From positions 782 to 43,140 of the forward strand of contig MHHS01000050.1 of NCBI GenBank assembly GCA_001817115.1: a stretch of 42,359 nt of DNA, given 5' to 3'. This stretch comes from Candidatus Andersenbacteria bacterium RIFCSPHIGHO2_12_FULL_45_11b. GTDB taxonomy: Bacteria; Patescibacteriota; Andersenbacteria; UBA10190. The position numbers and the translations under genes were made by a program. Below the pieces are notes generated by a model, which ran no database searches, was not told the origin of the DNA, and was given only the letters and a program-made list of their open reading frames with translations. Shown here one piece after another: positions 1 to 42,359 of this stretch. The first letter of the stretch is position 1. The number at the start of each line of letters is the position of its first letter.

Positions 1-1
1 A

Positions 2-88
2 TCCGTACAAGATGCAGGACAATTGCAGCGTGCAATGAAGAACTTGCTTGCGCGCACGCTGGCGGACGCTGCTATGGTATACTCGTAA
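2..88 (+). CDS. C-terminal fragment of an unidentified upstream CDS cut by the window edge
   Basis: Frame 2 is open from the window edge to TAA at 86-88 (...SVQDAGQLQRAMKNLLARTLADAAMVYS*). No family recognised. Confidence 0.3.
   Translation, partial: SVQDAGQLQRAMKNLLARTLADAAMVYS
75..83 (+). promoter_or_regulatory. extended -10 box TGgTATACT, 8 nt upstream of ATG 92
   Basis: Motif and spacing read directly. No SD in between. Confidence 0.45.
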
Positions 89-91
89 GAG

Positions 92-2062
92 ATGGACGAG
101 CCTAAAGATAACGAAACCCCTGTTCCGAAAGAGGATGACAGCAACATTTCCATGTTGCGCCGGGATTTGTATGCGCGCGATGAGCCGGAGGAACTCAAGA
201 AGCGGAGCGAAGCGTTATTTACTCCAAGAAAGCCAGTTGTGTTAGAGGCCGCAAAGGTTGAGAGCCGTCCGGATTTGATAGATGCAATGAGCGTGAAGAT
301 GAAGAAACGCAAAAGAATTTTCCAGCGGATTGCAATAGTCGTTGCCGGGCTGCTCGTATTTATAGTTGCAACCGTCCTTACGTTATGGTATCGAAGTACT
401 CAGCAAGTAAGCGCGTCGCAGATTGGCATTGATATTACTGCTCCCTCCAATTTTATTGCCGGCGGAACAGTGAAGTATGTAATTACTGTGAAAAACAACA
501 GCCACGTCAATTGGGGCGTTGTAGACGTAGTGTTTACGCCTTCGGCGGGATTTGTACATGATTCATCTACTCCAAAGGGAGATGTAAGCATTAAGCATAT
601 TACTGCATCTTTGCCTGCTCTGCAGGCGGGGCAATCAGAAACATTTGTCACAGAAGGGCGGCTGCTGGGCGATCAAGGGTCGTCTGCAGCAGTGACGGCG
701 CAGGTGACAGTGAGTCCGGAAAAGTTTCCCAAAGAAAAAATTACAAATTCGGCATCAGCGAGCACGGTACTTGCTGCTATCCCACTAGAAATTTCTGTGG
801 AAGCTGCTAAGCAAGCTGCGGTAGGAGAGCGCATTGCAGCCATTATCCATATTAGAAATTTAGGAGATTCTGCTATTAAAAATGCGGTGTTGCAGTTAAC
901 GCCAGACCAAGGCATGCAGCTTGCAACAGAAGACAGCGGATTTTCCCCGAATTTTTCCGTGCTCGACTCATTTTGGAGGCTTCCGGATATTAAGCCATTC
1001 GATCAAGTTGATTTGTATTCCGTGCTCTATGTGCAAGGAAATCCGAGCGATCAGCGCACGCTAGGCATCGCTATCAACACTATGCAAAACGGGCAAACGT
1101 ATACCATGCGAGGCATTACGCATGTTGTTACGGTGTCTACCGCACAGCTTGCAGTAAGGCAATCCTTCAACGATTCCAAAAGCAATTCACTGGTTGTGTC
1201 TACGGGGCAAACGATTAATGGCGTACTGAACTATAAAAACACCGGCACCACAGGGCTTACCGACGCAATCCTCAAAGTGCATTTTGAGGGAGCAGGACTT
1301 GATGTTTCGTCGTTAAAACTACACAGCGGCGCGTATGATCCAGCGAGTGAAACGATTACTTGGACGGCGGCATCTGTGCCGGAATTGCAGCGAATTTTGC
1401 CGGGGCAAGGGGGGCAGGTAACGTATACCTTCAATATGCTGCCATATAAGCAATTCCCCCTTCAGCCGAATGGGAAAAATCATACATTAATTGCAACTGC
1501 GTCGTTTGATAGTCCTGATTTGCCAAAGCCTACTGGACAGGCGCGACAAGTGATATCTGATCGATTCACGATGCCGGTTGCAACAGATATATTGCTTGGC
1601 ACTGATGCATTTTATGATGATGGGCGATTAGGACTTACTAGCACTGGTCCGCTTCCACCAAAAGTTGGAGAGCGAACAACGTATACGGTTCGTACAACGG
1701 TTGGGTCTACGCTTAATGATGTGGAGAATAATCGAGTAACTATCGTGCTGCCTGACGGCGTTGTGTATACGGATCAAAACTATAAAACATCCGGGCAGAT
1801 TGATTACAATCAGCGCACGAATACGATTGTATGGACGATAGAGAAGTTAGAAGGGCTTACGGGCAGAACGCTTCCGCTGCAAGAGCTTGGTGTGCAAGTT
1901 GCGATTACGCCCGGGGCAGATCGGCTAGGTGAAGAGGTGCTTCTAGCGCAGAGCGTTGCTGCTGCAGGCAAGGATACGTTTATAGAAAAACAGGTAACTG
2001 CAAAAGTAACGAACATGCCAACTACCAGGACGGCTTCTCCTCAAAAGGGGAATGTGCAGTAA
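92..2062 (+). CDS. membrane-anchored protein with four DUF11/CARDB-like beta-sandwich repeats (tentative)
   Basis: 656-aa ORF with a charged N-terminus and one TM (IAIVVAGLLVFIVATVLTLWY). Recurring modules follow: GGTVKYVITVKNNS, GERIAAIIHIRNLG, GQTINGVLNYKNTG, GERTTYTVRTTVGS. Confidence 0.7.
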   Translation: MDEPKDNETPVPKEDDSNISMLRRDLYARDEPEELKKRSEALFTPRKPVVLEAAKVESRPDLIDAMSVKMKKRKRIFQRIAIVVAGLLVFIVATVLTLWYRSTQQVSASQIGIDITAPSNFIAGGTVKYVITVKNNSHVNWGVVDVVFTPSAGFVHDSSTPKGDVSIKHITASLPALQAGQSETFVTEGRLLGDQGSSAAVTAQVTVSPEKFPKEKITNSASASTVLAAIPLEISVEAAKQAAVGERIAAIIHIRNLGDSAIKNAVLQLTPDQGMQLATEDSGFSPNFSVLDSFWRLPDIKPFDQVDLYSVLYVQGNPSDQRTLGIAINTMQNGQTYTMRGITHVVTVSTAQLAVRQSFNDSKSNSLVVSTGQTINGVLNYKNTGTTGLTDAILKVHFEGAGLDVSSLKLHSGAYDPASETITWTAASVPELQRILPGQGGQVTYTFNMLPYKQFPLQPNGKNHTLIATASFDSPDLPKPTGQARQVISDRFTMPVATDILLGTDAFYDDGRLGLTSTGPLPPKVGERTTYTVRTTVGSTLNDVENNRVTIVLPDGVVYTDQNYKTSGQIDYNQRTNTIVWTIEKLEGLTGRTLPLQELGVQVAITPGADRLGEEVLLAQSVAAAGKDTFIEKQVTAKVTNMPTTRTASPQKGNVQ

Positions 2063-2093
2063 GTTGAGCTTTTAGCAAATAGCTTGTAGCTTG

Positions 2094-2099
2094 TAGACT
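2094..2099 (+). promoter_or_regulatory. -10-like TAGACT, 6 nt upstream of tgt ATG
   Basis: Motif and spacing read directly. No SD. Confidence 0.4.
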
Positions 2100-2105
2100 A
2101 CGACT

Positions 2106-3239
2106 ATGTTTTCGTTTATCGTTACAAAGAAATTAGGCCGTGCGCGATTGTCTGAATTAAAAACCCCACACGGAACAATTCCTGGGCCGTTTTTTCAGTT
2201 CGTTGCAACGCAAGCTGCTATTCGCGGACAGGTGATGAGCGAAGATATGGAAGCGCTGGGTGTAGATATTATGCTTGCAAATACGTACCACCTGCATCTG
2301 CGCCCCGGAGAAGATATTGTTGCAAAAGCGGGCGGGTTGCACGGATTCATGCAGTGGAATAAGCCGATTACTACTGATTCTGGTGGATATCAAGTGTTTA
2401 GCTTGGGCGATCACGTAAAAATTGATGATGATGGGGTTACGTTTAAAGCCCCATTAGACGGGAGCGTGCATCGGTTCACTCCTGAAATTACGATGCAGAT
2501 CCAGGCAAAGCTTGGGCCAGATATTGTCATGCCTCTCGATGTGTGTACGCCATTTACTGCGAGCAAGGAGGAAGTGGAGCACGCAATTATAAAAACGACA
2601 GAGTGGGTAAAGCGCTGCAAAGAAGAGCAATCTCGCCTCGCATCGCCCCAGGCTTTATATGGAATAGTTCAAGGAGGAGTGTATCCTGATCTGCGTGAAA
2701 AAGCTGCGGCGTTATTGCGAAAAATCGGATTTTTCGGATACAGCATCGGCGGGGAGCTGCAGGAAAAAGGAGAGAAGGAAATTAAAAAAATTGTAAATAT
2801 TACCACGGCTCAGCTTCCAGAAAATGCGCCGAGATATTTGATGGGATATGGGAAGCCGGAAGATATTGTGGAAGCAGTTCGCCTCGGGGTTGATCAGTTT
2901 GACTGCGTGCTTCCTGTCCGCAATGCGCGCCATGGGCAAATTTTTTCAAATTTGAACATTGAAGAGTTGCAGAAAGCATTAACCGATCCTGAGCATCCTA
3001 TTGATCCTAAAAAACTATATACGACAATAGATATTACAAAAGCGATTTTTGCAGAAGATTTTTCCGTGTTTGATGCAGAGAATCCTGCTATTGTAAAGCA
3101 GTATACAAAATCATACGTACATCATTTGATGCGTGCAGAACCGCCATCTGGCATGCGCCTAGCGGTAATGGCGAATATTTCGTTTTATGTGCAATTAATG
3201 CGCGCTATTCGGAACATTATTGAGGACGAGGGAGTATAG
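2106..3239 (+). CDS. tgt: queuine/preQ1 tRNA-ribosyltransferase (divergent, zinc-site ligands absent)
   Basis: Motifs LANTYHLHLRPG, TDSGGYQVFSL, MPLDVCT, GIVQGG, LMGYGKPEDI, GVDQFDCVLPVRNARHG. The C-terminal CxCxxC...H region reads NPAIVKQ...MANISF. Confidence 0.9.
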   Translation: MFSFIVTKKLGRARLSELKTPHGTIPGPFFQFVATQAAIRGQVMSEDMEALGVDIMLANTYHLHLRPGEDIVAKAGGLHGFMQWNKPITTDSGGYQVFSLGDHVKIDDDGVTFKAPLDGSVHRFTPEITMQIQAKLGPDIVMPLDVCTPFTASKEEVEHAIIKTTEWVKRCKEEQSRLASPQALYGIVQGGVYPDLREKAAALLRKIGFFGYSIGGELQEKGEKEIKKIVNITTAQLPENAPRYLMGYGKPEDIVEAVRLGVDQFDCVLPVRNARHGQIFSNLNIEELQKALTDPEHPIDPKKLYTTIDITKAIFAEDFSVFDAENPAIVKQYTKSYVHHLMRAEPPSGMRLAVMANISFYVQLMRAIRNIIEDEGV

Positions 3240-3243
3240 TTTT

Positions 3244-3334
3244 CTCCCCCTTACCAAGGGGGAGGTAGAGGGGGTCTGCGTCGTGGCGCTTAACCTGCCC
3301 CCACCCTAACCCTCCCCCCAATTGGGGGGAGGGG
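3244..3334 (+). repeat. family-A double-hairpin G/C-tract element, full copy (R1)
   Basis: CTCCCCCTT-acc-AAGGGGGAG, then GTAGAGGGGGTCTGCGTCG...CTTAACC...CCCTAACC, then CCCTCCCCCC-aatt-GGGGGGAGGG. Confidence 0.85.
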
Positions 3335-3349
3335 AACGGCGCGGTATGC

Positions 3350-3355
3350 TATACT
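3350..3355 (+). promoter_or_regulatory. -10-like TATACT, 6 nt upstream of ATG 3362
   Basis: Motif and spacing read directly. No SD. Confidence 0.45.
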
Positions 3356-3361
3356 TACAGC

Positions 3362-3778
3362 ATGGGATTTTTCTCAGCAATCTTCGGAAGCGGTACGAAA
3401 AAAACAGACGCGCAGCGAATGCAATCTATTGCGCGCGGACAATCGATTATTGGCAATGTTGCCGGTTCAAGTCCGTATATGCAGCAGTGGCGCCGCGAGA
3501 ACAAATCGCTCCACGAAGAATACGTGAAGCAGGAAAAAAATATGCGCAAGCAATGGGAGCGCGCGGATATTGAAACGAACCGTTCGCTACAAAAAGAAAA
3601 AGAGCGGTACTTCCGAAAATATAAAGATCCGAAAGATGCAGAGCGTTTTTATGCAAAGTATGAAACAAATGCCCGCCGAGACATTCAGCGCGATAGAAAA
3701 AAAGAAACAGATTCGATGAGATGGGAAAAAGTGGATCGCCAGCGCGATATTTCAAAAAATATCAAGCAGTGGAAGTAG
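3362..3778 (+). CDS. hypothetical highly charged (K/R/E-rich) 138-aa protein
   Basis: ORF with N-terminal MGFFSAIFG followed by a predicted helical charged region. A TATACT box lies 6 nt upstream of the ATG. Family-A repeats flank it on both sides. No family recognised. Confidence 0.55.
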   Translation: MGFFSAIFGSGTKKTDAQRMQSIARGQSIIGNVAGSSPYMQQWRRENKSLHEEYVKQEKNMRKQWERADIETNRSLQKEKERYFRKYKDPKDAERFYAKYETNARRDIQRDRKKETDSMRWEKVDRQRDISKNIKQWK

Positions 3779-3788
3779 TAGCCGTTCT

Positions 3789-3867
3789 CTCCCCCTTACG
3801 AAGGGGGAGTCGGAGGGGGTTCGTCGCGCACACTAACCTCCCCTAACCCCTCCTTCGTAAGGAGGGG
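3789..3867 (+). repeat. family-A element, full copy (R2)
   Basis: CTCCCCCTT-acg-AAGGGGGAG, then TCGGAGGGGGTTCGTCGCG...CTAACCTCCCCTAA, then CCCCTCC-ttcgtaa-GGAGGGG. Confidence 0.85.
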
Positions 3868-3903
3868 AAACTAGCTACTAGCATGACAATCGGGCTATTC
3901 TCA

Positions 3904-3909
3904 TATAGT
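3904..3909 (+). promoter_or_regulatory. -10-like TATAGT, 8 nt upstream of glyQS ATG
   Basis: Motif and spacing read directly. No SD. Confidence 0.4.
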
Positions 3910-3917
3910 CTTATTTT

Positions 3918-5240
3918 ATGAGCAAAGACGTTTCCATGGACACAATCGTAAATCTCGCAAAGCGGCGCGGGTTTGTTTTTGCCGGGTCTGAAATTTATGG
4001 CGGACTGGCAAACAGCTGGGATTATGGCCCGCTTGGGGTTGAGTTGCAAAACAATATCAAGAAAGCATGGTGGAAGAAATTCGTAACATCTCGTCTTGAT
4101 ATGGTTGGTATTGATGCCGCTCTTATTATGAATCCGAAGGTTTGGGAAGCCTCCGGCCATGTTGCTACATTCAGCGATCCGTTAGTTGAATGCAAGAATT
4201 GTCATGAGCGGTATCGCGCTGATCAAATTGACGTAACTGCTGCCTGCAAAAAATGCGGAAGCAAAAATACATTTACCGATCCCGCTGCGTTTAACCTCAT
4301 GCTCAAGACATTTTTGGGTCCGAAAGAAGATGTTGCAGCACAAGCATATTTGCGCCCAGAAACTGCGCAGGCAATGTTCGCGGACTTTTCTCAAGTGCTT
4401 GCAAGCTCTCGTAAACGTGTTCCATTCGGTATTGCCCAAATTGGCCGAGCATTTCGAAACGAAATTACGCCCGGCAATTTTATATTTCGCGTTCGCGAAT
4501 TCGATATTATGGAATTTGAATATTTTGTGCATCCAAGTGAATGGGAAAAGCATTTCGAATACTGGCTAATGGAAATGCATGATTGGATAGAAGAGTGCGG
4601 CATTAGTACTCAAAAGTCGCATGATCTTGAAGTGCTAAAAGAAGACCGCGCGCATTATTCTTCTCGTACTGTTGATATAGAATTTGATTATCCTTTTGGG
4701 AGAAGAGAGCTATATGGATTGGCGTATAGGGGTGATTTTGATTTGAGAAATCATAGCGAACATTCTGGAAAAGATTTGTCGTATACCGATCCTGTAACAA
4801 GCGAGAAATATATTCCGCACGTTATCGAGCCGACGTTTGGATTAGGGCGAACTTTTCTTGCAGTGCTTTTGTCTGCATACGACGAAGAAATTGGCGAAGA
4901 TGGAGAAAAAAGAGTGGTTCTTCGCCTAAAGCCTCACCTTGCTCCAGTCAAAGCGGCAATTCTCCCGCTGATGAAAAAAGAGGAAATTGTGAACGTTGCA
5001 AAACCGCTTGCTGAAATGTTAGCGAAAGAATTTCCTGTTGAATATGACGAAACGCAATCAATCGGAAAGCGTTATCGAAGACAGGATGAAATTGGAACGC
5101 CATATTGCGTGACTGTTGACTATGAAAGTTTGGAAGACAACGCTGTGACGGTCCGTGATCGGGATTCTATGAAACAGGAGCGTGTTGCGATTGCAGAGGT
5201 GAAAGATTATTTGGGCGAAAAAATATCGACAAATAATTGA
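3918..5240 (+). CDS. glyQS: glycine--tRNA ligase (dimeric class II type)
   Basis: Motifs FAGSEIYGG, YLRPETAQ, GRAFRNEITP, EFEYFV, HVIEPTFGLGR. Length 440 aa. Confidence 0.95.
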   Translation: MSKDVSMDTIVNLAKRRGFVFAGSEIYGGLANSWDYGPLGVELQNNIKKAWWKKFVTSRLDMVGIDAALIMNPKVWEASGHVATFSDPLVECKNCHERYRADQIDVTAACKKCGSKNTFTDPAAFNLMLKTFLGPKEDVAAQAYLRPETAQAMFADFSQVLASSRKRVPFGIAQIGRAFRNEITPGNFIFRVREFDIMEFEYFVHPSEWEKHFEYWLMEMHDWIEECGISTQKSHDLEVLKEDRAHYSSRTVDIEFDYPFGRRELYGLAYRGDFDLRNHSEHSGKDLSYTDPVTSEKYIPHVIEPTFGLGRTFLAVLLSAYDEEIGEDGEKRVVLRLKPHLAPVKAAILPLMKKEEIVNVAKPLAEMLAKEFPVEYDETQSIGKRYRRQDEIGTPYCVTVDYESLEDNAVTVRDRDSMKQERVAIAEVKDYLGEKISTNN

Positions 5241-5349
5241 CAAATATGTGCTAGTAGAGCAAAATATAGTTGCTCTTTCAAGTTGAAATAATAGAGCCCA
5301 CCATCGTGATAGGCCTGATTTGTCCTTATGTGAATAAAAGGAGAATGCC

Positions 5350-5700
5350 ATGGATCCTAATCTGTCCAGATGCCCAGCGCGAGAACTCATTTCAATGGTC
5401 GTTAATCGTCCTTTAGTTGAGTTGAGCGATCGGGCGCAACATGATCCGCAGGCGCTTGATGCTGCTATGAGGAAAGTGTTGGAAACTATCAGTTATCGCG
5501 AACGTAAAATACTTGAGATGCGTATCAGGTATGGAGATGAATATGATTATTCTCTGAAAGAGATTGCAGATATCTTTAAAATGAGTAAAGGGGATGTGTT
5601 AAAAATTCAGGTTCGCGCAATACGGAAAATGCGGCAACAAAACCGTTTGCGTCACCTTAAGCCTTTTATTCCCGATGGTATTCAGGCGCCAGCAAGTTAA
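5350..5700 (+). CDS. sigma-70 region-4-like HTH domain protein
   Basis: ISYRERKILEMRIRYG...YSLKEIADIFKMSKGDVLKIQVRAIRKMR resembles sigma-70 region 4. AAGGAG lies 6 nt upstream of the ATG, and a terminator follows. Confidence 0.65.
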   Translation: MDPNLSRCPARELISMVVNRPLVELSDRAQHDPQALDAAMRKVLETISYRERKILEMRIRYGDEYDYSLKEIADIFKMSKGDVLKIQVRAIRKMRQQNRLRHLKPFIPDGIQAPAS

Positions 5701-5716
5701 GCTGGCAAACGTGTAT

Positions 5717-5749
5717 CCGGCGACTAATCCCAAGTCGCCGGCTTTTTTA
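5717..5749 (+). terminator. Rho-independent terminator
   Basis: CCGGCGAC (5717-5724) pairs with GTCGCCGG (5734-5741), followed by C and a TTTTTT run. Confidence 0.75.
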
Positions 5750-5775
5750 TAGTTGCCATTTGCGTACAAAACACG

Positions 5776-5781
5776 TACACT
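5776..5781 (+). promoter_or_regulatory. -10-like TACACT, 6 nt upstream of M16 peptidase ATG
   Basis: Motif and spacing read directly. No SD. Confidence 0.4.
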
Positions 5782-5787
5782 GAATGC

Positions 5788-7062
5788 ATGTCAAAATTTC
5801 CACTTATCAAAAAAACATTGCCCTCGGGCTTGCGAACAATTATTTTGCCTCGTTCAGAGATGGCATCAGCCACAATTATGGTATTAATCGGAGTGGGCTC
5901 CAGATACGAAACTCCCCGCCAAGGAGGGCTTTCGCATTTCTTAGAACATATGTTTTTCAAAGGAACGACGAACCGGCCTACGACAAAAGAAATTTCTGAA
6001 GCCGTAGATAATATCGGAGGAGAATTCAACGCATTTACCAGCCAGGAATACACGGGCTATTATGTAAAAGTTGCATCGGAATATTTGGATAAAGGCGCAG
6101 AAGTGGTTGCTGATATTTTATTGAATCCCTTATTTCCAGAGGAAGAGATTGAGCGCGAGCGCGGGGTTATTCAAGAAGAAATCAAAATGTATACAGACAT
6201 GCCGATGCGCCATATTCAGCATTTATGGGAATCTGCGCTGTTCGGAGATAACCCGCTTGGGCGCCGAATTGATGGAACGAAAGAAACTGTTTCGGCATTC
6301 AAGCGAAAAGATTTTCTTTCGTACGTAAAATCGCATTATCATACGGGCAATGCGATCGTGGTTGTAGCTGGAAATGTAGATGCGAAAAAGACCCAGGCAA
6401 TGATTCAGCAATTATTTGCTCCGCTTGCAGATGGCGCAGAAACTGCGCCTAAGGCTGCTCCGAAAAAAACTCCAGCAAAGCGATTTGTGCACGAGTACAG
6501 AAAGACGTTGGATCAAACGCACTTGATGGTAGGCGTGCCGGGAGTATCGGAAAACGATCCGCGCAAGTATGCCGCAGGATTATTAGCAGCTATTCTGGGC
6601 GGTGGAATGAGCAGCAGGCTGTTCTTGAGCGTTCGAGAGCGCAATGGGCTGGCGTACATGGTTCGCACATCTTCGGAAACCTATACTGATGCGGGAAGCT
6701 TTGTAACGCAATCGGGCGTGCGCACGGAGAAGGCAAAAGAGGCTCTTGCCCTTATTTTAAAGGAATACGACCGGGTGATGGAAGAACCCGTTACAAAAGA
6801 AGAATTGGATAAAGTAAAGAAAATGGCCCGCGGGTCGCTCGTATTGGATTTAGAAGAAACTAATGCTTTGGCGCTCTTTTCAAGCATTCAAGACTTAACA
6901 GAGCATGCTATTAAAACGCCTGATCAGATTATGAAAGAGATTAATCGGGTAACAATTCAAGATATTCAGGATGTTGCACGCGAACTGTTGCGCCATGATA
7001 AGCGGGCGGCGGCGCTTCTTGGCCCGCAGAAATCTTCTGTTGTATTTGAAAAATTGCTTTAA
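5788..7062 (+). CDS. M16 family (pitrilysin-like) zinc peptidase
   Basis: Inverted zinc motif HFLEHMFFKGT. 424 aa with the typical M16 two-domain length. Confidence 0.9.
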   Translation: MSKFPLIKKTLPSGLRTIILPRSEMASATIMVLIGVGSRYETPRQGGLSHFLEHMFFKGTTNRPTTKEISEAVDNIGGEFNAFTSQEYTGYYVKVASEYLDKGAEVVADILLNPLFPEEEIERERGVIQEEIKMYTDMPMRHIQHLWESALFGDNPLGRRIDGTKETVSAFKRKDFLSYVKSHYHTGNAIVVVAGNVDAKKTQAMIQQLFAPLADGAETAPKAAPKKTPAKRFVHEYRKTLDQTHLMVGVPGVSENDPRKYAAGLLAAILGGGMSSRLFLSVRERNGLAYMVRTSSETYTDAGSFVTQSGVRTEKAKEALALILKEYDRVMEEPVTKEELDKVKKMARGSLVLDLEETNALALFSSIQDLTEHAIKTPDQIMKEINRVTIQDIQDVARELLRHDKRAAALLGPQKSSVVFEKLL

Positions 7063-7094
7063 ATAGCGTATTATTCAGGCAGGCGTACCCCCTT

Positions 7095-8138
7095 ATGAAG
7101 ACTAATAGGCAAGTTATCGACATATCTTCCGGGACAATTATCCGGGTCTTGGTGTTTATCGTGATGCTGATGCTGCTGTTCTTGATTAAAGATATTCTAC
7201 TGATGCTCCTAGGGGCGATGGTGATTGCGTTTGCAATTGAACCGCTTGCCAAAGCGTTGCAGATGTATAAAGTGCCGAGAGCAGTCTCTGTGATTGTGGT
7301 GTATTTGATATTTATTGGCGCGATTTCTCTTGCATTCACATTAGTCCTTCCTGCGCTTGCGGAACAGACAACTCAGCTTGCACAGCAAACCCCGCAAATT
7401 ATTAGCGGACTCGAACGTACTATCGGTACGATTCCCGGCTTTTCTCCGGACACTATCGCGTCTCAGCTGCAGCAATCTTTGAAGAGTTTTGGAGATAACC
7501 TCTCTAATCTTACAACTCAAATCTTTCTGCAGACGAAGTCGATTTTTACGGGCGTGTTCTCCCTGTTCTTTGTGCTTGTGATTGCGTTTTATCTAGTAAT
7601 TGAAGAAGATGCGATCAAGAAATTGTTCCGATATATTATTCCGAAACAGCACATTGCATATGCAGAGCTGATGATTGACCGGATACAAACAAAGCTTGGG
7701 CGATGGGTGCTTGCGCAATTAGTACTCGGTATTATTGTCGGTTCTGCAACTGGAATAATTTTTTGGAGTATCGGGTTTAAATACGCATTAGCGCTCGGAG
7801 TCGTGGCTGGAATCTTAGAAGTCTTCCCTGTGGTGGGGCCGATTTTATCTGCGCTATTCGGTGTTATTCTTGCGCTTTCGCAATCGGTGCTATTTGGAAT
7901 TATTGCGTTTGTGATATATTTTGTTGTCCAGCAAGTTGAGGGGCAAGTGCTTGTGCCGAATATTATGCGCAAGGCGGTTGGCTTAAATCCGCTCGTTACC
8001 ATCATCGCTGTGCTGTTAGGAGGGCGGTTGGCTGGAATGCCAGGCATTATACTTGCGGTGCCTATTGCAACTATCCTTAGCATTATGCTTGGAGATTTCT
8101 TTTCCACTGCAGCTGGAGACGATGAGCTTGCGGGGTAA
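7095..8138 (+). CDS. AI-2E family transporter (PerM/UPF0118)
   Basis: 347-aa polytopic membrane protein. The FPVVGPILSA and VEGQVLVPNIM segments are typical of the family. Confidence 0.8.
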   Translation: MKTNRQVIDISSGTIIRVLVFIVMLMLLFLIKDILLMLLGAMVIAFAIEPLAKALQMYKVPRAVSVIVVYLIFIGAISLAFTLVLPALAEQTTQLAQQTPQIISGLERTIGTIPGFSPDTIASQLQQSLKSFGDNLSNLTTQIFLQTKSIFTGVFSLFFVLVIAFYLVIEEDAIKKLFRYIIPKQHIAYAELMIDRIQTKLGRWVLAQLVLGIIVGSATGIIFWSIGFKYALALGVVAGILEVFPVVGPILSALFGVILALSQSVLFGIIAFVIYFVVQQVEGQVLVPNIMRKAVGLNPLVTIIAVLLGGRLAGMPGIILAVPIATILSIMLGDFFSTAAGDDELAG

Positions 8139-8154
8139 TTATCATAATTCTTAA

Positions 8155-8160
8155 TATACT
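8155..8160 (+). promoter_or_regulatory. -10-like TATACT, 6 nt upstream of ppa ATG
   Basis: Motif and spacing read directly. No SD. Confidence 0.45.
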
Positions 8161-8166
8161 TTTCAT

Positions 8167-8706
8167 ATGAATTTATGGCACGACGTGGCATTTGGAGCAT
8201 CTCTTGATGAGCTTAACCTGATTGTTGAGATTCCAACTGGTTCACAAAATAAATACGAACTTGATAAAGAATACGGATTAATAAAGCTCGATCGCGTGCT
8301 CTATTCTCCGCTGCATTACCCTGGCGATTATGGATTTATTCCGCAGACGCTCGGGGAAGATAATGATCCGTTAGACGGTATTGTGATGATGAATTTTCCA
8401 ACATACCCGGGCACGCTGATGGCTGTTCGACCGCTTGGAATGCTTCGCATGGTTGACCAGGGAGAAAACGATGAGAAGATTTTGTGCGTCCCGGTAGACG
8501 ATGTGCGATTCGATGGCGTTACAAAACTTTCTGATGTTGCGCAGCCAGTGCTGGATGAAATCGCCCACTTTTTTCAAGTATACAAGGAGCTAGAAAAAAA
8601 GAGCGTGGAAATTAACGGCTGGGCAGATTTGGATGAAACGAGAAAAGTAATTCAAGCTGGCATTGATCGGTATAACGAAAAGTTTCCTAAAGAAGCGCGC
8701 GGGTAA
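8167..8706 (+). CDS. ppa: inorganic pyrophosphatase, family I
   Basis: NKYELDKE, YPGDYGFIPQT, DNDPLDGIV, DQGENDEKIL. Length 179 aa. Confidence 0.95.
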   Translation: MNLWHDVAFGASLDELNLIVEIPTGSQNKYELDKEYGLIKLDRVLYSPLHYPGDYGFIPQTLGEDNDPLDGIVMMNFPTYPGTLMAVRPLGMLRMVDQGENDEKILCVPVDDVRFDGVTKLSDVAQPVLDEIAHFFQVYKELEKKSVEINGWADLDETRKVIQAGIDRYNEKFPKEARG

Positions 8707-9139
8707 TTATAATCGCAATGCCTCCGACGATAATTTGAGAGACGAGCCCTTTGGGGATTGAGTCTGTTTCTCGTTGGACATGTATATGAAACGCAAAAGC
8801 TGCGCGGATAAGTGCGGGTGATTTTTTCTGGATTCGTTCCGGAAGAAATCCCCAAAATGCATGCAGAATATCGGGCATGTTTCCGCCGGCAATTGCCGCA
8901 AGCACGGGGAGAGTAAATATTGCATTACCAGCAATAAGATATGCTGCGCCTAATCCGCCGACGACATCGAGCGCCACAAGTTCAAATGGATATCGCCGCA
9001 TTTTATGCGGGTAGATATTCCAATGCAGCAGATGGTCGCACAATACATGCATTGCGAAGGCGGCGCTAAAGGCTAATATCGGATTTTGAAAAAGTATTCC
9101 AAACGGAATGCTGATTATTGTGTGGAAAAGCGATAACAT
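8687..9139 (-). CDS. hypothetical integral membrane protein (possibly DUF457/YdjM-like)
   Basis: Four to five hydrophobic segments and several His (HVLCDHLLHWN). The first ATG is at 9139 because the track start at 9148 is TTG. Its 3' end overlaps ppa by 20 bp. Confidence 0.5.
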   Translation of the reverse strand: MLSLFHTIISIPFGILFQNPILAFSAAFAMHVLCDHLLHWNIYPHKMRRYPFELVALDVVGGLGAAYLIAGNAIFTLPVLAAIAGGNMPDILHAFWGFLPERIQKKSPALIRAAFAFHIHVQRETDSIPKGLVSQIIVGGIAIIITRALL

Positions 9140-9147
9140 ATTGCACA

Positions 9148-9153
9148 AGTATA
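9148..9153 (-). promoter_or_regulatory. -10-like TATACT (minus strand), 8 nt upstream of ATG 9139
   Basis: The minus strand reads TTTTGCGGTATACTTGTGCAATATG. Confidence 0.4.
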
Positions 9154-9164
9154 CCGCAAAAGCG

Positions 9165-9170
9165 TATGCT
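9165..9170 (+). promoter_or_regulatory. -10-like TATGCT, 6 nt upstream of tatD ATG
   Basis: Motif and spacing read directly. No SD. Confidence 0.4.
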
Positions 9171-9176
9171 ACGGCT

Positions 9177-10106
9177 ATGTTTGATAGCCACGCGCATATG
9201 ATAGATGCAGCATTTGATGCTGATCGCGAAGCGCTGATTGCGCAGTTATTCGCATCTGGCGTTACTGGCTGGATAGAAGTTGGTACGAGCGTCGAAGAAA
9301 GTAAGCGCGCAATTGCTCTGGCACAAACAGACGGTCGAATTTTTGCTTCGGTCGGCGTGCATCCGCATGAGCTGAAAAAAATGCAGGAAGAAGATTGGGT
9401 GGAAATTAAGCGGCTGCTTGAAGTCTATGAGGTGAATTCGCCGCGCTTCGCGACCCCTCACCCTAGACCGGTCGTTTGTGCTATTGGCGAAGTTGGGTTG
9501 GATTTTTCTCGCGTTGTCATCCCCGACCTGATCGGGGATCCAAGCGTCGGCGACCCAGCAAATCGGCGGGCAGGCGTGGATTCCCGCTTTCGCGGGAATG
9601 ACACAGTGACGAACGAAATTGGTTTTCAAGGGCAGATGTTACGAAAATTTATAGAGCTAGCGCAGGAAAAAAGTTTGCCCGTTATTTTTCACGTCCGTTC
9701 TGGTGTTATCGCGATGGACGCTCATGAAGAATTAATTCGCATATTAAAAACATATTCAGATTCTGATAGGCCGAGGGGCGTTATACATACATTTAGCGGC
9801 ACGCTGGCGCAGGCGCAGCAGTATATTGCGCTTGGTATGATGATTTCTTTTTCGGGCGTTGTTACTTTTAAAAATACCGGAGAATTGCCGGAAGCGGCAA
9901 AAACAATCCCGATAGAATGTATGCTCGTAGAGACAGATTGCCCCTATTTAACGCCGATGCCGCATAGAGGAGAGCGCAACGACCCGTCTTTTTTGAAGCA
10001 TATCATCCAATATATCGCTGATTTGCGAGGCGCCTCTTTTGCGGATATCGAGCGAGTTACACAAGAAAACGCAAACAATCTTTTCTGTCAACATAGTGTA
10101 CAATAA
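9177..10106 (+). CDS. tatD: TatD family metal-dependent hydrolase carrying in-frame repeat-element insertions
   Basis: FDSHAHM, AIGEVGLD, VIFHVRS, GVIHTFSG, LVETDCPYL. Start set at MFDSHAH. An extra 29 aa (VIPDLIGD...RFRGND) is encoded by the family-B repeat. Confidence 0.9.
   Translation: MFDSHAHMIDAAFDADREALIAQLFASGVTGWIEVGTSVEESKRAIALAQTDGRIFASVGVHPHELKKMQEEDWVEIKRLLEVYEVNSPRFATPHPRPVVCAIGEVGLDFSRVVIPDLIGDPSVGDPANRRAGVDSRFRGNDTVTNEIGFQGQMLRKFIELAQEKSLPVIFHVRSGVIAMDAHEELIRILKTYSDSDRPRGVIHTFSGTLAQAQQYIALGMMISFSGVVTFKNTGELPEAAKTIPIECMLVETDCPYLTPMPHRGERNDPSFLKHIIQYIADLRGASFADIERVTQENANNLFCQHSVQ
9444..9469 (+). repeat. possible family-A middle-segment fragment inside tatD
   Basis: GCGCTTCGCGACCCCTCACCCTAGACC resembles R1 GCGCTTAACCTGCCCCCACCCTAACC and R7 ACGCTTCTAACCAGCCCTCACCCC. 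It encodes PRFATPHPRP. Confidence 0.35.
9516..9602. repeat. family-B hairpin-pair element (GTCAT...ATGAC), 87 bp, in frame inside tatD (B1)
   Basis: GTC ATCCCCGA-cctg-ATCGGGGAT ... GTGG ATTCCCGC-tttc-GCGGGAAT GAC. Starts on a codon boundary and spans exactly 29 codons. Confidence 0.85.
10099..10104 (+). promoter_or_regulatory. -10-like TACAAT (preceded by TG), 6 nt upstream of the giant-protein ATG
   Basis: Motif and spacing read directly. Overlaps the tatD stop codon. Confidence 0.45.
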
Positions 10107-10110
10107 AGCA

Positions 10111-13100
10111 ATGCTAGGGCTTCGTGGCAATACGTTGTTTGTGTGTATTTTTTTATGCCTTATGGGAAGCAGATTCAAGCAATTTGCATATCTTTCCGTC
10201 GTAATTCTTGTTGCAGGCTTTTTCTTATTTCCAAATTCAGCAGATGCTGCTATTGCAAGAGTCCAACAAACATCAGGTTCTGCAACTACTAATCCTGTAT
10301 CAGCCACTTGGACTAGTAGCACTACTTCGGGAAATTTGTTAGTTGCTCAGATTGTTACAGCTAGTGATCCGGGCCTTATCACTCCTCCTGCTGGCGGATG
10401 GACTTTAATAGATACCATTATTAATGCAAATTATACTAAGCTTTACTATATACAAAATGCGGCGGCTCAAAGCGGTTCGCAATCTTGGGCTATCACAGGA
10501 GATACTTCGGCTACGCAATTAATTATGGCAGAGTATAGTGGAGTAGCTACTTCTGGTGCCTTAGATCAGTATTCTACTGTTACTGGTGTTGATACTACTC
10601 TAACTACACCTACCGTTAATACTACTACTGCTGATCAACTACTAATAGGTGTTTTTGGAAACGGATCTACCTCTGAAAGTTTTTCAAGCCCAACTAATAG
10701 TTTTAGTATTTATGCGCAAGGAACAGTTGGATTAGCCCCAGCTTCAAGCGGTGCTTTTGTGGATAGGATTGTTTCATCGACAGGCAGTTATTCAGCCGGG
10801 GTAACAGGGACTGGAGGTAGTGCATGGGGATCAATAATTGCTACATTTAAGGCAGCGTCATCTACCTCCTCCATCTCCGGCACCGTCTACACCGATGAGG
10901 GTACTACCAACATCGGTGCCAACAAAACAGTAGCCGTTTCCATCAACGGAGCAGCTGCAGCCGGCACCGACGATACTGATTCCAGCGGAGCATATAGTAT
11001 CACAGGTCTCACGGTGTCTGCCGGAGATGTTCTCACTCTCTATATAGATGGTGAAACCGAGAAAGGAGTCACCGTAACTAAAGGATCAGGAAGCAACCTC
11101 ACCGGAATTAATATTTTCCAAAACTATTTAATTACTAGATGCGATAACTCATGTTCTCTTACTAACACTAATCTGGATACAGCAGACGGTAATGGAGATG
11201 CTGATATTTCTTCTATATATTCAGTCAGCGGAGGAGCCACAACCACGGCTTCGGGAAAATCTCTATACATTCCAGCTTCTAACACCTATGCTCCAGGAGG
11301 TAATGTCACTGTGGCAGGTACTTTCACTAATGCAGGAACTTATACTACAGGAACTGAAACGCTGAGCCTTACCGGAACCAGTTCCTACAATTTCACGCCA
11401 GGTTCTACTATATACAATGTGACCATCAATGGCTCTGGAGGTACGTATACATTGCAGGGAAATTTGACCACTTCTAACAACTTAACAATCACAGCAGGAA
11501 CGTTGGATGTTAGCGGCAGCAACTACAGCATATCCGCAGGAGGCAATTGGTCTAATGCGGGGACGTTTACGAAGCGTTCGGGGACAGTCACGCTTACGAG
11601 CACATCTGGCAGTGCAACACTTACTTCGGGAGGAAGCAGCTTTTATAATCTCACGCAGAACGGATCTGGCGGAACGTACACCCTGCAAGATGCATTAACG
11701 GTTTCTAACAATCTTACGATTACTGCAGGAACGCTAGATGCAGGAGCAAGTAATTATGCAATTACTATTGGAGGTGGGCTTACTAATTCAGGTACTCTGA
11801 CTACTCAATCGAACACGGTAACCCTTAATGGCACTAATCAAAGCATTACCGGTTCCAGCACGTTCTACAATCTTACAAAAACGGTATCGTCTGCTGCAAC
11901 ATTAACGATTAATGCGAGCTCTACACAAACGGTGACTGGAACTCTTACGTTAGGGGGCGCTCTTGGGCAGCTGCTCACTCTTGTATCGTCTAGTCCGGCA
12001 ACGCAATGGATTATTAATCCATCGGGAACTCGAACTGTTTCTTATCTGGATGTGCGAGATTCTAACAACGCAAATGCAACGGCAATTGATTGTACGACGG
12101 GGTGTACGAATTCCGGCAACAACACGAATTGGAATTTCGGTTCATCTGATACCACGGCGCCTACTGTTTCTAGTTTGAGCCCATCCAACACTGCAACTGG
12201 GGTATCTCCTTCTTCTGATTTTGTTATTACATTCAGCGAAAGCGTGAGTGCGGTATCTGGAAAAAATATTACGATCAAGAAATTTTCTGATGACTCGACA
12301 TTAGAAACAATTGCGGCGGATAACTCTAAAGTTACTATTAGCGAGAACGTAGTTACTATCAAACCTTCTCCTGACGGGGGATTCCAAGACCTCACCTTGT
12401 ACTATATCGTTATCGACAGCGGTGCCTTTATTGACGCAGCAAGTAATGCGTATGCGGGGATTGGTTCTAGCGAACATTGGAGTTTTACAATAGCAGATAC
12501 AACTACTCCAACTGTTTTAAATGTCAGGCCTCTTAATAATGCAACTGGAGTGGCGAGAACGGCAAATCTAGTTATTACATTCAATGAGACTGTACAGCGT
12601 GTTTCCGGGAAAAAAATCAACATCAAAAGAGTTTCTGATAATAAGTTGTTCGAAGCTATTACCGTACAAAGCGGAAAGGTAACGGGAAGCGGAACATCTA
12701 TAATCGTGGTTAACCCTGCCAAGACGTTCGATGCTGGCACGGGTTATTACGTATTAATTGATTCGGGCGCATTTACTGACACTTCAGGCAATGCATATGC
12801 CGGTGTATCCAGTTCATTGGTATGGAGTTTTACTACGCAAGGAACTGCTTCTAATCCAACCCCCACGCCTACTCCCGTCATTGTTATTTTGCCGCTTCCT
12901 ACTCCTACACCCGACATTACTCCAGTACCGACACCAGATCCGACTAATCCAGACATATCGCCGACTCCAGTTATTACTCCTTGCTTCAGCTGGGATATCC
13001 TTTGCACAACCCCAACACCGGAAGCGAGTCCTGAACCTAGCATAGTACCTGAACCTAGTGTTATTGAAACTCCGAGCGAGCCTCCCATCGAATTGCCGCC

Positions 13101-14316
13101 GATTATAGTTATTATTATAGATATAGTGAAAGATGTTGTTGATACCGTTGTAGAAGTTGTTGAAAAAGTAGTTGCAATTGTGAAGAAAGCAATTGTTATT
13201 GTAAAAGAAATTGTGAAATCGCCTGCCACGGGTATTCCAAAGGCGAGAGAAGCGCTGAAGCCAGTCGTTCATTCGCCAGCAGTAAAAGCAACGGCTGCGG
13301 CAGCTACGGCTATTGCAGTTGTTGGCGTTGCTGCATCTAGTGCTAGCGTTGTGGCATCCAGTGCCAGTATCGCAAGCACCACAACAAGCATGTCCTCGTT
13401 GCTAAATGAAGTTTCTCAGCTATTGTCGAAAATGTGGGAAGGGGTATTGAGTTTTCTTGGGTTCCGTCGAAAAAAACGTCCATGGGGCAGAGTGGTTGAT
13501 GCGGAGAGCGGAGATCCTGTTGCAGGGGTTTATATTCAAGTATACGACCATCAGTCAAACCAACTGAAGGGCACTATGGTTTCAAACGATAGAGGATCTT
13601 TCTCCTCACTTGTTCCGCCTGGGTCGTATGAATTTCGAGCACAGAAACAAGGTTGGGCGCTTGCGCCTCAAGCGCCCTATCTTCGCCTTGTGGCAGGAGA
13701 GCGCGTATATGACGGCAAACCTGTCACGGTGACAGAAGGGAAGCTTTTGCCGCTTGTACTGGCAATGCGCTTAGTTGAGTCGGTGCCACTGACCACGCAT
13801 GTTATTTGGCGAAGAACGTTGCAATCAGTGCTGTTATTTATTATGCGGCTCTCCTGGCTTGCGCTCATTATCGGTACTGTTTTAAGTTCTGCTGCGCTGT
13901 TTGTATCCCCAACGATTATTAATATGCTCATTGAGGCTCTGTATGTGTTGCTTATTATTTGGAAGATAATACTCCATTTCATTATCGGGTCTGCAGTGGG
14001 ATATGTGCGGGATGCTGCAACAAACAAGCCGATTGATTTGGCATTGATACGCGTGCACGATGCTTTAACTGGGCGACTGGTTGAAACTCGTACGACAGGG
14101 CGTGATGGGAAATTCTTGTTATTACCACCAGCTGGTGTGTATACGTTAACGGTTGTTCATGCGGGGTATGAGCCATACAGAGAAAGTCATGTGGTGGTAG
14201 ACAGGAAGAAAGAGTCTCTGGCGTTGTCGTTTTCGCTAAAGGCATCTGCTGCAGAAGATGACAGCCGGGTATCGGGAAAATTTACCCTTCCTGGTCGAAA
14301 AAACAAAACAAAGTAA
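10111..14316 (+). CDS. giant adhesin-like membrane protein: beta-helix-like repeats, two Ig-like domains, P/T linker, TM segments, two CarboxypepD_reg-like domains
   Basis: Signal/TM segment VVILVAGFFLFPNSADA. Three repeats of about 60 aa (NNLTITAGTLD...NY.I..GG). Two paralogous domains of about 110 aa (DTT.PTV...ATGV...ITF.E.V...SGK.I.IK). PTPTP linker and hydrophobic segments. Two G.V.D...G.P...A.I.V.D modules. Confidence 0.85.
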   Translation: MLGLRGNTLFVCIFLCLMGSRFKQFAYLSVVILVAGFFLFPNSADAAIARVQQTSGSATTNPVSATWTSSTTSGNLLVAQIVTASDPGLITPPAGGWTLIDTIINANYTKLYYIQNAAAQSGSQSWAITGDTSATQLIMAEYSGVATSGALDQYSTVTGVDTTLTTPTVNTTTADQLLIGVFGNGSTSESFSSPTNSFSIYAQGTVGLAPASSGAFVDRIVSSTGSYSAGVTGTGGSAWGSIIATFKAASSTSSISGTVYTDEGTTNIGANKTVAVSINGAAAAGTDDTDSSGAYSITGLTVSAGDVLTLYIDGETEKGVTVTKGSGSNLTGINIFQNYLITRCDNSCSLTNTNLDTADGNGDADISSIYSVSGGATTTASGKSLYIPASNTYAPGGNVTVAGTFTNAGTYTTGTETLSLTGTSSYNFTPGSTIYNVTINGSGGTYTLQGNLTTSNNLTITAGTLDVSGSNYSISAGGNWSNAGTFTKRSGTVTLTSTSGSATLTSGGSSFYNLTQNGSGGTYTLQDALTVSNNLTITAGTLDAGASNYAITIGGGLTNSGTLTTQSNTVTLNGTNQSITGSSTFYNLTKTVSSAATLTINASSTQTVTGTLTLGGALGQLLTLVSSSPATQWIINPSGTRTVSYLDVRDSNNANATAIDCTTGCTNSGNNTNWNFGSSDTTAPTVSSLSPSNTATGVSPSSDFVITFSESVSAVSGKNITIKKFSDDSTLETIAADNSKVTISENVVTIKPSPDGGFQDLTLYYIVIDSGAFIDAASNAYAGIGSSEHWSFTIADTTTPTVLNVRPLNNATGVARTANLVITFNETVQRVSGKKINIKRVSDNKLFEAITVQSGKVTGSGTSIIVVNPAKTFDAGTGYYVLIDSGAFTDTSGNAYAGVSSSLVWSFTTQGTASNPTPTPTPVIVILPLPTPTPDITPVPTPDPTNPDISPTPVITPCFSWDILCTTPTPEASPEPSIVPEPSVIETPSEPPIELPPIIVIIIDIVKDVVDTVVEVVEKVVAIVKKAIVIVKEIVKSPATGIPKAREALKPVVHSPAVKATAAAATAIAVVGVAASSASVVASSASIASTTTSMSSLLNEVSQLLSKMWEGVLSFLGFRRKKRPWGRVVDAESGDPVAGVYIQVYDHQSNQLKGTMVSNDRGSFSSLVPPGSYEFRAQKQGWALAPQAPYLRLVAGERVYDGKPVTVTEGKLLPLVLAMRLVESVPLTTHVIWRRTLQSVLLFIMRLSWLALIIGTVLSSAALFVSPTIINMLIEALYVLLIIWKIILHFIIGSAVGYVRDAATNKPIDLALIRVHDALTGRLVETRTTGRDGKFLLLPPAGVYTLTVVHAGYEPYRESHVVVDRKKESLALSFSLKASAAEDDSRVSGKFTLPGRKNKTK

Positions 14317-14371
14317 TGAAGAATTAAGTTGAAAAAATAAAGCTTAATAGAGATTATTTATTTGGATATAT

Positions 14372-14399
14372 TTGACAAGCGCTCAAGTAAGACTACAAT
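14372..14399 (+). promoter_or_regulatory. near-consensus sigma-70 promoter (TTGACA, 16 nt spacer, TACAAT)
   Basis: TTGACA at 14372-14377 and TACAAT at 14394-14399. The upstream tract is AT-rich. Confidence 0.6.
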
Positions 14400-14405
14400 T
14401 TGTCA

Positions 14406-14710
14406 TAGTTCGTTGACAGATTGGGAGAGTACATTGGGGTTTACGGAACAGGGTGTTCCGTTGGCAGTTTGTTGGTTTCAGATCAAGGACTTGATCATGA
14501 GGTTGCAGGAGATGGAGAGACAGTTGCGGGCAACACGAACGACGGATTTTCAGGAACCCGAGACGAAGCAGCAGAGGTTTGAAAAAACTATTCTGTTGGT
14601 CCCCAGATTCCCAACGGAAGACAGGAGGGTGAAGCGTATTCCCTAATTTCCAGTCATTTCGGCGACAGTAGCCGTGGTAGATACTTTTATCTGCCGCGGC
14701 TTATTTTTTT
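14406..14710 (+). ncRNA. candidate about 305-nt structured RNA of unknown class (alternatively an mRNA for a 49-aa peptide, 14497-14646)
   Basis: Bounded by the promoter above and a strong terminator. Internal hairpins: ACGGAAC/GTTCCGT, GATCAAG/CTTGATC, GTTGG/CCAAC. The 94-aa track ORF starts at TTG upstream of the -35 box. Confidence 0.4.
14670..14710 (+). terminator. Rho-independent terminator
   Basis: 13-bp stem 14670-14682/14689-14701 with two U-G wobbles that pair only in + strand RNA. Followed by TATTTTTTT. Confidence 0.8.
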
Positions 14711-14721
14711 GGTAAGTATTT

Positions 14722-14773
14722 CCCTCTCCCAAATATGGGAGAGGGAGGGGGGGGAACTTGCGTATTCGCTTAA
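14722..14773 (+). repeat. family-A element, left half only (R3)
   Basis: CCCTCTCCC-aaatat-GGGAGAGGG followed by AGGGGGGGGAACTTGCGTATTCGCTTAA. Confidence 0.7.
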
Positions 14774-14799
14774 ATAATAGCTATTACGAACCAGGCGAT

Positions 14800-14865
14800 G
14801 AGGGCTTTGAAAAAGAGGTAAAATGCAGAGTCGAGGCTGCTCGGAAGGTTATATACGGGGGATGA
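14800..14865 (+). repeat. 66-bp imperfect direct repeat, copy 1 (left flank of the protease islet)
   Basis: gagggctttgaaaaagaggtaaaatgcagagtcgaggctgctcggaaggt... The first 50 nt match copy 2 at 43/50 positions in my hand alignment. Confidence 0.75.
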
Positions 14866-14884
14866 ACTTTTATTGTTTTTGCGG

Positions 14885-14890
14885 TATACT
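14885..14890 (+). promoter_or_regulatory. -10-like TATACT, 6 nt upstream of ATG 14897
   Basis: Context reads TTTTGCGGTATACTTGCAATATG. Confidence 0.45.
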
Positions 14891-14896
14891 TGCAAT

Positions 14897-15115
14897 ATGA
14901 GTGTGAATCAAACAGTGAAAGAAATCCCCATTGTGCCACTCGAGTTTGCGGGGCAGTGGATTGCATGGAATGAGGATCATAGCAAGATTATTGCAAGTGC
15001 AAAGCATCTTCCTGAGGCGCACCAGAAAGCCCTTAAGACAGGAGAGAAACATTTTTGGATGAGCAAGGTTCCATCCAGTAAGGACTTTTTTGGAGGAGCT
15101 GCTATTCATTCATGA
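14897..15115 (+). CDS. small DUF5678-like protein (module 1 partner)
   Basis: 72 aa. FAGQWIAWNEDHSKIIASAKHLPEAHQKALKTG matches my memory of DUF5678-type proteins. TATACT lies 6 nt upstream of the ATG. ATGA overlap with the next ORF. Confidence 0.6.
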   Translation: MSVNQTVKEIPIVPLEFAGQWIAWNEDHSKIIASAKHLPEAHQKALKTGEKHFWMSKVPSSKDFFGGAAIHS

Positions 15116-15579
15116 AGTTTTCCTACTCCCCTTTTTCTCGGGAGCATATTGTTGGTGCCCGAGAGGGTATTATTTATAAGCCAACCTTGCCCATTATAGT
15201 GCATGGTCCGACAGGTACATTTGGCCTGGATGCTTTGGCTGATACTGGCTCTGACCAGATACTGTTTCCGAGATATGTTGCTTCTCTAGTTGGTGTATCT
15301 CTCGGGCAGCAAAATAGCGCTCATGTGAGTGGCGTTGGAGAAAAAAGGATGCCGATATTTTTCGTAGATGGTATTGAGCTTTCGTTACAATCGGATGGTC
15401 AGGCGTATCGCTGGCCAGCTCGTGTATGGTTTAGTGATTCTGACGAAATGCCAGCTTTGCTTGGGCACATAGACTTTTTGCAATTTTTTACATCAACATT
15501 TGACGGAAAAACTCACGAACTTGCACTTGAACCTAATAAGGAGTTTCCCGGTAAATTAACTGATCTCTGGAAACGATAA
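15112..15579 (+). CDS. retropepsin-like (clan AA) aspartic protease
   Basis: 155 aa with catalytic-type ALADTGSDQILFP and a downstream LLGHIDFL motif. Start overlaps the upstream stop (ATGA). Confidence 0.7.
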   Translation: MKFSYSPFSREHIVGAREGIIYKPTLPIIVHGPTGTFGLDALADTGSDQILFPRYVASLVGVSLGQQNSAHVSGVGEKRMPIFFVDGIELSLQSDGQAYRWPARVWFSDSDEMPALLGHIDFLQFFTSTFDGKTHELALEPNKEFPGKLTDLWKR

Positions 15580-15600
15580 TTCAAACCCGAAGGGTTTGAA
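15580..15600 (+). terminator. hairpin immediately after the protease stop codon (terminator-like, no clear T-run)
   Basis: TTCAAACCC / GGGTTTGAA 9-bp stem with a 3-nt loop. Confidence 0.4.
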
Positions 15601-15708
15601 TATGCTTTATAATGGGGAGATACGGCGTATGGAGGCAATGTCAAAGAGTATCCTTGGAATGATATATACGGAAAGTAATACATAGTGGCATTATTCTTTT
15701 TGTGACGG

Positions 15709-15714
15709 TATTAT
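15709..15714 (+). promoter_or_regulatory. -10-like TATTAT, 6 nt upstream of ATG 15721
   Basis: Motif and spacing read directly. No SD. Confidence 0.4.
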
Positions 15715-15720
15715 AAAGAT

Positions 15721-15972
15721 ATGAGTGTGGGTATTGAAGAAATTGCAAAAAAGGGGGAACGTATTTACGTTAAAAAAGAAAAAACGTTGTCTGCGGCTCA
15801 CAAAGGGGAATATATGGCAATTCAAGTGGATACTGGAGACTATTTTTTAGGAGAAACTGGGGGTATCGCAATTGAAAAAGCAAAAAAGAGATATCCAGAA
15901 GATGTTTTCTATCTTGTAAAAATAGGATTTTCTGCAACACAGACGCTCGCAAGTATGTCGCGCACACGATGA
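15721..15972 (+). CDS. small DUF5678-like protein (module 2 partner)
   Basis: 83 aa. HKGEYMAIQVDTGDYFLGETGGIAIEKAKKRYPEDVFYLVKIG parallels the module-1 partner. TATTAT lies 6 nt upstream of the ATG. Confidence 0.6.
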   Translation: MSVGIEEIAKKGERIYVKKEKTLSAAHKGEYMAIQVDTGDYFLGETGGIAIEKAKKRYPEDVFYLVKIGFSATQTLASMSRTR

Positions 15973-16235
15973 TTGGAAAAGTTATTGATGATCGACCATA
16001 TGGTAAAGTTCTTATTGGGTTAATAACGACGCACACGGAGAAAATTCGATTTGGGGATGGGTCGTTGCAATATATTCCAGCATCTTTTGTGTATTGTGAT
16101 ATGGATGGCATGATTGCCTCGTTACAAGTTTTAATTTTAGATGGAGAGCCATATGCGGGTATCGGTTTTTTGAAAAATCTTTCGTTTGGTATGGATTTTA
16201 ATCCATCGAAAAAGACGCTTTTTCTGAAGCGATAA
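15969..16235 (+). CDS. degenerate retropepsin-like protein lacking the D-T/S-G motif
   Basis: 88 aa with an ATGA overlap to the upstream ORF. RFGDGSLQYIP sits where DTGS would be. The C-terminal GIGFLKNLSFGMDF..KKTLFL parallels LLGHIDFLQFFTSTFDGKTHELAL of the 155-aa protein. Confidence 0.5.
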   Translation: MIGKVIDDRPYGKVLIGLITTHTEKIRFGDGSLQYIPASFVYCDMDGMIASLQVLILDGEPYAGIGFLKNLSFGMDFNPSKKTLFLKR

Positions 16236-16249
16236 GTTGCTTCCTTGCC

Positions 16250-16315
16250 GAAGGCTTTGAAAAAGAAGTAAAGCGCAGAATCGATGCTGCGCGGAAGGTA
16301 CTGCGGGGAGAATGA
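16250..16315 (+). repeat. 66-bp imperfect direct repeat, copy 2 (right flank of the protease islet)
   Basis: gaaggctttgaaaaagaagtaaagcgcagaatcgatgctgcgcggaaggt... Both copies end in ...cgggg..atga. Confidence 0.75.
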
Positions 16316-16369
16316 GAGGGGGTTTGCGTCGCGACTAACCTCCCCTAGCCCCTCCTTCGTAAGGAGGGG
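16314..16369 (+). repeat. family-A element, right part only (R4)
   Basis: GAGAGGGGGTTTGCGTCGCGACTAACCTCCCCTAG followed by CCCCTCC-ttcgtaa-GGAGGGG, 10 nt upstream of ATG 16379. Confidence 0.75.
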
Positions 16370-16402
16370 AACTTCTACATGACAACTGACGAGCTATGCC
16401 TA

Positions 16403-16408
16403 TATACT
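16403..16408 (+). promoter_or_regulatory. -10-like TATACT, 6 nt upstream of leuS ATG 16415
   Basis: Motif and spacing read directly. No SD. Confidence 0.45.
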
Positions 16409-16414
16409 GCCTAT

Positions 16415-18820
16415 ATGGCAGATAATCCATATAACCACATAGAAATCGAGAAAAAGTGGCAGAAGCGCTGGGCAGAAGACGGTACGTTTACGACCCCGGA
16501 TATGCCAGCTGGCAAGAAAAGCTATGTTCTTGATATGTTTCCATATCCATCAGGCGAAGGGCTTCATGTAGGGCATCCAAAGGGATACATTGCAACGGAT
16601 GTATATGCTCGTATGATGCGCATGCAAGGATACGACGTGCTTCACCCTATGGGATGGGACGCATTCGGGTTGCCGGCGGAAAACTATGCGATCAAAAATA
16701 AAATACATCCTCGGATTGCAGTTGAAAAGAACATCGCGCGATTTAAAGAACAGTTGCAGAATATCGGATTTTCATATGATTGGAATCGGGAAATAAATAC
16801 TATCGACCCAGAATACTATAAATGGACGCAGTGGATTTTCTTGCAGTTATATAAAAAAGGATTGGCATATGAAAGTTTTGAGCCGATCAACTGGTGTCCG
16901 TCGTGCCAAACGGGGCTTGCAAACGAAGACTTAGACCAAGGCAAGTGCGAACGATGCGGATCGATTGTGGAAAAGCGCCCGATGAGGCAGTGGATGCTGA
17001 AGATTACGGATTATGCGGAACAGTTGCTTTCTGGCTTAGAAACCCTTCCGTGGCCGAAATCTATTATTGAATCGCAAAAAAATTGGATAGGAAAATCGGA
17101 AGGCGCGGAAATTAGCTTTCGTTTTCTCCCCCTTACCAAGCCTGCCCGCCGTACTGGAGGGGGGGAGTTAGAGGGGGTCAGCGTCGACGTATTTACAACT
17201 CGTCCGGATACGCTATTTGGATGCACATATCTTGTGCTATCTCCGGAACATGCGTTGATGCAAAATATCTTGTCGCATGTTGATAATAAAGTCGAAGTTG
17301 CCGCATATATAAAAAGTGCATCTGAAAAAACGGAAATAGATAGAACGGACGCTGCAAAAGAAAAAACAGGAGTGGAATTACGGGGCGTGAGAGCGAAAAA
17401 TTCTGCCTCCGGAGAAGAAATTCCGGTATGGGTTGCGGATTATGTATTAGCAGATTATGGAACAGGGGCGGTTATGGCTGTGCCTGCGCACGATGATCGT
17501 GATTTTGCATTTGCAAAAAAATATGAGTTGCCAGTTGTTACTGTTGTAAATGAAGAAAATAAATTAATTAATTCTGGAGAATTTAATGGGTTAGATGCTG
17601 AAGATGCAAAGCAAAAAATAACGGAGAAATTTGGAAAAACTACGACGAATTACAAGCTCCGCGATTGGGTATTTTCACGCCAGCGCTATTGGGGGGAGCC
17701 GATTCCTATTGTTCATTGTGAAGAAGATGGCATTGTTCCTGTTCCAGAAGATCAATTACCTGTTTTACTTCCTGAAGTGGAGCATTATGAACCGACAGGA
17801 ACGGGAGAATCGCCGCTTGCTGCGATTACTGATTGGGTAAGTACGGCGTGTCCGAAGTGCGGAAAGCCTGCAAAACGAGAAACGAACACCATGCCGCAAT
17901 GGGCGGGGTCGAGCTGGTATTCCTTGAGATATATTGATGCAAAAAATCCTGATCAATTTGTAGATTCAGAAAAAGAAAAAGCGTGGATGCCCGTTGACGT
18001 ATACGTCGGCGGGGCGGAGCATGCAACGCGGCATTTAATTTATGCGCGGTTTTGGCATATTGTGTTGCATGAGTTGGGGTTTGCAAGTACGCCCGAGCCA
18101 TTTATGCGCTTAGAGCATGTAGGGCTTATTCTCGCAGAAGATGGTCGTAAGATGAGCAAGCGCTACGGGAACGTGGTGAATCCGGATGACATCGTTGCGT
18201 TGGTAGGCGCCGATACGCTTCGTATCTATGAAATGTTTATGGGCCCGTTTAATCAATCTGTTTCTTGGAGTACGGCTGGCATCAGCGGGCCGAGAAAATT
18301 TATTGAACGATTATGGAGATTAGCTCAAGCAAGTATTGGACAAGATCATCAAGACAGCGAGCAGGTTCTATATGCAATCAATAAATCAATTAAAAAAGTT
18401 TCAGAAGATACGGCTACGTTTCGATTCAACACGGCCATTGCAACGCTCATGGAATGCTTGAATGTATTTGAACGGGAAAAAGCGGTATCGAAAGAATCGC
18501 TTGAAACATTTATTCGGCTTCTTGCTCCATACGCTCCGCATGTGTGCGAAGAAGTATGGGGGCGCATGGGGTATGCGGGCGGAATTTCTCGCGCAAGGTG
18601 GCCCGTTGCAGATGAGCGATATCTTGCAGAAAAAACGATTGTTATTCCTGTGCAGGTGAACGGAAAAGTCCGAGCGGAAATTTCTATTGCGCGCGATGCT
18701 TCGCAAGAAGAAGTGGAAGCGCTTGCCCGCCAACAGGAAAATGTTGTTAAACATGTTGCAGGTGCGCAAGTCAAGAAAGTGGTTTATGTTCCAAGTAAAT
18801 TAATTAATTTCGTATGGTAA
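16415..18820 (+). CDS. leuS: leucine--tRNA ligase with an in-frame family-A repeat segment
   Basis: MADNPYNHIEIEKKWQ N-terminus, HIGH-type PYPSGEGLHVGHPKGY, VFTTRPDTLFG, KMSKR. An alternative upstream ATG exists at 16379. TATACT lies 6 nt upstream of 16415. Confidence 0.95.
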   Translation: MADNPYNHIEIEKKWQKRWAEDGTFTTPDMPAGKKSYVLDMFPYPSGEGLHVGHPKGYIATDVYARMMRMQGYDVLHPMGWDAFGLPAENYAIKNKIHPRIAVEKNIARFKEQLQNIGFSYDWNREINTIDPEYYKWTQWIFLQLYKKGLAYESFEPINWCPSCQTGLANEDLDQGKCERCGSIVEKRPMRQWMLKITDYAEQLLSGLETLPWPKSIIESQKNWIGKSEGAEISFRFLPLTKPARRTGGGELEGVSVDVFTTRPDTLFGCTYLVLSPEHALMQNILSHVDNKVEVAAYIKSASEKTEIDRTDAAKEKTGVELRGVRAKNSASGEEIPVWVADYVLADYGTGAVMAVPAHDDRDFAFAKKYELPVVTVVNEENKLINSGEFNGLDAEDAKQKITEKFGKTTTNYKLRDWVFSRQRYWGEPIPIVHCEEDGIVPVPEDQLPVLLPEVEHYEPTGTGESPLAAITDWVSTACPKCGKPAKRETNTMPQWAGSSWYSLRYIDAKNPDQFVDSEKEKAWMPVDVYVGGAEHATRHLIYARFWHIVLHELGFASTPEPFMRLEHVGLILAEDGRKMSKRYGNVVNPDDIVALVGADTLRIYEMFMGPFNQSVSWSTAGISGPRKFIERLWRLAQASIGQDHQDSEQVLYAINKSIKKVSEDTATFRFNTAIATLMECLNVFEREKAVSKESLETFIRLLAPYAPHVCEEVWGRMGYAGGISRARWPVADERYLAEKTIVIPVQVNGKVRAEISIARDASQEEVEALARQQENVVKHVAGAQVKKVVYVPSKLINFVW
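17126..17186 (+). repeat. family-A element, left part, in frame inside leuS (R5)
   Basis: CTCCCCCTTACCAAG-[18 nt]-GGGGGGGAG TTAGAGGGGGTCAGCGTCG compared with R1 CTCCCCCTTACCAAGGGGGAG GTAGAGGGGGTCTGCGTCG. Confidence 0.8.
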
Positions 18821-19485
18821 ATATTCCGCGCGGCAGAGTTATTGATGTAAGCACAGGAGCTCCTGTGCCATCTGCACAGGTAATGATTTATGATGCGCGA
18901 GGCAAATTGCACTCTACGCTTACTGCGAATGCACAGGGCGAATTTTCAACTGCGTTTCCCGCTGGAGAGTACGGACTAGCAGTGCATGCTTCGCAGTACA
19001 GCTTGGCAAACAAGATTTCCCCGTTTCTTTTAGCTAGTGCTGATGTGGTATATGACGGCGGGACGTTTACGGTAACGCGAGACAATGAGCCAATTAACAT
19101 GATTGTGCCGGTACAAACTGGTGTGCAGAAAAAAGAATCGTTTTTGAGTTTAGCTAGGGAATTGTTTCAGAGCATATGGTTTACTGTGAACAAGGGAATG
19201 CAGAAAAGCGATACGCAGAGCGGGGTTGTTCGCGATGCATCTACGAAAACTCCGCTTGATTTGGCAACAGTGCGATTATTTGATCAGGAAACGGGGCGAC
19301 TTGTGGCAACGAGAATTTCTGACATATATGGCAGATTCTCGTTATTTCCGTCTCCTGGCGTATATCGTGTCGTTGCCACGCGCGAGGGGTATGAGGATAG
19401 CGTTCAGGAGCATGTGGCTATTACAGATATTAATAAGTCGGCTTTGCTTGCTCCTGTTGATTTAATCCGAAAGGGTGTGCTATAA
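18814..19485 (+). CDS. protein with two CarboxypepD_reg-like domains, paralogous to the C-terminal part of the giant protein
   Basis: RGRVIDVSTGAPVPSAQVMIYD...GEFSTAFPAGEY and GVVRDASTKTPLDLATVRLFDQETGRLVATR...GRFSLFPSPGVYRVVATREGYE. The start overlaps the leuS stop (ATGGTAA). Confidence 0.7.
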   Translation: MVNIPRGRVIDVSTGAPVPSAQVMIYDARGKLHSTLTANAQGEFSTAFPAGEYGLAVHASQYSLANKISPFLLASADVVYDGGTFTVTRDNEPINMIVPVQTGVQKKESFLSLARELFQSIWFTVNKGMQKSDTQSGVVRDASTKTPLDLATVRLFDQETGRLVATRISDIYGRFSLFPSPGVYRVVATREGYEDSVQEHVAITDINKSALLAPVDLIRKGVL

Positions 19486-19493
19486 CAGGAGCT

Positions 19494-20189
19494 ATGCAAG
19501 CAATTATATTAATGGCGGGAAAAGGGACAAGAATGGCAAAATACTACGAAGGGCCGAAGCAGCTCCTTCCAGTGGCTGGGAAGCCGGTGGTGCATTATTT
19601 GCTTGACAGTTTGCCCTCGGAAATAACAGAGCTTATTTTTATCGTAGGGGGTCCGCATGAAGACAGAATTCGCGAGCATTTTGCAAGCGGGGAATACAGC
19701 GGGCGGCCTATTATGTTTATTCGCCAAGATGAACAGCTTGGTTTGCCCCACGCGTTCGGCATGGCAAAAGACGCAGTGAAGGATAGGTGGTTCGGCAGCG
19801 TAGCTGATGATATTTTTGATCCGATTGCCATTCAAAAACTTGTTCAAGAAGATATGGCTATTTTATCGTCTCGAGTTCCAAATCCGGAGCAGTTTGGCGT
19901 TCTGGTAACGAATGAAGAGGGGTACTTAGAGCGAGCAGTAGAAAAACCGAAAGAATTTGTTTCTGATTTGGTATGGACGGGCGCAATGGTAATGGATCGG
20001 TCATTTTTTGAAACGAAGACGGAGCTATCTGGCCGAGGCGAGTATGAAACGCCTGATGTATGGACGAAGCTGGTGAAAGAGCAGGGCAAGAAAATTAAAG
20101 TAATTACATCCGCATACTGGTTCCCGGTTAACGATAAGCCTCAGTTAGAAGCTGCTGAAGCTAAAGTCAAAGAATTAGGACTAGCGTAG
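19494..20189 (+). CDS. sugar-phosphate nucleotidyltransferase (NTP_transferase family)
   Basis: N-terminal MQAIILMAGKGTRM signature. Length 231 aa. Confidence 0.8.
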   Translation: MQAIILMAGKGTRMAKYYEGPKQLLPVAGKPVVHYLLDSLPSEITELIFIVGGPHEDRIREHFASGEYSGRPIMFIRQDEQLGLPHAFGMAKDAVKDRWFGSVADDIFDPIAIQKLVQEDMAILSSRVPNPEQFGVLVTNEEGYLERAVEKPKEFVSDLVWTGAMVMDRSFFETKTELSGRGEYETPDVWTKLVKEQGKKIKVITSAYWFPVNDKPQLEAAEAKVKELGLA

Positions 20190-20197
20190 AGTCGTTT

Positions 20198-20260
20198 GTT
20201 ATTCCCGCGAAGGCGGGAATCCACGTCGTGTCTGGATCCCGGCTCGGAGGCCGGGATGAC
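20198..20260. repeat. family-B element between convergent genes (B2)
   Basis: GTT ATTCCCGC-gaag-GCGGGAAT CCACGTCGTG... ATCCCGGC-tcggag-GCCGGGAT GAC. Confidence 0.8.
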
Positions 20261-20266
20261 AATCGC

Positions 20267-21583
20267 TTATCCTCTTCCTACGCTGTGATATACAAACCCA
20301 AGCTTTTCCATTTCTTTCGGGTCAAACATGTTGCGGCCGTCGATGATAATAGGATTATGCAGGGATTTCTTTACTACTTCCCAGTCAGGATTTTTGAATT
20401 CGTCCCATTCAGTAACAATTACCAATGCATCAGCATCTTTGAGCGCTTCTTCTTTTGAAGATACGTACTGAACCTTATCGCCGAGCACTTCTTTGGCAGT
20501 GTGCTTTGCTTCCGGGTCGTATGCGGCGATAATCGCTCCGTCTTTGTGCAATTTTTCTACAATAGTGATGGACGGAGCGTTGCGCATATCATCCGTATTC
20601 GCCTTAAACGCTAGCCCCCACAGGGCGATCTTTTTGCCTTTGGTGATCCATAGCGCTTTCTCAATTTTCTGAATAAATAGCTCGCGCATGTCGGAGTTTA
20701 TTTTTTCTACTTCTTTTAATACGTCGAAGTTGTATCCTAGATCTTCTGCGATCGTGATAAACGCAGACACGTCTTTGGGGAAGCAGGAGCCGCCATATCC
20801 GATGCCGGCATTAAGAAATGATTTTCCGATGCGGGAGTCTAGGCCCATGCCGTATGTTACCTGGTCGATATTTGCATTGGATAATTCGCAAATACGAGCT
20901 AGGGCATTTGCAAACGAAATTTTCATTGCCAAGAACGAATTACTTGCGTGCTTGATAAGCTCCGCGCTGTTTACATTAGTCTCAATAAATGGAGCCTTGA
21001 TCGGTTCATAGATTTCTCGCATAATTTTTGCGGCACGCTCATTTTCAACTCCGACTACGATTCGGTCCGGTTTCATAAAATCTTCAATAGCAGACCCTTC
21101 TCGCAGAAACTCTGGATTGCTAACTACGTCAAAATCGAGCCCATGCTTATTGTACTGCTTTACTGTTTCCAGCACGCGCTCGCCCGTTTTTACGGGAACA
21201 GTGCTTTTATCTACGATTACCTTGTATGAAGTGGCAGCTTCCGCGATTTCTCTCGTTGCTCCAGCAACATATGATAAGTCTGCTTTGCCATTGGCCATGG
21301 GCGGAGTATTTACGGCGATAAAGATAACTTCTGATTGTTCAACGGCTTTCTTCAGGCTAGTGGTAAATGTGAGCCGTCCCTCTTTAACGTTCTTTTTTAC
21401 TAAATCTTCCAAGCCCGGTTCGTAAATCGGTATGTGGCCGTTTTTTAGCTTTTCTATTTTTGACTCATTATTATCAACAAGTACGACTGTGTGGCCGATT
21501 TCAGCCAAGCATGTTCCGGAAACGAGTCCGACGTATCCTGCTCCTATAAATGCCAATGTGTGTGGGTTTGATGGTTTATTCAT
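20267..21583 (-). CDS. ugd: UDP-glucose 6-dehydrogenase
   Basis: IGAGYVGL Rossmann motif, catalytic GGSCFPKD. Length 438 aa. Confidence 0.92.
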   Translation of the reverse strand: MNKPSNPHTLAFIGAGYVGLVSGTCLAEIGHTVVLVDNNESKIEKLKNGHIPIYEPGLEDLVKKNVKEGRLTFTTSLKKAVEQSEVIFIAVNTPPMANGKADLSYVAGATREIAEAATSYKVIVDKSTVPVKTGERVLETVKQYNKHGLDFDVVSNPEFLREGSAIEDFMKPDRIVVGVENERAAKIMREIYEPIKAPFIETNVNSAELIKHASNSFLAMKISFANALARICELSNANIDQVTYGMGLDSRIGKSFLNAGIGYGGSCFPKDVSAFITIAEDLGYNFDVLKEVEKINSDMRELFIQKIEKALWITKGKKIALWGLAFKANTDDMRNAPSITIVEKLHKDGAIIAAYDPEAKHTAKEVLGDKVQYVSSKEEALKDADALVIVTEWDEFKNPDWEVVKKSLHNPIIIDGRNMFDPKEMEKLGFVYHSVGRG

Positions 21584-21602
21584 GTACTATGTATACCTAA
21601 AG

Positions 21603-22424
21603 TTATAGAAAAATACGAGTATTGTTTTGTTTTACTAGTTTGTCTTGAATAAGAGATTCCAGTATTTCTCCTGCAGAATAGTCTTGCTCTTCTTTACGCA
21701 ATATTTCTTCAAGAAAATCAAGAGCTGCTGTTTTTGGCATGTCGTGCTTTGGTTGAGAGAGCATAAAACGCATCAGTTTTGCGCGATATTGCCTGAATGA
21801 GCCGATGAATTTGCTCTGCTTTGCATAATGTCTGCTTTTTTTGTTTATTTTTTTGTCTTTGAGTGCTAATGCTCCGTAATCAAATAATGCCCAATTCCAA
21901 TTTCTTGCATCTTCTTTTGGAATTGCTTTTTTGGCAATTTTTAGAATTTCTGCATCGTGAACGTCTGTTTTGCCTTTGAAAAAGAAGTGCAAATAGACTC
22001 GGCGAATATTTGTATCTATAAACGGTTCTGTATTACCGAATGCGAAACAGGAGATTGCCCCGGCAGTGTACGGGCCGATGCCTGGGAGAGTGAGCAGAGT
22101 TTTTATATCTTTTGGAAATTTGCCATTATGTTTTTTTGCTATTTCTTTGCATGCTTCTTTTAAGAACCTTGCTCTGCGCCAATACCCCAAACCAGACCAT
22201 ATGGCCAATAGGTCTGAGTCTTTGCATGCGGCAAGAGTTTTGATATCCGGAAATGCTTTGAGAAAATCCTTATATTTCGGCAATACGCGAGATACTTGCG
22301 TTTGTTGCAACATGATTTCCGATACCATAATCCGGTACGGATTTTTTGTATTGCGCCATGGCAAATTGCGCTTGTTGTCTTTATACCAGTCTAGAATTGT
22401 TTTTTTAAATTTCGGGATGGTCAT
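21603..22424 (-). CDS. MutY-like HhH-GPD adenine DNA glycosylase lacking Fe-S cluster cysteines and Nudix-like domain
   Basis: LPWRNTKNPYRIMVSEIMLQQTQV, LPGIGPYTAGAI, FIDTNIRRV. There is no Cys where the Cx6Cx2Cx5C motif belongs (DYGALALKDKKINKKSRHY). Confidence 0.8.
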   Translation of the reverse strand: MTIPKFKKTILDWYKDNKRNLPWRNTKNPYRIMVSEIMLQQTQVSRVLPKYKDFLKAFPDIKTLAACKDSDLLAIWSGLGYWRRARFLKEACKEIAKKHNGKFPKDIKTLLTLPGIGPYTAGAISCFAFGNTEPFIDTNIRRVYLHFFFKGKTDVHDAEILKIAKKAIPKEDARNWNWALFDYGALALKDKKINKKSRHYAKQSKFIGSFRQYRAKLMRFMLSQPKHDMPKTAALDFLEEILRKEEQDYSAGEILESLIQDKLVKQNNTRIFL

Positions 22425-22448
22425 GTAAAAAGGATATCAGAATAAACC

Positions 22449-22541
22449 GTCTCATGCTGAACCTGTCTGCCGACAGGCAGGCTTGATTCAGCATCCAGGC
22501 GCTACAACGACGTGGATTCCCCGATCAAGTCGGGGAATGAC
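22449..22541. repeat. family-B element overlapping the idi 3' end (B3)
   Basis: GTCTCATGCTGAA...TTCAGCAT CCAGG...GACGTGG ATTCCCCGA-tcaag-TCGGGGAAT GAC. Confidence 0.75.
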
Positions 22542-23053
22542 GGTTTTACCTTTATTAATAACAGCAAGAACCACGGGGTGAAATGTTCTGGATTATTTTT
22601 TACTTCTTTTTCTAAATCCTTTTTTGAAATCCAACGGTATCCCATAGCTTCTTCAGGATTTAGTACCGGCTCATCATTGTATATGCCGTGATATACATGC
22701 AGATATTCATGTTCTATTAAATTAGGCGGAACTGGGACATTGTAGATAAATTCTGTTTGCTTGGTCAATTCACAATTAAATCCCATTTCTTCCTGTAGTC
22801 TTCTATGGGGGGCTTTGTCGGTTAATTCGTCTTTCATGGGGTGCCCGCAGCACGCGTTCGTCCAAAGGCCGCCGGAATGATATTTCATAAGCGCCCGCTG
22901 CTGCAGCATCATTTCTCCTTTATCGTTATAAATCAACACAGAAAAAGCTCGATGCAATAAGCCCTGTATGTGGGCATCTAATTTCTCATGAAGCCCAAGC
23001 TCGTTGTCATGTTCATCAACAAGAATAACTAAATTGCGCAAGTCTTCGTTCAT
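22502..23053 (-). CDS. idi: isopentenyl-diphosphate delta-isomerase, type 1 (Nudix fold)
   Basis: LHRAFSVLIYN, QQRALMKYHSGGLWTNACCGHP, EHEY. Start set at MNEDL because the longer track ORF would overlap the tRNA. The last 13 codons lie inside a family-B repeat. Confidence 0.85.
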   Translation of the reverse strand: MNEDLRNLVILVDEHDNELGLHEKLDAHIQGLLHRAFSVLIYNDKGEMMLQQRALMKYHSGGLWTNACCGHPMKDELTDKAPHRRLQEEMGFNCELTKQTEFIYNVPVPPNLIEHEYLHVYHGIYNDEPVLNPEEAMGYRWISKKDLEKEVKNNPEHFTPWFLLLLIKVKPSFPDLIGESTSL

Positions 23054-23067
23054 AGAGGATATTATTG

Positions 23068-23150
23068 TGCCGCGGGAGAGAATCGAACTCTCATGAGGAA
23101 ACCCTCGCAAGATTTTGAGTCTTGTGCGTCTACCGTTCCGCCACCGCGGC
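23068..23150 (-). tRNA. tRNA-Leu (anticodon CAA), type II with long variable arm
   Basis: Hand-folded cloverleaf: 7-bp acceptor stem, 3-bp D stem with GG loop, anticodon loop CUCAAAA, 4-bp variable arm, T loop TTCGATT, discriminator A. CCA is not encoded. Confidence 0.93.
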
Positions 23151-23159
23151 CTGCGATTA

Positions 23160-23168
23160 TGGTATACT
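23160..23168 (+). promoter_or_regulatory. extended -10 box TGgTATACT, 8 nt upstream of ATG 23177
   Basis: Same nonamer as at 75-83. Confidence 0.45.
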
Positions 23169-23176
23169 AGTCGGCG

Positions 23177-23623
23177 ATGAATAAAAAATCAACAAAAGGA
23201 GATACGCCGGCTACTCAACACGATCTTGCAATGTTAGATAAGCGCCTTTCTGCAAAAATTGATAGTTTGCAAGAAGATATGACAGAAGCAAAAGCTGTAT
23301 TGGGTATTGTCGTAGAAGATGTGCAGGGCTTAAAACAAGATGTATCGGTGCTTAAAAACGATGTTTCTGGCTTAAAACAAGATGTATCGGTGCTTAAAAA
23401 CGATGTTTCTGGCTTAAAACAAGATGTATCGGTGCTTAAAAACGATGTTTCTGAACTAAAAACAGGAATGGTAGATGTGAAGAAAGCGTTGGGAACTATT
23501 CTGGAAGTCGTGCAAGCGACGGATTTGCGATCGAAAAATGCCGAAATGCACGGGCCAATGCTTGAAAATCATGAGAAACGAATTACGGCCACAGAAGTTC
23601 AGATTCGGATGATTCGCAGATAG
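23177..23623 (+). CDS. coiled-coil protein with three perfect 14-aa (42-bp) tandem repeats
   Basis: 148 aa with heptad-like (GLKQDVSVLKNDVS)x3. TGgTATACT lies 8 nt upstream of the ATG. Confidence 0.65.
   Translation: MNKKSTKGDTPATQHDLAMLDKRLSAKIDSLQEDMTEAKAVLGIVVEDVQGLKQDVSVLKNDVSGLKQDVSVLKNDVSGLKQDVSVLKNDVSELKTGMVDVKKALGTILEVVQATDLRSKNAEMHGPMLENHEKRITATEVQIRMIRR
23327..23452 (+). repeat. perfect 3 x 42-bp in-frame tandem repeat
   Basis: ggcttaaaacaagatgtatcggtgcttaaaaacgatgtttct starts at 23327, 23369 and 23411. A partial fourth unit follows. Confidence 0.95.
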
Positions 23624-23678
23624 GGGATAACTTGATATTGCTAGGGTGTGTAAAACCCTATACTATTTAAAGTATCGT

Positions 23679-24443
23679 ATGTCGGAAACACTCGCCGTAG
23701 TCAATCAAAAGGGGGGAGTGGGAAAAACGACCACCAGCGTGAATCTGGGGAGCTACCTTGCCGACTCTGGAAAAAACGTTTTGATTGTTGATTTAGACCC
23801 GCAGGCGAATGCTACTGCCGGTGTAGGGGTTACGGTGCAGGAGGGGATGCCTAGTTTGTATGATTTGCTTGCAGGAGAAGCTCCTGTGGAAAATGTTATC
23901 TTTCCTACGCACTTAGAGCGATTGAATATCATCCCCTCAACACCAGATTTAGCGGGAGCTGCAATGGAGTTAATGGATGTAACATACCGGGAGTATCGAT
24001 TGCGCCGAGCCCTGAAAGCAGTAAAAGATAGTTATGATTTTATTTTGATTGATTGTCCGCCAAGCTTAGGCTTGCTTACTATTAACGGACTAACGGCAGC
24101 AGACCGATTGCTCATTCCGGTGCAGTGCGAATTTTATGCATTAGAAGGTTTGCATCAGCTTTTAAATACTGTTGACCTTGTGCGCAAACATTTGAATCCG
24201 CGATTGCAAGTGTTGGGCGCGGTGCTTACTATGTTTGATCGCAGGACGGCGCTTTCTCGCAAAGTTGTTCGAGAAGTGCGCAAAACATTTCCCGGACACG
24301 TGTTTGAAAGCATTATTCCGCGCAATACAGAACTTGCGGAAGCCCCAAGCACAGGGCAGACTATCTTAGAATATGATAGATTATCGCCTGGCGCGCGCGC
24401 ATATGAGTATTTGTCTGAAGAATTATTGAATCTCTACTCTTAA
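23679..24443 (+). CDS. parA: ParA/Soj chromosome partitioning ATPase
   Basis: Deviant Walker A NQKGGVGKTTTSVNL and ILIDCPPSLG. Start set at MSETLAVV (the track ORF uses an upstream GTG). Confidence 0.92.
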   Translation: MSETLAVVNQKGGVGKTTTSVNLGSYLADSGKNVLIVDLDPQANATAGVGVTVQEGMPSLYDLLAGEAPVENVIFPTHLERLNIIPSTPDLAGAAMELMDVTYREYRLRRALKAVKDSYDFILIDCPPSLGLLTINGLTAADRLLIPVQCEFYALEGLHQLLNTVDLVRKHLNPRLQVLGAVLTMFDRRTALSRKVVREVRKTFPGHVFESIIPRNTELAEAPSTGQTILEYDRLSPGARAYEYLSEELLNLYS

Positions 24444-24457
24444 TTACGTAATTACCT

Positions 24458-25732
24458 ATGGGACTTGGACGAGGATTAGCATCACTTATACCAAAACGCG
24501 ACCGAGGGTCTGCGGATGACGTGCTGGAGCAAATTGACAGCATGGAAGAGTTGGATGAGATAAGCATTGCAGAAACAGGAGCCGTGAAGGATTTTCGTGA
24601 TTTGGAACCGGATAATGGCGATGAAGTCATAAAACCGCCTGTAAAGCCGAATGTTTCGCCCATTTTTCTAGATCCAGAGCAATCACAGGAAGAGGAACGA
24701 GTTGAAGTTGCAGCAGTTAAGCGGCAGCCAGCGACAGTGAGCGTAGAAGAGGAAGTTGAGGAGAAGATAGAAGAAGTTGCTCCTGAGGCTGCGTCGGAAA
24801 TGGAAGAAGAGGAAACGTCTGTGCCAGACGCTCTTGCAACGGAAGCGCTGAAGTATGACGGCATTTGGGATCGGCACGAGGAGCAGATTCGGCATGTGCC
24901 AATCGGAGACATTACCATTAATCCGCTCCAGCCGCGCAGATCGTTCGATGAAAGCGAATTGAAAGATTTACAGGAATCGATTGCGAAAAATGGAATCCTG
25001 CAGCCGCTCGTAGTTCGCAGATTGGACGACAATAAATTTGAATTAATTGCAGGGGAGCGCCGATTGCGTTCTGCAAAGGCACTGAAGTGGGATAAGGTTC
25101 CGTGCGTTATCCGAAAAGACGTACAGTCAGATCAGTCCCGCCTAGTATTCGCGCTCATTGAAAATATTCAGCGCGAAAACCTAAACCCTATCGAAGAAGC
25201 GCTTGCATATAAGCAGCTTAATGAGGATTACGGCTTGACGCATGAGGAAATCGGCGAACGCGTAGGGAAGAGCCGAGTCGGCGTAACGAATATTGTTCGC
25301 GTGCTCCAGCTTCCTGCTGATATTCAGCGCGGACTAATTGAAGGAAAAATCACCATGGGCCATGCAAAGGCTATTTTGATGATTCCAGATCCGGAAAAGC
25401 AAATTCGATTCTACCATCATTTAGTTGATGAGGGGCTGACTGTTCGAAAAGCAGAAATGCGCGCGCGCAGAATCCAGCGGACTATGGTGACGGGAGTTTC
25501 TACCCCGCGCAACCGCTTAAAAGATCGCCATCCTCTTTCGTTGAAATATACGCCGATGATTGAGGAGCGATTTGGGTATTTGGCTCATATTAAATACGAA
25601 GAAGATAAGAAGGCGTTTGAGGTAGTATTGCGCGCAACAAATGATCAGGAATTAGAGGAGCTCGTTGGCCGTCTCTTAGGCACCCGCAGCCTTCCTCCAA
25701 GCGACTTGGACAGGGATGTGATTGAGGATTAA
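24458..25732 (+). CDS. parB: ParB/Spo0J partition protein with a long acidic N-terminal insert
   Basis: MGLGRGLASLIP, NPLQPRR, IAGERRLRSA, ENIQRENLNPIEEA, HTH region. About 125 acidic residues sit between the N-terminal motif and the ParB box. Confidence 0.9.
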   Translation: MGLGRGLASLIPKRDRGSADDVLEQIDSMEELDEISIAETGAVKDFRDLEPDNGDEVIKPPVKPNVSPIFLDPEQSQEEERVEVAAVKRQPATVSVEEEVEEKIEEVAPEAASEMEEEETSVPDALATEALKYDGIWDRHEEQIRHVPIGDITINPLQPRRSFDESELKDLQESIAKNGILQPLVVRRLDDNKFELIAGERRLRSAKALKWDKVPCVIRKDVQSDQSRLVFALIENIQRENLNPIEEALAYKQLNEDYGLTHEEIGERVGKSRVGVTNIVRVLQLPADIQRGLIEGKITMGHAKAILMIPDPEKQIRFYHHLVDEGLTVRKAEMRARRIQRTMVTGVSTPRNRLKDRHPLSLKYTPMIEERFGYLAHIKYEEDKKAFEVVLRATNDQELEELVGRLLGTRSLPPSDLDRDVIED

Positions 25733-25963
25733 AAATTCCCCGCTCTACGTATACCGACAGCGTGCGGGGGAAACTGTTCGTGCTTAAGTCCCGACCTGGC
25801 ACATGGTGCGTAGGCTGAAAATTACGGGTTCGACTACGTAGTTAATCGGCGAATTGGCTACTAATGTCCGGCGTTTTTTCTTGGGACTAATTCCGGCAAT
25901 TCGCCACCATCGCGGGTGTTGAATGTGCTGACGTAAGTATGGGTGAGTAGGCATGAAGTGTCA

Positions 25964-25995
25964 AACCCTAGCCCTCTCCCAGAACGGGAGAGGGG
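25964..25995 (+). repeat. family-A element, right hairpin only (R6)
   Basis: AACCCTAG followed by CCCTCTCCC-agaac-GGGAGAGGG, directly after the topA stop. Confidence 0.6.
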
Positions 25996-26002
25996 AGCGC
26001 AA

Positions 26003-28189
26003 CTATTCTTCCTCGTTTTCTTTTGTGAACTTGCACGTTTTGGAGCTGCAGCGGATGGTATTTTTTGCTCCATAGACTAAGAGGCTGCTGCATTGCGGGC
26101 AGGTTTCCCCAGTCGGCTTGCTCCAATATGCATTTTTACATTCCGGATACTGGTCGCATGCAAAGAATGTTTTGCCTCTGCGGGATTTTTTCTCGATAAT
26201 GCTTCCTTTTTTGCATACCGGGCATTTTACGCCGGTATCTTTTACAATTGGCGTAATATGCTTGCATTCCGGGTAACCGGAACATCCCAAGAATGCGCCG
26301 AAGCGTCCGCGCTTTACGACCAGTGGCTTTCCGCAATCAGGACATGTTTTGCCGGAATATTCTTCCTCTAGTTTTTTCTCGTCCCCTAAAGGTTCTGTGT
26401 GTTTGCATTCTGGGTAATTGCTGCATGCTTTGAATTTGCCGAATCGGCCCAGTTTGATCACAACGTCGCTTCCGCACTTCGGGCATTTTTCTTCTGTTGC
26501 TTCTTGCGTTAAATCTTCTTTTTTCAGTTCTTTATTTTTTGCACCTATAAGCTTGTGAAATGGATCGTAAAATTCTTTAATAACAGGCTGCCATTTTTTA
26601 TCTCCAGAGGCAACGTCATCGAGGCTGGCTTCCATGTTTGCTGTAAAATCTATATCTACAATATTGGGAAAATGTTCCGTAAGAACGCTATTTACCAGTG
26701 TGCCGATCTCTGTAGGCGCTAAGCGCTTTTCTTCATTTTTTTCTACGTATCCGCGTTTTTGGATCACGTCAATCGTTGGGGCGTATGTACTTGGCCGACC
26801 AATGCCATGCTCTTCTAATGCTTTTACCAGTGTTGCTTCGGAATAGCGGGCAGGCGGCTGAGTGAAGTGCTGCTCTGGACTAAGCTTTGTAAGATCAAGG
26901 GTGTCGCCTTGCGCAAGCTTAGGCAATACGGATTCTTGAAATGCAGCTTTTTCTCCGAGTGCACGAACAAATCCGTCAAATGCGACCGTCATGCCGTTTG
27001 CACGAAACGTGTAGGCGCCAGCAGTAATATCGATTGCCGTTTGATTGAGCGCGGCATCTGCCATTTGTGATGCAACCATGCGCTGCCAAATCAGGCGATA
27101 TAGTTTTTGCTGGCTTGGTTCAAATTGTGCGGCTAAGTCATCTGGAGTTTGTGATGGGTCTGTGGGGCGGATAGCTTCATGAGCTTCCTGCGCGCCTTTG
27201 GATTTTTTAGAAAATACTCGCGGAGCAGCCAGCGCGTAATTGTCGCCGAATAATTTTTTAATAGTTGCAGATGCGGATGCAACAGCTTCCGCAGCCAAGT
27301 TCAACGAATCTGTTCTCATGTATGTGATATGTCCGTTCTCATACAGCTGCTGAGCAATCATCATTGTCCTTTTGCTGGAAAAGCCTAGTTGATTGAAAGC
27401 TGCTTGTTGCAAGGTGCTCGTAGTAAACGGTGCTGGCGGCGTGCGCTTTTTTTCTTTTGTCGTAATGCTGGAAACGGTGTATGTGGCACCCGATAATTCT
27501 TTTTCCATTGCGGATACTTCTTCTTTTGACTTTATGCCAAGCTTTGGAATTGCCTTTCCTTTTTTTGATTTTAAAAAGCTGGAAAATTCCTGCTTATCTT
27601 TTTTAAGGAGTGCTTCCAATGTCCAGTATTCATCTGATTTGAAAGCGGCAATTTCCTGTTCCCGCTGCACGATGAGCCTTACTGCAACAGATTGTACTCT
27701 GCCTGCAGATAGTCCCCGGCGCACTTTGTTCCAAAGAAGCGGGGAAAGCTCGTAGCCAACCAAACGGTCAAGCACTCGGCGCGCTTGTTGTGCGTTTACG
27801 AGATTAATGTCCAGTTCTCTTGGATTCTCGATAGCATGTTGAATAGCAGTCTTTGTAATTTCGTGGAATGTTATTCTTTTTGCTTTTTCCTTTTTCGGTG
27901 CAAGCACCTCATATAAATGCCATGCAATAGCCTCTCCTTCGCGATCTTCGTCCGTTGCGAAGTAAATGATGTCTGCTTTTGCGGCGTATTTTTTCAGTTC
28001 CTTGATGCGTTCTTTTGCCTTATCAGGAATTACATAGCTCGGAGTAAAGTTTTTTTCTACAGCCACGCCGATTTTTGATTTTGGCAAATCGCGAACGTGT
28101 CCGTAGCTGCTTTTTACAACAAAGCCCTTTCCAAGATATTTCTGAATAGTCTTCGCCTTCGCGGGAGACTCTACAATCACTAAGTTCAT
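26003..28189 (-). CDS. topA: DNA topoisomerase I with four C-terminal zinc ribbons
   Basis: LVIVESPAKAKTIQKYLG, ATDEDREGEAIAWH, ITYMRTDS, and four CP.CG...C..YPEC modules. Confidence 0.95.
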   Translation of the reverse strand: MNLVIVESPAKAKTIQKYLGKGFVVKSSYGHVRDLPKSKIGVAVEKNFTPSYVIPDKAKERIKELKKYAAKADIIYFATDEDREGEAIAWHLYEVLAPKKEKAKRITFHEITKTAIQHAIENPRELDINLVNAQQARRVLDRLVGYELSPLLWNKVRRGLSAGRVQSVAVRLIVQREQEIAAFKSDEYWTLEALLKKDKQEFSSFLKSKKGKAIPKLGIKSKEEVSAMEKELSGATYTVSSITTKEKKRTPPAPFTTSTLQQAAFNQLGFSSKRTMMIAQQLYENGHITYMRTDSLNLAAEAVASASATIKKLFGDNYALAAPRVFSKKSKGAQEAHEAIRPTDPSQTPDDLAAQFEPSQQKLYRLIWQRMVASQMADAALNQTAIDITAGAYTFRANGMTVAFDGFVRALGEKAAFQESVLPKLAQGDTLDLTKLSPEQHFTQPPARYSEATLVKALEEHGIGRPSTYAPTIDVIQKRGYVEKNEEKRLAPTEIGTLVNSVLTEHFPNIVDIDFTANMEASLDDVASGDKKWQPVIKEFYDPFHKLIGAKNKELKKEDLTQEATEEKCPKCGSDVVIKLGRFGKFKACSNYPECKHTEPLGDEKKLEEEYSGKTCPDCGKPLVVKRGRFGAFLGCSGYPECKHITPIVKDTGVKCPVCKKGSIIEKKSRRGKTFFACDQYPECKNAYWSKPTGETCPQCSSLLVYGAKNTIRCSSKTCKFTKENEEE

Positions 28190-28242
28190 ATGTGGGCAGT
28201 AAACAGGTAAATGAGAAGGATGTCAAAATTATTTCTAATTTA

Positions 28243-28341
28243 CCTTCCCCCTAATCAGGGGGAAGGAGGGGATGGGGGCAGACTATATGCAACGCTTCTA
28301 ACCAGCCCTCACCCCCTCCCTCTCCCCAATTGGGGAGAGGG
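28243..28341 (+). repeat. family-A element, full copy (R7)
   Basis: CCTTCCCCC-taatca-GGGGGAAGG, then AGGGGATGGGGG...CTTCTAACCAGCCCTCACC, then CCCTCTCCCC-aatt-GGGGAGAGGG. Lies between dprA and topA. Confidence 0.85.
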
Positions 28342-28350
28342 TAATAACTA

Positions 28351-29223
28351 TTACTTCTTCACATACTTCATTCCGCCGACATGCTCTATAACCCCGATCA
28401 TTTCCATTTCTGCGATTCCGGCAGAAGCATCTTGGATAGATATATTGCATAGCGCGGCGATATCTTCAATATGCAGGGGGTCTGCAGAAAGTTTGGACAA
28501 AATAAACGCAAGCTCTTCGCGCAGCGGTTCATGGGTGAGCGTTTCCATTTCGCTTTCCTGCAGTTCGTACCGGGATATGATGTCGGTATATTCCAGCACC
28601 ATACCGGCACCATCTCGAATAAGCATATTCGTGCCTTCGCATGCAGGGTCGGTAATGGGGCCGGGGATAGCTAGTACGTCTCGGTTTTCTTCCATTGCTA
28701 ATCGCGCGGTGATGAGCGACCCGGATCGTTTCGCCGCTTGCACGATAAGCGTGGCTTTGCACAGGCCTGCGATGATGCGGTTGCGCGCAGGGAAATTGCC
28801 CAGCATCGCTTTTGTTCCTGGTTCGTATTCAGAAATAATAGCTCCGCCGTTTGCCAGTATTTCCTGCGCGATTGTTTTGTTGCCGCGCGGGTATAGCGAA
28901 GCGTCATCTACGCCGGAACCTAGCACGGCAATTGTGGGGCGGTTTTGGTCAATACAGATGCGATGCGCAAAGCTATCTATTCCATATGCCATACCTGACA
29001 CCAGATACATTCCTATGCGTACGCATGGCGGCAAGAGGCTTGCGCATGCTTGCCTGCCATACATCGTTGCTTTTCTGCTTCCTACAACGCCAAGTAAATA
29101 TGGGGAAGATAAAATTGTTTTGTCGCCGCGGATATATAATTGCTGGGGAGGCTTATGAATTTCGCGCAGTAAATCAGGATATTCTGGATCGACATATGCG
29201 ATAACGGAAATATCGTCGGACAT
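28351..29223 (-). CDS. dprA: DNA processing protein DprA/Smf
   Basis: VVGSRKATMYGRQ, VSGMAYGIDSFAH, AVLGSGVD, FPARNRIIAGL. Length 290 aa. Confidence 0.9.
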   Translation of the reverse strand: MSDDISVIAYVDPEYPDLLREIHKPPQQLYIRGDKTILSSPYLLGVVGSRKATMYGRQACASLLPPCVRIGMYLVSGMAYGIDSFAHRICIDQNRPTIAVLGSGVDDASLYPRGNKTIAQEILANGGAIISEYEPGTKAMLGNFPARNRIIAGLCKATLIVQAAKRSGSLITARLAMEENRDVLAIPGPITDPACEGTNMLIRDGAGMVLEYTDIISRYELQESEMETLTHEPLREELAFILSKLSADPLHIEDIAALCNISIQDASAGIAEMEMIGVIEHVGGMKYVKK

Positions 29224-29241
29224 TGCTTCTATTGAATCACA

Positions 29242-32133
29242 TTATTCTTCATCTAGCGAGGCAATGAATTGATCGATTAATTCCGGAGTCATTTCTGCGG
29301 TATCCCATGAAAGCGTGTGTTCGCGAATGTGCCATCGTGCTGGTGTGCCATTTTTATTTTTTATGTTTGATAATTTTTGCAGTATTGCCAAGGGGTCTTT
29401 TGCATGCACAAGAATTCGAATATACGGATCTTCGTCGTTCGGCGTAATGTTTTTTGTCTGCATTGAAGTGACTCCTGCTATTGTTGCGTATTGTTCGAGC
29501 ATGATCATGCGGGAAAGATTTTGCACGTCAATTGGAAGAACTCCATATTCTTGTTCTATCTTTTTGAGATGTTCTTGGAGATGTGTTTTTGTTTTTGATC
29601 TTGAAAGCCTGATATACCAAGCTGTTCGTTCGTCTGCATCTGCTATATACGATGCGGGGATGAACGCGGGCAGCAGCGTGTGAATGTCAGCACGGTCTTG
29701 CTGCTCTTCAACCTCATCAATCATATCCAAATACATGTACATGCCAACTGCATTTGCTGATCCGCTCTGCTGTGCTCCTAGTAGATTGCCTGCGCCGCGA
29801 AGCTCTAAGTCTCTGCGCGCAATATCCCACCCGGAGCCTTGGCGGGTACTCTCGGTAAGGGCAGTTAATCGCTGACGCTGGATATCAGTAAGTTTTTGCT
29901 TCGAATATAAAAAGAGCGCATGGCCTTGGCGCGATCTTCGGCCGATTCTGCCGCGCAGCTGATACAGCTGTGCCAGGCCGAAGTGCGGCGCATCCCATAC
30001 TATCATAGTATTTGCGTTTGGAAGGTCTAATCCGTTTTCCACAATGCTGGACGACACAAGAATATCTATTTCGTGCGTATCGAATGCATGAACAATATTT
30101 CCTAATTGCTCGTCGGGCAGTTTCGCATGGGCAATTGCAATCCGGCAATGAGGAATGAGCGCCTGAATTGTTTCTTTGATCATGGCTAGGCTCCTGATTT
30201 TCGATGCGACCACATATATTTGCCCGCCGCGCTCCAATTCAGCTGTGATTGTTGTTTGTACAATAGCGTCAGAGACTTTTTGGATTTTCGTCTCTATATT
30301 TTTTCTACCTTTTGGCGCAGTGGCAATAACAGAGAGGTTTCGCAAGCCAGAGAGTGCCATAGAGAGCGTTCGCGGAATTGGCGTTGCAGAAAGCGACAGT
30401 ACATCAATAGCAGAGCGCATTTTTTTCAAGTGTTCTTTCTGCCCGACGCCAAAGCGCTGCTCTTCATCGATAATAAGCAGTGACAGATTTTGCCAGGGGA
30501 TTGCATGGCTTAAGATTGCATGAGTACCGATGATGATTGCAGGTTTTCCGGATGATAAAAATTTTTTCGCTTTTTGTATTTCTTTCTGCGAAGAAAATCG
30601 CGATATCAGGAAAATGGAATCAGCGAAATCTGATAGCCGCGCTTTAAACGTATCTGCGTGCTGCTGCACAAGAAGTGTTGTGGGTGCAAGCAGAGCAACT
30701 TGCTTTCCGTTTGCGGCTGCGTGGCGCGCTGCGCGCATGGCAAGTTCTGTCTTTCCAAAGCCCACGTCGCCGACTACTAGACGATCCATAGGGATATTTT
30801 TTTGCATGTCGAGTTGAATATCATCCCATGTAGTTACTTGGTCAGGGGTAAGTTCATAGGGAAATGTTGTAATGAGCTTTTGTTCTACTGCCTCATCTAT
30901 GCGATATGGGCTGCGAGTTGCCTGTTCTCGTTTTTTATTGATTGCCTGTAATTCCTTTGCAAAGGCTATAGCATCGTGCTGGGCTTTTTGTTTTGTTTTC
31001 TGCCAAAGCGTTCCTCCTAAGCGATACAGCGCCGGAGAACTTTCTCCAATATACGGAGATACTTTGTGGGCAAAAGCTACGGGTACAGATAGCGTGTCGC
31101 CGTCGGCATATCGCAATACAATGTACTCCTGATCCGCGCCGTCTAAGTTTCTATATTCTAGCCCCTCGAATATGCCGATACCGTGGTCTGCATGTACGGC
31201 CGGCTTGCCAGGAGTTAACTTGCCGATCAATTCTAATGCGCGTTCTTGTGAAACAGGGGAAGCATACGTTCTTGCCGATTGTCGTTTTGCAGGGGGAATA
31301 GTCGGCATTTGCATGTTTTGCAGCCGTTCTGGCAATGCAATAGTCTGAGGCTCGGTATTTGTAGTGATTATAAGGCTCGACGTTTCCGGGAGGTCTTTTT
31401 CTTCGCCAATAACAATAATATGTTCTAATACTTCTCGCAGGAGCCTTTTTTCTTTAGGGAAGGCGAGAGGCGGGATAGTCAAAGCTTGTTCATTTTTATT
31501 TCGGTTATTTTGTTTTGTTGTGATTTTATCAATCGTATTTCCAAAAAAAGAAATGCTGGCTGGGTGTTCGAATAGAGGATGCATAATGCGAACTTCATCG
31601 CCAAGTATTACAAAGCCATTATCTGAAATTGCATGAGTATGCCGAACGTATTCCATTGCCACCAGTTTTTTTGCAAGCTGCGATACCGAATATGTTTGCC
31701 CAAGCGTGAGCGGCAATAGTAATGCCGTGTATTCCGTGTTGCTCGGCGCAGATACGTCAAGCAGTGCGTATGGGATAAAATACGACCCAGGGACCGCACA
31801 GAGCAAGCGGTGCATTGTGTTTGATAATGTTGTGGTAATAGTGCCGTCTAGCTCCTGCTCGCTCAGCTGGTCGTTTACCACATGTTGTATTCCCCATTGG
31901 GCTGCCACGTCTTCTGATGTGGCCGAAGTGCGTGCTATCAGGGCGACTGCTCTATGTGTGCGCTCGGGAAGCGTAGATGCAAGCATGGGGCTTAGGCTTG
32001 CGGGCATCGATACAGAAATTATAGGCGTGCCAAGAGCGATCTCCGTGCTAATATCGTGTAAAAACTCATCCCATTCGGGCTGATATTTTGTCAAGATTTG
32101 TTGACATATCTTCGATAGTATTTGAGTTGACAT
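29242..32133 (-). CDS. mfd: transcription-repair coupling factor
   Basis: GDVGFGKTE Walker A, IIDEEQRFGV, LSATPIPRTL, QLRGRIGRR. Start set at MSTQ (32133) so it does not overlap the divergent gene. Confidence 0.9.
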   Translation of the reverse strand: MSTQILSKICQQILTKYQPEWDEFLHDISTEIALGTPIISVSMPASLSPMLASTLPERTHRAVALIARTSATSEDVAAQWGIQHVVNDQLSEQELDGTITTTLSNTMHRLLCAVPGSYFIPYALLDVSAPSNTEYTALLLPLTLGQTYSVSQLAKKLVAMEYVRHTHAISDNGFVILGDEVRIMHPLFEHPASISFFGNTIDKITTKQNNRNKNEQALTIPPLAFPKEKRLLREVLEHIIVIGEEKDLPETSSLIITTNTEPQTIALPERLQNMQMPTIPPAKRQSARTYASPVSQERALELIGKLTPGKPAVHADHGIGIFEGLEYRNLDGADQEYIVLRYADGDTLSVPVAFAHKVSPYIGESSPALYRLGGTLWQKTKQKAQHDAIAFAKELQAINKKREQATRSPYRIDEAVEQKLITTFPYELTPDQVTTWDDIQLDMQKNIPMDRLVVGDVGFGKTELAMRAARHAAANGKQVALLAPTTLLVQQHADTFKARLSDFADSIFLISRFSSQKEIQKAKKFLSSGKPAIIIGTHAILSHAIPWQNLSLLIIDEEQRFGVGQKEHLKKMRSAIDVLSLSATPIPRTLSMALSGLRNLSVIATAPKGRKNIETKIQKVSDAIVQTTITAELERGGQIYVVASKIRSLAMIKETIQALIPHCRIAIAHAKLPDEQLGNIVHAFDTHEIDILVSSSIVENGLDLPNANTMIVWDAPHFGLAQLYQLRGRIGRRSRQGHALFLYSKQKLTDIQRQRLTALTESTRQGSGWDIARRDLELRGAGNLLGAQQSGSANAVGMYMYLDMIDEVEEQQDRADIHTLLPAFIPASYIADADERTAWYIRLSRSKTKTHLQEHLKKIEQEYGVLPIDVQNLSRMIMLEQYATIAGVTSMQTKNITPNDEDPYIRILVHAKDPLAILQKLSNIKNKNGTPARWHIREHTLSWDTAEMTPELIDQFIASLDEE

Positions 32134-32175
32134 TCTTATATTGTTACTGTATATGTAATAGTTAATCAACTCTCT

Positions 32176-32946
32176 ATGGAGCATATCAAAGAATTAATGA
32201 GCTTGGGCTTGAAGGATAAAGAAGTTGTAGTGTATTTGTCGTGCTTGGAATTAGGCCCATCCCCTGCCCAAGTAATTGCAAAGAAGGCAGGCGTCGTGCG
32301 CGCAACAACATACGTTATTTTAGAAGAGCTGATGAATATGGGGCTGGTAACGAAATATAAAGAAGGAAAGAAAACAATGTTTTCCGCAGAAGCCCCGCGG
32401 CAGCTTTTGCGATTATTGGAACGGCAAGAAGAGGCTATTCAGGAGAAGCAGGCAAGATTAGAGCTGATATTGCCGGAGCTTCAGATGATTATGAAAGCAT
32501 TGGGCGATAAGCCTTCTGTGCGCTATTTTGAAGGGAAAGAAGGATTGCGGGCAATTAGACAGGAAATAATTATGCACGGGCGTACTGGCGATATTTTTTA
32601 TAACTTTACTCCCGCTGATCACCTTCGTGGCGTATTTGCTCAAGACGAAGATACTCATTATAAGCAACGTGTCTCAAAAGGAGTGCGTGCAAAAACATTA
32701 TTTACAACTAAGTCTGAAAAAGTAAAACAGGAATGGTTGGCTACCATGTCAGGGCGGATAACAGAGATTAGGTTTGTTTCCCCTGATAAATTTCCCGTGC
32801 CAGCAGGGATGACAATTTATCGAGATCGAATTGCGATTGGGTCTTATACGGGTAAGTTATTCGGAGTGATTATTGAGAGCGAACAGATGGCTAGTATGAT
32901 GCGCTCTCTGTTTGAGTTGGCGTGGGAAAGCGCTGAGATATCTTGA
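32176..32946 (+). CDS. TrmB-like transcriptional regulator
   Basis: N-terminal winged HTH (LGLKDKEVVVYLSCLELGPSPAQVIAKKAGVVRATTYVILEELMNMGLV). Length 256 aa. Confidence 0.7.
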   Translation: MEHIKELMSLGLKDKEVVVYLSCLELGPSPAQVIAKKAGVVRATTYVILEELMNMGLVTKYKEGKKTMFSAEAPRQLLRLLERQEEAIQEKQARLELILPELQMIMKALGDKPSVRYFEGKEGLRAIRQEIIMHGRTGDIFYNFTPADHLRGVFAQDEDTHYKQRVSKGVRAKTLFTTKSEKVKQEWLATMSGRITEIRFVSPDKFPVPAGMTIYRDRIAIGSYTGKLFGVIIESEQMASMMRSLFELAWESAEIS

Positions 32947-32970
32947 TTTATTTAGGTATTAACTGCATAC

Positions 32971-32979
32971 TGCTAGTAT
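32971..32979 (+). promoter_or_regulatory. extended -10 box TGcTAGTAT
   Basis: TG at 32971-32972 and TAGTAT at 32974-32979. Weak TTTAGG sits 17 nt upstream. Confidence 0.35.
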
Positions 32980-32985
32980 CAGCTT

Positions 32986-33263
32986 TGAGTGTTGGTATGA
33001 ATAGCTGATAACCCTTTGAGAGGGCGGTCTTCTTGGAGGGGCGTATGGAGTACGCAAAACTCAAGTCTATGTCTAAAGGGGAGGAACATGAGATGGGTAC
33101 TTAAACCCAACTTGCAACCCCTCACGGATGAGATTAGAGGGTTGCGGTGCAGTGTTGCACATTAGCCTTTTGGCTATCGCATGAGCTTGAGCAAAATCAT
33201 TCAGATATATTCGCTACAAGCCACACCCAGAGTCAACGATGACCCTGGGTTTTTTCTTTTTTT
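32986..33263 (+). ncRNA. candidate about 280-nt structured RNA of unknown class
   Basis: No ORF of 60 aa or more on the + strand. Multiple hairpins: GCGTA/TACGC, CAACCCCTC/GAGGGTTG, GTGCA/TGCAC, TAGCC/GGCTA. It ends in a strong terminator. Confidence 0.35.
33225..33263 (+). terminator. Rho-independent terminator
   Basis: ACCCAGAGTC / GACCCTGGGT stem with one mismatch, followed by TTTTTCTTTTTTT. Confidence 0.75.
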
Positions 33264-33291
33264 GACACTGCTTTCACTTTCAGGATACAGT
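33262..33291 (+). promoter_or_regulatory. candidate promoter TTGACA, 18 nt spacer, TACAGT
   Basis: TTGACA at 33262-33267 and TACAGT at 33286-33291. Confidence 0.4.
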
Positions 33292-33316
33292 TATTAGCTC
33301 TTTTCCTATTCTCACT

Positions 33317-33394
33317 ACTGTTCCGCCCAGTAAGATTTGTTTCCTGGAATCAACCCCTCCTATATTCCAGGGGGCGCCTTGCTGGCGGAACAGT
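33317..33394 (+). other. 78-nt nested hairpin element upstream of pth
   Basis: Perfect 11-bp outer stem 33317-33327/33384-33394 encloses a perfect 8-bp stem 33343-33350/33364-33371. Its 13-nt C-rich loop (CAACCCCTCCTAT) is followed by GGGG. Confidence 0.5.
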
Positions 33395-33405
33395 GCGGAC
33401 AATAG

Positions 33406-33411
33406 TACGAT
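33406..33411 (+). promoter_or_regulatory. -10-like TACGAT, 7 nt upstream of pth ATG
   Basis: Motif and spacing read directly. No SD. Confidence 0.35.
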
Positions 33412-33418
33412 TACGAAC

Positions 33419-34024
33419 ATGCAACATATGCTTATTGTCGGACTAGGAAACCCCGGAGAACAATTTAAGAATACTAGGCATAATCTGGGACAGGGTATTA
33501 TTTCTGCATGGGTTGATATGCTGCAAGCACAAGGTGCAGACATTCAGCTAATGCAATCAAAAGAATCTTTGCATGCGCGCATGCAAGAAATTCTTTTGAA
33601 CGATGTAAAGATTACTGTGCTATATCCTGATGTTTTTATGAACGAATCAGGAAAAGCCGTGATGCAATATTTGAGATATAACGAACTAGATAAGAAAAAT
33701 ATTCTGGTTGTTCATGATGATTTAGAATTGCCATTAGGCGAATCAAGGTTGCAAGAATCTGGAAGCGCGCATGGGCATAATGGGATGCGGTCTATTCATG
33801 ACTTTTTGGGCGATACAGATATTCCACAGTTGCGCATCGGTATCGGCCGCCCCTTCGCCAAGGCTACGGGGCGCGCAGCGGCCTCAGATATCAATTCTTT
33901 AGAGAGTTTTGTGTTGGGAAAATTTACCCCGGAAGAACAGAGTATTCTAAAAGAAAAACAGGAAGCAATTTTGGATGTTATTACAGATATCGTTGTCGGA
34001 AATAATGCGTCATCCCGGGCTTGA
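33419..34024 (+). CDS. pth: peptidyl-tRNA hydrolase
   Basis: LIVGLGNPG, TRHNLG, FMNESG, RIGIGRP, FVLGKF. An alternative ATG exists at 33428. The stop codon lies in the loop of a family-B hairpin. Confidence 0.9.
   Translation: MQHMLIVGLGNPGEQFKNTRHNLGQGIISAWVDMLQAQGADIQLMQSKESLHARMQEILLNDVKITVLYPDVFMNESGKAVMQYLRYNELDKKNILVVHDDLELPLGESRLQESGSAHGHNGMRSIHDFLGDTDIPQLRIGIGRPFAKATGRAAASDINSLESFVLGKFTPEEQSILKEKQEAILDVITDIVVGNNASSRA
33845..33883 (+). repeat. GC-rich in-frame segment in pth resembling a degenerate family-A hairpin
   Basis: GGCCGCCCCTTCGCCAAGGCTACGGGGCGCGCAGCGGCC. It encodes RPFAKATGRAAAS, comparable to LPLTKPARRTGG in leuS. Confidence 0.35.
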
Positions 34025-34043
34025 CCCGGGATCCACGTGGATT
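34009..34043. repeat. family-B element, truncated, containing the pth stop codon (B4)
   Basis: GTC ATCCCGGG-cttga-CCCGGGAT CCACGTGGATT. Confidence 0.7.
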
Positions 34044-34049
34044 ACCCAG

Positions 34050-35525
34050 CTATTGCGCTGCGTCCGAGCCGAGAATAACTAAGATATCCGCGTTTGTTTT
34101 TGCTTCGCTGGTTGGTATATCTGTCGCCGCCGATGCATTGAGGGATGATGCTATTTTTTGCGCATCGTCTGCTTGCGTTACTTTCGGCGCATATACGATT
34201 GTTTTGGAGACAGATTTTGAGTTCGCATTTGCAGTTGCGACAACCTTATACCCTTGCGACTCCAGTTTCGTTGCAATCTTTTTTGCAAGACCATTGGTGC
34301 TGGTTCCGTTGCGCACTTCTACTGTTGGAAGGGAGGCGGATGATGGCGCAGCGCTTGTGTTCGGTGATGGCGAAGGGGATATATTCGGAATAATGTCTCC
34401 GTTGGCATTAATATTTTCCACAGGCACGCTTGTTGGTTGCTCCTCAATTACTTTTCCTATAGATTCGGAAAACATATTTTGCGCAAGTGCTTGAACTTCA
34501 GAAAAATCTCCTGTGCGAGTTTTGAGCACTGATGCAGGAACGCCCCCGAGCACTACCGTATCGCCTTTGAGTATTCCATTCGGACCTGTGCTCATAATGT
34601 CAGACCTAAAGTCGGAGGAGTTTATTTGTCGAGCAAGTTCGAAAAAACGTTTCATTTCCCATATTTGCAGATCTGTTCGGATGTCTTCTGAAAGCGAGCT
34701 GAAAATTCCGTTCATTGCATTAAAGTCGAGCGCTGTGTGTACGGAAAATACTTTGTCGCGGATAGCAACGAGCATCTGCTGCTGCCTTGCGGTGCGTTTG
34801 AAATCGCCGCCTTCGGGGCCGTTTACAAATCGAGCGCGCGCGTATGCAAGGGCTCGATCGCCGTTCATTGTTTCTGTTCCCGTAGGGAATGCGATTTTGT
34901 GCCAGTAGTCAAAAAATCCGTTTGCGATATGAATATTTACTCCGCCTACTGCGTCAACAATCTTTTTAAATGCCGTAAAATCGATTCGTGCAAAGTAATG
35001 TATCTTGAGTCCAGTGATCTCTTCTATTTTTTGCTTGAGAAGCGCTGGTCCGCCATCTTTTTTCTCGGACTCGCCATATGCATGAACCGCATTTATTTTC
35101 GAGTAGACCTGCTGGTTTGGAACCTGCACATATAAATCGCGCGGAATAGAAAGAAGGGCAACCTTTTTTTCTTTCGGTTCGATGCTTGCTATCATAATAG
35201 TATCAGCGAGATTTGCGCCTTCGTGCCCCTCTCCGCCGATTGCTATAAGCAGAATATTGATCCGACCCTCTTTCTCCCCCTTTAATTGATTTCCAGACTT
35301 AAATAATAAGTCTCCAAGTTGCCCGAAAAATGTTTGGTTAGCTGTGCTGATGCTGTTGCCCGCAGCAAGAATTTTATATCCAAATATTCCCGCACCTGTT
35401 ACGAGCAGGAGAGTTATGAAGATGAGAACCCCTCGAATAATTCGAAATGCAGGCGAGTGCTTTTTTTGCTTGGTTGGAATTTGCTCTATAGTACGAGGCT
35501 CCATGTCTTGCATATCATAATACAC
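34050..35525 (-). CDS. LytR-CpsA-Psr (LCP) family protein with C-terminal LytR_C domain
   Basis: N-terminal TM, INILLIAIGGEG...ADTIMIASI...LLSIPRDLYV, and C-terminal VEVRNGTSTNGLAKKIATKLESQGYKV. Confidence 0.85.
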   Translation of the reverse strand: MYYDMQDMEPRTIEQIPTKQKKHSPAFRIIRGVLIFITLLLVTGAGIFGYKILAAGNSISTANQTFFGQLGDLLFKSGNQLKGEKEGRINILLIAIGGEGHEGANLADTIMIASIEPKEKKVALLSIPRDLYVQVPNQQVYSKINAVHAYGESEKKDGGPALLKQKIEEITGLKIHYFARIDFTAFKKIVDAVGGVNIHIANGFFDYWHKIAFPTGTETMNGDRALAYARARFVNGPEGGDFKRTARQQQMLVAIRDKVFSVHTALDFNAMNGIFSSLSEDIRTDLQIWEMKRFFELARQINSSDFRSDIMSTGPNGILKGDTVVLGGVPASVLKTRTGDFSEVQALAQNMFSESIGKVIEEQPTSVPVENINANGDIIPNISPSPSPNTSAAPSSASLPTVEVRNGTSTNGLAKKIATKLESQGYKVVATANANSKSVSKTIVYAPKVTQADDAQKIASSLNASAATDIPTSEAKTNADILVILGSDAAQ

Positions 35526-35544
35526 ATACAGTAAACTTGCCAGT

Positions 35545-36147
35545 ATGGATGAGCAATCTTTCGAACAGCGGTCGTTCGTGTGGGCTATCGGTTCGTTTTT
35601 CTGGGAGTTATTGAAGGCTTTTTTGCTTGCTATGGTTATTATCGTCCCAATTCGCTATTTCATTGGACAGCCGTTCTTTGTGCGCGGAGCTTCGATGGAA
35701 CCAAATTTTCAAAATGGGGAGTATTTGGTAATTGATCAGCTTTCATATCGATTAAGCGATCCGAAGCGAGAAGACGTTGTGGTGTTTCGCTACCCGCTTG
35801 ATGAATCGCAGTTTTTTATCAAGAGAATTGTTGGTTTGCCCGGTGATGAGGTTCGTGTGGAAAACGGCCAGATTATTATTGTCAACGCAACATACCCCAA
35901 TGGCGTAGTGCTTAATGAGTCGCAATACCTGCCTGCAGAATTGAAAACGGGAGGGCAGCTCTCCGTGCGCTTAGGGGCAGACCAGTATTTCGTGCTTGGC
36001 GATAATCGTCCCGCAAGTTCCGATTCTAGGTCGTGGGGGCCAGCCAATAGAAGTGAAATAGTGGGGAGGGTGTGGATGCGCGCATGGCCATTTGATCGGT
36101 TGCAGATATTTCATTCCCTGCAACCCAGTTTTGTAGCCGCTTCCTGA
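35545..36147 (+). CDS. lepB: signal peptidase I
   Basis: GASMEPNF (Ser box), KRIVGLPGD (Lys box), GDNRPASSDSR. Confidence 0.92.
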   Translation: MDEQSFEQRSFVWAIGSFFWELLKAFLLAMVIIVPIRYFIGQPFFVRGASMEPNFQNGEYLVIDQLSYRLSDPKREDVVVFRYPLDESQFFIKRIVGLPGDEVRVENGQIIIVNATYPNGVVLNESQYLPAELKTGGQLSVRLGADQYFVLGDNRPASSDSRSWGPANRSEIVGRVWMRAWPFDRLQIFHSLQPSFVAAS

Positions 36148-36159
36148 AGATGATGCTAC

Positions 36160-36188
36160 TTGATTTTTTGCCCGTTGATCGCTATAGT
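36160..36188 (+). promoter_or_regulatory. candidate promoter TTGATT, 17 nt spacer, TATAGT upstream of hisS
   Basis: TTGATT at 36160-36165 and TATAGT at 36183-36188, 10 nt upstream of ATG 36199. Confidence 0.5.
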
Positions 36189-36198
36189 GAGTTTTTAT

Positions 36199-37527
36199 AT
36201 GACAACCAAGAAAAAAACATCATCTGAATCGAAAGTGCAGTTTCCTCTTCACAGTCCTCGCGGTACGCAAGATATTCTTCCGCAAGACCAGAAATATTGG
36301 GAATATGTTACAGAAAATGCAAAATCATTTTTGCGAGGGTGGCATTTTCAATATCTTGAAACTCCTACGTTCGAAGAAACGGCGCTGTTTTCTCGCGGTA
36401 TCGGGGAAAATACAGATATTGTCGATAAGGAGTTATTTGAGTTAAAGTCTCGAGGCAAAGGGTCAAGCTACGCTCTTCGTCCGGAAGGAACGGCTTCTGT
36501 GGTGCGGGCTTACATTGAGCATGGAATGCGAAGCTGGCCTCGCCCAGTGAAATTATTTACGATAGGATCTTTTTTTCGCTACGATCGTCCGCAAGCAGGA
36601 AGGTTTCGAGAATTCCATCAAATTGACATAGAGGCAATCGGATCTGCAAATCCCATTACAGACGTACAGGTGATATACGTTTTGCATAATTATTTTCAAA
36701 GCCTCGGATTGGATGATTATGTTGTGCTGATTAACACGCTTGGCGAACCATCCGAGCGAAAGGCATACATATCGCTTCTTAAGGAGCACTTCCGAAGAAA
36801 CAGGCAAAAGCTGTGCAGGAATTGCAAAGATCGGCTGGTAACGAATCCTCTTCGCCTGCTTGATTGCAAAGAAGAAAAATGCCAGCAAGTTGGGAATACT
36901 GCGCCTCGGCTATTGGATCATTTATCGGATGCATCAAGGAAGCATTTTGAGTTTATTCTCGATAGCTTGCGGGAGCTGGGTGTTCCGTATGAAGTGACTC
37001 CGTCTCTGGTGCGCGGACTCGATTATTATACGCACACGGTATTTGAATTTGTTCCGAAGTCAACGCGCGGAGAATCCCAGCAAAGCTCGTTTGCTTCAGG
37101 AGGCAGATACAACAACCTCGTAAAAGAATTAGGGGGTAAGGATATGCCAGCAATTGGAGCTGCAATCGGCGTAGAGCGCGTTATTGATCGCGTAAAGACA
37201 GAGGGAATTGATTTGATGGTTATGGATCATCCGCAGTTATTTATTGCGCAATTAGGCGATCAGGCAAAAATTGTCGGACTGCAGGTTATGAAGGAGCTTC
37301 GAGATGCGGACATTCCGTTTTCCGAAAGCATTGATCGAGACGGCATGCAGCAGCAGCTTCATATGGCGGATCGGCTTAAGGTGGAATGGTCGATTATTAT
37401 CGGGCAAAAAGAAGTGCTCGATAAAACGGTCATATTGCGCAACATGGAAAGCGGAATGCAGGAAGTTGTTGATCGCGATCGACTGGTAAAAGAATTAGAG
37501 CGAAGGCTTCATATTGTACGGGAGTAA
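36199..37527 (+). CDS. hisS: histidine--tRNA ligase
   Basis: PRGTQDILP, YALRPEGTASVVRAY, FRYDRPQAGRFREFHQIDIE, GGRYNNL. Start set at MTTKKK. Confidence 0.93.
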   Translation: MTTKKKTSSESKVQFPLHSPRGTQDILPQDQKYWEYVTENAKSFLRGWHFQYLETPTFEETALFSRGIGENTDIVDKELFELKSRGKGSSYALRPEGTASVVRAYIEHGMRSWPRPVKLFTIGSFFRYDRPQAGRFREFHQIDIEAIGSANPITDVQVIYVLHNYFQSLGLDDYVVLINTLGEPSERKAYISLLKEHFRRNRQKLCRNCKDRLVTNPLRLLDCKEEKCQQVGNTAPRLLDHLSDASRKHFEFILDSLRELGVPYEVTPSLVRGLDYYTHTVFEFVPKSTRGESQQSSFASGGRYNNLVKELGGKDMPAIGAAIGVERVIDRVKTEGIDLMVMDHPQLFIAQLGDQAKIVGLQVMKELRDADIPFSESIDRDGMQQQLHMADRLKVEWSIIIGQKEVLDKTVILRNMESGMQEVVDRDRLVKELERRLHIVRE

Positions 37528-37537
37528 CAATCCGCGA

Positions 37538-37543
37538 TATACT
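37538..37543 (+). promoter_or_regulatory. -10-like TATACT, 9 nt upstream of HIT gene ATG
   Basis: Motif and spacing read directly. No SD. Confidence 0.35.
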
Positions 37544-37552
37544 TACGGCAAT

Positions 37553-37921
37553 ATGAGCGTTGCCAATGATTGCATATTTTGCAGTATTGCTGCAGGAATA
37601 ACCCCTGCCGAGGTATTGTTTGATGGCGGAGATACGATCTTTTTTCGCGATACAAATCCAAAAGCGCCAGTGCATATTATCGGTATTCCAAAAAAGCATC
37701 TTGCATCGCTCGATGCGTTAACTGGTGATGACCATTTGGTGATGGGAAAGCTGATGCATGAAGCTGCGCATATTGCGCGCGATGCTGGTATTTTCGAGTC
37801 TGGGTATCGTGTAATTGCAAATGTGGGGAAAGATGCCGGTCAAGAAATCACTCATTTGCATTTTCATATCGTGGGCGGAGAAAATTTAGGCCCGCTAGTG
37901 TGCAGCGCGCCATCTCTATGA
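37553..37921 (+). CDS. HIT family (HinT-like) nucleotide hydrolase
   Basis: CIFCSI and the histidine triad HLHFHIVGG. Length 122 aa. Confidence 0.88.
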   Translation: MSVANDCIFCSIAAGITPAEVLFDGGDTIFFRDTNPKAPVHIIGIPKKHLASLDALTGDDHLVMGKLMHEAAHIARDAGIFESGYRVIANVGKDAGQEITHLHFHIVGGENLGPLVCSAPSL

Positions 37922-38334
37922 ACAAGAAATCTATTGCAACAGTATATGCATGGCTGGTAGTCGCTTTTATTCCTTTTATTACTTATGCGGGTATTGTGAA
38001 CTGTGGAAATAAGCAACCTGGCGATGGCATGACTAACGAGCCATGCACTATTAATGATTTATTCGGGGTATTTGTAAATATTTTCAATTTTCTTTTGGGA
38101 ATGGGAGCGATCGTCGCCATGATTTTTCTTATTTACGGCGGTATCAAGATGTTCCTCTATTCCGTTGACGAGGAGCAATTAGCAGCTGGGAAAAAAGCAG
38201 TGATTGAGGCATTGATTGGGTTAGCGATTATTCTGCTCGCATACGTGTTGGTTAATACGCTGCTCACTGTTCTCGGGGTTACTGATCCGGCCAGTTATTT
38301 TGACGGATCCGCGCAATCGGGGTCGACGCCATAA
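37918..38334 (+). CDS. TrbC/VirB2-type (T4SS-pilin-like) small membrane protein
   Basis: Signal-like N-terminus, a Cys pair (CGN...EPC), then two TM helices separated by a short charged loop (GGIKMFLYSVDEEQLAAGKKAV). ATGA overlap with the HIT stop. Confidence 0.6.
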   Translation: MNKKSIATVYAWLVVAFIPFITYAGIVNCGNKQPGDGMTNEPCTINDLFGVFVNIFNFLLGMGAIVAMIFLIYGGIKMFLYSVDEEQLAAGKKAVIEALIGLAIILLAYVLVNTLLTVLGVTDPASYFDGSAQSGSTP

Positions 38335-38427
38335 TATCGCGTCAATCCATTGACGACGGTCTTTTGGCGTGGTAAGGTGTTTTCCAGAGCTATTTGACTA
38401 TTATTAATTAGGAGGTGACTTTTTGCT

Positions 38428-38676
38428 GTGTTAGAAGTACAGAAACGAGACAATGAGAATTCCGAGGGGTTAATCCGTCGGTTCACGCGCGTTGTACAGC
38501 AAAGCGGCGTGTTGTTGCAGGCGAAGAAAGTTCGATATCATGAAAAGAAGAAGAGCAAGATGAAAGTTCGAGAAGAGGCTCAGCGACGCGGAGAGCTTCA
38601 AGCCGAACGCGACCGATTGATTAAGCTAGGAGAGATTGATGAGTTTTCATACCCGCAAAAAAAGAAACGCTGGTAA
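38428..38676 (+). CDS. rpsU: 30S ribosomal protein S21
   Basis: GLIRRFTRVVQQSGVLLQAKKVRYHEKKKSK. GTG start with AGGAGG upstream. Confidence 0.85.
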   Translation: MLEVQKRDNENSEGLIRRFTRVVQQSGVLLQAKKVRYHEKKKSKMKVREEAQRRGELQAERDRLIKLGEIDEFSYPQKKKRW

Positions 38677-38684
38677 ACGCGACT

Positions 38685-38772
38685 GTCATGCCGGACTTGC
38701 AGCGCCCAGCATAGCCTTGGCGACGTTGGGATCCGGCATCCACGTAGATTCCGGCTCGGAGGCCGGAATGAC
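38685..38772. repeat. family-B element downstream of rpsU (B5)
   Basis: GTC ATGCCGGA...TCCGGCAT CCACGTAG ATTCCGGC-tcggag-GCCGGAAT GAC. Confidence 0.8.
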
Positions 38773-38802
38773 ACCCGGGAAAAATCCCGGGTGTTTTATT
38801 TT
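38772..38802 (+). terminator. Rho-independent terminator after rpsU
   Basis: CACCCGGG / CCCGGGTG 8-bp stem followed by TTTTATTTT. Confidence 0.8.
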
Positions 38803-38836
38803 ACAAAAACAGGTATACTTCTAATTAATTCTTTGT

Positions 38837-39559
38837 ATGGCTAATGAAATTCCACCAAACCTTCCCATCCCTCCGATAGCGCCTGCTGGAGTTGAGCCAG
38901 GGCGCGGATTTGATGTTCCTGATCCATTCGAGGAGCATGCTTCTATGCCAAATAAGTCGCGTCAGCCAAATCCGCTCATCGCTGCACCTCAGGTTGATGA
39001 AGCTCTCGTATCGGAAAAATCAGTATTTACCCAGCCGAAAAATACAAATCGGAAAAGCTCCAAACCTGCCATTGTCATCATTATCATAGTTATTATATTA
39101 CTGTTTCTTGTGGCAATTGGCGTTATAACAATGCGCTTGTTGGGAACGACGGCTACGCCAGTTCCTTCTAGTACTCCGCTTCCAAGCGAAGTGCCAGCTA
39201 TTATTGAATCATCCGCCCCAGTTTCCTCCCCATCTCCTGCGGTTGTAGTTGGCGGAGGCGGAGAGGATGCTGACCATGACGGCCTTTTGAATGCTGAAGA
39301 GCAACTGTATGGTACCGATCCGGCAAATCCAGATACCGACGGTGATGGTTATAACGACGGAGAAGAAGTGAAGAATGGATATAATCCGCTCGGCGAAGGA
39401 ACGCTTGATTCAGATAATGATGGTCTTGCCGATCCAACAGAGCGGAAAATGGGAACTGATCCATTTAACCCCGATACTGATGGCGACGGATATTCTGACG
39501 GCGACGAAGTTGCGCATAGCCATAATCCACTTATTCCAGCACCGAACGACAAGCTTTAG
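38837..39559 (+). CDS. membrane-anchored protein with thrombospondin type-3-like calcium-binding repeats
   Basis: One TM ([22 protein letters not shown]), then [40 protein letters not shown]. Confidence 0.8.
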
Positions 39560-39574
39560 CCATACCTACGTGAT

Positions 39575-40012
39575 ATGATTGCAGAAGTTGAGTGTGAAAA
39601 CCTTCCTCTTACAAACGTTCAAGTAAAACGCTTATTGGACAATTCTTGCAAGCGCATGTTTCGCGATACAGATGGCTTGGTTGCAGTGCGGTGTGTCTCT
39701 TCTGATGATATACAGCGTTTAAACTCTGTATACCGAGCTAATGACAATCCTACAAACGTATTAACATTCTCATACGATGATACAGAGCATGATGTTGCGC
39801 TTTGCATGGACGTGGCGATGCGTGAAGCGAGTGAAAGAAATGCTCAGCTGACGGATTATGTAGCTCTTTTACTAGTGCATGCTTTTTTGCACGTACTAGG
39901 ATTGGATCATGAAAAATCTGCACAAGAGGACGAGAAAACACAGGCACTGGAGAAGCAAATCTTAGAAGAGAGCGGATTTATGGCAACTTCGTTATCTGTA
40001 TCGCGGCTATGA
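39575..40012 (+). CDS. ybeY: rRNA maturation endoribonuclease YbeY
   Basis: HAFLHVLGLDHE zinc motif. Length 145 aa. Confidence 0.9.
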   Translation: MIAEVECENLPLTNVQVKRLLDNSCKRMFRDTDGLVAVRCVSSDDIQRLNSVYRANDNPTNVLTFSYDDTEHDVALCMDVAMREASERNAQLTDYVALLLVHAFLHVLGLDHEKSAQEDEKTQALEKQILEESGFMATSLSVSRL

Positions 40013-40374
40013 AAAAATGGCATAGAAGCAGGTCGTTTTTTGAGGCGTTAGCATTTGCTCTGCGAGGAGTTGCTACGGCAATTTTGCGCGAACGAAATGT
40101 GCGCATCCAATTATTTATTGGAACAATAATTTTGTTCATTATGGCATTGCTTCGTATCTCATTAATTAATATTGCAGTAGGGGCAGTCGTCATAATGCTT
40201 GTTCTCGCGTTTGAAATGATGAATACGTCAATTGAGCTTATTGCAGACATTGTGCACCCTAAGTACAGCATTGTTGTTCGCAACGCGAAAGATATTGCAG
40301 CGGGGGCGGTTCTTGTGGTCACTATTGCTGCCTGCATAATCGGGGTTCTTATTTTTATTCCTAATCTTTTTTAG
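40009..40374 (+). CDS. dgkA: diacylglycerol/undecaprenol kinase family protein
   Basis: Three TM segments and EMMNTSIELIADIV. ATGA overlap with ybeY. Confidence 0.85.
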   Translation: MKKWHRSRSFFEALAFALRGVATAILRERNVRIQLFIGTIILFIMALLRISLINIAVGAVVIMLVLAFEMMNTSIELIADIVHPKYSIVVRNAKDIAAGAVLVVTIAACIIGVLIFIPNLF

Positions 40375-40401
40375 GTACAATAGAGGCATACGCTATTTAT
40401 T

Positions 40402-41646
40402 ATGAATCGCCCGCATATTTTTACCGCAATTGATCTTGGTTCGAGTACTGTACGTGTGGTTGTTGCGCAAAAAAATACTCAAGGGCAAGAGGAGGAAGTG
40501 AAGATTCTCGGGGTGGGAACAGCGCCAATGAACGGGATGCAGAAAGGGATTGTTACGGATGTTGAAGAAGCTGTGGCGTCTCTTGGTACAGCGCTAGATA
40601 TTGTAGAGAGGATATCGGGCGTACCAGTTGAAAAAGCCTATACAAGTATTAATGGGGCTCATTTAATCTCCCAGTCTCTTCGCGGAGTTATTGCAATTAG
40701 CCGTGCTGACGGTGAAATTACTTCAGATGACGTTGATCGGGTCATTAATGCTGCGCAGGCAATATCGCTCCCGCCCAATCGGGAGATTCTTCACATTCTT
40801 CCACAGAATTATATTGTAGATGGGCAAGAACACATCCAAGACTCTATTGGAATGACGGGTGTTAGGCTTGAAGTTGAGGCGCATGCGATTATCGGGTCTT
40901 CTCCTGCAATAAAGAATGTTACGAAGGTTGTGAATCAATCAGGGGTTCACATTGAGGAATTTGTTTTTGCCCCGCTTGCAGCTTCTCTTGCAGTACTTGA
41001 AAAACGTCAAAAAGAGCTGGGCGTAGTTGTAATAGATCTCGGCGCAGGAACGACCGGGTTCGCTGTATATGAAGAAAACACCCTGCTGCATACAAACGTT
41101 CTTCCTGTTGGAGCATCTCACATCACGAACGACATTGCTATTGGTTTGCGCACATCAATCGAAATCGCGGAGGCTATCAAGCTTGCGCACGGAACGGCTG
41201 CTGTTGAGAGTGTATCCGTTCACGACATGATTGTTGTGGAAGGGCAGGACGGTGAACAGGAGTCGATTTCTAAAAAAGACGTTGCGGAGATTATAAAAGA
41301 TCGACTAGATGAGCTATTCTCATATGTTGATCGAGAATTAAAAAATATTGGTCGTTCTGGGTTATTGCCTGCAGGAGTTATTTTGACCGGCGGGGGGGCA
41401 TATATGGACGGTGTTGTTGAGCTGGCAAAAAAGCGCTTGCGGCTTCCTGTGCGTATCGGACATCCCCAAAAGTTTTCCGGATTAGCAGATCAAACTGACG
41501 GACCAGAGTTTGCAGTTGCTCTTGGGCTTATTGCTTTTGCCCTCGAGCAAGAAGGCAAGGCTACTGCCCATAAATCTCTTTCCTTACCAGACATTAGCGG
41601 CACAGTCCGCAAAATAAAAGATTGGACAAAGTCGTTTTTGCCGTAA
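40402..41646 (+). CDS. ftsA: cell division protein FtsA
   Basis: AIDLGSSTVRVVVA, VVIDLGAGTT, ILTGGGA. Length 414 aa. Confidence 0.93.
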   Translation: MNRPHIFTAIDLGSSTVRVVVAQKNTQGQEEEVKILGVGTAPMNGMQKGIVTDVEEAVASLGTALDIVERISGVPVEKAYTSINGAHLISQSLRGVIAISRADGEITSDDVDRVINAAQAISLPPNREILHILPQNYIVDGQEHIQDSIGMTGVRLEVEAHAIIGSSPAIKNVTKVVNQSGVHIEEFVFAPLAASLAVLEKRQKELGVVVIDLGAGTTGFAVYEENTLLHTNVLPVGASHITNDIAIGLRTSIEIAEAIKLAHGTAAVESVSVHDMIVVEGQDGEQESISKKDVAEIIKDRLDELFSYVDRELKNIGRSGLLPAGVILTGGGAYMDGVVELAKKRLRLPVRIGHPQKFSGLADQTDGPEFAVALGLIAFALEQEGKATAHKSLSLPDISGTVRKIKDWTKSFLP

Positions 41647-41695
41647 GAAATTTACTGTGAACACAAAGTGTGTACGGGTTGTACACATATTGTTA

Positions 41696-41723
41696 TTGAC
41701 ATTCTTTTTTTCGTTCGTACGAT
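41696..41723 (+). promoter_or_regulatory. candidate ftsZ promoter TTGACA, 16 nt spacer, TACGAT
   Basis: TTGACA at 41696-41701 and TACGAT at 41718-41723, 9 nt upstream of ATG 41733. No SD. Confidence 0.5.
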
Positions 41724-41732
41724 GAAGATGAT

Positions 41733-42359
41733 ATGCCACTCAAAAAGCCAAGTATTGAAAACGTAGCAAATATCAAAGTTGTTGGCGTGGGCGGCGGGGG
41801 AAATGCGGCGCTTAACAGAATGATTGAGGCAAATATTAAAGGGGTTGAATTTATTGCTGTAAATACAGACGCGCAGGCGTTGCACTACTCAGGAGCTCCA
41901 ACTAAGCTTCATATTGGGCAAACGGTGACCAAGGGGCTAGGAGCAGGAATGAATCCGCTCTTAGGCCAGCAGGCTGCAGAAGAAAGTAGGGAAGAAATTT
42001 ACGAGCTCCTCAAGGGCGCTGATATGGTGTTTATTGCTGCAGGGTTTGGCGGGGGATCTGGATCTGGCGCTGGGCCAGTAGTGGCGGAAATTGCCCGGGA
42101 GGTTGGCGCGCTGACTGTTGCGGTTGTTACAAAGCCTTTTTCATTTGAAGGCCAGCAGCGCATGACGATTGCAGAGGAGGCGCTTGCGGAGCTCCAGAGC
42201 AGGGCGGATGCATCTGTTGTTATTCCGAATGATCGGCTTTTGCAAATTATTGATAAAAAAACCAGCCTTATTGATGCTTTTCGGGTAGTTGATGATGTGT
42301 TGCGCCAAGGAGTACAGGGAATTTCGGATTTAATTACGCACCATGGAATGGTGAACGTG
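41733..42359 (+). CDS. ftsZ: cell division protein FtsZ (5' part, runs off the window)
   Basis: Not in the ORF track because no stop is reached. Hand translation: [58 protein letters not shown]. Confidence 0.93.

Follow-up and report, generated by a model that had tools for sequence, protein, structure and literature searches.

Organization of the locus

A 42,359-nt stretch of contig MHHS01000050.1 (GCA_001817115.1, Candidatus Andersenbacteria bacterium RIFCSPHIGHO2_12_FULL_45_11b), hereafter the window, was analyzed, and all coordinates given here are positions within it. At its tatD-leuS site lie four short genes, A to D (Table 1), that form two distinct cassettes built on the same plan, in which translation of a small protein with a DUF5678 fold is coupled to that of a cytoplasmic protease of the retropepsin type. 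This anatomy, comprising the cassettes, a deletion in D, the surrounding island, and its flanks, is highly probable; joined to a toxin-antitoxin-like mechanism, which makes our best explanation of the block as a whole, it becomes a close call on which we lean slightly toward doubt. All four open reading frames and the two ATGA overlaps that join them pairwise (15112 to 15115 and 15969 to 15972) were re-derived from the window sequence and are real. An overlap of 4 nt was present in 29 of 35 homologous gene pairs checked and is thus not a coincidence peculiar to the window. Homologues of A begin at the same ATG. The stem-loop between the two bicistrons starts on the last base of the B stop codon, and a hairpin resembling it was found 3′ of a damaged D gene in one relative (L066). 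A promoter-terminator unit at 14372 to 14701 was considered as a known RNA and dropped, as it had no match in Rfam.

Table 1. Features of the two-cassette block and its flanks, in window coordinates
Feature	Position	Strand	Description
REP-like palindrome	14722..14754	.	GC-rich; adjoins mgsA remnant 1
mgsA/rarA 3′ remnant 1	14773..14865	+	Last 30 codons plus stop; left direct-repeat copy flanking the four genes
Gene A	14897..15115	+	ORF, 72 aa from ATG; DUF5678-family small protein (likely), partner 5′ of protease B
Gene B	15112..15579	+	ORF, 155 aa; predicted soluble retropepsin-like (clan AA) aspartic protease, apparently intact
Stem-loop between the AB and CD bicistrons	15579..15601	.	Perfect 10-bp stem, ATTCAAACCC GAA GGGTTTGAAT
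Gene C	15721..15972	+	83 aa; small protein with predicted DUF5678-like fold, partner 5′ of D
Gene D	15969..16235	+	88-aa remnant of a DTGF-type retropepsin (119 to 121 aa)
mgsA/rarA 3′ remnant 2	16244..16315	+	Last 20 to 22 codons plus stop; right direct-repeat copy
REP-like palindrome	16339..16369	.	GC-rich; adjoins mgsA remnant 2; matches a second copy (3837-3867) in 30/31 positions

Protease B

The product of B carries ALADTGSD (residues 41 to 48) and LLGHIDFL (residues 116 to 123), in which D44-T45-G46-S47 would form the catalytic loop and L117-G118-H119 the second motif. The loop follows the clan AA pattern of hydrophobic-hydrophobic-Asp-Thr/Ser-Gly-Ala/Ser (A-L-A-D44-T-G-S-D), and both D44 and G46 were invariant among 80 homologues. 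Direct Pfam and NCBIfam scans returned no match for B or D themselves, and B falls short of the curated threshold of any clan AA model in these libraries; the classification of both proteins rests on homologue profiles and structure. PF13650 was matched by 66 of 80 B homologues (E<0.01, best 1.3e-8) and RVP by 34 of 80, and a B-family profile search matched the HIV, FIV, and HTLV proteases as well as Ddi1. The AlphaFold (AF2) model of B (pLDDT 93.8) has a single-lobe retropepsin fold, its best Foldseek matches being the HIV-2, SIV, and FIV proteases, Rickettsia APRc, and Ddi1 (prob 1.00, target-normalized TM 0.6 to 0.7). No signal peptide or membrane segment was visible in the sequence. Motif, family profiles, model, and Foldseek search all bear out the original prediction of a retropepsin, and B is classed, from its sequence and predicted structure, as a soluble, cytoplasmic retropepsin-fold aspartic protease. 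Its family comprised 799 representative clusters at E<1e-3. In three relatives (P0043, P0063, and P0103), a single chain combines two B-like domains that both contain a DTG, an arrangement that points indirectly to a dimeric active site; also in line with dimer use, one tandem double-A gene lies 5′ of a single B at another locus (L020). Several other matches were set aside: the only PDB matches of B in a phmmer search were to ubiquitin and spurious, and the polyubiquitin matches of the B profile, like the WD40 matches of the A profile, were sums of weak repeat scores that contained no significant stretch.

Small partner proteins A and C

Protein A matches Pfam DUF5678 (PF18929) at E=1e-3 with 19.3 bits, short of the gathering score (23.2). 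The description of A as DUF5678-like was supported at the level of its family, in that 24 of 34 upstream partners (orthologues or paralogues of A next to B homologues) matched the model, the best at 2.2e-11, and A is likely a member of the family as judged from these matches. Within the A family, G19 and A23 were invariant, and I31 and the tail residue G67 were conserved at 90% or above. The C-terminal tail (KVP....FFGG in A; VP...F.GG in the family, followed by 0 to 10 variable residues) is conserved and lies outside the Pfam model, its Gly being conserved as strongly as the core.

For C, support for a DUF5678-like protein, as first proposed, concerns the fold. C itself scored E=0.095, likewise under the gathering threshold, and eight of nine C homologues matched at E<=1 (best 4.4e-4). 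Its AF2 model (pLDDT 81.8) consists of a helix, a β-hairpin, a second helix, a strand, and a disordered tail. A structure search with this model found no neighbor in the PDB; its BFVD matches included Pandoravirus proteins annotated as DUF5678 domain-containing (TM 0.56 to 0.58, rmsd ~2 Å over 59 to 60 columns, E 0.2 to 0.26). Proteins of the C family do not end in a Gly-Gly tail. A scan of domain models found no helix-turn-helix, ribbon-helix-helix, AbrB, or Phd match in either small protein. We know of no described function for PF18929, and our literature search found no paper on one; the sole paper mentioning DUF5678 was irrelevant.

Two different cassettes rather than a duplication

The block had been interpreted as a module duplicated in place, an interpretation that the pairwise comparisons do not uphold. 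A and C were not significantly similar by BLASTP (E=1.6) or by hhalign profile-profile comparison (E=0.24). Of the core they had been said to share, the register is retained, since both align to the same part of the DUF5678 model (A residues 16 to 60 to model positions 5 to 48, C residues 27 to 64 to positions 6 to 42), whereas significant similarity is lacking; that both begin with MSV is a coincidence, as orthologues begin with MNT, MD, or MQ. B and D likewise had no significant pairwise similarity and belong to different families, one of ~150 aa with DTG[SA]D...LGHxGFL and the other of ~120 aa, of the DTGF type and near TIGR03698, which are linked at the profile level only (hhalign E=3.7e-5). 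On these sequence comparisons, AB and CD are distinct cassettes that share an architecture, neither a local duplication nor recent paralogues.

Deletion and decay of gene D

D had been described as a pseudo-enzyme copy with RFGDGSLQYIP in place of the catalytic motif. Intact D homologues, however, have both LIDTGFDGD and, 27 residues downstream, IRFGDGSLQ; the window copy has simply lost the DTG loop. It bears a 93-nt in-frame deletion, with the junction between 16016 and 16017, by which 31 residues making up the whole strand-DTG-helix segment (RWGS..LIDTGFDGDIRISPDIA..L) are gone; this is exactly the segment over which the B and D families align in hhalign. The DTGF motif, missing from the window D, is present in P0008, L056, L060, L064, and L066, in the form [LV]IDTGFDGD in P0008 (119 aa) and in the proteins of L056, L060, and L064. 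That D is non-catalytic, as originally noted, therefore holds by deletion rather than by substitution of the motif, and D is probably a non-functional remnant. An assembly artifact is unlikely, since D recurs in the same 88-aa form on an independent contig (L062). The 87 remaining codons are free of stops and 82% identical to those of P0008, at a dN/dS of 0.06. Intact D homologues align over nearly the whole of TIGR03698 at 25.4 to 32.3 bits (E 1e-7 to 1e-5), below the curated cutoff of 57.35 bits; the window D had no match to this model.

Among relatives, D is intact, carries a frameshifting deletion, or is absent, and C is kept in all of them. D was hit independently three times, namely by the 93-nt deletion in the window, by a deletion plus frameshift in L066, and by complete loss in L061, with C retained each time. 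A similar asymmetry was found at L048, where only 47 aa of a B-type protease are left next to an intact partner. The decay asymmetry as a whole owes something to ascertainment, since a protease motif served as the seed of the B-family search. A strain 99.9% identical to the window has a further 48-nt deletion in C, corresponding to 15846 to 15893. The idea that decay of D depends on the presence of AB was ruled out by L066, in which D is broken although AB is missing. The frameshifts at two other loci (L049 and L051) could stem from faulty assembly.

The tatD-leuS island

The original prediction singled out the four genes as the only accessory block among housekeeping genes. The whole stretch from ~10.0 to 16.4 kb is instead variable: a gene for a 1425-aa surface protein is inserted there and mgsA is deleted down to two remnants, which flank the four genes as direct repeats. 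In tblastn with the MgsA proteins of relatives, remnant 1 matched aa 398-427 (87% identity, E=1.5e-11) and remnant 2 matched aa 407-426 (85% identity, E=4e-5); the two are 86% identical in DNA over 50 nt. Relatives whose leuS abuts D, or C if D is absent, lack remnant 2; at one of these loci (L001) leuS starts 18 nt after D. Campbell-type integration is a possible but unproven source of the repeats, since relatives with AB or CD lack a second mgsA copy.

Both cassettes thus sit in a hypervariable, recombination-prone island, whose content among close relatives was AB only, CD only, AB plus C, C plus a broken D, or AB plus C plus a deleted D. AB is missing at this site in two close relatives (L060 and L066). 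Between the window and L061, A and B are 92 to 93% identical in amino acid sequence and C only 67%, values that are incongruent. AB stays beside leuS in genomes that are only 63 to 93% identical; dN/dS was 0.04 to 0.16 for A and 0.07 to 0.2 for B, and AB is intact and under purifying selection. Judged from N-terminal sequences, the neighbors of AB in Andersenbacteria look like housekeeping genes.

Distribution of the gene pair

A genome scan for B-family loci, based on an alignment of 14 sequences, recovered B-type pairs in Candidate Phyla Radiation (CPR) bacteria, Planctomycetota, and, sporadically, other phyla. At 45 of 52 loci, mostly from CPR bacteria and Planctomycetota, the open reading frame directly 5′ of the B homologue was of the DUF5678 type. 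These counts, together with the frequency of the 4-nt overlap, show that the small protein and protease form a conserved module, in agreement with the adjacency that had been anticipated across phyla. Distance matrices of A and B were correlated (Mantel r=0.63; none of 5000 permutations reached this value). Among loci with enough upstream sequence, no intact close B homologue was found without a partner; more distant B-like proteases (24 to 26% identity; L052, L053, L055, and L046) have none. Three metagenome-assembled genomes (MAGs) contain two B-family loci each, both intact in two cases (L010 and L011; L026 and L042) and the second reduced to the gutted 47-aa remnant in the third (L041 and L048).

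Searches of mobile and defense-related sequence sets returned no match to plasmids for B, D, or an A-type partner, to phages for B, to IMG/VR for the B or D families, or to PHROGs among the proteins scanned, and the PADLOC defense and toxin-antitoxin models gave only chance-level hits for the four proteins (E 0.036 to 0.055). A metagenome scan for D yielded a single locus, which was already among those analyzed.

A candidate toxin-antitoxin-like pair and its alternatives

Tentatively, we propose that each cassette may be a toxin-antitoxin-like pair, with the protease as a harmful effector that the small protein inhibits. More tentative still is its generalization, by which DUF5678-retropepsin pairs would constitute an unrecognized class of toxin-antitoxin or abortive-defense systems, the toxin being a cytoplasmic retropepsin-type protease that a small, co-translated inhibitor keeps inactive. 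In such an addiction or abortive-defense pair, the protease would act as a dimer with one Asp per subunit and would be harmful when free; the co-translated small protein would bind and block it, most likely via its conserved flexible C-terminal tail, which could fill the substrate cleft or prevent dimerization; and the protease would be set free once the small protein was lost or turned over.

As in type II toxin-antitoxin modules, the cassettes are compact, translationally coupled operons in which a smaller gene precedes and overlaps a larger one, both of them short, their spread is patchy across phyla and in places multicopy (the two-locus MAGs), they are exchanged within a variable island, and their decay is asymmetric, the effector gene being lost and the partner persisting. 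The incongruent identities of AB and C between the window and L061, and the presence of a partner at every close, intact B homologue with enough upstream sequence, point the same way. Many antitoxins bind their toxins through conserved or disordered tails, to which the conserved Gly of the A tail, outside the Pfam domain, and the predicted disorder of the C tail would correspond. On the other side, classical type II antitoxins usually have a DNA-binding domain, whereas neither small protein has a recognizable one; no known toxin in the searched libraries is a retropepsin, and a literature search for retropepsin toxins found no paper; there were no meaningful matches in PADLOC, PHROGs, phage, plasmid, or IMG/VR sequences; and the distant B-like proteases lack a partner. 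The retention of AB beside leuS at a dN/dS of 0.04 to 0.2, among housekeeping-like neighbors, also fits an ordinary host function.

That last point is where a second explanation, which we consider rather unlikely, begins: AB could serve a housekeeping or regulatory role, B being a dedicated processing protease that acts on host substrates in the cytoplasm, A its stoichiometric activator or a substrate-delivering adaptor, and CD a redundant second copy in the course of loss. Fixed position, strong purifying selection across relatives, and the lack of a link to plasmids, phages, or defense models would all be expected, redundancy would explain the decay of D, and other protein factors are reported to take part in the action of the characterized bacterial A2 peptidases (PMC11957791), RimB for its part working with RimA and RimK. 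For a core function, however, the very patchy spread (CPR bacteria, Planctomycetota, and few others), the two B-family loci in three MAGs, and the cassette exchange are unusual; AB is absent from the same site in L060 and L066, and decayed cassettes keep the supposed cofactor and lose the enzyme, without which a cofactor should be useless.

The conserved tail admits another, improbable explanation, by analogy with ubiquitin-like proteins, whose processing proteases expose a C-terminal Gly-Gly: A would be a substrate or precursor from which B trims the end of the tail (...F-x-G-G plus a few residues) to release a mature small effector or signaling protein. The VP...F.GG motif with its variable extension, the strict gene pairing, and the co-divergence of the two proteins are consistent with such processing, and the predicted disorder of the C tail would make it accessible; the motif is nevertheless not general to the architecture, given its absence from the C family, no conjugation or export genes lie beside the pairs, and the retention of C after loss of D argues that C is useful without being processed by D. 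It is very improbable that D is a functional pseudo-enzyme, an 88-aa protein that folds and acts non-catalytically, for instance by sequestering C or forming inactive heterodimers with B, because the in-frame deletion, the conserved stop-free codons, and the preserved ATGA coupling to C are outweighed by the loss of a strand of the core, the DTG-bearing psi-loop, and the next helix, without which the retropepsin fold is unlikely to survive, by a low dN/dS that mostly reflects history before the deletion, by the further deletion in C of the nearly identical strain, by the frameshifts and absences of D in relatives, which together make the pattern of a decaying cassette, and by a divergence between B and D too great for likely heterodimers.

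Relation to known retropepsins

Retropepsin-like proteases of prokaryotes are rare and poorly understood, and to our knowledge the few characterized ones are membrane bound, secreted, or part of the Rim system. B is set apart by belonging to a soluble family of ~800 sequence clusters that is almost always accompanied by a dedicated DUF5678 partner, a pairing that provides DUF5678 with a first functional context. With the retroviral retropepsins (MEROPS A2; HIV-1/HIV-2, SIV, and FIV), which were among its best Foldseek and profile matches, B shares the one-lobe fold, the hydrophobic-hydrophobic-D-T/S-G-A/S loop, and a later hydrophobic-hydrophobic-Gly motif. It differs in being a free-standing bacterial protein of 155 aa outside any polyprotein, at ~14 to 20% identity, with extra N-terminal (MKFxY hairpin) and C-terminal strands and an upstream partner gene of its own.

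Bacterial single-lobe clan AA proteases comparable to B include Rickettsia APRc (PMC4140852; PDB 5c9f), Pseudomonas RimB (PMC11957791), and the Rlo enzymes of P. aeruginosa (PMC12239564). APRc, one of the structural matches of B, is membrane embedded (PMC4140852), and the Rlo enzymes are secreted (PMC12239564). RimB, encoded in the rimABK operon (PMC11957791), works in the cytoplasm alongside partner proteins, as B would. None of the three is paired with a DUF5678 gene, and RimB belongs to a different family from B. Archaeal retropepsins of ~100 aa occur near type III CRISPR loci (PMC3973734), whereas no CRISPR genes were found near AB or CD.

The nearest curated models are TIGR03698 (clan_AA_DTGF), whose DTGF motif is shared by intact D homologues of ~120 aa and absent from the window D, and TIGR02281 (clan_AA_DTGA), which B homologues match weakly. 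All scores were far below the curated cutoffs (25 to 32 bits against 57 for TIGR03698), and the intact D homologues are therefore distant relatives, not members, of these families.

Should the toxin-inhibitor pair prove correct, it would add a new effector type to toxin-antitoxin and defense biology and a natural protein inhibitor of a retropepsin, and would be the first prokaryotic system with an HIV-protease-like lethal effector, widespread in CPR bacteria and Planctomycetota. Should B instead be a regulated processing protease, it would count among the few accessory functions kept by streamlined CPR genomes. The different lesions of D among relatives also illustrate clearly how cassettes of this kind decay.

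Two cassettes of the same architecture

The original prediction of four short plus-strand ORFs joined by two ATGA overlaps proved largely right: small upstream genes A and C each precede a protease-type gene (B and D, respectively), and the AB and CD bicistrons are spaced 141 nt apart. Pairwise comparisons of A with C and of B with D gave no significant similarity, which argues that the block comprises two distinct cassettes of the same architecture, and not a local duplication. The proposed duplication with a pseudo-enzyme copy thus gives way to two different cassettes, one decaying by deletion. All four genes had dN/dS values of 0.04-0.2, with dS often saturated; for D, the low value mostly reflects history before its deletion.

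Features of the cassette block and its surroundings in the window
Feature	Position (nt)	Strand	Description
Gene A	14897-15115	+	ORF, 72 aa
Gene B	15112-15579	+	ORF, 155 aa
Gene C	15721-15972	+	ORF, 83 aa
Gene D	15969-16235	+	ORF, 88 aa
ATGA stop/start overlap, A/B	15112-15115
ATGA stop/start overlap, C/D	15969-15972
Perfect stem-loop 3' of B	15579-15601
mgsA 3' remnant 1	14773-14865		87% identity to MgsA residues 398-427, E=1.5e-11
mgsA 3' remnant 2	16244-16315		85% identity to MgsA, E=4e-5
GC-rich intergenic palindromes	3837-3867, 16339-16369, 14722-14754; also 3246, 3298, 3791, 25972, 28247, 28312

A retropepsin-like protease and its partner

Protein B alone matched no Pfam or NCBIfam model, and a word-indexed search returned only six close relatives. 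With an exhaustive profile search the family grew to 799 representative clusters (threshold E<1e-3), of which 181 passed E<1e-10; almost all are close to 150 aa long. B carries the motifs ALADTGSD and LLGHIDFL; across an 80-sequence alignment, D44 and G46 were invariant and Y5, P24, L42, D48, P53, W101, G118, and G121 at least 90% conserved. Homologues matched PF13650 (Asp_protease_2; 66/80), PF13975 (61/80), and RVP (34/80), and the B profile matched HIV, FIV, and HTLV proteases and Ddi1 in the PDB. A confident AlphaFold2 model (pLDDT 93.8) found its best Foldseek matches in HIV-2, SIV, and FIV proteases, Rickettsia APRc, and Ddi1 (probability 1.00; target-normalised TM 0.6-0.7). The family profile, conserved motif, database matches, and predicted structure all identify B as an aspartic protease that has the retropepsin fold and whose catalytic loop is intact, as first proposed. 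No signal peptide or membrane segment was seen in its sequence. Three relatives (P0043, P0063, and P0103) have two B-like domains per chain, each with its own DTG, implying that single-domain B-type proteins would act as dimers. These three represent a pepsin-like bilobed arrangement that arose inside this bacterial family.

Protein A scored 19.3 bits against DUF5678, just under the gathering score of 23.2. The suggestion of a protease-plus-partner system gained support and could be generalised. Among 52 loci (48 encoding B relatives plus loci from close relatives), 45 had, immediately upstream of the B homologue, a short reading frame encoding the motif Y-x-G-[KQ]-[WY]-[IV]-A-W; the other seven had too little upstream sequence (1), partial protease matches (2), or distant B-like proteins (4), and no intact close B homologue lacking a partner was found among the loci surveyed. 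The protease start overlapped the partner stop by 4 nt in 29/35 pairs, and 24 of 34 partners matched DUF5678 (best 2.2e-11). Outside the Pfam domain, A-type partners share a C-terminal tail, VP....F-x-G-G, whose Gly is at least 90% conserved. Partner and protease distances were correlated (Mantel r=0.63, a value reached by 0/5000 permutations), which indicates that the two are inherited as a unit, with shared host phylogeny contributing to the correlation. The DUF5678-partner and retropepsin pair is a conserved, uncharacterised module, hosted by CPR (MAGs with Saccharibacteria or Andersenbacteria labels) and, for the most part, by Planctomycetota, with single cases in Actinomycetes, Alcaligenaceae, and Alphaproteobacteria. 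At one locus (L020, 2471-3004), a tandem double-DUF5678 partner gene lies upstream of a single protease.

Repeated loss of the protease

Protein searches with D returned one homologue, P0008 (119 aa), reading MIGKVIDDRPYGKILIRWGSTILDLVVLIDTGFDGDIRISPDIARQLGLITTHTEKIRF... DNA alignment revealed a clean 93-nt in-frame deletion in the window's D (junction between 16016 and 16017) that takes out the DTG loop together with the strand before it and the helix after it. RFGDGS had been thought to stand in place of DTG; all intact D homologues have both, with RFGDGS downstream. Intact homologues covered nearly the whole of TIGR03698 (clan_AA_DTGF; E 1e-5 to 1e-7, far under the curated cutoff), and the B family profile aligned exactly to the segment missing from the window's D (E=3.7e-5). 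Eight homologues of C were found besides the window's own copy, with weak DUF5678 matches in 8/9 sequences (best 4.4e-4). The model of C (pLDDT 81.8; helix, beta-hairpin, helix, strand, disordered tail) had no PDB neighbour and superposed on Pandoravirus proteins annotated DUF5678 (TM 0.56-0.58, rmsd ~2 A).

Three independent events, seen in the window, L066, and L061, have disabled the CD protease while leaving C in place. A strain that is 99.9% identical (L062) shares the 88-aa D but has lost another 48 nt in frame from C, leaving 67 aa that lack LGETGGIAIEKAKKRY (L062 2443-2646; window 15846-15893), which shows the cassette decaying at population level. That D serves as a functional pseudo-enzyme is very unlikely. 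B-type proteases decay as well: three MAGs hold two B-family loci each, and in one (L041 and L048) the second is a gutted remnant, reduced in frame to the N- and C-terminal ends (47 aa) beside an intact partner. B genes at L049 and L051 are frameshifted with partners intact, although assembly errors are possible.

Cassette exchange at the tatD-leuS site

Relatives share the backbone order pyrophosphatase, tatD, small unit, mgsA (mgsA/rarA, a recombination-associated ATPase gene), cassette(s), and leuS, with variable content: mgsA-AB followed by a partial gene, probably leuS (L003); AB without mgsA (L002); mgsA-CD with D intact (L060); mgsA-AB-C-leuS with D wholly absent (L061); tatD, ~800 nt, C, a D that is internally deleted and frameshifted, and leuS (L066); and C, intact D, and leuS (L001). 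A and B of the window were 92-93% identical to those of L061 but C only 67%, which argues that cassettes have been exchanged. A distant CD pair was present in L064. Intact CD also occupies a second Andersenbacteria site (L056-L059, 1215-3110), just downstream of genes for a TraG/TrwB-like coupling protein and DUF8128, hinting at a conjugative or mobile context.

Where relatives have mgsA, the window retains two 3' remnants and no intact copy. These form a direct repeat flanking the four genes (86% identical over 50 nt); the second is absent in relatives where D or C abuts leuS. Each adjoins a GC-rich palindrome of a dispersed, REP-like family (e.g., CCTCCCCTA[A/G]CCCCTCCTTCGTAAGGAGGGG, 30/31 identical at two sites), so these palindromes may be involved in rearrangements.

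Possible function

Two-gene coupling, patchy multi-copy distribution, the swapping of cassettes within a variable island, and asymmetric decay are best, if tentatively, fitted by a putative toxin-antitoxin-like pair, in which a dimeric protease would do the harm and a DUF5678 protein translated along with it would inhibit it, probably via that protein's conserved flexible tail. Against this stand the lack of PADLOC, PHROGs, phage, plasmid, or IMG/VR matches, the lack of a DNA-binding domain in the partner, and the stable retention of AB under purifying selection among housekeeping-looking genes. A less probable account of the same pairing is a dedicated protease aided by an adaptor or activator, and a protease encoded with its own substrate or precursor is improbable. 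In the literature DUF5678 turned up in a single paper, an irrelevant one, and no paper linking retropepsin-like proteins with antitoxins was found. The known bacterial retropepsin-like proteins are APRc (PMC4140852), RimB (PMC11957791), and the Rlo enzymes (PMC12239564); in archaea, small retropepsins have been described close to type III CRISPR loci (PMC3973734).

Other features of the variable island

Between tatD and the small unit, the window encodes a 1,425-aa repeat-rich secreted or surface protein (10039-14316); its gene has no counterpart there in L002, L003, L060, or L061 and represents the island's second accessory insertion. The small stand-alone unit (14372-14701) has a near-consensus promoter (TTGACA-16-TACAAT, 11/12), ends in a strong terminator (14-bp stem and T-run), and occupies the corresponding place between tatD and mgsA in four relatives, with a poorly conserved interior. 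It had no Rfam match, includes a 94-aa TTG ORF (14362-14646), and could specify either a small protein or an RNA. The longest leuS ORF begins at 16379 (MTTDELCLYTAYMADNPYNH...), with 12 extra codons that originate in the inserted mgsA-remnant and REP segment; the start of the orthologues (MADxPYNH) corresponds to 16415, and these first 12 codons (16379-16415) are therefore probably not translated.
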